Shown piece by piece: positions 1 through 64,000 of a stretch of DNA of 64,000 nt; position 1 is the first letter of the stretch; every line of letters begins with the position of its first letter. The stretch is from the NCBI GenBank assembly GCA_965113315.1, contig OZ220366.1. One strand, given 5' to 3'. Both the position numbers and the translations under genes were made by a program. The stretch is from Podarcis vaucheri. Lineage: Eukaryota. The notes below the pieces were generated by a model. It saw only the letters and a program-made list of their open reading frames with translations, did no database searches and had not been told where the DNA came from.

Positions 1-618
1 TAGAAAGAATGTGCATGTAGCAACAATGGCAATTTTTATTTACAAAGCAGCGCTAAAGTCCACAATGTAATAATTAAAATTAATAAACCACAGGACTGTA
101 CTGAAGAAGGTACAGCATACATTTACATTTAAACAGTGGGAGGAACTAACAAGTGAGAGAAATGGAAGAGGCACTACTATCTTGCTATTGATGGTATTTG
201 CTTTTGCATATGAGTGATTAGTGCATACAATTCCATTTTTAAAATTAGACTAATGTCAAAAACTATCTGTAGTTATTAATATCTTAACCATATTTACTCA
301 GAAGTAAGGTCTATTTAGTTCAGTGGGGCTTACTCCCAAGTAAACAGATTGCAGCCTTATTTATGACATTTTTGCATCTCTATTTTTTAGATTAGTGGCC
401 ACTTCAGCTCCATCAAAAGCATTCTAGACAGTGGTGTTTGGCACAGCTGCCATTTATCTTGGCATTTCATTATTGAGCCTGAATATGAACTTTGATAGTT
501 TATAATAAGTTCAATCTGATCACTCTGAAGTTTTGATTGCATGGGGGGGGGAATCAGCCTGGAATATGTACAAGGAAATAGTCTAAGTGAGTGAAAAATT
601 GTATTTGTCTGATAAATG

Positions 619-1018
619 TTGTTGTTGTTGTTGTTTAGTCGTGTCCGACTCTTCGTGACCCCATGGACCAGAGCACGCCAGGCACTCCTGTGTTCCACTG
701 CCTCCCGCAGTTTGGTCAGACTCATGTTTGTAGCTTCAAGAACGCTGTCCAACCATCTCGTCCTCTGTCGTCCCCTTCTTCTTGTGCCCTCCATCTTTCC
801 CAACATCAGGGTCTTTTCCAGGGAGTCTTCTCTTCTCATGAGGTGGCCAAAGTATTGGAGCCTCAGCTTCACAATCTGTCCTTCCAGTGAGCACTCAGGG
901 CTGATTTCCTTAAGAATGGATACGTTTGATCTTCTTGCAGTCCATGGGACTCTCAAGAGTCTCCTCCAGCACCATAATTCAAAAGCATCAATTCTTTGGC
1001 GATTAGCCTTCTTTATGG
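619..1018 (-). mobile_element. 5'-truncated Bov-B (RTE) LINE, 3' end with (CAA)n tail
   Basis: Minus-strand translation (IKKANRQRIDAFELWCWRRLLRVPWTARRSN...GVTKSRTRL) matches the C-terminus of the 27936-31037 ORF. 12-bp TSD GTCTGATAAATG at 607-618 and 1019-1030. Confidence 0.96.
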
Positions 1019-2204
1019 GTCTGATAAATGACAACAATCAATTTCAATGGTCATTGAAAAACAGAATCATACACAATATGAAAAAATCAGCTGATGCACT
1101 GACTATGAGTAAATCATGTACATACACACCTCCAGGCCAGAATCAAGGAACCTCATATGCACTTTATATTGACCCACTTCTTATGGAAATTCACCCACAA
1201 AAGTGAATATTAAGCAGCAGTATTTGTGAGAAATTGGAGTGAATGATAAGTACCATATGCTTGCTTAAACTGGGATCATCTTAGATTGGAATATTGGAAT
1301 TTATGGGATGTGGGTTTTATTTTGTTGACATAAATATGATATTGTGAGCCTGTCACAGGTGTGTATATATTTGCAAGTACCTTTAAATCAGTTCGCACTT
1401 GGTTGTGTGTCTGTGTGAAAGTACATACACATTTAAAGGAAAGTGGGTGGGTTAATAAATTGTTCAACCTGGAGGTGTATAAATAAACAGGGTAAGCAAG
1501 CTATGACCAAGAAGTTGGCTTTGTTCACATGAGTCTTAAAAACACATCTTCCTCCTTGGAGCCTCACGAGCTGTGATTCTGGAGAATCAAGGGCGGTTGT
1601 GTTGCTTAATCATCTGACTCTTCTGAAACACCATATGCCATATTTATTTATATTGTTTATTATTTACGGTGTGGGTTGCTGTGTCTTTGCCTAGTGAGCT
1701 TCCAGAGCCTTTTGTGGGAAGAGAAAGGCGTGCCACTTGGGCTCCTGTGACTAGCAGGTTGTATGAAGCCCCCAGACTGGAAAAGTTTCTGCCTGCCTGA
1801 TCAATGGAAGCATTATATTTCAGCTGTAGCACTTTAAACTCTAGCTCCAGCCACTGACCTCCTGAACTATAAGTTGAGGTGCTGTCCCGTAACATTTGTG
1901 TCTATTTACATTTATCTGATTGCACAACATATACTGTGCCTGTTTTTGCAACTTAGGGTTCCATGTGACATGGAAGGCAATAATAAACAGAGAAGGGGTT
2001 TTAGATACATCTGCATTGTAGGAGGTTGGACTGGGTGATACTCTTTGGCATTTCCAAGTCTACAATTTTATGATATCTGAAATGACAAAAAAATGAAGAA
2101 TGTGAAGGGCTATCCCTCAGAAACAAAGAACCAAAGGAGAACAGTATCCAGATGAAACAAAACAAATATGATAGCAAGTAAGAGTGGTGGATAGAATACG
2201 CTGG

Positions 2205-2603
2205 TTGTGTTCAGATTATCACATCTCACCCTTATATGAATGAGCCTTCTACACATGCAAGCAGCTGCTTTGCTCTTCTCTTTGCATGAGCAGGGAAGCA
2301 AGCTAAGAAGGTGCAATTAACCATAGTTTCCTGTTACCTCCCAAACCAGGAAACTATGATTAATGGCTACCCAACAAGCAGGATGTTAAATCCACTTTAA
2401 AGCATGTCTTGATGGTTAACAGCTTCCAAACAAGCCAAAATATCATTTCCTGTTTAGGATGCAACAGGAACCTGTGGTTAACTGAAACTTTGTGCCTTGT
2501 TTCCCCGCTTGCTTCAAGAGAGGAGTGAAGCAGTTGTGTGGGCTACATGAAATGTAAATTCATCTTCTACTTTAAGCAGAGGTGCTGTGATTTGAATGTG
2601 GCC
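2205..2603. repeat. Old, degenerate palindromic MITE-like repeat
   Basis: Left and right halves are loosely complementary; internal hairpin aaccatagtttcctg...caggaaactatgatt. Boundaries approximate. Confidence 0.35.
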
Positions 2604-4162
2604 ACTGAATCAATGGAAGACCTATTCACAAAGCATCTAGAAAATAATAAACATGTTCAAATATGGCATAGAATAGTGACACCATGATTAGGGCTGCAAT
2701 TTGGCCTAGTTATGACTGATTTCTTCCATATTGGCATAGCAAACTGCAAGTTTATGTTTATAGCCATCCATGCCTTGTCCTTTAAAGTGTCTGATAATAC
2801 CAGTTAAACTGGACTTAAACGATTATTGGACTAAGAATCTACATCTCATTCAGTGTGATCATTTCTCCGGCAGCATTTTACAACCCAGGTTCAACATACA
2901 GTATTGGCAAGAAAGCACACTAACCATCAAACCCAGGGGTTGTTTATTTGATGGGATTTTAATTATTCCAGCCTCACTAAAGCTCCCCTGTGCTTCAGCT
3001 TAAAGAGTGCTGAATCAGTACAGGCAAAATGCTTTGATATTATTTGCAGCTGAGGAAATAGCTACAACTTTCCGGATTATTCATTGTGCATTGCTTTTGA
3101 TGAATAAAAAATATTTATTCGAGTGGCAAAAAGTGTAGCAGGACTTTCTGTTGCACTTTAAAAGTCTTATATCACTACAGAACCACAGTGTAAGTTACTG
3201 GTATATTTTAAACTAATATTTAGCTGTATTTAAGGCTGTGAACTGGTCACTGCTGTGTAGCCATGATAAAATGGAGGCTGAGATGAAGCTGGATAGTTAG
3301 AAAGAATGAGAAAAGAGAGCATTGACTGCACACTTAATATGTTTCTCACACATTACTTAGCAGCAAGCCTGCTAGTGTACATTTGATAGGGAGCCATGGC
3401 AAATCCTGAATACTTGATGTATGTTCCTGTATGATATACGTGTTTGCATTTCATTCACACTAAACATTTTTAGGCAAACACCTGAAAAAACTAATGGGCG
3501 AATCAGCCTTCAAACTGGGAGAGGGGCTAAAGTGGAAATAGAACATCTCCAAGGAGGTCTTTGAATTGTGGCAGGTAGATGCTTTTAAGAAAGAGCATTT
3601 CTGAACTAGCACTTTGTTTGCCCTCCCTGGCATATCGACAATGTGTAGTTTATGGGTTGCTGAACAGGTTAACGCTGCAGGGATGCAACCATTTCCAGCT
3701 TTATGATAGGGGTACATTTATGATGACACATGTCGCGAGAAACATACACTTGCCTAACACATGCAAAGGTGTGTGTGTGTGTTCATATGTGTATTCTGTA
3801 CAATTTGTGTGTCTGTTTGCTAGGATCCTGAGATCAAGATGGGGGACTGAACCAAAATTTGCATGATTGTTCTTAAGAAGAAGCAGGTTTGCATCTATGT
3901 TTGGACACAATTGGTTGCCATTTTGCATCAATACGGTGGACTCTAGCTTTCAAAACTGCATTGATTTTAATTGGTGATTGCAAAACTGCACTGATTTTTT
4001 TAAAATAGTTTATTTGAATTCCCAAGCTATGCCAGGTATGAGACTGATAGCAAAAATATCAAACTGGGCTAATGTAAGTCCTTCTTACTGATGGTATCTG
4101 TTTCAGTACACAACGCAGCAAGCTCAGAAATAGCATACCGAAGCTGATTTTTTAATTTCAAA

Positions 4163-4367
4163 TCTGGGTTCGCGTCCCCGCTCCTCCACATGCAGCTGCT
4201 GGGTGACCTTGGGCCAGTCACACTTCTCTGAAGTCTCTCAGCCCCACTCACCTCACAGAGTGTTTGTTGTGGGGGAGGAAGGGAAAAGGAGATTGTTAGC
4301 CGCTTTGAGACTCCTTCAGGTAGTGATAAAGCGGGGTATCAAATCCAAACTCTTCTTCTTCTTCTTC
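4163..4367 (+). mobile_element. Squam3-like SINE (tRNA head/CORE/L2-type tail), 5'-truncated
   Basis: B-box-like GGTTCGCGTCCC, CORE-like gggtgaccttgggccagtcac, tail agccgctttgagactcc...aaagcggggtat ending in (CTT)n. Confidence 0.8.
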
Positions 4368-5419
4368 ACTTAGTTTTTTATTGAAACGATACAGTATACT
4401 CAACTCATCCAATAAGATCATGTATTTTTTTTATGAACAAGACAATTTAAGATAGGTTTTATATATTGAAGACTAGTTTTTATTTAAGAAATAAAACCCA
4501 AGATTTCCCTTTGACGGCCGTTGTTCAGCTTGATACATATGAATGTATTGATTTCCTATGAAGAGCAAGCCTGGATTCATTGCACAATATCAACTTAATG
4601 CTGCTGAGCCATTCTGTTTCTTTGCCACACACAGCTTCAGCAGCTGAAAAAGTCTGGTAGAAGAATCTTCATTTCTTTTATCTTTTCTTGCAGCTTCCGC
4701 CTGACAGTTCAGATCATTTTGCAGCATATTGTCATCTTAATGACTTGATGCATTTGGTGTGAATAGAGAGAGATACATTTTGTAAGTTATAACCACAGGA
4801 TAATTTATTCATTCTGAGTAGACATTGCATTTGATAACTGATAAATTTCTTACACAGGGAGTGGAGCCGAAATGCATTGTCTGTATGTGGAAGGGCTGAT
4901 AATCATACTAGACTTGTAGATTGAGGAGAGAGTCACATACCATAAGTTATAAATGCTATAGAAACATCCACAAGCTTCTATCTAGGTGGAAGAACAGAGT
5001 CCTTGTAGGCCTGTAGTCAGAATTTCCATGGCTTTGGCGTTTATCATGGGAGGATGATAAATTAGTGCAAAACAGCCTAGATCCGAATGCAACAGTGTAG
5101 AATATTTAATTCTATTGCTTGCTATCGAAATGTAATTGTATAAAAAATTATAAATAAGGCCCTAGTGCTTGTTGGTCATACCTGTGGCTTGCATTCATTG
5201 GCCAGAACATTGGATGTAGGAACCAGGTTGGTTTCTTACAGAGAACTTGAGTAGAATACCATCCACATCATGCTTTTTCTTATACGTCCCTGAATAAAAG
5301 ATACTGGAGATATTTTGCTTAAAAAATGAAAGCTAAACATGGGGAGGGGGGACTAGAATGTCATAGACGCCTGTTCCACAAGGCTCTCCATGGCTATAGC
5401 AGCAGCAGCAGCAACAAGA

Positions 5420-5545
5420 TCATTTGTACTCTGCCCATCTGACTAGGTTCCTCAGCCACACTCTAGGTAGCTTCCAACAAATACAAACGCATAATAAAAC
5501 TTCCCTATACAGGGCTGCCTTCAGTTGTCCTCTAAAAGTTGTGTA
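5420..5545 (-). mobile_element. Degenerate L2-type LINE 3' end, host of the adjacent Sauria SINE
   Basis: cttccctatacagggctgccttcag is the near reverse complement of the L2-like terminus at ~55770-55796; similar to 55460-55585. Confidence 0.5.
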
Positions 5546-5552
5546 GTTACTT

Positions 5553-5915
5553 GAAGGTAAAGGTAAAGGTACCCCTGCCTGTACGGGCCAGTCGTGTCCG
5601 ACTCTAGGGTTGCATGCTCATCTCGCTCTAGAGGCCGTGAGCCGGCGCCATCCAAAGACTCTTCCAGGTCACGTGGCCAGCGTGACGAAGCTGCAGCCCG
5701 CGAGCCAGCACCAGCACAGCACACGGAAACGCCGTTTATCTTCCCGCTATAAAGCAGTCCCTATTTATCTACTTGCACTTTTAAGGGTGCTTTCGAACTG
5801 CTAGGTGGGCAGGAGCTGGGACCGAACGACGGGAGCTCACCCCGCTGCAGGGATTCGAACCGCCAACCATACGATCGGCAAGTCCTAGGCACTGAGGTTT
5901 TACCCACTACACAGC
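5553..5915 (-). mobile_element. Sauria SINE (Squam1)
   Basis: (ACCTTT)n tail, B box GGTTCGAATCCC on the minus strand, 12-bp TSD GTGTAGTTACTT (5541-5552, 5916-5927). Confidence 0.93.
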
Positions 5916-8058
5916 GTGTAGTTACTTACCTCGCTTTTAAAAACTCTGCATTCTATTTTGAGTTCTCCCCCCAAAAATTAATTTATGATTAATATCATTG
6001 TAGAAGAGTCATAAATTACCAAGGAAGCAATAACCCAGGATATTTTAATTCTAGCACTGCATTTTGATTAACTCTTTATAATATAATTTTAATATAGTTC
6101 TTTCCAGTCTTCAGTTAGCTCACTCTCCAAACAAAGCAAGTTGTTGTTTTCATTTCATATGGGCAACTTCCAGGCAGATGTTTATTGTGGAATGAGTGGT
6201 ATTCACCCATGAAATGTTTTTGGAGCATCCATAAAATATTGTTATCATCTAAATGCCAGCCCATACCCCACCTTGCCACCATTTAATATATATTGACCAT
6301 TTTCAGGTGAAATCTGATAAGTTAAAAAAAAAAAAACAACTTTTGCCAATGACCTGTTACAATATTAAGCTGCTGACTGGAAGAAAACAAGGTTATCCCC
6401 CAAGCTCAAGATTTGAACCTCGATTTGCCAAATCTAAATCTACATTGGCTATCTCCTGCAAACAGATTTTGTTAAAACAAAAGCAACAAACATCTCTCAG
6501 GACCAAACATATAAATAGAGGAATGTGCAGTTTTCACAGGCCAGCTTTTGTAGATAGGCTACAGGGTCAATATTCTACGAATCCAACTGGGAACTCATTA
6601 AGGGGGAAAAGAAAAGGAAAAGTTGTCTTTCTTGAAACAGCCTAAGTTTGCTCTGAAAGGGCCTGCTGTGTAATACACAAAAGAGGATAAATTGGTTGCT
6701 GATTTATTCCTTCTGAGTTCCCTAGTACTTAATCCACTGCGTAGATTAAATATGTACAATACGGTATGTGTGTCCCATGAAGCCAGCCATTTGGTGGATC
6801 CTTGTAGGTGACTGACAACACCCACAACTTTTCCAGCCCCAGTCAGGCAGCAAAAATAGGGGATGATTTATTTTGTTTTAGTTCTTGGAAAATTATGCTA
6901 GGAAGCCATGTTCTGCTTTGTGGGTCACAAATTGTGTGTGTGTCTCCAATGGGTGATTAGAGTTGGGTACAGATTGCTGAGAGTTATCACTGTCATCATT
7001 ACCAATCTCCTAGTGGTCAAGGATGATAGGATTTATAGTCCAGCAACATTTGGAAGGCAACAGATTCCTCCTCCCTGGCTTACAGCTTAAGTTCGGATAA
7101 TTGCAATGACAGCTCTCTTGGCTTAGTTTCAGGGGCCACAGAATCCTTTATTTGTATCCATTGCACTAATTACTTCTACTTCACATGTATAAGGTAGATG
7201 GCAAAACTAAACAAGCTGTTGCTGAAATTTGTGCTGAGTGCAGTTGGACTCTACATTGATAACTACTGTGAAATGTGTGGGTTTGTAGTTATTATAACAG
7301 TAAAATTCGTGGGTGCACCTGTTTTTGGTGATAGTATTGTTTAAAAGGAAGGGGCAAAACCAGATCTGTTCCTTGAAGAAAAGCAGTGCTCCAGTAATCA
7401 GATCTTGCCTGTACATAATTTGATTTCTTTCTGACTCTGAGGAAAAATCTGAAAACAGCAGCTGGATCGATTTCTGCACTTGGAAGCTAATTTTGAAAGT
7501 TCAGTATTTCTGAAAATGAAATCTAGTTGGAGCAACTTTCTAAAAGTGTTGTGACATAAAAGAGACTAATGTTAGTAGTGTCAATAAACTTGAGAGGCTT
7601 CTTTAAATGTACAATATCCAAGGTTTATAATGAAAAACACTGTAAAAATAATAATAATCTCCAACGGATTTTCAAGTGCTAGATAGTCAAGCCCTAGGTG
7701 TGATTGTAATCATAATCATAATCCAGATGATATTATAACTGGAATCCAGTAGGATATTGATCTTCTGCCCCCCTTGGGAGAATGGAAAATACTTTAACTC
7801 CTGTGCTGTGAAGCTTTGTAGGAGAGCATTAGTTTCACTGATTTGGACTCTTAAGGGTCACACTAGACACAAAGCCATTCTGTACAGTTTTCAAACGGCT
7901 TTTAAAAAGGCAAATGACAAGCATAAGGGCCCTGTTCCAGTTTAGGACCCCGGTGTGGGTGGGATGCTTTAACTCTTTGCCTCCTCCTGCTCTATTCTCA
8001 ATTTGTCTCAGTTTCCCTGTGCGTCAAGCCATTGAAGCAATTGCTAATTTAAGCTGGC

Positions 8059-8160
8059 GTTTAAGTAGAAGCTGGTCATTGATCAGGGCTGGAGGGCTTC
8101 CTGCATTAGCAGGGCCTTTGACTAATGACCTTTTGAGGTCCCTCCCAACTCTGTGATTCT
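8059..8160 (+). mobile_element. CR1 LINE 3' end remnant
   Basis: ctgcattagcagggc...ggtccctcccaactctgtgattct resembles the CR1 tails at 34560-34629 and 55365-55418. Confidence 0.5.
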
Positions 8161-9565
8161 GAGGTGGAGTACTGTCCTCATAATAGGTCTTTCAAAGAGC
8201 TTTTGGGAAAGCTTTTGGGGTGGAAGGGGAGAGATTGAAGAACACCGTGAGAGATTTGCTGGATCAGACTGAGATTTCACTCAGTCCGGTGGTTCTCAAA
8301 CTTTTTTACTCTGGGCCACACTTTCAGAATCAAAATTTGCTTGCACCACACCAATTTTTTTATGGATAAGAAATATATTGGAAAACAAAAAGTGCTGGAT
8401 TTATAACATAGAACCCAAATACTTTATAATATGATCACGAGTCATCCAGGAAGTACAAAACAATGCAGCTACATAGGAAGATGAACCATTCCCAGAATAA
8501 AATTTAAACGAGCCTCTCATAGGTACATTCATTATGTCTACAAACTCAATGAAAGGTGTGACCTTGCAGTATCACATGATGTTCTTGCTCTCCTTTTGAA
8601 AAGTTATCAATCCATATTCTACAAATAAAAAACACCATTATTTTTATACTATACTATATTCCACTGAAAGGTTTATATGTTTCCTTGATTGTCCTTGAAT
8701 CTTGGCTGTGATCTCCTGCCACACCTTTTGAGGACCATTGCCTTAATCTTTTTCTCCCAGTGGCAAGTTGGATGTCCTTAGGAAGCCCACACTGAGGGCT
8801 TAAAGGCTTGGGTTGACTTGCCCAAAGGCACTGAGTACATTTGAAAGCTGAATAAAGATCCATACCCAAGGGAAAAGGCAAACAATTATCCACCATGCTT
8901 TATTGGTTCAGTTGTTAGAAGATATTTTTCATGCTGTCAAGGTGACATTCTCAAATCATTACATTGCCAGTTAAAGCAATATTGCACTAATAGAAGATAA
9001 TTCTTGTGGTCTTTAAACTTTTCTAAGACTAAATTCTTTCTTTCTTTCCTTCCTTCCTTCTTTCATTACATTATCCATCTGAAATATTGCTGTTCAATAT
9101 CAAAGCAAGCCTTAATTTCAACGTCTGCTGAACAATGTTGCCATCTTGATTAGCACATCATATATTTGGTTTTCGGACTTTACAAGCAAATAGGGTGCCC
9201 ATACTAATGAACTAAGTTTTAGGGAGTACTGAATGTGTTATGAAATGGGAGGTGCTGTTGTAATGGATAGTTAGTGAGGTTTTTGAAAGGCGCCTCTTGC
9301 TTTCAGGTAGTCCTTTGGGTTTACTGACTAATGCTTCTTTAAAAGGTGCCAGCTGACATGTGGCAACTCCCACAATATTTCTTTGCCCCTTGGGAAACAG
9401 GCTAAGTGCTGATAACTTATCAGCAATATTTTTTTAAAATGTGACGTTGCAATAACTTCTCATTCCATCTAAAAAAAAAAAAGATCTCTCTGGCAAAGAA
9501 ATAGGCACTACTTGCCTCCTCAATGTCAATGAGATTTATGATATAAAATAAGAACTGCCAACTTG

Positions 9566-9568
<3 letters not shown>

Positions 9569-9612
<44 letters not shown>
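9569..9612 (+). repeat. (TG)n microsatellite
   Basis: Perfect dinucleotide run. Confidence 0.98.
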
Positions 9613-9613
<1 letters not shown>

Positions 9614-10707
9614 TTTACAGTTGCTGGGAAAGGCTCCATTATTAGCTGGAAATATTATTTTTTAACCAAAACCCACCCCAAACCCCTATCCTAAAGAAGT
9701 CCAGTTCTTCAATTTCAAGATGTGGGAAAATTAAGTATGCTAAGCTCTTTCTGGCGTGAATAAAGAATTATAGAGAAGTTAACAAGTGTTGGCAATATTA
9801 TGTAGGGCCAAATTTCATTTCATTTATTTTTAGTCAACTTATAGACCACTTACAATCTTCTCTATCTATATATACTATCTATCTATATATAAATAAATAT
9901 ATTTTTATATATATTTATTTATCACTGCGTATACATGCATCACTGGGAAATAAACAATTACATCTGTTCAAACCTGGATATGCTGGGAGAGAGGTGGAAA
10001 GTCCTAGTGGCTCGTGAGCCACACACATCCCCCTCCCTTGAGCCAAAAGAGGATGTCAGTCTGGAAATAGAAGGTTTAAAGAGCTTGAAAAAGGAACTTT
10101 TAGGCTCTAAAATGGCACCTGAGAGCTCTTTCTGCTGCTGCACTACCTTGCTCAACAGCTGTATTGCAGTGGGCTCAATTACACTGTTCCCTGCCCTTTC
10201 TGGTGATCTGGAGGTAAAGGTACAGTATAAAGGGGGGGGGAAGAGTACAGTACTGTATTTTTCATGCCCTTTTGCCCTAGTTCTCCATTCTGATGAGCCT
10301 CCCCACTTGCACAAATTTGCTTATGCAAACTGGGGCCCTGAACGTAACCCCCACAGGTGTCACCTGTATATAAAATCTTGAAGCAGTTTGCAATAAGGAT
10401 TCAAAAGATTCTAAAAGAGAAGGAAATTCTCTAAAACATACAACAAAAACTACAGATATGCAGATGCTATAAATAACCAGCAGATAAAATAATCAAAAAT
10501 TAAAATAAGATAACATACTCTGAACATAGAATACTAAAAAATATTAAGTAAATAATTGGCAGCCTTTTGCTGCGACTTGTAGGTGACTAATAGAAACTGA
10601 ACCTGAAAATCCACCCACTTATGTCTTTGGTTACTGTTACAGGTTAGTAGGGAAAATTAAAAAAATTCTTCCAGTAGCACCTTAAAGACCAACTAAGTTA
10701 GTTCTTG

Positions 10708-10745
10708 GTATGAGCTTTCGTGTGCATGCACACTTCTTCAGATAC
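10708..10745 (-). ncRNA. Minimal type I hammerhead ribozyme motif (PLE-associated)
   Basis: Minus strand GTAT-CTGAAGA-A-GTGTGCATGCACAC-GAAA-GC-TC^ATAC: CUGANGA and GAAA core, stem I GUAU/AUAC, palindromic stem II, minimal stem III. Confidence 0.8.
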
Positions 10746-10925
10746 ACTGAAACAGAAGTTGCCAGATCCTTCTATATAGTGAGAAGGTGGGGAGGGGTAT
10801 TACTCAGAAGGGTGGTGGGAATGGGAGATTGGCAGATAGCTGAGATGAGCCTGTTGGCCACTCTTAACGACTGTAATAGGTCTTACAGGAAAAGGCAAGG
10901 GGTGAGAAGGTGAGAAATGGCTTAG

Positions 10926-11030
10926 TCATGTATAATGGGATAAGAATCCAATGTCTTTGTTCAAACCAGGTCTCTCCATGGTTTTACGTTTGGTAATGAG
11001 TTGCAATTCAGCAGCTTCTCTTTCCAGTCT
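10926..11030 (-). pseudogene. C-terminal remnant of Penelope-like GIY-YIG endonuclease ORF
   Basis: Translates RLEREAAELQLITKRKTMERPGLNKDIGFLSHYT*, with the E...I..T..PGLN pattern typical of vertebrate PLE GIY-YIG C-termini. Confidence 0.75.
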
Positions 11031-11031
11031 A

Positions 11032-11068
11032 TATCTGAAGAAGTGTGCATGCACACGAAAGCTCATAC
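11032..11068 (+). ncRNA. Minimal type I hammerhead ribozyme motif (PLE-associated)
   Basis: TAT-CTGAAGA-A-GTGTGCATGCACAC-GAAAGCTC-ATAC; core identical to 10708-10745, stem I shortened by the junction. Confidence 0.75.
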
Positions 11069-12828
11069 CAAGAACTAACTTAGTTGGTCTTTAAGGTGCT
11101 ACTGGAAGGAATTTTTTTATTTTGACTATGGCAGACCAACACGGCTACCTATCTGTAGGTTAATAGGGAAACAGGGATCCTCTAGATACCTGGGCACCAG
11201 ATCTTCCCCTCCAGATTTTTGGATGCTGGGGCTTAATCAGAGCTGATGGGCTGAGCTTGCTTAGAGGGGCAGGTGGAGAGATGATGAGCCTGCCATTAAT
11301 CCATCTACAAGACAAAAGACCCTACAGGTAACCAAGGGGGAGGTTGCCAGGGCAATGTTGGTGTGCTGTCGCAAAGGAAAACTGTCACTTTTCAAAGGGG
11401 GGGGGGAGAAAGGGAGGAGTTGCTTGGCAAAAGGTTTTCTGGGAAGGAGAAGCAGGAAATAGGTTGAACTCCATGCGGTGGCTGGAGGTCAGAACCATCT
11501 TGGCAGGTTGGGACAGAAGCATAGAGAAGTTCAGAATGCTTTGGAAATCCAGTTCTGCACTACTCAAACCCCTCTTGAGATGCAAATGCTGTAAATTCTG
11601 GTCTCCCTCCCTTGAAAACCTCTGGTGTAAATATGTGTAAAATTAACCATATTTCTTTAAACGTGGTCCTGGGTAAGCACCTGGAACTCCCTGCAATCTT
11701 GCTGTGGATATCATTAGGGCTTTGAGGGTCTTGTGATGTGCCATGCTGTCCAGTCCCAATTATGTTTCTTGGGATGGAAATCACATTGAGGTTAATAGGA
11801 CTTACTTTCATGTGTGTTTGGGTAGGCTTGCTGTTTTAATTGATTTTGTATGTTGACAAGGAAACCTTGATAGCTACTTCTTATGAATGTAAACCTTCAG
11901 GCATTCACAAGATTATTTACGTACTGTGGAATAATATCAGATACAATAAAAATAAGGAGAAACAGTATTTCTCCTCTGCCCCCTTTCTTTTTGTCAGAGG
12001 ATAGCATGGTGACCCGAGTTCAAATTCCGTACTCAAGGGGGCAAGCTCTCACTTTGTGTCTACGCTGCTAAATAAATTATCTTAGCAATTTATGTAGAGG
12101 TTACATTTCCAAGGGATCTTCTGGAAATGTACAGTTTTTATTTTTTTTAAATGGGGAAGTGAAACTGGCCAAATTGTAAAGGATTATATTTATTCAATTC
12201 TTTTGCCTGCAAAGAGCAGGCAAGAGAGTAGAACAAATATAACAAAGATATCCTGCTGTATTCTCTCCTCGCCGTTGGTGTTTTTCTCTCTTGACCTACT
12301 TGCTGCATGAGAAAGGTTTGTAAATATTTAAATACTTCTCTTAAGTATTTCTCCTGCATGAATTATGTGTATGAAACTAAAGTAGAACTGCAGCTGCCAA
12401 TTAGAATGCGGTGGAGCTGTAGTTGCTGATGTGCCAATGTAATGATTTCTCCCCGCTCCCCCCCCCCCCGCTCCCAGCTACAGCTATGCAGCTCTAGTTC
12501 TGAATATCAGAATCAACACTGCGGCTCTGTGGTTATTGCCAGATTTGGTTCAGTGAATTTTTGAACGTTGCTAAATGCAGATTTTGCTCTCTTCTTCATT
12601 TACTAATGGCTTATTAACTTCCTGTTTTTACTGTCTAAGAAAACATCAAAATGTCCACACAGGCGACTGCCCTTCAGGTTCAAAACTAACTTCTGGATAG
12701 GTCAGCAAATTACTACGGGTCAGAAGTCGTAATTCCTTCATTCCTCCAATCATTTATAGCCCACCTTTCAACCTGATAGGCCCACCAGGCATCGTACAAT
12801 AATAAAACAACTGTAAAACATGTACAAA

Positions 12829-12963
12829 CAGGGCTCTTTTCCAGCTGGAACTCACCAGAACTCAGTTCCGGCACTCTCGGGTGGGTGCCATTGCCATTCT
12901 AAGAGAATGAGGGAGGCGTTCATGGTGAGTTCTGGCACCTCTTTTTCTAGAAAAATATCACTG
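12829..12963. mobile_element. hAT-type MITE
   Basis: Imperfect TIRs CAGGGCTCTTTT / AAAAATATCACTG, 8-bp TSD TGTACAA(A/T); inverted sister copy at 51086-51212. Confidence 0.8.
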
Positions 12964-13348
12964 TGTACAATTCCTATAACTTTATAAACTGCTACAACCT
13001 GTCTGCCTTGTTTCAAATCCATAAATTAAAAACAAAAGGGGGGGGGGGAGAAAGCACATGAAGCAGAAAGAGTAACTGGGACAGAGCATCCCACTTCCAC
13101 CCTCCTACTTCAGATACATGTACTTTTCAAGGGAGAAAAAAAAAGAACAGCCCTTGCCACCTCATGAGATGGACAGTGAATGGGACTAGCTCTGAGGCTT
13201 CATGGGTACCAGGGTAGGACCTTCCATAACCATCATATTGATCACACTTGGGATAAGGGAGTATTGGCAACAGGAAAATGTATTTTAGAAATGTGGAGAT
13301 GGTACCATACATTCAGAGCTAAACTGTGTACTATATGTTATTCAATAC

Positions 13349-13611
13349 TGTTAGGTTGTGGGTGAACATATCAGACGACACAGCGATTCTTCAAACAGCT
13401 ATTGTTTATTCTCAGGCCAGAACAGAACTGACTGAAGGGTTCAGCCAACCTGCTTATATAGAGCTCTACTACAAAGCAGCAGTAACAAGATTCTGTAACT
13501 ATCCAATCACTGAACGTTACTTTCAATTCCTTATTTGCATATGTGGACCTGAGTGAAAACTATCTACAGTATCCCCCTGCTGGCCCAGGGTGAGAACTTC
13601 AGTACACAACA
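13349..13611 (-). mobile_element. Solo LTR (263 bp) of an LTR retrotransposon
   Basis: TGTT...AACA termini, 5-bp TSD AATAC; reverse complement of 56885-57147. Confidence 0.85.
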
Positions 13612-13615
13612 AATA

Positions 13616-13851
13616 CAGTGGTACCTCTGGTTATGAACTTAATTCGTTCCGAAGGTCCATTCTTAACCTGAAACCATTCTTAACCTGAGATACCACTTTA
13701 GCTAATGGGGCCTCCTGCTGCCGCCATGCTGCCGTCGTGCGATTTCTGTTCTCATCCTGAGGTAAAGTCTTGAGGTACTACTTCCAGGTTAGAGGAGTCT
13801 GTAACCTGAAGTGTTTGTAACCCGAGGTATTTGTAACCTGAGGTACCACTG
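13616..13851. mobile_element. Tc1/mariner (pogo/Tigger-like) MITE
   Basis: TIR CAGTGGTACCTC...GAGGTACCACTG with TA duplication; same family as 37737 and 41524 in opposite orientation. Confidence 0.88.
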
Positions 13852-14367
13852 TACTACTTAATATATTGCGACCTCTTAAGAGTATGACAGTGTTGGCTCC
13901 TTTGTTTCTAATGGGTTTCGCGTAACCCGAAGGGAGAAGAAAATGTTGACATCGTACCTGGCTTGTTTTGCACCCTGGAAGTTTAAGCTTTATGATGTCA
14001 GTTTAATAACAACAAATACAGCACCTTCTGAGTGCTTTGTATAGTTACCTTATTATTAACCCCATACTGTGGAGAGGAAAGAGTGAGGTTGGGAGGTGGC
14101 AGTTTGCCTTAGGCAACTTGCCCAGTGAATACCTGAGATAAGATTTGAACCACACATACGCCAATTCATATGTACAGAAGATCGGTCTCATGTAGTCCAG
14201 GAAGCACTGTTGGGAATCTTTCTGACCAGTTTGTATCTGCTGGAGATGCAGTATATGTAAAAAAATAAAAATAAAATAAACCATAGGGAGACAAATAAAC
14301 ATAAAGTTTATGCAGTACTTATTTTCTGATCAGTTCTAAATTGAGAGCAAGTATGGTGCAATAGAGT

Positions 14368-14723
14368 GGGACGTGGGTGGCGCTGTGGGTTAAACCACAG
14401 AGCCTTGGGCTTGCCGATCAGAAGGTCGGCGGTTCGAATCCCCGCAATGGGGTGAGCTCCCGTTGCTCCGTCTCTGCTCCTGCCAACCTAGCAGTTTGAA
14501 AGCACGTCAAAGTGCAAGTAGATAAATAGGTACCGCTCTGGAGGGAAGGTAAACGGCATTTCCGTGTGCTGCTCTGGTTTTCCAGAAGTGGCTTAGTCAT
14601 GCTGGCCACATGACCCAGAAGCTGTACGCTGGCTACCTCGGCCAATAAAGCGAGATGAGCGCCGCAACCCCAGAGTCGGCCACGACTGGACCTAATGGTC
14701 AGGGGTCCCTTTACCTTTACCTT
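14368..14723 (+). mobile_element. Full-length Sauria SINE
   Basis: GGGACGTGGGTGGCGCTGTGG head, GGTTCGAATCCC B box, (ACCTTT)n tail, 15-bp TSD TATGGTGCAATAGAG (14352-14366, 14724-14738). Inserted into an older tRNA-derived SINE remnant that runs to ~14800. Confidence 0.95.
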
Positions 14724-16823
14724 TATGGTGCAATAGAGCATTGAATTAGAACCTGGGAAACCAAGGTTCAAATTCCCACTCAGCCATGAAGCTTACTGGA
14801 TGAAGAAAACAGGAGGAAAAAGGTTTAAAACAGAAACCATCAACAATATAGTAAATAATTATTTGTCCTTTGAAACTGCCACCACGGCTGACATTATCTG
14901 CAGGGAGAAGAAACAATGCAATTATAATTTTGTAATGTCACAGTGGAATGACTGAACAAGCAAATATTCCTCTTTCAAGCTGTTCTGTATTCTGTAAAGA
15001 AGTAAACCCCTGCCCTGTCCTTGGATTTGAGTTGTACATACGTACCTATAGTTTACAGGGATGGTGATTTCATAAAACTGTAGTTTGTTTTACAGAACAG
15101 TCTTGACCCCAGATTTGCAGGCTGAAGGGGGTTAGGATGAGAACATTGTCCGGGAGGGAAGTTTCAGGAAAAAATCCCCCCCCCCCGTAATCTTTTTACT
15201 TCGTCCACCAGCCCTTCACATCTCTATACCTTCAAGATCTAAGGTTGCTTCAGAATACTGAATGTGTGTGTGTTTGTGTGGACATCGGTTATCATGCTGC
15301 CTGGATAATGGCCTTTTCAAGAGAAACATATTTGGGCAGATCTTAAACTGCATGATTATCTGCAACTGTCCAATTAAAGCCTTTTTCCTTCTTAGAAGGC
15401 TGATTAATCTCACTGACCTCAGCCATCTCTTTCTAATTAGGAAGCTAGAAGAAAGCTAAAGCTACTGTAAAAGTTTCATGTGATCCTGTTGAATTGACAG
15501 CATGGCTTCCCAATAAGAATGGCTAATAATGGAATTTGTAACAGTGTTTACAATAAAGCTGTTCTCCTTAGGAAAACCACAGAAGGAAAGTATGCTTGAT
15601 TCATCTAAATAAAAGGCTTTGAAAGGTTTTATTGGTTGCAAAAGGATGGAAAAAGAATGGGATGGAATTCTTTGTTTTTGGATAGCTTTCTATTGCTAAA
15701 TGTAGAAAAGTGTGTCATGCATGGAAACGTGTGATTATGGCTAGAGATAGGGGTGACAAGTTACATTTGGGTCGAATCAGGTCACAACTTTATTGACCAG
15801 AGATGTAAGAGGAAATCATGGCTTTGCTAAAGCTACCACCCCCACCCCACCCCCGTGAACAACAGGAAGGGGGATGCACATCCCTGAGGGCAGTTATTAT
15901 TGGCATATAATTGATCACATTAATCTCTACTCTTACAGTCCATGCATATTTATTTTATTGGGGATTTCAGCTCCCCCCCCATTTCAGCTTCAATATTCTC
16001 CCTTTCATTTTTTATTTGTGTATTTCTTTACCACGATTTCCTTCCTTTTATTTGGTGGCAGTCTGTACTGCAATCCATAATTTTCTTGCTTTCCTCCAGC
16101 AGCTAAAAGGGGTCTTAGCAGTGCAAGATCATTGCTGTGAAAGGAAAAAAATGCCCAAGAATTGCTGTCAATTTCACGCTGTCTCAGAACTGCATTTTAT
16201 CAGAAAGAGGCCAATTCTATTGGGCTTATAGCTTCCTAAAGCCCAGTTAAAAACCACTGGTAAAACTGGATAGTTTTAGTTTCCTCCCTACCCATCCCAC
16301 CTCAGATACACATGCCACCATTTTAATTTTCAGGTGGGTAATTGGGGAGATGATGTGCATATCTCTAAGGCTGTGTTCACCCTATTCCCTTTTGCTCCCT
16401 TTATTTTTTCATTCTATCTTGTCTGCCATTTGTACCCCTTTATTGTTGCGCTGCTTTTTTTGTAGAATGCAAATTCAGAGGGCAATGTGGGAATAATAAG
16501 GGCAAGAAGCATGGTAAGGAACAAATGACTGATAGGCTTAATTTCTGTTGAGCAGAGCTACTAGCCAGCTAAGATACCTGCTCAGAAGTAGAGGTACCAA
16601 AAGGGAGTTATGCTGTAGTGCTATAATGCTTTATGCAAGTTTGGGTTGTGCTGAGACAGCTTGTTCCACAGTGGATCCAGTGCTCCCAGCAACAGCAAAA
16701 ATATTTAAGTATTTCCCATGTGGCCTTGTTGCTGTCCCAGACACTTATGCTGAAGAAAGCCCTTGTCTAGATGCACCTTTAGTGCCTCTTCAATGAAACA
16801 CTGACATTTCCACTTAAAAATAC

Positions 16824-16992
16824 CAGTGGCGTAGCGTGGGTTGTCAGCACCCGGGGCAAGGCAAGTAATTTGCACCCCCTAACCCGTGGATTTGCATCCC
16901 CTAACCCATGGATTTCCGCCCCCTAACCCTAACCCCCAGATGTTGCGCCTGGTGCAGCCGGCCCCCCCTGCACCCCCCACGTTACGCCACTG
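16824..16992. mobile_element. hAT-type MITE with CCCTAACCC repeats
   Basis: TIR CAGTGGCGTAGCGTGGG / CCCACGTTACGCCACTG, perfect 8-bp TSD AAAAATAC (16816-16823, 16993-17000). Confidence 0.92.
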
Positions 16993-17966
16993 AAAAATAC
17001 ACAACTAGGGGCTCCACCTAGGAATCTCAAGCCTCCCCAGGCAACTCTACATTCTCCCCAAACCACACTCCTCAATGGTCCTGCATTCAACCCCATGTGT
17101 TTTTTCCTGGCTAGTATGTTCATTTGAACTCTGATGATGCCTCTTGCTTGTCCAGATGGAAGATAGAGAGGGGTGTGTGAGTGTGTACAGCCTACTGTGG
17201 AAAGGTAAACATTTACACAGATAGGCCTGGTGGGCCTATCTGACATTACCCACCATACGCATGTGGCCCATGGAAGATGGCTCAGATTTACAGTAGCCAT
17301 CTGGCTGAAAAATTCTCTTCATCCCTGACCTAGGGCCAAGTGCGGTCAACTATCTTGGGACATGGCCTAGGAAAAACGCTATCAGTGGTGTCAGTTTTAC
17401 AAAGTCCTCACGGGTCTTTCCTTCTACTGCTTCTGGAATTCCCTTTCTGTTGTGTTGTCCTCCTTTAAGCTCTCTATACCGCCTCAGCTTCTCCTATTGT
17501 TTATGTGGCCCTACTTTGCCTTGAGTAGAGCAAGTTGTGCGTAAAGGCAGCGGTAGAAAGCTCCTGAAGTTAAAAGGTCAATAAGAGATCCTCATTTGCT
17601 GTGCATAATTTAGATCTGAGTTAATATTTGTAAAGGCCAGCTCACCCCACCTCTTATTCCGTTGCGCCAGATATCCCCCATGATCGTTTGGGAAATGTGG
17701 CCCTGGGTCGGGGGGGGGCATTTGGATTTGGCATGGTGGATCGCAGGATTCTTTAGAGATGCTATCTGAGTGTCAATGAAAGTATTGTGGGCTTTTTCAT
17801 AGGCAAGACCTTCCTTCAGTGAAGGCATGTTGTGAAAGCATTTGCCAGGGTTCATGCATCTGATGTAGAAGGGTATTGATGATGCTAGCTCATGCCACAA
17901 TATAAGGTGTCACAGGATTCTGTTTTTGCTGCTGCTGACTCACGTGGCTACTCTTGGTTTCTGAAT

Positions 17967-18108
17967 NNNNNNNNNNNNNNNNNNNNNNNNNNNNNNNNNN
18001 NNNNNNNNNNNNNNNNNNNNNNNNNNNNNNNNNNNNNNNNNNNNNNNNNNNNNNNNNNNNNNNNNNNNNNNNNNNNNNNNNNNNNNNNNNNNNNNNNNNN
18101 NNNNNNNN
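17967..18108. other. Assembly gap (142 N)
   Basis: Run of n. Confidence 1.
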
Positions 18109-18646
18109 GGACACAGCTAGGAATATAACCAGAGGTCCTTTTGGCACAAAAATATCAATGTGCTAGAATTAGGTCATGCTCCCCATCCTATTTCCTGTGT
18201 ACAGTTATCTGACCCTGGCACAAACATTGGTCCCCCTAAAGGGAGGCGATCTGGTAAGGCATCTGCTGTAGCCCTAAAGCTTTAAAATGAAAGGCTTCTT
18301 AGTTTATAGAAGAAATCTGTCTTCCAGCAGCCTTGAATGATCCACATTTTTCACTTTAGGCAGGTTACAGTTTCTGCTACATCTACAGTAATGGTAAAGA
18401 GGACGATGCTTTTTTTATTTATTTTAAAGACACATATCTTTCAGTGATTTTCTTCTTAAGCTATATGTGAAAACAGGACATTTTGCAGACAAGCTACTGC
18501 AAAAGAGGACTCTCAGTTGTGTAGACGAAGCAGTTTCGGCAGGAAAAGCTTCCATGCAGGAATGACAAAGTGGCATTTTCCAAAATTCCCTTTCTGCAAC
18601 CGTATAAGAACCTTTGTGTCTGGTTACTGTTCTGAGATGACACTGA

Positions 18647-18764
18647 AGGACTGTAGCTCAGTGGCGGAGCACACACTTCGCTTGCCAAATATTCAAGGTT
18701 CAACCCTTGGCATTGCCAGATAGGGAAAGACCTCTGTCTCAGACCCTGGAGGTCCATTGTCAGT
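18647..18764 (+). mobile_element. Degenerate tRNA-derived SINE (Squam2-like), 5' part
   Basis: A box TAGCTCAGTGG, B-box-like GGTTCAACCC, then gggaaagacc...accctggag body. Confidence 0.65.
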
Positions 18765-20995
18765 TACAGGGTAAGTTGGACCTATGCTTGACATGTTCCA
18801 AAGAAAAAGGGGTAGCTTCTGATTTTGCCATGAATCAGGCTGCATACACAGGCATCCATTTAAAGTGCACAGCTTCCCCCAAGGAACCCTGGCAGCTCCA
18901 GTTTACCCCTCATAGGGCTACAATTCCCAGCTCACTTTAAAGCTACAGTTCCCAAGATTCTTGTGGAGAAGTCATGTCAATTAAAGGTGGTTTGAATGTA
19001 TGGTCTAAGTTACATTTGGTCACTCCACATCTGGCCTTAGCACAAATCATACTACTCGACAGTTGTCCATTGGCAGTTTTGCTCAGAACAGCTGCCTTAC
19101 ATCTCTTTATAGCCAACGGGATTTTAAAAGACGCCCAGTTGACTCTATTAAATTTAGCCTGCCTTATTAAAAATTTCACCCCTTCCCTTAATTTTGCTGA
19201 CTGCAGGACTTTTTCCTCTGCTTCCATTTATATGTGTAATTAGTAGGTGTGTGTGTTTTAAACCCACAAAAAGTGTGCTTCACTTGTCAGCTATTCACTA
19301 ATACAGTAATAGATTACACCTGTTACAAATAATGGTGGAGTAACATTTGTCTGGCTGATAAGAAGCTTAAACCTTGAAATATTTCCTTAAGGTTCCTTTT
19401 TAATGTTAGGCTGTTTGTAAAGGGATCATGGGGCCAGTGTTTTAAGTAGTGCAACGTGCTCCATGAGTTTGGTGCAGTGCAGCAGGCTTGTATAATATTA
19501 GTGCTTTCTTCAAGCAAGCTTTGGATCTTAGCACTACTTGGAGAGATGGAAAACATCCAGGATTTTGCTGTGATGTTAAAAACTGCACCGACTACTGAGT
19601 TTCTGGAACGTATTTGTTCTTGAAAAGTCCACTGTTTCTTTCACCGGGAAGCAGTTTTAACTAGCTGCTTACAAAATTATAACTAAGATATGTTGCATTG
19701 AGAATAGGACTGTCTCCATATTATAAGCAAGTACTGCAGGAAGCCTTTAGTCATAGGATTATTAAGGAAAAGTAGACATATTGACTCTCAATGTATTTAC
19801 TTACAGGTGCATACTTTTTGTATGCTGACTAACCACTGATGCCTTGCACATGTAAACCAGACATAAAGTTTATTCACCACTGATGGTATTTTCTAACCAA
19901 CTCATGACAAAACATACCATGTCATCCTGTAATCCTGGAAAGCCACTACCAGTCAATATAATTCAGAGCTGGGTGGACTGGTGTTCTGGCTACGTAGAAG
20001 GCTTCTTTCCTTCCATGTTGCTGTGTTAACAGTTTTCCAGGAGACCTTTATCCTATACCTGCTTTGCCTCCAAACATTTTTCTGTTTACACATGATGCAA
20101 CCAATCTAATTTGCAAGGACCCTTCACCCTGCATCAATTTCTTCCTTTGCCAATTTTAGCCTTATTTTAAGAACCAGGCCATTTCTTTTCCTCACAGAAG
20201 AGAAAGGCATAAAAAATGATAAGCAATATCTTTTACAGTCTTCGCCCGTGTATTGGCAAGATATTGCATTGTGCTCTTCCTTTCCCTGAGCAATGTGACA
20301 TTAAGCGGGGCCATTGATGGGTAAATTTATTTTGAAGAAGAAAGCACAGGAGATTTACAGTGCCTTGTAATATTCTTACTGCTTTACAAAAGCACAGCGG
20401 GATATGTGCATATCTGCCAGGTAAAAATGAAAAGCATTTGTAACTTTCTCTATGAGTTTTCAGAAACTAATGAAGATAATGGGGTTGTATCCAGATTAGC
20501 TCCTAGAAGCTTCTCAGCAGGCAACAAAAACCACACACCCTGGGCAGGGCGGAGGAGGGGTGTGTGGTGGGGGTGAACCACCCCGGATGTCTTCGCTGAG
20601 GGGGTGACATTTGGCGCGCCACCCACCCGCAACTCCCAAGCCTACCCCGAGCCATTGGGGTAAGGAGGGAAGCTGTGCTGCTTTGCTGGCAGCACTCCCC
20701 CCTTCCCCCTTCATTTTGACAGCTTGTGGGAGGATTGGGAGTAGCGGGTGGGGGTGCGCTGAATGTCCGCCATCGGCGGCTCACTCCACCCCTGGCTGCA
20801 GGGCACACGTACCACTCCGTGCACCCGAGCAGCTATCCCACACCTGGGAGGGCACCCTCTGCACCCCGCCCCCCTCAGGAACATGCTCCACCCCCCTTGG
20901 GAGCATACCTGGCTAAATGAGATGAAGGTAGATGATGGGTCTCAAACCCTCAGTGAGTTAGGGACTTCCTGTGTTTCTATGTTATTTGATGTTTA

Positions 20996-21301
20996 AAGGG
21001 TAAAGGGACAAACGACTCTTGGGTTGCGGTGCTCATCTCACCGGCATACAGCTTCCGGGTCATGTGGCCAGCATGACTAAGCCACTTCTGGCGAACCAGA
21101 GCAGCGCATGGAAACGCCGTTTACCTTCCCGCCGAAGCGGTACCTTTTTATCTACTTGGACTTTGAAGTGCTTTCGAACTGCTAGGTTGGCAGGAGCTGG
21201 GATGGAGCAACGGGAGCTCACCGCATCATGGGGATTCGAACCGCTGACCTTCTGATCGGCAAGCCCTAGGCTCTGTGGTTTAGACCACAGTGCCACCTGC
21301 G
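20996..21301 (-). mobile_element. Sauria SINE with internal deletions
   Basis: Reverse complement of the 14368 copy; 11-bp TSD TTTGATGTTTA (20985-20995, 21302-21312). Confidence 0.92.
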
Positions 21302-22148
21302 TTTGATGTTTAGAGGCCAACTAATTATGAATGGCTGCATCATTATTGGTATGGTGATATAAAAGGCAAATCCCAACTTAAACAAGGGTGTGTCTGGAAA
21401 GGCAACACTAGTCCTGTTTGTTTCAAGTGTCATTTGCTATTGTTATCTGGTGGTACGTTGTTATTTGGTGGCATTTGTATCTTGCTATTCAACATAAAAA
21501 TTACAAAATTTCATACTAAGAATAAACACTTCAATCCAGCACAAGGGAAATATAAACTCGTATTGCTCTTCTATAAATGATTCTGCATGTTTAAAAAATT
21601 TAAAAAATTCTGCTAAGCAGAAAGGAAAAAAAATAAGATTGCAGTAGGAGGAGTGGCTGGGGTGAAGGAGGATCGGCTGCAGAACTGACTGTGGATCAGG
21701 GCAGAGCATGCACATTCCACTACTGTACACAAGGATCTTTGGGCACAGCTGCAGTTTAAGGATTCAGTGTTAAACTCCACATGAAACCAGATTGAAGTGG
21801 ACCTAGATACCAGCAGATATTTTCAGTGGCAGAATATGAAGCAAAATGTAGAACGTCAGAATAAAATACAACATAGACAGAGTGAGAGGAATTTCTAAGT
21901 GTCCTGTTATTGATCTCATTCATCTCTGCTGCCCGATACAAAATAGATGAACTAAGCCTTAAAAAGATTCCTGATTCGATCATTGTTAAATGAGTACTAC
22001 TGTATTTAACTGGTTTTGCTGCATTGCATGGATTTACTGCACAATAATGAATAGAAGGTGACCAGATTTTAAGGAAATCTTGTTTTCTTTCATTGGATTC
22101 AATTCACTCCTATGTTGTGTTATATATTCCCCATAAAATGGCCGAATC

Positions 22149-22328
22149 AAGACCTTTCAAGCGTCCCTGTTTTTCAGGGACAGCGCAGGATTTACAGAAG
22201 CCGTCTGGGTTTCTGATTTGATCATGGAATATCCTGCTTTCCCTTAGGACACCCCTATTTTCATCAGAGAAGTGTTGAAGGGTATGGTAGGATGTCCCTA
22301 TTTTTATTGGATAAATGTTGGTGGTATG
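22149..22328 (-). mobile_element. hAT-like MITE with two internal direct sub-repeats
   Basis: Reverse complement of 56096-56234 and of 55424-55444. Confidence 0.65.
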
Positions 22329-23029
22329 TCAGTCTTGCCCCCATTTTATACATTGATTTACTCTTGCATGATTAAATAGTTTATTCAGTTCTTAAGAGCA
22401 ATCCTTTACGTGTCTAGTCAGAAGTAAGGTCCATTGACTTCAATGTGTTTTACTCCCAGATGAGTACAGGACTGCAGCCCAAATGTACCAGCGCTTGAAG
22501 TTTCCACGAAATCTTCCTGCCCTCGCTATTATTATTATTTATGTTTAAGCTCACCCTGTAATAATACTGTATAAAATTGTATAATTTTAATAACAGCATG
22601 AATTACTGCACAAACAGCTCTTCGGGGAATTATACACCAGACTTTAATTACAGACACTTTCCAGTTCAGATGCTTGAAAATGGAGAGTAACAGAGAAAAT
22701 TCCAACTATTCTCTTGCTCCAAGCAATTCCTCTATTTAATAATTAAAGTATTAACAGCATAATGTGACAAGTGCATATGCATGTAAATGCAACATTAGAC
22801 ACTGGCTTAACCTTGATTGTATAAATCAGCCTGAATTGGTGTGTTTGGTAAAGAAATCACGTACAAGGGATCATACAAGTGAATTGATCAAAATAATTCT
22901 ATCATTAAATAATATGATGGTGCATAGTTGTCTATCAGTCTACTATTAGTTAGCTTGATCTGGAAAGTTCCAAAGGTTCCCTTTATCTCACATTCTGTCT
23001 GAACATACTAGCACAAATGTATCTTAATT

Positions 23030-23278
23030 TAGGACTGTCATATGTCCAGATTTTCTTGGACATTACCGGGATTTCAAAGGCAGTAACTGACATTTAGTGG
23101 GGGGGGGGGACTTCCAAAAGGTGGTGCTTTGTCCTGGATCTTAGGCAAGTCAGTAAAAAAATTGCTTTTATTTTGGCGTTCTTGTTTTAAAAAGCTGAAT
23201 GCTGGGGTCTTCCTACTAAAAAAGCTGAACAACCTTCAGGGTGCCCTGGTTTTTACTTTTTGAAATATGGCAACCCTA
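23030..23278. mobile_element. Old hAT (Blackjack/Tip100-like) MITE
   Basis: TAGGACTGTCATAT...ATATGGCAACCCTA imperfect TIRs, flanked by duplicated CTTAATT. Confidence 0.6.
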
Positions 23279-25592
23279 CTTAATTCCCTTCTGCTCTGTC
23301 ATAATATGTCATGGGAGAACAATGTAGCATTGCAATCATTTTTGTATTTTAATATGGTCAATGTATGTGTAAATTGGTCTTGCACATCTCAGTCCCACAA
23401 TTCCTTGACTGTTCAAAGCCCTCCGGTGCCTGCATGTGACCTCACCATACCTCAGAGCACCCCATTAGCATCAGTGTAAGACAATTTACTCCATTTACAC
23501 AAAGGGTCATGTTTAATTTAACAGGGAAGCCTTATACCCATCAGTGTCTCATGCTCTGGAGCCAGTAAGTGATCATCCTAAGTGATATTTAAGGCACACT
23601 TATTAAACACTTCATTGAAAGCCACTGTGTTATGGTGGCTCAAGTGTTGGAGTTAGACAATCATTCTACATCCAGGTGAGCTCTGGTAGCTGCTGCGCCT
23701 CAAAATCACCATGTATATGGTCTGTATGTGTGTGAGTATAACATGAGGGAGCCCTGGGACAAACTCTGATAAATAGCAGTGTCCCTGAGGGAGGCAGACA
23801 TTCACTCTTTCCTTCATGGGACTGAGGATTTTAATAGAGATACTAAACTCATCTATCTGCTCATTCATGATAATAGGAAATATATTTATCTTGGAAAAAA
23901 TATATTTCAATTTGCTTGTAACTCTTCCAGAATGTTGGCTTCACAGCGATTTCTCTGCCACAGGCATCACAGATCAGTTTCTGAATCCAAATAAGTTTTA
24001 TTTAACCCTCTCTCCCATCGTAGAGGCGTGAACAGGAAGCATGAGGCAATTGCGCTTCCTGCCTCCCGGCTGCGTCTCTGCCACATCCAAACCCACCCTA
24101 AGATGACATTTTGACGAAGAGATGCATAGGTTGTTTTCTTTACATATTTCTTTACTGTTTATAGGTTGTTTTCTTTACTTTCTATTACTGTGTCAATGGA
24201 TTAATTATTTCTTTATGCAATTTTCATCTAAAGAGGCTTGCTGCTAATTTTCTTCCTGTAGCAGCACTGTTTAATTAGGCAATCACCCGTGTGTCTACAT
24301 GCTGGTAGGAAAAAAAGCGACAGAAATTACACAATGTGTTCATTTAAAACTCTGCAAAAGATACTCTTTAACTAACAAATTAAATGAGGAGGAGGAGGGA
24401 GGGGGAGAAAACTACAGATGAAAATTTCAGAGGCCAGAAGTAATAGGGAAATATCTAGTTAACACACACATTATTAAAATTGTGTTTTCTGGAAGGCCAT
24501 TGCTTAATTTCACACACCACCCTTCCTCATTGTTTCCACTCACTGAATATGCATACTGGTGTGTTCTTTTTTATATAATCCATGGTTGGTATTGTCTTCC
24601 TTCCACACTGATAACCTGTACTGATTTTTGTGTAAATGCATCTTGCTCTGTTCTGTCCACACCAGTGAGTGTGGCATAGCCATGTGGGCAGACGTTTAAG
24701 CACACTCTTTTTAAAATAATTCTTTTTTTAATCCACTAAAGCGCTTTTATATTAAAGTGCTACAGCATATTTAAGTTCAGTAGTTTTTTTAAAAAATGTA
24801 TTTTATTGGTTTTCAACAGTTACACCATAAACATAACATAAAAACCAAAACCAAGCAAGGAGTACAGATTATTGGATTGCCAGTTGCACAGAGTAAAATT
24901 AAGGTACATACTTAATAGTTTCACCGGCTTAATTAGTCCTCTCCATAAAGATACATCCGACACTGGGGGTTGTAATAGCTGTGCTGACTTGCTAATGTGA
25001 TCAATAAACAAAGACCACGTGACTTTAAAAATGGTCCCTCTTTGCCTGTCCATCTATAAGTCTGCTGTGCTGGGTAAAGCAATAAACAGATTGCTGGGAA
25101 ATAAATACAGAGCTAAAATGGTACTGGCTATAAAGGCAGTTCTTTCTTTCTTTTTAAAGTGATATTCTGCAAATAGTTTAGCATCTTAAAAATAAACAAA
25201 ACCAAAGGTGAAAAGGCACTTTTGAACAAATTTTAGAACTTTTTTTTTAAAAAAATTAAGCACACTGATATAATTGATATAATCCAAAAAGATAATGGGC
25301 AGAGCACTCAATCTCCTAGCTAGTGACAATTGGCAGAGGTAGCTGTCCACCTGCAGAGAGCAGCTCTATTGACACAGAAGCCACTTCTGCTGCAGAGGCC
25401 GCTGCAATGCCTATGGAAATCTACCACTGGCATTCTTTCTGCTAGCAATAGCTAGTCTAAGGCCCTGAAATAGGGCACTTGGAAGCCAGAGAGGGATGGA
25501 ACAAAGGTAGCCTTGGATCCATGTGCTCCAAAGCCCCTCCAGAGAGACTCCAGTGTCACGTCCCCTATGCCAGCCTGGAGGTGGTGTAAATA

Positions 25593-25709
25593 AGCATGAG
25601 ACTCTTAATTTCAGAGCTGTGGGTTCTAGCCCCACGTTGGGCAAAATATTCCTGCACTGCAGGGGGTTGGACCTTTGTGGAATCATAACTCTACAGTTCT
25701 CTACGATTC
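25593..25709 (+). mobile_element. tRNA-Lys(CUU)-derived SINE with CR1-type 3' tail (5'-truncated)
   Basis: AGCATGAGACTCTTAATTTCAGAGCTGTGGGTTCTAGCCCCACGTTGGGC closely matches the anticodon/T-arm of vertebrate tRNA-Lys-CTT, followed by ttcctgcactgcagggggttggac as in CR1 tails. Confidence 0.8.
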
Positions 25710-27110
25710 CAAGTAGCTGACCCCCATTGCTTGGGAGGGGGAACTTGGAGAAATAAGAACCCTCCAAGGAACAACAGGGGAAATACCCAGGGGCGGGGTG
25801 GCGGCACTGCTTACCTGACCTGCCACCACTGTTATTGTAATGTACCAAGAGGGGTGAGGCAACAAAGTCGGCACAATGCAAACACACCAGCTGGAGGGCT
25901 GGATTGGCTCCTCCAGCGCATTTGTACCATGTCAACCTGCCTCTTCCCCTCCTCGTATGCCGCAGTGGTGTGTCACTCTGTCAGTAGTCCCTGTAGGAAA
26001 GGTTATCACCCTCTTCAACACCTAGGCCTTAGAAGTGGCAAGAGACCATCCTATCCTACTTAACATTGTGCTCGGTGCTGAAGTGTGTGTGTGTGTGTGT
26101 TGACAGGCTTTCCAACCTGATGCATTGCTGCACACATCCAAGTCGCACCTATTAAAACAGTCAAAATTAGTGCTAAGGTGATCTAATTTGGTGCAGATTC
26201 CACTTCTGGCCTATTCTTTAATAATAATTATAAAAATGGATTTTTACTTATTTATTTTTTGCAATCTGAGATAAGACAGGCTGAGCACCAGAAATGAATC
26301 CTGGAGCTAATGCTGAACACTTTAGCCAGTGGTAGCACCCACCACCACTGCAAAACCCTGAAATGTTCGAATCCGTTCTTATTGACGCGAGCAGCAAAAT
26401 AGCTATTGATTGCAAGGACTCTGCATTGCATTTTCAGCACTCCACTGAGCATGCCACTGGAATAAACCCTGTTTGGACCTTAGTTCCAACTTGTTTCCGC
26501 ATCTGACCGCCCTGAGCAACTTTATTTAATAATTACTGTGCAATTATCCCCCAAAGTGACAGCTTGCAGGATATAGGTAAGGCAATTGTTTCACTCTGTT
26601 CCTATACTGCACAAGGGAATGAACTGCTGACTGGTCTGAACAATAATGAACTCCCACAAGAACTAGAGTGGGAAAGAATATTAGAAAATGCATGTGGCAG
26701 GAAAGGAGTTCAAAGCAGAGGGGTGTGGGAGGCACCAGAGAACAAGACAGAATGTGACCAGAGTCATACCATGTATTCTGATATGGCGGGTGCTCTCTTA
26801 ATCAGTGATGTCTTAATAGGGGGGGAATCATTTCATTGCAAAGGTTTCATAAAGCCGACATGTTGCCTTATCCTGCAACCTGTCAGGTTCCATTCTAGAG
26901 GTGATGCCGTCTAAACCTATTTTTTAGGTGCTGTTCTCGTACAATGTGCTTTAAAGCTTAAGCTAATTCTTATAAGGAGCTCTTATTGTAGTTCTGTATA
27001 GTGTGGTGGGTACTCTTGGTTTTTTCACAGTGGCCAAGCAGGTGCCTCTGCTGGGAAACCTGCAAGCAAGATCTAAGTGCAATGGCAGCCCTTTCTCCTT
27101 CCATGGCTTA

Positions 27111-27230
27111 TAGAATGGAAGTGTAGAGTTGGAAGGGAACATGGGCATCATCTAGTCCACCCTCTGCAATGCAGGAATCTTTGGCTCAAGATGGGGCTTG
27201 AACTCGGGATCTTGAGATTAAGAGACTCAG
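27111..27230 (-). mobile_element. Second tRNA-Lys/CR1-tail SINE copy
   Basis: Minus strand ctgagtctcttaatctcaag...gagttcaagccccatcttgagccaaagattcctgcattgcagagggtggactagatga...ccttccaactctac. Confidence 0.72.
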
Positions 27231-27825
27231 TTTTTGTTTTTTGTTTTTAAATGCATGTGTGGTTTAGAAATATTTAAATCATAAATAAATCTGAAGTTTG
27301 GGCAAAGGTCAAAAGACAGGGACTCTACAACCCTGGCATAGCTTTGGCAAGAAGGGACCTCAGCTGATTTTGGCTGTCATGAAAATTAACGCTGATTATT
27401 ACAGTACTTTTATGGCCAGGGAGTAAGAAAGGTTCTTGTGGGATTCTCTGCCTCAAGTGCCAATAACTTGACCAGCTTTGCATACTATGCAGCTTGACTT
27501 AGGTTAAAGAGGTTGTTATTTGCTGTTGTGACTCGGGCGGCAAAATGTTTTGGGGTGTCCCTGAAGGTGAGGAATGAGAGAAGCCCATCTTTCAAAGAAC
27601 AGATGTGGGTAAATGCAGATATACCTAGTAGACTTTGTTGCAATTGCGTATGGTTCTGGTGCCAGGTTTTAATAGAAAAGTTGTTGGAGGAAGAATTTGA
27701 GATAGACTAGGCAACGGATGGCTTAGAAATCTAGTCTGGCTCTCAAGGACATCCCATGCGGCTGCTATCAAAATCCCTGATCCCCAAGGCATCTCACCTC
27801 TTATTTACCTTAGTAACTTTTCTTT

Positions 27826-30800
27826 CCCCTTCATGGATCACTGCCTTGCCGTGGCGAAGGGGCTTGAAGAACTCAGAGAAGCTATGAACTATGCCGAGCA
27901 GGGCACCCAAGATGAACAGGTCATAGTGGAGAGTTTTGACCAAACGTGATCCACCTGGAGTAGGAACCGGCAAGCCACTCCAGTATCCCTGCCAAGAAAA
28001 CTCCATGGACAAAGACAACAGGCATATAAAAGTTATGACACTGGAAGATGAGCCCCTCAGGTCGGAAGGTGTCCAACATGCTACTGGGGAAGAGCGGAGG
28101 ACAAGTACAAGTAGATCCAGAGCTGATGAAGCGGCTGGGCCAAAGCCGAAAGGACGCTCAGTTGTGGATATGCATGGAAGCGAAAGGAAAGTCCAATGCT
28201 GTAAAGAAAAATATTGCCTAGGAACCTGGAATGTAAGAACCATGAACCTGGGTAAGTTGGATGTGATCAAAAATGAGATGGCAAGAATAAATATTGACAT
28301 CCTGGGCATCAGTGAGCTAAAATGGACGGGAATGGGCGAATTCAGGTCGGATGACTATCATATCTACTACTGTGGGCAAGAAACCCGTAAAAGAAATGGA
28401 GTGGCCCTCATAGTCAACAAAAGAGTGGCGAAAGCTGTACTGGGATGCAGTCTCAAAAATGATAGAATGATCTCGATACGAATCCAAGGCAGACCTTTTA
28501 ACATCACAGTAATCCAAGTTTATGCACCAACTACTGGTGCTGAAGAAACTGAAATTGATCAATTCTATGAAGACTTACAAGACCTTATAGAAGTGACACC
28601 AAAGAAGGATGTTCTACTCATTATAGGGGATTGGAATGCTAAAGTGGGGAATCAAGAGATAAAAGGAACAACTGGAAAGTTTGGCCTTGGAGATCAAAAC
28701 GAAGCAGGGCAAAGGCTAATAGAGTTCTGTCAAGAGAACAAGCTGGTCATCACAAACACGCTTTTCCAACAACACAAGAGACGACTCTACACATGGACAT
28801 CCCCAGATGGGCAACATCGAAATCAGATTGATTATATTCTCTGCAGCCAAAGATGGAGAAGCTCTATACAGTCAGCAAAAACAAGACCTGGAGCTGACTG
28901 TGGCTCAGATCATCAGCTTCTTATAGCAAAATTCAAGCTTAAACTGAAGAAAGTAGGTAAAACCACCGGACAGGTAAGATACAATCTAAACCAAATCCCT
29001 TATGAATACACAGTGGAAGTGAGGAACAGGTTTAAGGATTTAGATTTGCTGGACAGAGTGCCTGAAGAACTATGGGTGGATGCTCGCAACATTATACAGG
29101 AGGCAGCAACTAAAACCATCCCAATGAAAAAGAAATGCAATAAAGCAAAGTGGCTGTCCAACGAGGCCTTACAAATAGCGGGGGAGAGAAGGCAAGCAAA
29201 ATGCGAGGGAGATAGTGAAAGATACAGGAAATTGAATGCAGATTTCCAAAGAATAGCAAGGAGAGACAAGAAGGCCTTCTTAAACGAGCAATGCAAAGAA
29301 ATAGAGGAAAGCAACAGAATGGGAAGAACCAGAGATCTGTTCAAGAAAATCGGGAGTATGAAAGGAACATTTCGTACAAAGATTACCATAATAAAGGACA
29401 AAAGTGGTAAAGACCTAACTGAAGCAGAAGACATCAAGAAGAGGTGGCAAGAATACACAGAGGAATTATACCAGAAAGATATGGATGTCTCGTACACCCC
29501 AGGTAGTGTGGTTGCTGACCTTGAGCCAGACATCCTGGAGAGTGAAGTCAAATGGGCCTTAGAAAGCACTGCAAATAACAAGGCCAGTGGAAGTGATGGT
29601 ATTCCAGCTGAACTGTTTAAAATTTTAAAAGATGATGCTGTTAAGGTGCTACACTCAATATGCGAGCAAGTTTGGAAAACTCAGCAGTGGCCAGAGGATT
29701 GGAGAAGATCAGTCTACATCCCAATCCCAAAGAAAGGCAGTGCCAAAGAATGCTCCAACTACCGCACAATTTCACTCATTTCACATGCTAGCAAGGTTAT
29801 GCTTAAAATTCTACAAGGAAGGCTCAAGCAGTATGTGGACCGAGAACTCCCAGAAGTGCAAGCTGGATTTAGAAGAGGCAGAGGAACCAGAGACCAAATT
29901 GCAAACATGCGCTGGATTATGGAGAAAGCTAGAGAGTTCCAGAAAGACATGTACTTCTGCTTCATTGACTATGCAAAAGCCTTTGACTGTGTTGACCACA
30001 GCAAACTATGGCAAGTTCTTAAAGAAATGGGAGTGCCTGATCACCTCATCTGTCTCCTGAGAAATCTCTATGTGGGACAAGAAGCTACAGTTAGAACTGG
30101 ATATGGAACAACTGATTGGTTCCAAATTGGGAAAGGAGTACGGCAAGGCTGTATATTGTCTCCCTGCTTATTTAACTTATATGCAGAATTCATCATGCGA
30201 AAGGCTGGGCTGGATGAATCCCAAGCCGGAATTAAGATTGCCGGAAGAAATATCAACAACCTCAGATATGCAGATGACACAACCTTGATGGCAGAAAGTG
30301 AAGAGGAGTTAAAGAACCTTTTAATGAGGGTGAAAGAGGAGAGCGCAAAATATGGTCTGAAGCTCAACATCAAAAAAACGAAGATCATGGCCACTGGGCC
30401 CATCACCTCCTGGCAAATAGAAGGGGAAGAAATGGAGGCAGTGAGAGATTTTACTTTCTTGGGCTCCATGATCACTGCAGATGGTGACAGCAGTCACGAA
30501 ATTAAAAGACGCCTGCTCCTTGGGAGAAAGGCGATGGCAAACTTAGACAACATCTTAACAAGCAGAGACATCACCTTGCCAACAAAGGTCCGTATAGTAA
30601 AAGCCATGGTTTTCCCAGTAGTGATGTATGGAAGTGAGAGCTGGACCATAAAGAAGGCTGATCGCCGAAGAATTGATGCTTTTGAATTATGGTGCTGGAG
30701 GAGACTCTTGAGAGTCCCATGGACTGCAAGAAGATCAAACCTCTCCATTCTGAAGGAAATCAGCCCTGAGCGCTCACTGGAAGGACAGATCGTGAAACTG

Positions 30801-31034
30801 AGGCTCCAGTACTTTGGCCACCTCATGAGAAGAGAAGACTCACTGGAAAAGACCCTGATGTTGGGAAAGATGGAGGGCACAAGGAGAAGGGGACGACAGA
30901 GAATGAGATGGTTGGATGGTGTTCTTGAAGCTACCAGCATGAGTTTGATCAAACTGCGGGAGGCAGTGGAGGACAGAAGTGCCTGGCGTGCTCTGGTCCA
31001 TGGGGTCACGAAGAGTCGGACACGACTAAACGAC

Positions 31035-31075
<41 letters not shown>
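27826..31075 (+). mobile_element. Full-length Bov-B (RTE clade) LINE
   Basis: ~3.25 kb, Bov-B-type 5' UTR (ATGGATCACTGCCTTG...), single long ORF, (CAA)n tail 31039-31075, 11-bp TSD AACTTTTCTTT (27815-27825, 31076-31086). Confidence 0.98.
28005..31037 (+). CDS. Bov-B ORF: apurinic-like endonuclease + reverse transcriptase (1010 aa from first ATG; frame open from 27936)
   Basis: APE motifs GTWNVRT, GISE, QVYAPT, GDWNAK, QIDYIL, SDH; RT motifs NYRTISL, QAGFR, FIDYAKAFD, GVRQGCILSP, YADD, FLGS; no stops or frameshifts. Confidence 0.97.
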
Positions 31076-31077
<2 letters not shown>

Positions 31078-33188
31078 CTTTTCTTTAAAAATATTTTTGT
31101 GTAATAAGGGAAGGGCTTGAAGGCTTCTGGTGCCTATAGGGTGGCCACTTATTCATTACAAGAAGAGGATACAATTTTGCATATGCTAATTTGCCTGTAT
31201 AGATGCACATTTGAAAAATAGTTATTGCTATTTAATTACTCATCATCTCATCCTCCACAATTGGAGGTGGGGGGGTGGGAGCCTATCTAAGGTATGGGAT
31301 GTGGCTCAGATGATCAAGCTGACAAGCCTCATAAGGGTTAGAGAAAGTCATCAGCAAGACAATAAATGCATAGAAAAGTGGTGTCTGTTCATTTCCTACT
31401 GCAACCAAAGACTGAAGGAGATATATAGAGAAGCATATTTTAGGTTTAGTTATTTATGCAATTGCATTAGTTTTCGGTTGTTGTTTTTTAAATACAACTT
31501 AAACTGAATGATTTGGATATTTTATATACGATAAGGATGAAAGTTTTTTCACAGAACTTTTTTTTTAAAAAAAGGAAAAGAAAATAATTACGATATTTAC
31601 GTAGGAATGCAATGCATCTCACTTATAGGGGGAAAGACTGGGACCAGTCTGCTCTCAGATGGTGACTGTCGATTGGCAACTTCAAGGTCCCCTTCTCTTA
31701 CACATTATGGTTCTTTTTCTGTAAACTGGACTTTGGTTGATATCCATGACCAGGGCCTTATGTGAAATTTGGTTCTGGAGTTCTAAAGCTGGAGCTGAAC
31801 GTGAACTTGAAATTTAAGTAGCTCAATTTGGAGTCACTAACCCAGCATGGATTCAAAGAGATTAAGAGACACATATCCTCACTGTTAGCTCCTCTTCTGC
31901 CTGGTCATCTGCTGGGTCATTGTCTACAGCTGGATCTTGCCCTTCATCCTGAGGAGACCCGGCCAGTAGACCCTCCTGGCAGACAAATGGATGTTTTTAT
32001 GCTGACTTTCTGCCAACTTTCTTCTTGATGGTTGGGGGGGAAGTTGGGAGAATCAGGGATCAAAGCTCTGGAAAGGTTACTGGGCAGCCCAGGTGAGACA
32101 TGCAGGTGAGATGGGAGACTTCAAGCTATTTTGGGACTATGGTGGATTCACACAGGTCCTCGCCTACATTGGGGTTCTCTGTGGGATCCTAAGCTTCTTC
32201 CTCAGAACTGGTCTTCCAGGGGCCTGGGTCCAGCAGAATCTGGACAATGAGGCACCTCTTCAAATAGAAGGCACTTTCAAATAAAAGACTGAATTCTTGA
32301 CAGCCCTTCTAGCAGAGGATTATCCTCTTTAAGGTAGGACACATGGCCGTTATTAGTGGACTTTTATGTTTTGAAGTAAATAGAATAAGGGGTCATTTGC
32401 CTCTCATGTTCATGGAGAAATAATTGAACAGAGGGCAGAACTAACTTCATTGGCTCCTTAACTCAACTCAGAATATGACCCCGCATTAAAAATTAGCCAG
32501 GTACTAGGGATTTAAAACCATTGTGTTCTTCTTTGGGAGAGACGTACTAAAAATTGCAGAATTGGGTCAAATAGTCATCTTGCCTATTTTACACTTAAGA
32601 ATTTGGTTTTTTATATTCTCATGTTTGTCTAAAAATGTAACAGTTCTGACAGCTTTCTCCTCTTGTTTTTGCTCAGTTTGGGTATCATATCACATGGCAT
32701 GTTGAATCAAGGGCTGTGAGTATCAAGCTGTTAATAACATCTGATGCAGAAAAAACCCAACCCATTTAATACTTCAAAGCACGCAAGTGGGCACTTCAAA
32801 GCAGAAACAGAAGCTTTTTAGCTATTGTTCCATCTTCCTCAAACATTACACTGTTTCTCCCTGGACAACTCCAGCTGGTGAAACAAAAGGAGCATGTTTT
32901 GGAAAATGGTGGTGGTTTCCTGCTCCCGGGGATGGGGGCAGGTTGGCCAAACACTGCTGTTCATTTCATATGTGTGTGGCAGAGATAAAACGAATTACTG
33001 CATTGCAGCTAATAATGTGTAAAGGTTATCCTTTCAGTCATGGTTCTTTTGGGTATCCTTTTTGTGTTTAAAGAAAGGCAGTGAATTTTGTTTATGCACA
33101 GTGTAGTGTGTGTCTCTTCCCAAAGGAGAGCACTGCAAAAGCAAAAGGTAGTAACCAGAGAATGCTGCATAGCTTCCCTGCCTTGGCA

Positions 33189-33229
<41 letters not shown>
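33189..33229 (+). repeat. (ATT)n microsatellite
   Basis: Perfect trinucleotide run. Confidence 0.97.
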
Positions 33230-33230
<1 letters not shown>

Positions 33231-33432
33231 GCCCTGTTACTCGTTAAATGATCACAAATCACAGCAGGTTCCCTTATTCTGTAGATAATGTAGAGTGGTA
33301 GAACGAAGGACACCTTTTAAGTGATTATCTGCACGGAGATGTGTTAGACCAAACTATATTGCATTATTCTAAAAACTTGAATGCAGCCGATATGTTATTC
33401 ACCCCACACTTCCTTCAGAGTACTGGTGAATA

Positions 33433-33711
33433 CAGTGGTACCTCTGGTTGTGAACGGGATCCGTTCCAGAGGCCCGTTTGCAACATGAAAAGAACGCAAC
33501 CCGCAGCGGTGCATCTGCGCATGCGTAGGTTGCGATTTGCCGCTTCTGTGCATGCACGTGACTTCATTTTGCGCGTCTGCACATGTGCGAGCAGCGAAAC
33601 TTCATTTTGCGCGTCTGCACATGTGCGAGCAGCGAAACCTGGAAGTAACCCTTTCTGGGACATAACCTGAAAGAACGTAACATGAAATGGACGTAACATG
33701 AGGTATGACTG
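33433..33711. mobile_element. Tc1/mariner-type MITE with internal 38-bp tandem duplication
   Basis: TA-CAGTGGTACCTC...GAGGTATGACTG-TA; CpG-rich; ACTTCATTTTGCGCGTCTGCACATGTGCGAGCAGCGAA twice (33561-33598, 33599-33636). Confidence 0.85.
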
Positions 33712-34159
33712 TATTTTTCAGGCACTATATAAATAGTCTTAAAAGGCTTCATCTGCGGTAGTAGAAACCTGCCTAGATATTTAGCTATGTTAGGAATCTA
33801 CCTGCTTAAGAGATTGGGGTTCTAAATTTGGCATTTAACAGGTGAACTACTAAGCGAGCAGTTCAAGGTGCAGGCTTTGGGCATTGCTGGCTAAAGATGT
33901 GCTGCTTTCTGAAGATGCCAAATTATGCCTCATCCAACTCAACCTTTTAAAGACCAGCTGCGACAATCTCTGCCTTCATATATCTCTCATTTGTGGTGCC
34001 TCCTGAACAGGACTATTTCACCTCCAACAATTCAATATTCAGAAACCAATTGGTCTGGAAGTTGAAACTTATTTCAACACTGGCAGTGAGATTGCATCTT
34101 GCATTGCACTTGAGGGCAGCAGGTTAGTTCAGGGGTACATGACAAGCCTATGGCGCCAT

Positions 34160-34629
34160 GATTTAAGAAGGATATTGACAAGCTGGAACATGTGCAGAGG
34201 GCGGTGTCCAAAATGATCAAAGGTCTGGAAACCAAATCTGGAAACTCTGGTTGAGAGAGTTGGATATGTTTAGCCTGGAAAAGAGGACACTAAGAAAAGA
34301 CATGATAGCCATCTTCAAATATCTAAAGGGCTGTCACATGGAAGATGGCGCAAGGTTGTTTTCTCCTGCTCTGGAGGGTAGGACTCGAACTAATGGTTTC
34401 AAGTTATAAGAAAGAGATTTTGACCAAACATCAGGAAGACCATTCTGACAGTGAGAGCTGTTCGTCCGTGGAATGGATTCACTCGGAAGGTGGTGGGATC
34501 TCCTTCATTGGAACAGAGGTTGGATGGCCATCTGTCATGGATGCTTTAGTGGAGATTCCTGTATTGCAGGGGGTTGGACTAGATGACCCTTGGGGTACCT
34601 TTCAGCTCCACAGTTCTGTAATTCTGTGA
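34160..34629 (+). mobile_element. CR1 LINE 3' fragment (end of ORF2 + 3' UTR)
   Basis: Degenerate FKKDIDKLEHVQR...LRELDMFSLEKR coding remnant and gggttggactagatgaccc...attctgtga terminus. Confidence 0.88.
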
Positions 34630-35906
34630 AATAAGTACTTTCTATTATATTGAACCTACTGACATTAAGTAGCCTGAAGCTTGAGTATTATGAACCAAGG
34701 GAGAAGAAAATATTTGCTCCACAAAACGTGTAGATATTTAGCATCATTCAGAATCTTTTGTCTCTGGATATGTTTATAGGCAAGTCTTCTGCAAATGCAA
34801 TAGCTAACCACAAACAGAAACTAGAAAATCAGCACTTGAAAGTGTAGGCTGGACAGTGTGGGCAGATGTTTTATTACAATTGTTTTATTGGAATTTTAAT
34901 TATGGGTGTTTATATTTTAATGGGATTGTTTTATTGTGCATTTTATATTTTAATCCTTGTGTAACTGGTGTTTTTTGGCATTAAGCTGTATATAAATCAA
35001 CACCAACAGCAGTTGCTCTGAATTTTATTAAAAGCAAGAGAGTGACCACCTGGGGGAGCAAATTGTATCCTGAGTGATAGAGCAGGCTCTGTTACCCTAA
35101 GCTAAACCTTGTATCTAAAGCACCTTTATCCATCTTTCCCGTGCAGTCTTTTTAAAGCCTCATGCAAGCATACAGTCTCCCTGTGCACTACAAACAGTTA
35201 AAATAGCAACTTCTGAAATTAAATTTCGCACCGACTCTGTATTAAGATCACATAATGTCAGCTTTTGCAGCAGATCTATTAGGTGCACAATCAACTATGC
35301 CAATCCTTGGTACGATTTTTCATTATGCAAAGTCATGTTTCTTGCGTGTTGTTTGGAATGAGCTCTCTGCCGGCATTAGGCAGCATAGCTTGTCCTTTTG
35401 TGATTAACTATTGCATTGCCTTGACTTTTTCTTTAGCTCAGCTTCGTCATCCTGTACAAAATGAATTTCAGGTTTCGATAGAAGACTGAGCTTAATTTTG
35501 CTCTGGCATTATGAAAGAATTGTTTGTTTTCTCACTAGCTTGCAGTTCACTTGAGAGTGTGTATATTTTGGTCCAAAGCAGGTTTTCAATAAGAAATATA
35601 AATACTGTACAGTATTCATGCAAATTGCAGTTGACTTATCTTTTGAGAACACAATCCAAGGACAGGATTTTTATTCTCAAATTATTGAAAATATTTATAG
35701 ACTGATTCAAGAATTATAAGTTGAAATGTTACAACTTTTCATTTATTGCTTATTATTATTAATAACAATGATATCCAGTGTTATTTATACTCAGAGCCAA
35801 GCGCATTGATTTCAGTGGGTTTACTCGAACTTAATTGGATATCGGCAGTAATTGTTAAATGTTCAAAGCCCTTCATGAATAGCAGAAGGGGAAAACCTGA
35901 ATAGAA

Positions 35907-36000
35907 GCTCCCTCGTCCAATAAAGCGAGATCAGCGCTGCAACCCCAGAGTCGGTCATGACTGGACCCAATGGTCAGGGGTCCCTTTACCTTTACCTTTA
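35907..36000 (+). mobile_element. 5'-truncated Sauria SINE (3' end)
   Basis: ccaataaagcgagat...agagtcggtcatgactggac...(ACCTTT)n. Confidence 0.88.
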
Positions 36001-36200
36001 TACAATGTAAACAATAAAACAATTTCCCTGCAGGAGGAAACACATAAAACAGTTTAATAATGTACACAAGAGCCAGCATAAAATCATTTTTGAAAACAGT
36101 AAAAGTCAAAATGCCATTTGAGACCATTTACAAGCAACCCCTCCATACACAGCCTTTTCCTATATGTTTTAGGAGCGTACATTGCTAAACTATGTAAGTT

Positions 36201-36344
36201 ACAGATAGGTAGCCGTGTTGGTCTGCCATGGTCAAAATAAAAAAATTCCTTCCATCTGAAGAAGTGTGCATGCACACGAAAGCTCATACCAAGAACTAAC
36301 TTAGTTGGTCTTTAAGGTGCTACTGGAAGGAATTTTTTTTATTT
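36201..36344. mobile_element. Miniature Penelope-like insertion (inverted tail + pLTR)
   Basis: Same sequence as the 11033-11156 arm, split into an inverted tail and a forward pLTR; perfect 15-bp TSD TAAACTATGTAAGTT (36186-36200, 36345-36359). Confidence 0.88.
36254..36289 (+). ncRNA. Minimal type I hammerhead ribozyme motif (PLE-associated)
   Basis: AT-CTGAAGA-A-GTGTGCATGCACAC-GAAAGCTC-ATAC; stem I largely lost at the junction. Confidence 0.7.
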
Positions 36345-36573
36345 TAAACTATGTAAGTTTCACACAGTTTGAAATACCATGCCTTTTTCCAATGAATCCT
36401 GGAGATTGTAGGATGATGAGGATGCTAAGAATTCTCTGTTATAGTTTTCTGACCCCTTCTTAGGATAGGATTCCCCAAAGAGAGGGAACTACTGCTAGGC
36501 CATTTAAGTTTGACATGTAGGTGCTCACTATGGCAGCAAATAAATGCTTAGAATGGGGTGTGAAAAGTGGGAT

Positions 36574-36596
36574 TAGATAGATATAGATAGATAGAT

Positions 36597-36639
<43 letters not shown>

Positions 36640-36667
36640 GATAGATAGATTAGATTAATAGATAGAT
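36574..36667 (+). repeat. (GATA)n microsatellite, interrupted
   Basis: Tetranucleotide run. Confidence 0.96.
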
Positions 36668-37736
36668 CACCCATGTGGGATAATTAATAAAAAAAATGTG
36701 CTGGATGCATATATCTAGAAACACAAACTTCAATGAGAGAGAGCACCTCAGCAGCAAGAGAGAATCACAAAAACAAGCAGCAGTGTAGTGTGGGGATTTA
36801 GGCTGTTAAACCTTAAAATAGTTTAAGTTGCCAACAGTGCTTCCCGTTTTCTACCCCTCTCACACTGTACAGAACACACTGGTAGTAAGTGTGAATGTTG
36901 TACTTACAAATTTCAAAGGTCAGATTCATGTGTTATTCCATGCAGCAGCAAGAAGAACACAGGTCGAAAATTAATGGGGTTGCAAAATACAGAAAAATAC
37001 TTCTGAGCATACTTGAAGCAGTCAACCTTCCAACTTGTTCTCTCTCCCACTCTGCAGCTGGCCACACCCTCCATTCTTTGTTCCTTCCAGCCCAATTCCT
37101 AAAGGAAACTTATCCTTACGCCACCTCAGTCCAGTACAGACGCATTCTCCTCCACTGTATCTAGAGGCAAGGGACTAGCTAGGGGGCCACAGGGCAGGCA
37201 TTAAAACCAGAATCAAGCAAGCTTTGCTACCAGGGACTTGGGAGAATTGGAATGGTTGGATTATTGCTCAGAACTCAGAAGGAGTTGTCCCAGCCAATTT
37301 ACGTGAGTTTGCTGCCCTATTCTCCCTCATGGTAAGTCTGGCCCTGCTGAGGATGTAGTTGTGTACATATTGATTGTGACCAGTGTTTCCTCAGTGGAAA
37401 CATTTCACACATTTAGCTAGTCTTGAGGAATCAAGGAATGAGAGAGACCTTGGAACTGCATGCAAAAACAGCCCTGCATATGTATTCCTCAGTCTCAAAT
37501 TACTGTACTTGCTGACTGTTCTGTTATGAATGGCATTCCTGAGGTTACAAATGCTTGCATTCTTTGCATCATTTGCTGTCATCTCCAGGATGTCACATAT
37601 TAATGAAACCCCATCAAACAGTGTATGTGTTTTTTGTTTTTAAAGAACGAACAAACCCAACTTATTTAAACCAATAGCTTCCCTGTAAGATAGCAGCAGG
37701 CAAAGTGACATTTTCAGAGATTTCCCCCACTAAATA

Positions 37737-37977
37737 CAGTGGTACCTCGGGTTACATATGCTTCAGGTTACATACACTTCAGGTTACAGACTCCGCTAAC
37801 CCAGAAATAGTACCTCAGGTTAAGAACTTTGTTCAGGATGAGAACAGAAATCATGCTCTGGTGGCGCGATGGCAGCAGGAGGCCCCATTAGCTAAAGTGG
37901 TGCTTCAGGTTACGAACAGTTTCAGGTTAAGAACAGACCTCCGGAACAATTTAAGTACTTAAGCCGAGGTACCACTG
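37737..37977. mobile_element. Tc1/mariner-type MITE
   Basis: TA-CAGTGGTACCTCGG...CCGAGGTACCACTG-TA. Confidence 0.88.
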
Positions 37978-38356
37978 TATTGCTTTTAATAAACGTTGTT
38001 TGCATTTATCCTTTAACCCTATACTCATTCTAAGAGATGATACATAAAACATTTCAAAAAAAATATTTTGAAACACCTCTGAACTATAATTCATTTAAAG
38101 ACATAACCCTAATTAGAATGAAAGGATTTGTCAGGAATTTGAGCAATTTTCTACTTGGCCAATTTACTATTAAAATGCTTAGAATTTTGTTGAACGATCA
38201 TTGGGGGGGGGATTACTTCCACTAGGCTATATTGGCTAGGCATATGATTGAAGGGTGATATAAAAATATTGATGATGATGATGATAAGGCATTACGTAAT
38301 CCACTACTCTATTTAAATACCAGGATAAATTTTCAGGTAAGGACCAATTTGTAGCA

Positions 38357-38471
38357 GAGTTTGGTTGACCATCTGTCATGGATGCTTTAGTTGAGATTCC
38401 TGCATTGCAGGGAGTTGGACTAGATTAGCCCCAGGGGTACTTTCCAACTCTACAATTATATCATTCTGTGA
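38357..38471 (+). mobile_element. CR1 3' UTR remnant
   Basis: gagattcctgcattgcagggagttggactaga...ttccaactctacaattat..attctgtga. Confidence 0.72.
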
Positions 38472-40101
38472 GTCAGCTTGTAGAACACTCTCAAGGTGTC
38501 ATCAGGAAATAAATAGGCCATTGATTTACACAAGGAACTATTGATGTACTAATGAACTATTCTGATGATAGAAACATTCAGCCAAAACAGCATTTTCTGA
38601 AGAAGCTACAGTCCATGAATGGTTACCACAGAATATGTAGATGAATGTCCTCTTCTTGTCCAGTGATGGTTGATGAGTCAATTTAAATGTTAATTTTTGA
38701 CACGACAAGGTGGAGCCATAGTAGTAATCTGCCTTTTTTTAAACATTATTTTACAAATATTTTCATTATAGCCTAGACAGTAGAAGAGAGGTTATTGCAA
38801 TTCTAATTATATTCAGTTACATTTTCATCTACCAAATGATGTTTGTATTTGTAATTGGATCAAATTATGGTTTGCATGTGCAAACAAACACATTCTCTCA
38901 CTCACACAGGTGTGGCAAAGAATGTTAAAGTACGTAGAGAGTTCCAGGATTGAGATTTCATTCACTGTTATATTTCCTTTTCCTTTTCCTTGTCCTGCAG
39001 AAAATGATGTAGATGGCAAAGCTATGCCAGGGAATCTTTTTTGTTTTGCTTGCTTCACTATTGGCACCAACTGAATCTGAAAAGACAGTCAAAACATACT
39101 TAGAAATGGATAGCTGATACTCCCTGCGGACAGTTAACATTCATAGATAACACACAGTTGTGGTGAAAGTGTTTGGCATGTGGCCACTTAACACTATCAC
39201 ATTCCTAAAATACTTGGTAGGCAATGTTTTGATACACTTGGCCTACCTCAGTCAATTGAAACCTGGTAGTTCTGATGCCAGCTGCCTGGATGATTAAGAG
39301 GGAAATGCAGTGCAGAGATGCCAATATCTATCTAGCAGATAGACACCTGTCAGAAAATGCATTCTCACATGAATTGTGCTCTAAGAAAAGACAGTTTATA
39401 GTTTATTTTTGTACCCGTCAGTCTAGCACATCTCCTCATACATTTCTCCCCATTCCACAAAGCTCTCTGGGGCCCTCTTGGCTAGGTCAGTCTCAGTTTG
39501 TCTCAGGGATTCTTTCAAGAGCGTCCTTCAATAAGGTTAGGAAAAGATGTGATGCTGGCATTTGCTTTGGTTTGAAGGTTGATGGGGAAAGTGTGTAGCC
39601 ACAATCAAAGGTAGGGGCATTTCCTTGTCATAAATTGTGCACAGATCCTACTAACAGCTGTAATTGCATCCCAATAATTTCTTCTGTCTGTTGCTCTGAA
39701 GCACCCTCTCGTAGGTTGGTCCTGAAATACTCATCCTCCCCTTCCATCCTACTGCAGGGTGGAGCAGGGTCTTTTTATCAGCTGGGTGCACATTAAGAGA
39801 AACCCACTAAGAAAGAACTTCCACATTTCTCCATTTGCCTAGCTGAAGCCAAGTTTTAGCATGGCTGCTTCTGCTGTAGAAGGTTTAGAAGAATTTGCTA
39901 GAGGCACAGATCCTCAAATTTTGCACTCTCATGCTCTTCTTTAGACAGCTAAAAATATCTGAGGCCCAACATTGGACATGGTAACAAGATGGTGGCAAAT
40001 GGAAGTGGACAGTGGCAGGATCAGAAGGAAATCACTGGCACTCCCGTTGGAAGTTGCTAAATTCATTGCTGCACTTCTTTGTGGCACAGAGTTCCAAAGT
40101 A

Positions 40102-40341
40102 CAGTGGTACCTCAGTTTAAGAACAGCCCTGTTTATGAACTATTCGGTATAAGAACTCCGCAAAACCGGAAATAGTGTTCCAGTTAGCAAACTTTATCTC
40201 AGTCTATGAATGGAATCTGAATGGTGGAAGGGCACCAGCGGCTGGAGGCCTCATTAGGGAAAGCGTGCTTCAGTTTAAGAACTTCTTTGGTTTAAGAACG
40301 GACTTCCGGAATGGATTAAGTTCGTAAACCAAGGTACCACT
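40102..40341. mobile_element. Tc1/mariner-type MITE (related subfamily)
   Basis: TA-CAGTGGTACCTC...AGGTACCACT termini; internal sequence differs from the 37737 family. Confidence 0.8.
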
Positions 40342-41523
40342 AAACATTTTTTGCCCCTTGAGATATCCCAACTCATTCTCCCCATTTTAGAAATAATTTT
40401 CTGAAACAGAGACTCTATAAGTGAAGAGAGGTTTTCATTTTATATCCTCATGATTTATTTGCAAACACGCTTACCCAGGTGTTTTCATGGTACAAAGGGT
40501 ATAGATCAGCACACATTTGTTCCGGGCCTGAATAAACTGCCAGTGCCAATCAGGCCACAGGAAGTTTTCTTGAACAGGCCAACCCTTACCTTACATTCTG
40601 TACACAAGTGCAGATGTGCAAGCGCAAAGCAATCAGCTGTGATACGTGCCCACACATAAATGTGGCCCGTGCTCCTTTGAAATACCCAGAAGCAGCAACC
40701 AGGGAAGATTCCTGCTTCCATGGATTTTAAAAGGGATACCACATTTTACACGCATCACCCATCAGAACTGACGAGAGTATATATTTTGTAATGGTATCAA
40801 GTGTGCTTGGACACAAAGGTCATGGCAAAGACAAACCTTAAAGCTGGATTAGCCATTATCTTAAGTTGCCATAATGGCAGGTTTGTGATCAAGCTGTAGC
40901 AAACACTAGGGTTGTGCATGCTGCTTTGAGGAATGACCGAATCCAGCTGTTTTGAGTTCAGATATAATGCCCCAAAGTAGCTTGCAGGGCCATTGGCTGC
41001 TGGATTTGTTCTGCGAGCTGACATGAGTGCTCAATAGGAGCAGACATCTTTTGTTCTGCTTCCCTGGTCCCTTTATTGGAATATTAACCTCATTCAGAAA
41101 AGCATGCAGTTCATGCCCACAGGGGGTGTCTGCCATTATGATGACTGTGGAATTACTAGGAGCAATGCATAAGCCAAAGGTTTAGCAGTGCCTGTTTCAC
41201 ATCCCCTTTCTAGATGTTCAAAGGGGGCTAAAACGAAAGCATGCTGGAAGGGAAGCAGTATTGCAACGGCACTGGATCTTCTCCCTCTTCGGAAGCTCAC
41301 TCAAGCAAGCTATCCTTCATTCATTTGTTAGGCTATACATTTATTCCTTTTACAAAGCATAATTCAATTTTTGGTTGTACCTGTTAATACATCTTGTTAT
41401 ATTTTGTTATACAAAAATATTACTATCAAACAATCCAAGATAACTATTCATGCAGATTATTATGGGAATCCATTTTTCCATAATCGGAGCAAGGGGACAA
41501 AATTCTCTTTCAAATAATGAATA

Positions 41524-41765
41524 CACTGGTACCTTGGGTTACATACGCTTCAGGTTACATACGCTTCAGGTTACAGACTCGGCTAACCCAGAAATAGTGC
41601 TTCAGGTTAAGAACTTTGCTTCAGGATGAGAACAGAAATTGTGCTCCAGCGGCGCAGCAGCCGCAGGAGGCCCCATTAGCTAAAGTGGTGCTTCAGGTTA
41701 AGAACATTTTCAGGTTAAGTACGGACCTCCGGAACGAATTAAGTACTTAACCCGAGGTACCACTG
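41524..41765. mobile_element. Tc1/mariner-type MITE
   Basis: Close paralogue of 37737-37977; TA duplication. Confidence 0.88.
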
Positions 41766-43550
41766 TAATTGTGAAATGAGGTGGAAGCTCATTATAAGCC
41801 CCCATTGCTGCTTACACTGCTGTGATTAAAAGGACCCTTCGATGAGTTGATGAGCAAATCCCATGTGACTGGCCCTTCATCCCTTGCCAACCCGAAATAT
41901 AGGCTACAATTTGGGCTGTACATCTACTTAGTCAAGAGTGAGCCCCATGGAACCCTAGTGGACTTACTTCTTCGTAAACATGCCTAGAATAAGGCGAAAT
42001 GCTTGCTATTTTAAACACCTCTGAGGGCTAAGAGCCAACACAATTCGTATTCAGGAGAGCACATAGGCATGTTGTCAAAAACCGGCTCTAAACCTTCCTA
42101 TAGGTGACACTTCCTCAGAATGACAATTCTTATCTCGAAGGACGAGTGAAGCAGTCAGGTTAAATCAGTCAATGACCATCTGGGTATTTGGCTTAAGAAA
42201 GCCAGGCGTAACTGTCTTCCGAGGAGTTTTGTTGTCACTTTAAGATACTGTTGCTATTGTTGCCCCAAAAGATATAGTCACAACTTTTGTAAGGCCGTAT
42301 ATGCAATGGAACTTCCGGAGTTTTGAAAATACGGGCTTTTGTCAAGGTGTGAACTAGTGATATGCCAGAATCTGTCCTCCGGTTTTTCAGACGTTTTCAT
42401 CCGCTGAAAGAAGCTTCGATTTTAATGCCGCATTCTCCAGGCAATTGAAAATTCCTTTGGAATTTCAGTGAAGTTAACCTTATCATAGTGAGATGGCTGG
42501 TCTGTTGTCATTTTCTTTCCATTAATCATTATTCCAGCACCCTGTAGCCTCCCCTGCTGCCCACACTTCCTGTTTGAAAAAGCCCCATGGGAGAAGGTAC
42601 CGCAGGATGTCTTCCTCTGACCTCTAATTGAAGCGCGGGAGCCAGAAGGCCTGGGTTGTTGTTGTTTTTTTAAAAAAAGTATTTCCCTTAACCTTAAAAA
42701 CAAACAAATAATCTTTCCACACTAAGGTCTTTAAAAGTTTTTTAAAAAGACAAATAATGGTTGTCTGGTACCCAATAGTTAGTCTTTCCACTGTGCTGTT
42801 CTTAACTGGAAGGTGAAGCTGAGAGAACCAAGGGATTTTCAGGAAGTGCAGGCACCCAGGAAGGCTGCAGAGTGTGACCAGTAGAAAGACCTTGAGAGCC
42901 TCTTTGGTGAGCCTTTTCCATGTGGGGTGAGTACCAGCGGTATGCAAATCTATCAATTTCAGCTTCTCTTCGTTTGTGATTATTATTCATTTCTGGTGCA
43001 AAAATTGCCCAATATGCAATTGTTTATATGTGATATTGCCTAATATATGCATCTTTACAGAGCAACATCCCTTAATATAGTGCATTTTTGTATGTTTTCA
43101 AGAATATGCATTATTCTGGACACTTTACGTGGCTGGGGAACTGTATTGCAAAATCTGGAGTGAAGTTTGAAGGATAGCTGTGTTTTCATTCTCATATCTT
43201 CCCTGTAATTTAAAATATTAATACTTTGAACTTGGCCTGGAAAATGAAAATATCTGTGTGTGAGAGAGAACAGAGTGGTCTTTCTCAGGGTGTGAAGCTG
43301 AGAAAGATGGGAGCTGTCCCAAGTGAGGGATGGGTAGATGTGGATCTCTGTGAATTGAAGATAGAAGGTTGATAGAATATAAAATTTTGTTTTTGTGTGG
43401 GTGTTTCTTTTTTCTTTCTTTTCTTTTTATTATTTTTTCACTTTTTAGATATTAGCTTTGTTTGGTTTTTATTGTAGAATATGTTAAAAACCATTAATAA
43501 AATTGATTTTAAAAAAGAACACGACTCCGCTTAGGTGGAAAGGAGTCATA

Positions 43551-43910
43551 AAAGGTATTATGGTAAAGGATCCCTGACAGTTAAGTGCAGTTGCAAACGA
43601 CTCTGGGGTTGCGGCGCTCATCTCACTTTACTGGCTGAGGGAGCCAATGTTTGTCTGTAGACAGTTTTTCCAGGTCATGTGGCCAGCATGACTAAGCCGC
43701 TTCTGGCAAAACCAGAGCAGCACACGGAAACACTGTTTACCTTCCCACCAGAGCGGTACCTATTTATCTACTTGCACTTTGACGTGCTTTTGAACTGCTA
43801 GGTTGGCAGGAGCTGGGACAGAGCAACAGGAGCTCACCCCGTCGCAGGGATTCAAACTGCTGACTTTCCAATTGGCAAGCCCAAGAGGTTCAGTGGTTTA
43901 GACCACAGCG
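43551..43910 (-). mobile_element. Sauria SINE (older, CpG-decayed)
   Basis: Reverse complement of the 14368 copy over ~350 bp; no clear TSD. Confidence 0.9.
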
Positions 43911-45001
43911 GTGGTAATGAAATTATATATTGCACAGCTCTCCTTTAGTAGAATTATTGCAATGACACACAACCTTTCGGTTTTCGTGCCACCAGTAATA
44001 CATTTGGGAACATTAGTAACTATAGCTTAATATTATTAGTTAAGTTAAACTTTATTTGTTAAGGCTGCAGTCCAATATGCACCTACTAAGCACTAAGACC
44101 CATTGAATCAAGTAGGATGTCCTTCTGAGTAAGCATACATAGGATTGTTCTGAAATTCTTTGAAATCATTGGGCACAATCTAGCCAAAGTAAACAAAACA
44201 TTATAAGACCTTCAGTGAGAGAGGGTTTTTTTTAAAGCACATGCTTAATGTTCTCCAGTTGAAATTAATGGGGCATTACAAAGTGCTTAACTTTGGCTGG
44301 ATGGGTTCCATTATTAGTCATAACTGGAATATGTGCATCTGGATGAGGGCAGTAATTATTTAATTTTATTTTGTTAGCCAAAAGCTTCCATCAGTGAGAA
44401 CACAGCACTGAAAGACCGACATCTGTTCTCTAAGGCACAAATAAGGTTATGTGTTCAGGAAATGTAGTTATGGTCAAGGCTAGGGAAATATATTCAGCTT
44501 GGGTTTTGTTTTTTTACTCTTGAGTTTTGCTGCCTATTCTTTGTCTAACAAAAGACCCTAAAGTTTCTTCTAGAACCAAGGACCATGCGTTCACTTCTAC
44601 CCTAACCTTCAGTTGTACTACTTCAGAACACAGAATTTATTTTGCATTTATGTTCAAAGTGCTCCACAGTGATAAATTCAAGACTCCTCGCAATAGTCTT
44701 ATAAAGGTAGGCTGGTGTTATCATCCCCATTATGAGACACAGAGGCTGAGAGGATTGTACACAATTTAAGGGCCTCTGGCCGACTGGCCAGCTATCTCTT
44801 CCTTTGGCTTCCTTTGATTAACTCTGTTGGAACCAAAAGAAAACAGTGCTGAGATGAGGAGGAATAATGCCTAATTAGTGTTTAATTCTGACATTTAAAA
44901 CCAGTTTTTGTTTCAACTTCTGCCTTTTCATGAATACACAGCACTTTAGAAATAGGTGGCAGTGGGCTTTTTCCTTCTTTTTTTCACCATCAGTCACTAA
45001 A

Positions 45002-45803
45002 GCGTGTTCTCACTAGCAGAGAGCACGTGTTGCGGTTGGGGAGCAGGCCACCATCATGACTAGGCAAATTTGGGGAACCCAAGCTGGTAAAGGGTTAATT
45101 GGGTTGCTGGGGATTTTTGTATGTTGCTAATTTGGAGGAGGGGTCAGAGTCTATAAATTGAGGAGTTAGACTAGGGGACGTCCTCTTGGCCGTTTTGCAT
45201 CGGATCACCCGCCCCCCTCCCTTTTTATAGGGTGGTTCTTGGGTTCATTTGACCTTGCTATGCCTGTCATGGGGTTGTTCGCCTTTGAGCGGGGGCCTGG
45301 TAGGAATTTTGCCATTTGGCTGATTGGCTGTTGCCATTTGGTTTTTGCCTACTGCGTAGCAAATCGTCACAACTTGTAAGGTTGGCGGTTAGGCATTGGT
45401 TAAATTGGTGCTTGGAGGGGTAAGGTGCCTATCCCTCCAAATGATGCGAATGGGAATTCCGTTAAAGGAATCCAGGGGCTTGCCATTCTTTCGTCCTTGT
45501 CCGTGGTGCCGGGCTTGGGCCGTGCAAGCCCCACCGGAACATGAGGGTGAGAGGTGTTGGACTGAATTCCCAGCCTCATTTCTCCCCAATACTTGTTTCC
45601 CACGCTGGCTTCCGGTGGTGCCCGGAAGTTTCAGCTCTGTCCTCGGGGGCAAGGACAGAAAGTCATAACCAATGCCTAAGCAACCACTCACATTTTCTGT
45701 ATTTGAATAAAGTTGTGGCCAAAATTTATGCCAAAAACCTTAAACAAAAATTAACGTGTGCTGTGTGAATTTTTGGGGGGTGGCACTGCGGAACTCAACA
45801 CGC
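45002..45803 (+). mobile_element. ~800-bp non-coding repeat; probable solo terminal repeat or non-autonomous derivative of a tyrosine-recombinase (DIRS/Ngaro-like) retroelement
   Basis: Homologous end-to-end to 53140-54313; termini GCGTGTT/AACACGC flanked by A-runs rather than a TSD; TATAAA ~45152, AATAAA ~45706. The family assignment is an inference. Confidence 0.6.
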
Positions 45804-47473
45804 AACCAGCGATACAACAAGCAGAAAGATTTTCATTTAGCTGCTGTTAACCACAACGCCATCCTACGTAACAAAAATAAACCCAATGCTAAGTAATGGG
45901 ATAATAAAAAACAACAATTGCTGAAGTTAACAGATAAATATCATTAGTATACAAAGGAATAAAGCTGTACACAGGCATCAAGAGTACCATTAAGCTGTTT
46001 CACTTCCACACCAGAAGAAGACATTTCCATTAGAGAGCTGATGAGTGCTTTTTCAAGAGCTACATTGCTTTTTGCAAAATGTCATTGAACACTAATATCT
46101 TTGAGCAGATTTATCTCACAGTTTTAAATTTGAAATATAGCAGTACAATTACTAGATTTTTTTTAAAAAACCAAACATTTAGACTATATTAAGTTTAACC
46201 CCACCCCATCCAACCCTTTCTCAGAAAACTTTAGTGCTTCCCAGCCTCAAGATGCCTAAACCACAAAGGACACATTTAATGAAACTTGCAAGTAAATAAG
46301 AAAAAAATTGCCCTTCTTGTAGCCTGACAATTGCCACCGGCAATAAGGTCACGACATGTAACCTTTGAAGAACTTGAAAAAACATTAATATAATATAATG
46401 ATTCCATCTTCTTAATAGAAATAATTAAGCTGAACTTGGTCTTTTCTTGTTAACTTTGTAGACATGGCTTGTAGGACAACTATTCAGTTTGGAGCACTGA
46501 CACCCATTCCCACATTGTAATTTACTAGATAAAATATTATGATTAAGAGTTTTGCATACACTTTGCATTTAGGTGGCAGACTCCAGGCTCTGCCACTGTT
46601 GTTTTGACACCATTTGTGTAATTCCTAGTTTGATGTGAGAATATTTTGGAGCTCACCACAATATAATTGTGATCCCTCTCTACTGATGAATATCAGTGAA
46701 AATGCAGCGAAAATTAAAGGAAAGGGCCTCAGCACGGTTTGGGTGGATAAGGTCCTAAGTAATAACCAGGAAAGCCCTACCTCTACCCAACAGCCAATAA
46801 ACAGCTCAAAACAAACAGTTAATTTAAAGGGACTGTATACCTGGTTGGTAGGGCACATGTATTTAAGTTCCACATTCAATCTGCTTTAGGGTGCACCAGG
46901 GCAAGAAAGGAGGCCAGCTTAGAAGGCTGCTGCCAGTAGATGCCCTTTATTTATTTTCCATTTATTCACTGCCCTTTTTTTTGGCAAGGCACTCAATGCA
47001 GCTCCCATCCCTTGCAGTAATGGTTTGCAATTTAATAGACTCAATACAAAAAGGGGAAAGTGATGGAGAGGGGAAAGGAAATCCAAGGATATTGGCTACT
47101 GCATTAGGGGTGGAGCCAAATGGTGGTTGTTCACCAGATTCCTCATATTCCTTACCAGATTCCTTATATTCTATACTTAAAAGGGTATAATGCCATGAAG
47201 AGGAACTACACACACTCTCAACTGTATGTTAGGCTTTGCCACTCAAACCTAAAGAACATTAAAATCAGGAAAGGGAGTGTCAGTGTTCCACAAAGCCCAC
47301 CTTGCTTTCTGTTCCAGGTCCATTTCTGCAAGAGCCCATTTGTAAAAGGGCGTGTAATATTACAAACAAAAATGTTGCCTGTTTCTTCTGCTTAGAGTTT
47401 TGCCCTGTTAGCTTAGGGCACAGAGGCTCATTTAATTTCATTGTACACAGCTTGTACAATGACAATAAAGGTA

Positions 47474-47536
<63 letters not shown>
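47474..47536 (+). repeat. (ATT)n microsatellite
   Basis: Trinucleotide run; explains the poly-N/L/I ORFs in the track. Confidence 0.97.
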
Positions 47537-48143
47537 CGTCATCATCATTATCCAATGTGGTGCCCTACTCCATGCTGTTGGATTCCAACTCCTATCAGCT
47601 GTAGCTAGCATGATTGGTGGCCAATGATGATGGGAGTTGTAGTCCAACAATATCTGCAAGGCACATTGTTTGCTGTTCCCGGCTTGGGGCAATTATCTGG
47701 ATGCAAAATGACCACTGAGGTCATTTTGCCACATTCTATCTGGATGGTATTGACTGCCATCCCCAGTGGAGCAGGTACTATTTTTCAGTCTAGGCTGCAA
47801 ATGAGAATATATGAGTGACTAGGAGATTTGTTTTTGGGTTTTTTAACCACCTTAGGTTGGTTTGCTGACTGCTACCCTACCTGCAGAAAGAACTGAGTGA
47901 GATTGAAATCCTGTGCACACTTACTTGGGAGTAAGTGCCATTGTACTCAGTGGGACATACTGTTCAATAAAATGCCATGAGGTTGTACTGGCAATCTCAG
48001 GTATACATACACCAGTTGCGTCCAGACTTGACTGCTGCCATTTGCTGCATACAGAATTGCCTTAGAAAGAAAAGAATGGAAACTGCAGTTGGTCCATAAT
48101 GTAGGAGGAAGACAATTAGTGTTGCACTAATTCTACATCAATT

Positions 48144-48300
48144 GCATTGGTTCCCAATTTGTTTTCAGGCTCAACTTAAAAGTGCTGGTGTTGACACTGA
48201 ACAGCCTGAGACCAGGTTATTTGAAAGACTGCTTGATCCCATGTGAACATGAGTGCTAAGATCAGGATCAAAGGTTGTACTCTGATCCCACTAGAAGATA
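48144..48300 (+). mobile_element. Old L2 LINE ORF2 3' remnant
   Basis: LHWFPICFQAQ..KVLVL...GYLKDCL-like remnant typical of L2 ORF2 C-termini. Confidence 0.6.
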
Positions 48301-49560
48301 CAAAGGACAGAACTCCCTTCCTGTGAAAATCCAATACATTCCTTTTCTTTTTAAGACAGTCTTTGAAAATCTTTTTATTATGTCATACCTTTAGCAACTG
48401 GTTTTATCATTCCTGGTGGCTTTTAGATTAGATTTCTGCCAATATGTTTTTAAACTATATTTGATACTGTGTATGTTGTTTGTTACTGTATACTTTTCAA
48501 TTGCTCTTTTATTGTTTCGCTCTCTCCTTTTGAGAGCTTCCCTGACAGAACACACACATGCATGGACACACGCAGATATTTAAATGAAATAAATATATAG
48601 GACTTGAAGGGGCAGAGGTCATAGTGGCTCTTACAGAAATGAAATCTGTTACAACAGGATGTGTAGGAACTTCTGTATCAACTGCTCAAAGGCATCTAAG
48701 ACTACTGCAAAGCTCAATTCCTTATACTTCATGCTTCAATACTGTAAATGTACATTTGCCAGTCTCTAGAAGGATTCAGGCAGACTCCTTCTCTCATGTG
48801 ATTATTACAATTGTCATGGTTTAGCTTGGTTGTTTGAAAACATTATGAAGGTTCAGTTGTCGTGAATAAAATCCAGGAATCAAGTACACATCAGTGGGTT
48901 ATTAGGCTGGGGCACAAGAAGCTTTCCACAGATCATTTTACTGAAAACAAGTGGTCTGAAATTTGATTGCTAGTATCATGCATCTGATCTAAATATGGGA
49001 ACAGAAAATGTCTGGAAGGAGCCCATTTTAAAAACCACTCTGGAATCAGGTTAAGCTGCTGAAATGCATGAAACAGTGGAGTCCTAGCTGTGTCACCTTT
49101 TGTCTCCCTTCTAGTCATCTCCCATGGCAGGAGGTCTACCTTTAAGGAGCAAGGTACCAGGAGATGGTGCTCTGCTTTTTGGCTTTCTTACAATGGACAA
49201 AATCTGGGGGAAAGAAACAATACATTGTTGACATGGAGCGTTTTGCGGGTTGGATCTCTGTGACTGAATGGTCAGGAACTTGATAAAATGGTGTTAATAA
49301 CCATGAACGGGACTCTGATTTGCAATTCACCCTGACTTGGTATCTGGCACATCTGAAAGATGTGCATGTGTGAAACAGCCATTCTGAATTTTGGTAGAGT
49401 GAAATAGAAACATACAGAAACTTGGGACCTTTAACTTGACTCTTCAGGGTGGAGCAGCTCTAACTGGGGAAACTTGGATGGAAGAAAAATATTATTCAAT
49501 TTTAATGCATACATACATACATACATACATAATTTTATTTGTTTGCCACCATTCTGCAGT

Positions 49561-49561
<1 letters not shown>

Positions 49562-49611
<50 letters not shown>

Positions 49612-49760
49612 TTTATATCCCGCCCTTCCCAGCCGAAGCCAGGCTCAGGGCGGCTAACAACAATAAAACAGTACAAAAGTACATCACAAACAACACTCTA
49701 AAATCATTCATTATAAAATTAATTCAAATCAAGCCACTGGCAACCATTGGGCCAGAGCTC
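49562..49760 (-). mobile_element. L2-type LINE 3' end with (TTA)n tail
   Basis: (TAA)n followed by atatcccgcccttcccagc...ggctcagggcggct, the L2-type terminal stem-loop in reverse. Confidence 0.65.
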
Positions 49761-51085
49761 AATGCTCCGCTTGAGCATTTAAACCATGCTCAATGTGGCT
49801 TAAATAAAACATTAAAAATATACAACCTAACTGAACAATTTCCATTTGAATTACAAGATTGAAAATAAATATACAAAATAAAAACAGCAGCAAAAGCAGC
49901 ACCCCCCTCCAAGCTAAACTCTCCAAAACTCCAGTCCAAGAGTCTGTTCAGCTGCCTTAGCTTTTGTAGCTGGAGTCAGTCAGGGCCCCACTCTCCATCA
50001 TGGGACAGTGATTTTGCAGTGAGCACTTCTATACTAGGCAATTTTACACCGGGGGGGGGGGATCACTGCAATTTATCCAGAATTAAAACGAAACCTACCT
50101 TTCTGGGATCTGCCAAGGGCTTAATAAATATCTTTAGACACCCAAATTACTCTGGGATATGGCACAGAAAATAAACACAATGAAACAAAATTAAGTCTAA
50201 AAAAAATTTGATCTGAATTTAACTTGGCCCTTTCTGGCATTATTAACTCATTTCACTACTTAATATTTATGCTATTTGTGAAGGGCAATGCTATATTTCC
50301 CCAGGTAGTTCTCTTCATTAAATGTATACTGATATTTAAATTGCAAGGCAGGCTGGGTGAACACAGAGTGCAAAATTGCTTGCTTAGCGGGATTGCTATA
50401 GTGCTTTCCCCCACAAAATCACTGGCTTTGTCAATATTTCTTTCGGTCTTTAATAATTTAAGCCAAAGCTGACAGCTTGCAGTAATAATATGAAAAATAC
50501 TTTCTTTTTTCCTCAGCAAGCACAGGGATACTGGCAATCTGTGGAGAAGGACAATTGAATTCAATAATCTTTGGGTTTCAGAATGTGTGAGCATCTTAGA
50601 ATATCTTATCTCCGTAGGGCTATTAAGAGCCGAAAATCTAGTCTGCTGTGTAACTGCAGTGTTGGACTCAACACACTTTTTGCTCATCTAGAGGGTTGTT
50701 TCCCCACTTTTTTTGCTTACTATTAGAATAGGCCAGAAGATGGGACCAGCCAAGCTGACCAGAGACCACCAGCCATGTGGACTAATAGCAGGAGTTTTAT
50801 ACCAGTAAATCTTGTGCTTTTCCCACGTGCAAATATGGACTGGGGCTTGGTTAGAGCATTTGGGCCAAATTGATTTGGAAGTGATCTTCCTATTAAGTTT
50901 GGGTAATATATTGATGTTAAATTAATTTATTTTAGAGATGATTTGGCAAAAATATTTTTCTTGCTTTCTGTGAAATGTATGTCCATTTTCAAGCAGAAAG
51001 CTGGGACCAAAGTGTTTTTGGGGCCACTGACTCAGGCACACTCAGAGTAAATCCATTAAAATCAATGGATTTGAATTGGTCGTTT

Positions 51086-51212
51086 CAGTGCTATTTTTTC
51101 TAGAAAAAGAGGTGCCAGAACTCACCATGAACACCTCCCTTGTTCTCTTATAATTGCAGTGACACCCACCTGAGAGGTGGCAAAACTGAGTCCCAGCTGA
51201 AGAAAAGCCCTG
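51086..51212. mobile_element. hAT-type MITE
   Basis: Reverse complement of 12829-12963; flanks GTCGT(C)TT duplicated. Confidence 0.78.
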
Positions 51213-53139
51213 GTCGTCTTCACTGATTTCCATGGGTTTTCTCTGTGATTGTGAGTGGAAGAGGGATCTGTTAGTCCCCATAAATATTTTGGCCCCAGAA
51301 ACTCTTGTTGACACCTCTAGTGTAACGGTGATCTGTGATGATCAGAACATGCAAGGAGAAATGAACGGAAACAGATGTTCCTTATATGTTTATTTTTTTA
51401 TGGTTAGTCACTGTGAGAACAGAATGCTGGACTAGATGGGTCATTGGCCGGATCCAGCAGGTTCTTTAAATGTTCTTAAGATACCCAGGTCCCAACCTGT
51501 TAAATGTTAACACTGGCACATTGAATTGAGCCTGGAAATTAATTGACAGCTACCACAGATCATGCAAAACTGGTAAGATGAAACTAAACTGCTCATCAGC
51601 ACCCCTCAACAACATTTTGCACTAGTTAATGTTTGAATGCTATTTTAGGGCAGCCCCATATAGAACATGTTACAGTAGTCCAGTCTTGAGCTCACTATGA
51701 TGTGAATCCAGAAAGGTGTTAGCTAGGGAAGAAGGCACTTTTACTAAATAAGGAAGCAAGCCAGAAACACAGAGGTGTGTCATATGGAGTCATTAATTAG
51801 AGGTTGAAACATCTTACAGGAATAGGTACAGTTTAGATAAATAGTGACTTTGCATCTTGATGTCAGAAAGGGGGAGGCAAGGGCTATCAGTTTCAGGAGT
51901 GAACACAGGGAACTGCTGAGCTAAAGGAGAAGTTAGCAATGATCTGTGTCCTCAAGTAATCCCAACATTCAAAGCCTTTGAAGTGTGGGCTATGGTGTTC
52001 CTGTATCTGCAAAAGTTGCAGGCGGTCACTGTAAATTACTGTTTTCTAGACAAATGGAAAGGGCAATTCAGGCCATAAAAGCTTCATTTATGTATAGTGA
52101 GAAACTAGATTATCCCACTTCAGTATGATCTAAAAAAAAATCTTAAGAACAGTTTTGACTGGTTGTTATGTTGGTGTTAAAACTGGGCTCAATGCTTTAA
52201 TAAATTGAAGCCTGTAGATTAATCAACAGAGGCTTTCACCCATTGATCAGCCCTGGGCAATTTTAATCAGCAAGGTCAAATTAGAATGGGTGAAGCTGTG
52301 AATTAAGGGCATGGTTGTTTGTCTTTTGCAGCTCTGGTTTATTATTTTAATAGGGCACAGGGGAATTTCCATTAGCACTGAGTGGTACCTTTAGTCATTG
52401 TCTGTCATTTTACATGTCTTTCAGTATCTCAAAGACAAGCCTATACTGCAGTTTTGTACTTTAAAAAAAAAGTCTAGTTGATATATTGGTTAAAAGCTTA
52501 TTAATTGCCACAATGATTCTTAATTAGTTGACATAGGGAAGAAAAATCCCAAGAAAAAGCTTAATATAATGACACCTTGCACTGCAAAGAGTTGCTGCTG
52601 CCAGGCTTTCAATGGTCCCTTGACTCCTGGAGATTCAAGAAAGTAGGGAGAGATTTGTCCTATCACTGCAGTACTGTACTATTTAATTAAAGGTTATGTG
52701 TGTGAGCCATATGCACCAATGTGACCAGATAAAAGCCTGGTCTGCTGCAGGGATCTAATTTCTATTCTATCATCTTCAGTGGAACTATGTTTTCAGATAT
52801 ACCACAGCAGCCTTTATAATATGTTTCATGCACTCTTCTGCTAGAAGGGTCAAGCATACAGAAGACAGGTTATGTCTGCAAATGCCTACCTGCTTGGTTG
52901 CCTGAGGTGAATGAGGATCACCTCTCACCAAGAAGGTATGTAAACTCTCTATAAAATCATTTTCATCGCAGCCCTCTGCATACATTCCATTTTGCTCAAT
53001 GGGATTTTACTTCCACGTAAACTGAAGTTTGTATAGCCTTAGTTTCTGTAAGCCACAGATAACCACCATAGGCATGTGCGGCTAGCTAGGAGTGATGTTG
53101 GAGTATTTGTTCTCAAGTGAAATGGGGTATGTCTGGAAA

Positions 53140-54313
53140 GCGTGTTCTCATTAAAAGAGAGCATGTGTTGTGGTGGGGGCCAGCCAAGCCACCCCTCTGT
53201 TGCCAGGTGGCTTGGGATGGTTGGTCTTTGGCAGGGATTGGTAGTTTGAGTTGCTGGGGTAATTTTGATGTTGCTAATTTGGGGGAGGGAACAGAGGTTT
53301 TTTAAGCAGTGCACGAGGCTTTTCGCTTTCTCTTTCACTGCGTGCACCGGATCACCCGCCCACCCTCCCTTATTTTAGGTCTTGTGCGTTGACCTTGCTA
53401 TGCCTGTCATGGGGTCGTCTGCTGTTGGGGCAGGGGCCTGGTAGGAATTTTGTCCATCTGGCTGATTGGCTGGTGCCATTTGGTTTTTGCCTACTGCGTA
53501 GCAAATCGTCACAACTTGTAAGGTTGCGGTTAAAGGTAAAGGTAAAGGTACCCCTGCCCGAACGGGCCAGTCTTGACAGACTCTGGGGTTTGTGCGCCCA
53601 TCTCACTCAAGAGGCCGGGGGCCAGCGCTGTCCGGAGACACTTCCGGGTCACGTGGCCAGCGTGACAAAGCTGCATCTGGCGAGCCAGCGCAGCACACGG
53701 AACGCCGTTTACCTTCCCGCTGGTAAGCGGTACCTATTTATCTACTTGCACCCGGGGGTGCTTTCGAACTGCTAGGTTGGCAGGCGCTGGGACCGAGCAG
53801 CGGGAGCGCACCCCGCCGCGGGGATTCGAACCGCCGACCTTTCGATCGGCAAGCCCTAGGCGCTGAGGCTTTTACCCACAGCGCCACCCGCGTCCCTTTA
53901 AGGTTGCGGTTAGGCATTGGTTAAAAATTGGTTGGAGGAGGGGTAAGGATGGGCCTGCCCCTCCAATGCTGCTGCTGCAAGGGAATTCCGTTAAAGGAAT
54001 TCATGCTTTCGTCCCAGTCCCTGGAATTGGGTTTGGGCCGCATAAGCCCCTGGGAGCATGTGGGGAGAGGGCCTGTGGCGCAGCTCCAGTTTCTCCCCAA
54101 TATTGTTTCCCCTTACTGACTTTCGCTGGAATCCGGAAGTCAGTTCTGTCCACAGGCGGGGAGACAGATAATCGTAACCAATGCCTAAGCAACCACTCAC
54201 ATCCATGTATGTTAATAAAGTTGTGGCCAAAATTATGCCAAAAACCTTAAACAAAAGTTCTGTGTGATGTGTGTGCTATTTGGGGGGGGGGTGTCTTGGG
54301 GACCTCGACACGC
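53140..54313 (+). mobile_element. Second copy of the ~800-bp DIRS/Ngaro-like non-coding repeat, interrupted by a Sauria SINE
   Basis: AAA-GCGTGTTCTC start, GACACGC-AAA end, shared blocks with 45002-45803, AATAAAGTTGTGGCC at ~54214. Confidence 0.6.
53533..53896 (-). mobile_element. Young full-length Sauria SINE
   Basis: CpG-rich, GGGACGCGGGTGGCGCTGTGG head, 14-bp TSD TAAGGTTGCGGTTA (53519-53532, 53899-53912). Confidence 0.95.
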
Positions 54314-54702
54314 AAATGCAGGTAGCCATCTAAAGAGTTCCTGTTACTGTATAGATGCTCCATTTTGAACAACACAAAATAGATACTCCAGCCTGGCTTC
54401 AGACTCTGATGTGCATCTAAATATGCAAACACTTGAGCCAGATCTCATCTCATCTCTTGGAAAGTGAGAGATACACGGCCGCTCTAATAGCACCTACACC
54501 AAACTATTAACAGGAGCTCAAGAAATCTCTCCCATTAGCAAACACACAGATATTTAACGATGCTTGGGAAGCTTCAATCTGCGATAACAAAATAATTGTG
54601 ACATTAATACTGATCAACCACTTGTCTTCATGCGCAGCTCCATAGATTCATCACTGTGCTATTGTAATCTAATAATAGCCACTTATGCATTCCGATTCAA
54701 AG

Positions 54703-54948
54703 TTATAAATAGATCCCAGAGCGTAGGGGGAGAACGATGGTTCAGAACAGTCACACTCTCAAACACTTTTTAAAAAAGAAAAAAAAAGAAGCCAAAGAAA
54801 TGGCTCGAGATAGAAGGTGCTCCAGTAGTGCTGAAGTGGAAAATTTGTTACAGGCATGATAGATTAGATATCAAGGAAAAGGCTGCGGTATTAGACTACG
54901 TACTTGCAAGCTATTCTGAAGGGAGTAGGGGTGGTGATGGGAAGGAAT
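54703..54948 (+). repeat. ~245-bp local direct duplication, copy 1
   Basis: Near-identical to 55825-56069 (a few substitutions and A-run length changes). Confidence 0.95.
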
Positions 54949-55144
54949 GCACTCTACCCACAGTTTTGTGCAGGGTTTTGGAAGGGAGAATGTGCTTGTA
55001 TCAGGGCAAAACAGTCTATAACGTCAAGTTTCCCACGTTTGGATTGAGCTTGGAGCTTCTTCTACAGTGGTTTGCTACATTACTAGCAAGAAGGCCCCCC
55101 CCTCCAAGCCCCAATGGCAGCAATGTCATGCTCTCTGACATTTT

Positions 55145-55418
55145 TCCTGTTTTCTCCTGCTCTGGAGGGTAGAACTCAAACCAATGGCTGCAGGTTACAA
55201 GCAAGGAGATTCCAACCAAACACCAGGAAAAACTTTCTGACAATTAGAGCTGCTTGACAGTGGAACAGTCTCCCTCAGGAGGTTGCGGACTCTCCTTCCT
55301 TGGAGGTTTTTAAGCAGAGGTTGGATGGCCATGTGTAACGGATGCTTTAGCTGCATTTCTTGAATTGCAGGGGGTTGGACTAGGTGGCCCTTAGGGTCCC
55401 TTCCAACTCTATGATTCT
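55145..55418 (+). mobile_element. CR1 LINE 3' fragment
   Basis: Homologous to 34357-34629; ends ccttccaactctatgattct. Confidence 0.88.
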
Positions 55419-55597
55419 TCTGTGATGAAAATAGGGACGTCCTATTCCATAATAATAATTTTATTATTTGTACCCCGTCTATCTAACAGGGTTGCCCCAG
55501 CCACTCTGGATGGCTTCCAACATACTTCTATAAAAACATAAAACATTAAAAAGGTTCCCTATGCAGAGCTGCCTTCAGATGTCTCCACCCCCATCAT

Positions 55598-55824
55598 TCT
55601 ACCTGGACACTGAGGTCCAGTGCCGAGGGCCTTCTGGCGGTTCCCTCACTGCGAGAAGCCAAGTTACAGGGAACCAGGCATAGGGCCTTCTCGGTAGTGG
55701 CACCCTCCCTGTGGAACGCCCTCCCACCAGATGTCAAAGAGAACAATAACTAGCAGACTTTTAGACGACATCTGAAGGGAGCCCTGTTTAGGGAAGCTTT
55801 TAATGTTTGATGCATTACTGTATT
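55598..55824 (+). mobile_element. L2 LINE 3' fragment
   Basis: RAFSVVAPSLWNALP-type ORF2 end (gggccttctcggtagtggcaccctccctgtggaacgccctccca). Confidence 0.85.
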
Positions 55825-56069
55825 TTATAAATAGATCCCAGAGCGTAGGGGGAGAACGATGGTTCAGAACAGTCACACTCTCAAACACTTTAAAAAAAAA
55901 AAGAAGAAGAAGCCAAAGAAATGGCTCGAGATAGAAGGTGCTCCAGTAGTGCTGAAGTGGAAAATTTGTTACAGGCATGATAGATTAGATATCAAGGAAA
56001 AGGCTGCGGTATTAGACTATGTACTTGCAAGCTATTCTGAATGGAGTAGGGGTAGTGATGGGAAGGAAT
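55825..56069 (+). repeat. ~245-bp local direct duplication, copy 2
   Basis: Near-identical to 54703-54948. Confidence 0.95.
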
Positions 56070-56574
56070 CGCCTTCTCTCGGGGGCTGCATAACTCCATG
56101 CGTTCCAACGTTTCTCCGATGAAAATAGGGGTGTACTAAGGAAAAGTGGGACATTCCAAGTTGAAATCAGAAACCAGAATGGCTACTATAAATCTGGGAC
56201 TGTCCCTGGAAAACAGAGACACTTGGAGGGTCTGCAATGTGTGTGGGAAAATGGCAGAGGTGGACTATATGGGGGTGAGTGCTAGCTCCAGTTTCTCTTC
56301 TCTGCTGTTTCTTTCCTTTCTCCCCTGCTTCTTCTTTCTCTTGTTCCTTTTGAGCCCTCACTTCTATCTGCTGCCTCATCTGTACTTTTATCTCAGCTAG
56401 CTCCTTCCAGTCTTTGTCATTTGGTCATTCTCAGCTGTGTGGTCTACCCCTGCGGCCAGGTTCCTGAGATACTACCACTTCAACAAATTGGGAGTGGAGG
56501 ACAGGGGAGGGGTTTCTGGGCTCCACATGCTAGTGGTGCATGGGGTCAAAGGCAAAACTGGACAGAACAGTGAA

Positions 56575-56689
56575 TCTCTAGGTAGGGAATGTCCCCTGTC
56601 TGGAGAACTGCTACCATTCATTGTAGACAATACTGGGCTTGATGGACAAATGGTGTAACTTGGTTTAAGGCTGCTTCCTGTGTTCCTAA
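56575..56689 (+). mobile_element. Squam2-like SINE 3' part
   Basis: gtagacaatactgggcttgatggac...gcttcctgtgttccta terminus. Confidence 0.6.
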
Positions 56690-56884
56690 GATTAGATGTC
56701 GGGGAGAACAGTTCTATCCTGATTTTCTCCCAACTTGCTGATTTTCAAATATGCAGGGAATTTTTGAAAATTAGGATGTACCACACAGATCAAAGAAATG
56801 CAAATTATTTCATTTTAGATTTTCAGATATGTTAGTCTTTCAAGTATTTAACATACGTTTCATCCAGAAAGAACTGAGTGATGG

Positions 56885-57147
56885 TGTTATTATTGAAGTT
56901 CTCACCCTGGGCCAGCAGGGGGAGACTGTAGATAGTTTTCACTCAGGTCCGCATATGCAAATAAGGAATTGAAAGTGACGTTCAGTGATTGGATAGTTAC
57001 AGAAAGTTGTTACTGTTGCTTTGTAGTTGAGCTCTATATAAGCAGGTTGGCTGGACCCTTCAGTTCAGTTCTGTTCTGGCCTGTGAATAAACAAGAGCTG
57101 TCTGAAGAATCGCTGCGTCGTCTGATATGTTCACCCACAACTTAACA
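56885..57147 (+). mobile_element. Solo LTR (263 bp) with intact-looking promoter and polyA signal
   Basis: TGTTA...TAACA termini, 5-bp TSD GAT(G/C)G, TATATAA 57035-57041, AATAAA 57086-57091; paralogue at 13349-13611. Confidence 0.85.
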
Positions 57148-60100
57148 GATCGGGTCAACCAACATGGCACCCATGGGCACTACTGTGTTCACCAGTACCC
57201 CCTAAGATGTCTTAGAAAGGTCTCATTAAATATCACCTCCAATATTCACAACCTTCTGCATGCAAAACAGATGTTCTTCCCTGTCACAGGGCTCTGTGGG
57301 GCCAATGGGAATCCATCTGAATGTGGGCACTGTGCCCATGGTTGCAAATGCCCCAAGTCTAGAAGGGAAGATGATAAACTAGGCACACAAGCAATGATAT
57401 CCCACAAACCTACAGAATCATTTTTGTGGTAGAGCAACCCTATCTGAGCTGATTCGGCATTTGGAGTGGGGGAGAGACTGAATGAAAAGAAGAGCCAGGC
57501 TGTGGGCTGTGTGTTTCCCTTTGTTTGGAATCTCTATAAGGGGGTTGAAAGGGGAGTGATTCACCATGGATAATAATTCGAAGGCCAGGATGGTTGTGGG
57601 GGGTGGGAGGAGGAAGGAGAAGAGCCGAAGCAGGCATAAAAGCTGTGACTCGATAAATGTTCCCAGCAGTGGATGAGGCAGGAGAGGCCAACAAAATATT
57701 CAGTGAAGACGCAGGACGGTGGGTGGTAATAAAACCGGACATTTACCACCTACAGTAATAAATTTTGCTTTGGTAATGAAGGTATTTCCCTCTCTAGCCA
57801 CAGGCAACTCTACTCTGCTATAAATGAAGGCAAATAAGGAAATGCATTCCAAGAGGTCAATTTGAGGGCACTCCACCTGCAACTCCCCACCACACAGGAA
57901 GGTCTTCTTCTCCAGAAAATGCTACACCTTGTACTTACCCCCTAGCCAGGTAGGGCTTTAACTGAGCTACAGCCAGTATTGTTTTTTGGAATGAAAACAA
58001 GCAAGCTGATCCTAAGCACTTGTTTGGCTTGGGAACAAACAGTCTGTAAAACTCAGTGAAAAATTACTTTCCAGATAGATGTGATTAGAGGCCAGCATGG
58101 TGGAAAGTAAATGTCCTTGCCCAGTAGTTGACACAAGCTACGAGCTGCTCTATAAGTGGGGAAATTGGAATTTAGTTGACCCAGCAAACTAAAAAAAAAA
58201 AGGAGGGGAGTCTTAAGCAGGATTGTATGTGCTTCACCTGTTTAACAAAGAGCAAAAAGAAAGCAAGAGATAATTTTAAAAACCAAATGTTACATGCAGA
58301 CTGGCGTTTGCATCCTTTGCTAAAGCATATCCTGTTTCTATTCTTTCACAGGCTAGCTGAGCACTGCATCATACTGTACCTTTGGCACCTGATTCTGTGT
58401 GCCAGTTGGCACGTTTTCTTAGAACGTTTAGCTCCAATTAATGGCTTGGTACACTTCAAAAACAGGATGCAGCAAAACAAGCAAAGTGGCTCTGCATTTT
58501 TGTTTTTTGGGGAGAAATCAAATGTAATTGAATTTATAGTACAGTATTTCAGCATATGAATTGGCCTCAATCCAGCTCTTATGAGGATCAGCAACTAGGA
58601 ACGCTGTCCCCAATTGCACCAAAAAACACATTCATCCAATTCTACGGAGCCTGGATGAACATTGCGCTAAAGTACAGGTGGATGACCTGTGGTCCACAGC
58701 ATCCTATTATGTGACCACAAATTCATCCTGAAGCTGCTGCATTCTTCCATCCCAACAGGGTTCCCTCCTTCGGGTTTGCTTTCTCTGTATCTTTCCTTGC
58801 TTTTTTAAAAAAAGTTTCCCCCTCTTTCTTTGTAGTCCTACAACAATTGTTTGCTAAAAATAAATTGATTTTTTTAATTATTATATTTTAAGTTTCCTGG
58901 TTGTATGGCTTGGGAAAAAGAAGTCCATGTGATCTGAGTGTTTGTTCATCATGCCCTGTTGAGATTCTGGCTGACAGCTACTTTTCCCTCTGCAAGGGGG
59001 ATATTAGGATGGTTTGATGGGTCCCCAAAAACATATTGGATTAAGGTGCTAATTCATCACACTGGTTCATTAATGAAGCCAAGTCAGTTAAAATCTCAAC
59101 TGGAGCCTGTGGTTTGCCCCTCAGATGTAGTTACCAGAACTATTCCTTGAACGTCCCATACTGACTTGACTTTGCAGGCAATTTTTTTCTCCATTTTTGG
59201 CCAGGGCGAGCAATTTATGTCACGTTTAGCATCATCGGGCACCCGCTGAAGGACCACATCATACCTAGATAAGCTACTAGACCTGTTCCTCCTCTTCGCC
59301 ATTGCAATCTGCTTGTTCACCCACCTCTTATTCTTGCCCAGACAATTGAGGTGAGGAGGAGGAACAGTAGATGCCACTGCCTTCTTGCTCATTGGCTCTC
59401 TGCTTGGCAAAAGAAGAGGAACAGTAGGTGAGAAGGTAAGCCAGTGGTAGCAACCTTCAGGTGCTGCTGGAGTCCCAGATCTCATCATCTGACAATTGGC
59501 TGGGACTGATGTGAGCTGAAGTCCAGCAACACACTGGCTGGTCCTGAGGCTGATGGTCTGAGGGAATAGGGTCCAGAAAGGGTGCCTTGCCCAGGGGTTA
59601 TCCAAAACATGAAATCCATGGGTTTGTTGCTGCTGTTGTTTCTATAGGTAAGGCTTGAAAGGCTCATGTCAAACTCAAACAATTCCCCGTTTGCCACGTG
59701 CCTCTCTTCCTTACCGTGCTAAAATTGATAGTTCAATGAAGCCTAGAGATATTAGTAATTTAAACAGGTGAGTCAATTAAAAGCCACTCAGGCTCTCTAG
59801 AAGCCTTACATAAGCACACAAGGATAAAAAATCCTCTTAGCAGGCAAGAGAGAAGAGTTTAAATGTACTCATTGTCAAGTGAACAAGGCCCCTACCATTT
59901 GACAGATGGGTGTAGGTTCAGTTGCCTTACACTTAATGGGAGCAAATGACTCATAGCAGCTTGTTCATCCATTTGGGGCTACGCCTGCACAAGGGTTCGT
60001 GAGCTCTCAAGTTGCATGCTCTACCCCTGTGTAGCCCTGATATTCAGCAATCGGCGTGGGTGTTCCGGTTTTGTATATTCTAGGGCAAGAGGGATGGAAG

Positions 60101-61747
60101 AATAGAGCGATGGATCAGCTTAAGAGATTCAGTTGCCACACTGCTGTACTTCTCATTTGAATGGCATCTTTTACTGATGAACCAATTCAGTTAAACTGGT
60201 CTCATCCTTGAGATCTCCAGAACAGGGACATGTGCATGGTTGTTGTTTTTTTAATCCACTGGGAAGTTTCATAATGAATAATGCATATTATAACTGAGTA
60301 ACGATTCCTGTGTATATTGATTTGGGCAATCGCAGACAAGTGACACTCCTTTTGATGAGGAGACACACACCAGCCATAGTCCAGTTTCTCGTTATTTCCC
60401 ATATGTAAGAATAAGAGAGAGAAATGTTCTCTATTCCGTTATCCAAAAAGACCTGCGGATATAAGACCAGTGTTAAGGCTCTCTCGGGTTGGCTGTAATT
60501 TCACAAAGCTGGAGAAATGGGAGGTAAGGCTAATGCCTTTACAGGCGCACCCTGTGACAACCCTCTATGTGCAATGTCACAAAATGTGGTTGAGTATAAC
60601 CTGATGTCCATGCAACCCACACTTTTTCTTGGTCTTTAAGGACCAAGTCCAGAAGAGGAGGATGCTCTGCGTTGTCCTGGTTCTGTAATGCCTGGGGAAG
60701 GGGGAAATTAAAGGAGTGCTTGTATGTGGACTTGTGATATGTTTGTGGTGGTGCTGGGGTTCCAGAGGGGGGGTGGGGGGAGTTAGTGCAAGTACTGATT
60801 TGGAGTTTTAAGATGTGCATGTGTCATGTTATTTTCCTAGCTGCCCTAGACATTAACGGAGCAGGAAAACTTTTAAGAACTTTTGAAGTGTTGTGCAGAA
60901 CTTCATGTTTTATAAACTATGGAATTTGGAGGCTTATGATTGTGAAACCGTTTTCTAAATCTCCTTTAACTAAAGGGGCACTCCTGTGTCCCAGTAATCT
61001 CTTTACTGAAAGGGACTCGCCCAGTAGGGCTTCACCACAAGGCAAGCTTCCTGGCAGAGGTGTCAGTGCCACTTCCCAAAAGGGAGAGGGATGAGGCAGT
61101 GAGGAGATCAGCATAATGTGGACATACCAGAAGAAGCACTGACTTGGCTCCGCTGGTGCTTCCATGCCAACCTCATCACCCCTTAGTAAGGTAAGCAGCA
61201 GCAACAAAGCTAACACTATGATGCAACGTTCGAAGCTCCCGTTGTTCTAGGTGTGTTTTGCAACAGGGAATTTCATTAGCACGAGCAGTTTCTGAGCTCT
61301 GCACCTAAGATTTCAGATTAAAACTGAGCAGTGGAAGGAAAGGAGCACCTTTTTCTGCCTCGCCATTTCCAGCCACTCTCTGAAGACTGGAGAAGAAACC
61401 CTCTTAAGAATATTAGTGGGGTGGGCAGGGGAAGCATGGCTTTGTTTTTTGCAGTCTTAAGGTGGGGACTAGACCAAGTGGACATAAGATTTTAGCCGCA
61501 GTTCATTCATTTTCAGCTTTGCATTCTTGTTATAAAAGAGCGTGCCTAGATGTTCCATTGTTGCGCCCATAACCTAGGTTTAAGGTGCCATTTAGCTCCT
61601 AGCTTTCATATCTCAGTTTCTAACACTGCTATGATGCCACCCTACTGGGCAATTTTCTGCTTTCTGTCCTCTGCCTGTAGCATTCTTGTTAATGCTCTTT
61701 CTCTGTGATAATCCTGCAAAACTGTGCAGGTTACGGATCCCATCGAG

Positions 61748-61872
61748 CAGGCATGGCCAAACTTGGCCCTCCAGCTGTTTTTGGGACTACAATTCCCATC
61801 ATCCCTGACCAGCTAGGGATGATGGGAGTTGTAGTCCCAAAACAGCTGGAGGGCCAAGTTTGGCCATGCCTG
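61748..61872. mobile_element. Near-perfect palindromic hAT-type MITE
   Basis: ~60-bp arms CAGGCATGGCCAAACTTGGCCCTCCAGCTG... fold back around a short loop; 8-bp TSD CCATCGAG/CCGTAGAG. Confidence 0.88.
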
Positions 61873-64000
61873 CCGTAGAGGGAATCCACATGCATACCTT
61901 GAGGTGAGTTGCATGCAGAAAAGCCCATCAGCACATGCAGGTTTGGGTTGGGACCTGTGAGCATCATCTCTCTCCATGCTATTTGTGTAAAGCTAGCACT
62001 GTGTCTGTTTCACCTTCCTCCTTATACAATGAAGGATATGTCTTATATCTTCCTCATTATACAAAATGACATACCAAAAGCAGTTTTCCCCTCCTCCCAC
62101 ACCTTGATGGTGTTTGTGATCAGATGAAGGGCTCTTACTCCATATGTTCATTGGCAATCAATTATGCCACAGCTAATGTTACAGCAAGAGAAATGCAGTT
62201 CATTAAAAATTACTGCTTGGAGTGGGTGCCATGCAATTTTTGAGGAACTGGAGTGGAATTAGGGAAGGTGATTTTCAGGAGAGCAAGGGATGCTATCCTC
62301 CCTCAGCAAATGTCAGCTGGGGCTGCTGTGGTACCATCGTTGTTGTTTTTTAATGGAGTTTTACAATCAAGACTATTTCATTAGATGCCACTTAAGTTTT
62401 AATTAATGAAGCATCCATTTTGTTTTATTGTGTAGTTTTGCACAACTCTGCTAACTAACTTTTCAAGGGCCTCACATTAATTTTCAGTTGCTTCCTGTGC
62501 ATCCAGTAGTTTGTCCACGCCATCAGGCGGAAGCCAGCTTCTTCCAGGACGCAAAATTTTATTCAGCAATGAAAAAGAACACTAACCATTGTGTTTGAAA
62601 GTAGCCAATGGTGGATTCTTGTTTGCTCATTCCAGGAGGCATTGCACCAAAATCACATCAAAGTGACATCTGACTTGTTTATCGCTTATGTGGTCAGGTG
62701 GTGGTGCTATTCAGGGAATCCTCAAGGAAGGTATATGACTCTCAGGGGCATATAAGGAATCCTCTGTGTGTAGGCTTCAAACTCAAAACTCTAAAAAAAA
62801 TCTTAATCCTTCACAAGAGAGGAGAGCTCAGCTATGATCACATCTTCCCAAGATTTGAGATTACTATCCCAAATGCCTTTTAAATTAGGCCTGTATAGCT
62901 TGTGAGTCATTGAGTCATATGTTGCTCACCAGCCATATATTGTGCACTTTCAGGTGCGTGATGCCATCATCAAAATCGAAAACTTTATCGAGTCCCTAAT
63001 GGCCTAGGGAGCTGCATTTAGCTTAGGGGGTCACATGTTGTGTGGGCATGGTGAAAGTGGATAGTTCCCCCCTGGGATGAATGACTGAATGATGCACGTA
63101 GTGTTCAAGGCATAACAGCTGGGCACATCTCCAATATTTCCTTTTAAAAAAACAACAACCATGTGAGTGACTCAAGTTGACTTCTGCCACAAGCTATGTT
63201 GATGATGTTGACATAACTGACTGCTTATCTGTCTCTTTGGTTGTCCATGTAAGAGAAAAACTGGAGAATAAGTATTTCTCAGGCCCTGCTTAGAGGTATA
63301 ATGTTTGCCCAAAGTAAGGAAAATAATTCATTGTGAAAAGTTAAGTTGCTGTGATTTATGCAAGTGTGTGAGATGATTACATTGCATCTATTCTGGTGGA
63401 GTCGAAGTCAATATGCCTGTGAATGTAAAAGTAGCCTTTTTCCAGAGCCGCCACTCATTACTATTACTACTAGTATTCAGCTTAATGCCAAAAAAGTGTG
63501 TAATGTCTTTGTAATAAATTGTTGAACAACTTCCATTATTTGTGCAGAAGCAAGTACTCAGAGCAGTATTGACGTAACATTCCAAAATCTAAACCACCTG
63601 TGACTACCTCAATAAATACCCCTCCCCAATTCATCTTTCAGAATTTCTTACCCTTCTCAGGTTGTGTTCACATACCTTAATTAATTAAATCTGCTTTTGC
63701 GTTCCTGGCATCTATAATTAGCTGTACTTCCTTATAAATGTGGATAACCCCAAATACACCACCCTCAGTTTCCAGAAGGAAAAAATGTGGTACATGAGTT
63801 ATAAATAACAAAAGGGGTTAAGAAAGCAAAATAAGTAACTTTGTTTATCAGCTTAGAAGGGTTAAAGGTCCACTAACCAAGGACAGAATCTCAAAGGCTT
63901 GGTAAGTCTCTCCCAGACCCCCTCCTCCTCACAGAAAAAAATACCTATATAAGGCTCGTGTGTGTCAAAGTGTGTTACTGCCATCATTTGGTGAAATAAA

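Follow-up and report, generated by a model that had tools for sequence, protein, structure and literature searches.

A solo split-repeat unit of a Ngaro-type retrotransposon in Podarcis vaucheri: junction, target and probable origin from full-length copies

The layout of vertebrate Ngaro elements has been set out by Gazolla et al. (10.1101/2021.08.05.455354), and their distinguishing features, including the absence of a methyltransferase, in PMC4157794 and PMC3266345 (the methyltransferase in PMC4157794). In the available portion of the former account, the Xenopus elements DIRS-53_XT and DIRS-54_XT resemble the long elements reported here in running A1-ORFs-B1-A2-B2, with four overlapping frames and no methyltransferase. 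They differ in that our elements carry a 174-bp spacer, X, between A2 and B2, and in that the repeats of DIRS-53_XT measure 236 (A) and 152 bp (B) versus 207 and 421 bp here; that portion contains no solos, junction sequence or target (10.1101/2021.08.05.455354). Isolated AB units scattered in the genome, as here, are described for the Ngaros of Cafeteria burkhardae, where Hackl et al. derive them from recombination between the 5' and 3' repeats and liken them to solo LTRs (PMC8547959). That host, however, is a protist, each strain of which carries 10-25 full copies, and the available text gives neither a target site nor an empty allele (PMC8547959). SIRE of Trypanosoma cruzi corresponds to the A2-B2 region of VIPER and, like our unit, consists of an A repeat, a unit-only spacer and a B repeat; its authors, in the part of their report available, leave undecided whether it is mobile or a remnant (Ribeiro et al., PMC6681497). 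SIRE and VIPER differ from our elements in belonging to the VIPER superfamily, in gene order and in a spacer of 30 bp (PMC6681497). DIRS1-like elements, too, have a junction motif of 3 bp, which is AAA in some families of vertebrates, lack a target duplication and keep an internal junction copy that templates the ends, but their repeats are inverted and they possess an ICR and a methyltransferase, according to the available parts of two accounts (Piednoel et al., PMC3266345; Malicki et al., PMC7192593). The latter, as far as available, records no experimental study of DIRS-order recombinase specificity as of its writing (PMC7192593). A solo repeat of a Ngaro element is thus a known class, and the literature we searched yielded no account of a squamate Ngaro junction or target; the primary description, Goodwin and Poulter 2004, lies outside that search and may cover junction and solos.

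We analyzed a 64-kb stretch of the Podarcis vaucheri genome, hereafter the window. It contains, at 45002-45803, an 802-bp element that consists of one A-X-B unit (207+174+421 bp) standing alone, with the following parts.

44999..45001, plus strand: left junction trinucleotide AAA; from the empty-site joint and the flank tallies, AA matches the empty target AAC and the third A is element-borne
45002..45208, plus strand: A repeat, 207 bp, starting with junction arm GCGTG(TT); the sole part recurring 5' in long copies (A1)
45152..45157, plus strand: TATAAA in A (unit position 151), putative promoter judged from its sequence
45209..45382, plus strand: X spacer, 174 bp, found only between A2 and B2
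45383..45803, plus strand: B repeat, 421 bp, ending with junction arm (AA)CACGC; long copies have it a second time, as B1, behind the ORFs
45706..45711, plus strand: AATAAA in B, putative poly(A) signal, likewise judged from its sequence
45804..45805, plus strand: right junction AA, constant after all right ends (146/146 and 92/92)

The earlier note on this DNA had reported two such copies with matching termini and signals, and these hold up on inspection. The first copy begins GCGTGTT after AAA at 45002 and ends AACACGC before AA at 45803; the second begins GCGTGTT after AAA at 53140 and ends GACACGC before AAA at 54313. Both have a TATA-like box, that of the first being the TATAAA at 45152, and both have AATAAAGTTGTGGCC near the right end (45706 and 54214, 98-100 bases from it). 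The note's remark that there is no credible ORF also stands: the longest open stretch in any frame of 45002-45803 is at most 116 codons, and the solo unit encodes nothing.

The second copy is older and carries an insertion of its own.

53140..54313, plus strand: a further solo A-X-B unit, older and from a different subfamily; its best matches in a set of 215 units are at 79-83%
53533..53898, minus strand: Sauria-SINE-like insertion, 366 bp, with its (ACCTTT)n tail on the minus strand; family name from the tail motif only

This copy measures 1174 bp because the SINE sits inside it; with the SINE set aside, the two window copies align in three pieces at 74-82% identity. The insertion is flanked by a 14-bp target duplication (53519-53532 and 53899-53912), and the 64-kb window holds five other Sauria-SINE-like copies, the (ACCTTT)n tail being the motif given for Sauria SINEs in the available part of PMC13295347, which indicates a squamate host.

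An empty version of the site defines the ends of the window insertion. Contigs from all four DNA runs, which carry four organism labels, join 44998 directly to 45804 across an empty site CACT-AAC-CAGC, skipping 805 bases with two letters of ambiguity. The net gain at this one locus is therefore the unit plus AAA, with nothing duplicated beyond the AA common to target and junction, and the conventional 4-6 bp duplication that the note had found missing is indeed absent (a 2-base overlap in 4/4 runs). Because one of the empty runs bears the species label that best matches the stretch, with few flank differences, the insertion is probably recent and polymorphic. Across genome copies, too, the ends are constant and we found no 4-6 bp duplication.

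Flanks tallied over many insertions place the exchange more closely. AA always follows the right end, in the counts given above, and the third base is free. On the left, the last base is A in 47/47, 56/56 and 25/25 cases (sets that partly overlap), the third-last in 132/134 and the middle one in 117/134. In the remaining 17/134 the middle base is T or G while the right end is still AA, and the flanking AA is therefore not a duplication. The simplest reading is a single exchange point, AA^A, with a target-derived AA, AT or AG on the left and an element-derived AA on the right. Beyond these bases the target shows an outer preference, the same in solos and full copies, for G, A and C at -6 to -4 and T at +4. 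These tallies leave out 4 of 60 upstream stretches in which the A1 start was not located, 9 rows in 7 loci whose right end was not readable, and 16 loci duplicated between two search sets; a youngest-copy set comprised 120 loci minus 24 already counted and minus 4 internal tandem units.

The target need not be the AAA site of the earlier idea. At the window locus it reads AAC, and across insertions near invariance is confined to the first A; the target is AAA in 27/57 full copies and 7/58 solos. With its crossover after the second base, this family thereby differs from the DIRS1 model, which needs an identical target trinucleotide in the available descriptions (PMC3266345, PMC7192593). The recombinase-like site that the note had obtained by joining the ends is real and equals the internal B1-AAA-A2 junction that every full-length parent contains, where the spacer is AAA in 57/57. 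Its arms are less regular than proposed: among 215 units the perfect 7-bp inverted repeat occurs in only 112, with 5 bp (CACGC/GCGTG) in 84, 2 bp in 2 and another start in 17. The common junction core is CACGC-AAA-GCGTG.

These parents emerged when the unit was searched against its own genome, which gave 41 whole-unit matches at 94-100% identity among 40 scored candidates. Thirty loci were fetched: in 14 the unit stands alone, and in 16 unit bases 382-802 lie directly upstream with AAA between. We examined 10 kb upstream of 20 copies with an upstream B, and all 20 have the layout A1-ORFs-B1-AAA-A2-X-B2, with unit bases 1-206/207 found again as A1 5' of the internal region and a total length of 6.8-7.9 kb. 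A1 and A2 differ at 0-2 positions per 200 bases in these copies, and B1 and B2 by 0-6 substitutions in 54 copies. A 25-base motif across the X-B boundary has 748 exact matches in the genome, far above chance; the internal-B1 boundary has 167 and the youngest-type junction 21, with none for the controls. These counts are lower bounds and not ratios, because the motifs are subfamily-bound.

Coding parents, two of which were scanned with Pfam, have four overlapping frames that resemble Gag, reverse transcriptase (RT)/RNase H, tyrosine recombinase (YR) and SGNH hydrolase. RVT_1 scored above its cut-off in both (E 1e-12 to 3e-12). Phage_integrase matched at E 3e-6 to 6e-6, its 26.6 and 27.6 bits lying on either side of the 27.1-bit cut-off, together with a SAM-like domain; Lipase_GDSL_2 (E 2e-4 and 2e-3) fell under its curated cut-off in a frame where G-H-S and D-G-V-H motifs can be read. 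The Gag-like frame has a weak zf-CCCH match in the two copies. By eye we read the catalytic motifs YLDD in the RT and R..H-x-x-R..W..Y in the recombinase, and acidic motifs of RNase H type for which Pfam gave no RNase H match. The RT frame, which stops about 30 residues past the last RNase H motif, shares an overlap with the YR frame. Neither scanned copy matched a methyltransferase, integrase or transposase.

On these structural features and Pfam domains, the window element is almost certainly the solo repeat of a Ngaro-type retrotransposon. The long copies have split direct repeats, A1-[ORFs]-B1-A2-B2 (20/20), an RT/RNase H frame with RVT_1 in both scanned copies, a recombinase frame after it on the same strand with no DDE integrase, and, as in vertebrate members, an SGNH hydrolase frame after YR, although its Pfam score is below the curated cut-off. 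They have no methyltransferase domain, which sets Ngaro apart from PAT and DIRS1-like elements, and the one insertion with a known empty site lacks an ordinary target-site duplication. We rejected a PAT-like assignment, since split repeats are present and the methyltransferase is absent, and a DIRS1-like one, since the repeats are direct and the methyltransferase is again absent. The note's suggestion of a solo A+B repeat of a YR retroelement is thus supported by parents that share its termini, split direct repeats and four kinds of frame, and none of the outcomes that the note had named as refuting it was observed.

Many long copies are themselves non-autonomous or aberrant. Gag-like sequence is present in 3/20 long copies and in 14/60 further ones, and absent from 63/80 (L031-L037, L039, L041-L048, L050 and 46 of L171-L230). 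Most of the Gag-less copies have one common internal region. In L032 it combines a minisatellite (22-bp repeat, about 22 copies) with sequence corresponding at 92% to the 3' part of the parent, and its RNase H/YR remnants are broken and no more than 37-50% similar to those of the coding parent. The common internal start is paired with the termini of several subfamilies, as if it had repeatedly captured the ends of active elements. Some non-autonomous copies retain an open frame of 329 codons, the length of a YR, and many in L171-L230 have an additional partial B piece about 0.9-1.7 kb upstream of B1. L145 has lost nearly all of B1, so that its internal region almost abuts A2, and its junction reads TAAG rather than AAA; it was excluded from later tallies. 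L182, in which A1 was not located, has a 1142-codon open frame upstream that probably belongs to a further element inserted there.

Our data favor, as the more probable origin of the solos, the collapse of full-length copies whose coding middle was lost by recombination between the A repeats. The sample of solos and full copies comprised all 53 exact X-B matches on one contig, two of them already counted before, and 40 sites on two others. In a tree of 87 units the solos are interspersed with full copies, apart from one older, diverged solo-only clade, and no young solo-only clade appears. With nearest-neighbor identity as no more than a proxy for age, the solo share in this junction-picked sample rises from 12/34 at 99% identity or more to 28/34 below 97% (p=0.0002). 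The complementary form, A1-internal-B without A2-X-B2, makes up 17/40 internal-B1 sites and has a normal A1 left end in 16/17, and tails of two or three units occur in L047, L069, L155, L270 and L322. Solos among full copies, loss of A2-X-B2 and multi-unit tails are all as expected from recombination between direct repeats. Solos also account for 8 of the 29 insertions, in one subfamily, whose units are identical to the query, one of them a tandem solo pair (L250). Since solos are common among these youngest events and the window copy is absent from the run with the matching label, collapse must be fast for a 207-bp repeat. The note's reading as solo repeats stands, and the data favor collapse of full copies over its added guess of mobilization as small circles into AAA sites. 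As a separate observation, L285-L287 (C17:116.80-116.82 Mb) form a local segmental duplication, in which a single solo and its right flank are present in triplicate within 15 kb.

Alternatively, the A-X-B unit may move by itself as a non-autonomous element, through a short A-to-B RNA or an 805-base circle from the internal junction to the right end that a parent's recombinase integrates; we regard this as unlikely. The unit does have both junction arms as well as sequences resembling a TATA box and a poly(A) signal, its net insertion is exactly the unit plus AAA, solos are frequent among the youngest events, and the copies without A2-X-B2 could be donors. On the other side, no young solo-only clade is found, the solo share grows with divergence, and all of these products are also expected from direct-repeat recombination. 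For independent amplification of the SIRE kind, the lack of such a clade and the frequency of solos among the youngest events point in opposite directions.

The base after the right-hand AA bears on this alternative and on collapse alike. It is A in 7/37 solos versus 27/54 full copies of a first set (p=0.004) and in 5/27 versus 7/11 of an independent set (p=0.017), and the bias held by subfamily (p=0.003-0.011). Such a difference counts against plain recombination, because that predicts an equal +3 base in solos and full copies. In a third set, with a pre-stated test on the youngest copies of four other subfamilies, the difference is gone (12/25 versus 35/67, p=0.82), although the pooled counts still differ (23/84 solos versus 68/131 full copies, p=0.0004). 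Within 95-99% clusters the test for A gives p=0.11-0.31, and a post hoc C/G coding p=0.002-0.009. We rejected regional base composition as the cause, since flank GC is 0.42 versus 0.40 and +3 is the strongest of 148 positions, and we dropped the bias as proof of minicircle insertion in view of the third set and of its weakening in tight clusters. The +3 bias may reflect older subfamilies that preferred a different target, the disappearance of solos with a perfect AAA, or some connection of collapse with integration.

A further explanation ascribes the solos to the element's own recombinase, or to repair of an integration intermediate: at or soon after insertion the left target end would be joined to the internal junction rather than to the outer one, and solos whose two ends both carry a perfect AAA may later be excised. 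In its favor, the recombination site is present intact at the internal junction, many solos do not differ from full copies, permuted copies are absent, and a perfect AAA target occurs in 16/49 young versus 4/35 diverged solos (p=0.036, post hoc). Yet left AAA is not enriched in solos (47/58 versus 55/60 full copies), which homology-dependent exchange would favor; older subfamilies with another target taste fit the age trend equally, and the products are otherwise the same as those of host recombination. We hold this explanation, too, to be unlikely. The parent structure refutes two further readings, which can safely be set aside: a solo LTR of the usual kind (TGTT...AACA), and a MITE bearing 7-bp terminal inverted repeats with AA duplicated. 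Three features speak for them: TGTT and AACA stand three bases in from the ends, in formal terms the two arms are terminal inverted repeats, and AA is present on both sides of the window copy. But there are no TG..CA ends, no 4-6 bp duplication and no integrase-bearing parent that an LTR retrotransposon or ERV would offer; the parents combine a tyrosine recombinase and split repeats with no integrase or transposase match, A is the one part of the unit repeated 5' in long copies, and left AT or AG accompanies right AA in the 17 cases above.

Returning to collapse of full-length copies, we propose the following life cycle, its first steps modeled on DIRS-order biology. An RNA would run from A1 into B2, and the internal B1-AAA-A2 stretch would act as the template that rebuilds the missing ends in reverse transcription. 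The recombinase would then join the rebuilt CACGC-AAA-GCGTG to a target GAC-AA^N, and an exchange between the second and third A would leave AA at every right end and one A at the left. From the copy statistics, A1 x A2 recombination would subsequently yield solos, B1 x B2 recombination the copies without A2-X-B2, and unequal exchange the tails of two or three units.

One step of the textbook scheme does not fit. If the whole element were circular, with two AAA junctions of equal standing, use of the inner one should give permuted copies (A-X-B-A-internal-B), and there are none among the 76 located left ends of 80 long copies. The intermediate must therefore mark the outer junction, and the textbook account of the circle is not complete. 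One way to mark it may be single-stranded linear cDNA, which the available part of PMC7192593 reports for DIRS-1. More speculatively, and with less than even confidence by a wide measure, an active vertebrate Ngaro recombinase might exchange at a fixed point, AA^A, requiring homology at no base but the first, tell a new junction from the identical internal one, and act on resident copies, making solos and excising perfect-AAA solos as reinserting 805-base circles. If true, this would replace the circle model with two equal junctions and settle, for split-repeat retrotransposons, the question of mobility or remnant raised by SIRE.

This young and large family offers a base-exact junction, a target profile from more than 100 insertions and a verified empty site, and it places two constraints on any replication model, namely the fixed crossover and the absence of permuted copies. 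Polymorphic solos make self-movement of A-B units testable with population reads.

Four RNA runs under the label of a related species gave 338 reads on one parent, mostly partial and mostly on the repeats, with no pile-up of read starts or ends seen among them. In run X23, three reads pass from the Gag-like frame straight into B (L038:4483 to 8531), skipping 4047 bases with two letters between; this joint may come from a deleted copy in that species.

The window holds further repeats of its own. A 246-bp direct repeat, 96.7% identical (54703-54948 and 55825-56069), lies around about 880 bp of older repeat fragments and may represent either one long duplication or a pair of stubs left by a young retroelement. 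Two pairs in inverted orientation, 617-1018 with 30646-31049 and 13348-13604 with 56891-57148, are 94% identical and belong to other young repeat families. At 61747-61873 stands a 127-bp near-perfect palindrome, 92% identical to its own reverse complement.

Follow-up and report, generated by a model that had tools for sequence, protein, structure and literature searches.

Ngaro elements are tyrosine-recombinase (YR) retrotransposons, and the sections of PMC9210276 drawn on here describe a vertebrate Ngaro layout that includes an SGNH hydrolase open reading frame (ORF) after the YR. The corresponding sections of PMC8547959 describe a split direct-repeat layout, together with solo AB relics, in the Ngaro elements of Cafeteria. 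A different kind of system is the ENE, an RNA structure whose U-rich internal loop beside G-C pairs binds the poly(A) tail (PMC7583470, in the part consulted); an ENE has been shown to help the plant retrotransposon Evade (PMC12501189, likewise in part).

The window that we analyzed is a stretch of 64,000 nucleotides from Podarcis vaucheri (assembly GCA_965113315.1, contig OZ220366.1), in which an earlier note, made from the letters alone, had described a conserved multi-helix RNA architecture inside an approximately 800-bp element present in two copies. We found that this element is the solo end-unit (A-C-B) of a Ngaro tyrosine-recombinase retrotransposon. The recognition of a solo split-repeat unit is new relative to the earlier note, as is the placement of its near-invariant block within a single-copy spacer, C.

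Of 4,888 candidates from a genome search with copy 1, 40 were scored, and these gave 64 matches, 41 of which span the whole unit; the other 23 comprise its last 423 bases only and lie immediately 5' of a whole unit. The first 209-210 bases of the unit recur about 5.6-6.4 kb upstream in all 12 loci that were fetched, and each of these has the layout A1-internal-B1-A2-C-B2. Full elements have the order A1-gag-RT-YR-hydrolase-B1-A2-C-B2, with C as the sole terminal part that occurs once per full element. Four long overlapping frames are retained in two of the 12 (L039 and L040), where the RT and tyrosine recombinase ORFs sit in overlapping frames and match RVT_1 (E 1.4e-12 and 3.4e-12) and Phage_integrase (E 2.8e-6 and 6e-6); after the YR comes a weak match to Lipase_GDSL_2, a GDSL/SGNH hydrolase, that lies below Pfam's cut-off (E 0.002 and 0.0002). 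A Pfam search for RNase H and methyltransferase in the last 270 amino acids of ORF2 gave no match to any Pfam family at E <= 5. We also fetched 40 of 103 listed YR loci, whose families show 41-67% YR identity to L040; 21 carry both B1 and B2, 17 stop cleanly after B1, without A2-C-B2, and 2 are otherwise broken. Among 36 left ends, 26 read AAA, 4 ATA, 3 AGA and 3 something else, and flank duplication (n = 36) was absent in 27 cases, 2-3 nt long in 8 and 8 nt in 1. Layout, RT, YR, hydrolase and ends all fit Ngaro.

The 12 fetched loci represent the window's own family; the remaining 10 of them (L031-L038, L041 and L042) have near-identical repeats and no long gag, RT or YR frames, and these elements are likely a non-autonomous subfamily. 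In L041 (251-2297), and also in L022 and L028, the full element ends B1-A-C-B-A-C-B, the end-unit being in tandem duplicate. L003 contains two hydrolase-like segments in tandem; on its minus strand (2852-3805), a 317-aa frame adjoining the element resembles a class C GPCR transmembrane exon, and we take it to be that of a vomeronasal type 2 receptor.

Copy 1 occupies 44999-45805 on the plus strand and matches the 3' end of full elements at 99% identity. It opens with repeat A (210 bp, 44999-45208), which is the same as A1 at the 5' end of full elements, starts with the AAA junction triplet and contains a TATA box at 45152-45157, a putative promoter, followed at 45182 by a pyrimidine-rich CCTCTT that would serve as the start site. 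Spacer C (174 bp, 45209-45382) comes next and is the most conserved part; a (CCCN)4 tract (45208-45221), which reads as a G-quadruplex-type motif on the minus strand, begins exactly at the A/C boundary. Repeat B (423 bp, 45383-45805) is the same as B1 and has the 3' end CGCAA. Copy 2 (53137-54315, plus strand) belongs to an older subfamily and is interrupted at the C/B border by a dispersed repeat of 366 bp (53533-53898, plus strand) with a 14-bp target duplication (53519-53532 and 53899-53912), which parts the 90-nt block from the long stem. Both window copies are inert relics, most likely born of A1 x A2 recombination.

We take the repeat inserted into copy 2 to be a SINE (Sauria SINE). Further copies of this SINE-like repeat lie elsewhere in the window at 5607-5901, 21014-21282 and 43599-43898, with an inverted one at 14371-14726. 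Another repeat, arranged in direct and inverted pairs and containing GGAAGGAATTTT, is found at 10648-10744, 11032-11128 and 36195-36344 of the window and in L258; it is presumably the end of a Penelope-like element, and in L258 it follows a GIY-YIG endonuclease-like frame. The window also holds a direct duplication of about 250 bp (54703-54948 and 55825-56069), with copies 94-96% identical and 1.1 kb apart.

All five structural items that the earlier note had named are present in the sequence. The 14-bp long-range stem (45389-45679, plus strand) pairs 45389-45402 with 45666-45679, is extended by 45380-45384/45681-45685 and encloses 263 nt; its counterpart in copy 2 (53910-53923 with 54175-54188) encloses 251 nt. 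Within it lie hairpin 2 (45412-45440, plus strand), formed by GGAGGGG at 45414-45420 and CCCTCC at 45433-45438, and hairpin 3, ATTCC-GTTAAA-GGAAT, at 45456-45471 on the same strand and at 53985-54000 in copy 2. The nearly invariant block of about 90 nt is likewise as described, with 87 of 89 aligned bases identical between the copies, compared with 73% identity in A and 81% in B. Hairpin 4, the 5' hairpin of A, is indeed found at 45003-45027 (plus strand), but it falls outside the span claimed for the architecture and upstream of the TATA box, and it is thus not part of a TATA-to-AATAAA transcript. Where B1 meets A2, and nowhere else, a longer stem-loop is predicted with hairpin 4 at its tip; in it, the final bases of B would pair about 30 nt into A, with one two-sided change in L210. 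Separately, a GAGC/GCTC-type hairpin with a variable loop lies just 5' of B1 (L031:8370-8402 and equivalents elsewhere); both of its sides are changed in the L231 family, and folding recovers it in part.

The solo unit as a whole folds with z = -4.8 relative to 20 shuffles. C folds as a three-way junction (45250-45369, plus strand) composed of P1 (45250-45263 with 45354-45369), P2 (45272-45298) and P3 (45299-45353). P3, the candidate ENE-like part, has a lower stem GGTAGG/CCTACT that is paired in 100% of cells across 36 sequences, a U-rich internal loop at 45305-45311 and 45342-45347, and an upper stem. The loop consists of A-A/G plus U3-5 opposite U3-7 plus (C)G, and two invariant G-C pairs, in the position of an ENE's A-minor stem, adjoin it in all 36 sequences. 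When 176 copies were examined and 162 scored, 159 of the latter had at least three U on both loop strands; the commonest loops had 4/5 U (61 copies), 5/6 U (28) and 3/4 U (21). Many U tracts are no more than 3-4 long, and one family has a C-G pair in place of U-U. In its U-rich loop and adjoining G-C pairs, the P3 loop looks like an ENE, for which poly(A) binding would be predicted. The U-loop motif also has matches in L262, L264 and L269; the sequences flanking these three fail to align with those of the other copies. A site resembling AATAAAGTTG lies about 290 nt downstream in L262, which may represent an additional and very remote family.

The earlier note had argued that the two copies keep their pairings despite divergence elsewhere. 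Between the two window copies alone this cannot be seen, as their stems are nearly invariant and show no covariation, but divergent families do covary. We compared 37 natural copies picked from 109 distinct ones over C and B, and 36 segments, picked from 44 anchored ones and reaching deeper families, over C. The long stem is paired in 97.9% of cells and has two-sided changes at 4 of 13 pairs (37 sequences), and the C module is paired in 91.4% with two-sided changes at 12 of 31 (36 sequences); slid controls drop to 33-54% pairing. In motif-anchored counts, made on 51 of 54 cluster representatives, one long-stem position displays four pair types (TA 35, CG 4, GC 3 and AT 1 of 51), and hairpin 3 keeps its loop (GTTAAA in 31 and ATTAAA in 11 of 51) with two of its stem pairs changed on both sides. 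Hairpin 2 is kept in position only, its sequence varying by family (76% paired in the alignment).

We assessed these patterns in aggregate with a tree-aware test, in which columns were simulated independently on the tree in 1000 runs. For the C module, the paired fraction was 0.94 against a null of 0.79 (0/1000) and the number of double-change pair types was 13 against 5.2 (1/1000); for the long stem, the values were 0.98 against 0.90 (0/1000) and 4 against 1.3 (18/1000). No individual pair reached E < 0.05 with the tree null among 9,591 or 56,953 column pairs, because there are only a handful of independent lineages. RNAalifold alone finds P1b, P2 and the lower P3 stem. Stems are more conserved than loops, as the earlier note had anticipated, by the modest margin of 0.82 for paired versus 0.73 for unpaired columns. 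Cells with G-U outnumber those with A-C on the plus strand by 132 to 29 in C and by 23 to 7 in B, counted as cells and not as independent events, and this excess favors the sense RNA; single-sequence folding does not tell the strands apart (z -3.7 and -3.9 for the two strands). Given the pairing kept across families and the aggregate test, the comparisons bear out the idea of a selected RNA structure and support an architecture that is real and sense-strand.

Several other identities were considered. The suspicion that the structure is undescribed in Rfam held up: nothing reached gathering score, whether in the window, in the surroundings of the finding or in five loci from other families, and the four chance matches had E of 1.7-5.9, the best of them (1.7) around the finding. 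The same searches gave no sign of a known ribozyme family, which the earlier note had entertained. Its likening of the block to a CR1 3' untranslated region found no support in this genome, either. The motif in question has 29 genomic matches against 0 for a control, nearly all of them old Ngaro solos by their flanks, and 18 of 19 matches to a second, related motif carry two or more Ngaro landmarks; in this genome, the upstream ORFs are RT, YR and hydrolase, with no APE-RT context, the parent being a Ngaro YR retrotransposon. A retrozyme, Penelope element or TRIM, hinted at by partial tandem copies, was dropped because A1 and the YR ORF were found. An Sm site (AAUUUUG) is contradicted by several families that lack the G, and a palindromic junction, AACACGC-AAA-GCGTGTT, is absent from the L201, L210 and L234 families. 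A tRNA primer site at B's TGG was also set aside: few bases fit what we take to be the ends of tRNAs, and copy 2's subfamily lacks the TGG.

Beyond the junction itself, C offers a second link to the 3' end of the RNA. The docking strand of copy 1, GTCACAACTT (45366-45375, plus strand), is complementary to 45710-45719, directly past the poly(A) hexamer and within AATAAAGTTGTGGCC (45706-45720, plus strand), which comprises that hexamer and the near-invariant partner of the docking strand. Put in terms of the motifs, GTCACAACT at C's 3' end is complementary to AGTTGTGGC directly after AATAA. Both partners are near-invariant in all families seen, old decayed ones included, and the docking helix, being invariant, is therefore unable to show covariation. 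Among 10 B2 folds that end at +32, nine predict it with p >= 0.89; once 160 nt of downstream RNA are added, just 6 of 10 do so with p >= 0.5; the same 10-element folds give the docking strand no consistent partner in B1. The 5' half of the strand competes with P1a.

The explanation that we favor, with a confidence that stops somewhat short of even, is a cis-acting 3'-end module that folds the poly(A) site onto the U-rich ENE-like loop and protects the tail of the full-length RNA. Transcription would start in A1 and end at the B2 hexamer, the 14-bp stem would fold away the roughly 260-nt interior of B2, and C's tail is predicted to pair with the bases just past AATAAA. The poly(A) tail would thereby lie by the P3 loop and form U-A-U triples of the sort found in known ENEs; the KSHV ENE has five such triples, and P3 may well give fewer. 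As C lies ahead of B2 alone, an RNA terminating prematurely in B1 would not contain the module. Only the replication-competent RNA would be stabilized, with its 3' end held for the element's RT or Gag, and this full-length RNA would be the only form able to rebuild both ends. The earlier note's guess of a stability or RT-binding/priming element was of the right class.

A fold on the full-length RNA could alternatively be a packaging or export signal, bound by Gag or a host export factor, with no poly(A) triple helix. The GTTAAA-type loop of hairpin 3 is retained despite changes in the stem, a behavior typical of protein-bound loops, and many bases in the C alignment are invariant in sequence itself, beyond what pairing requires; on the other hand, such a signal alone leaves the paired U tracts and the complementarity past AATAAA unexplained, and the binding is hypothetical, so that we regard this reading as possible but doubtful. 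Full-length RNA also has to cross an identical hexamer in B1, which could suggest that the fold governs poly(A) choice by hiding the B1 signal and letting transcription run to B2. Predicted hexamer access is alike at the two sites, however (0.31-0.64 at B1 and 0.32-0.71 at B2 in 10 elements), and with occlusion at B1 rejected on this ground we consider such control highly improbable. That the pairings are mere left-overs of shared ancestry, with no selection on structure, would agree with the lack of any single significant pair, but the tree-aware aggregate tests, the four pair types at one long-stem position and the poor pairing of the slid controls make this scarcely credible. A further alternative is that solos, and A2, drive an independent structured non-coding RNA of about 550 nt or spread as non-autonomous mini-elements. 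Every solo has the TATA, the fold and AATAAA; genome-wide, exact matches to the 22-nt core of C number 1,698 against 194 exact B|A junctions, and 6 of the 11 best copies (at least 98%) are solos. Against this, RNA reads from 6-12% of each of four runs amounted to 76-98 per run, almost all from diverged copies and only 0-1 per run at >= 99% likeness, and within this portion of the runs they showed no joints and no pile-ups at starts or ends, leaving the ends undefined; such reads neither demonstrate nor rule out the stand-alone polyadenylated RNA of about 550 nt expected by the earlier note, and no RNA record stood among the listed holders of the sequence. Solo AB repeats are, moreover, known as relics (PMC8547959, in the sections consulted), and the 17 of 40 YR loci that end at B1 (L194, L198, L204, L205, L207, L209, L211, L213, L214, L220, L222, L224, L226, L228, L229, L231 and L232) can be read as the reciprocal B1 x B2 product that ordinary recombination predicts, or else as the result of copying from B1. 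We therefore rate an independent RNA or mini-element as very unlikely.

The boldest alternative is that the fold is mainly an origin of reverse transcription, with the long stem as a self-priming helix. In all 32 elements compared, the long stem begins 3-8 nt after B's 5' edge, and in 24 of 26 the (CCCN)4 tract coincides with the 3' edge of A (offset 0/-1). B1 equals B2 over the full length in 67 element pairs (three aligned only in part), with 69 differences in 21,059 bases 5' of the hexamer (0.33%) and 29 in 6,645 bases 3' of it (0.44%); just 4 differences are common to two elements, though families differ by up to 40%. The likeness along the whole length indicates that B is rebuilt from one template. 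Under a self-priming origin, a cut after the 3' strand of the stem would let RT copy C-A2-B1-ORFs and never B2, the plus strand would run from B1's edge until halted by the minus-strand G-quadruplex at the end of A2, and the B-A unit would be duplicated from one template every cycle. What makes the idea appealing is that, for DIRS-1, the order's primer is described as unknown (PMC7192593, in the part consulted). Yet priming near the poly(A) end with a plus-strand B-A splint gives the same homogenization without self-priming, and both the cut site and its nuclease are purely hypothetical. The (CCCN)4 tract, present in 114 of 167 copies versus 27 of 16,700 shuffles, is missing from the other 53, is imperfect in at least two families and could be an Sp1/KLF site. 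At 30 B|A junction loci (L073-L102), C follows 29 of the junctions and precedes none, and no locus is permuted, against expectation for a two-junction double-stranded circle; a circle usable at either junction was accordingly rejected, and one with two equal junctions does not account for the absence of permuted loci. We hold a reverse-transcription origin to be an unlikely main role for the fold. A similarly low probability attaches to the composite proposal that Ngaro elements carry an RNA replication origin made of a self-priming B2 stem, positioned by an ENE-like C, and a minus-strand G-quadruplex stop at the edge of A; if true, such an origin would explain both the rebuilding of split repeats and a tRNA-free start of reverse transcription in YR retrotransposons. 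An ENE role and a replication-origin role are mutually compatible.

How, then, does the lizard element compare with described systems? With the known Ngaro elements, which belong to the DIRS order (Xenopus DIRS-53_XT; solo AB in Cafeteria), it shares the A1-ORFs-B1-A2-B2 split direct repeats (PMC9210276 and PMC8547959, in the sections consulted), gag-like, RT, YR and SGNH-type ORFs, solo AB relics and the lack of target duplication. It differs from them in its single-copy spacer C of 165-175 bp between A2 and B2, which holds the most conserved structure; no RNA fold, docking helix or boundary motif is described in those sections of the two accounts. Our literature search returned no RNA structure for Ngaro repeats and no relevant report of a lizard Ngaro, and sequence strings searched in papers had no relevant match. 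Nor did it return an ENE in a DIRS or vertebrate element, although the primary ENE survey, represented here via reviews, could list animal or DIRS ENEs.

With ENEs (KSHV PAN; Evade/Copia93, PMC12501189; PMC7583470; PMC13541005, all in part), the element shares a stem-loop with a U-rich internal loop beside G-C pairs, placed ahead of the poly(A) site in the non-coding 3' region of a retroelement RNA with few introns. Unlike the ENEs in these sources, P3 has only 3-5 U on the 5' strand and sits inside a three-way junction, and the long-range stem and docking helix are predicted to bring its loop to the 3' end. The host element here is a vertebrate YR retrotransposon, whereas the consulted part of the ENE review lists plants, fungi, slime mould and stickleback retroviruses. 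As in DIRS-1 (PMC7192593, in part), the end junction has an internal copy from which the ends are restored, and a junction trinucleotide (here AAA/AAN) marks integration; the lizard repeats are direct, not inverted, and both of their edges coincide with structural motifs. That DIRS-order RT priming, stated as unknown in the same part of PMC7192593, becomes testable on RNAs of about 170-550 nt.

This genome offers several young families in which a conserved stem and a G4-type tract coincide exactly with the repeat edges and an ENE-like loop lies between the two. In the self-priming of Tf1-type LTR retrotransposons, a long RNA-RNA helix forms at the repeat boundary and a cut could give the primer; the lizard helix lies near the 3' end, and its cut is hypothetical. 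If the P3 loop binds poly(A), a recombinase retrotransposon of a vertebrate would join the elements that have tail protection of the ENE type, and its docking design would be new. The element is of a known kind, and, if binding holds, its 3' end represents a new variant of the ENE-type design.
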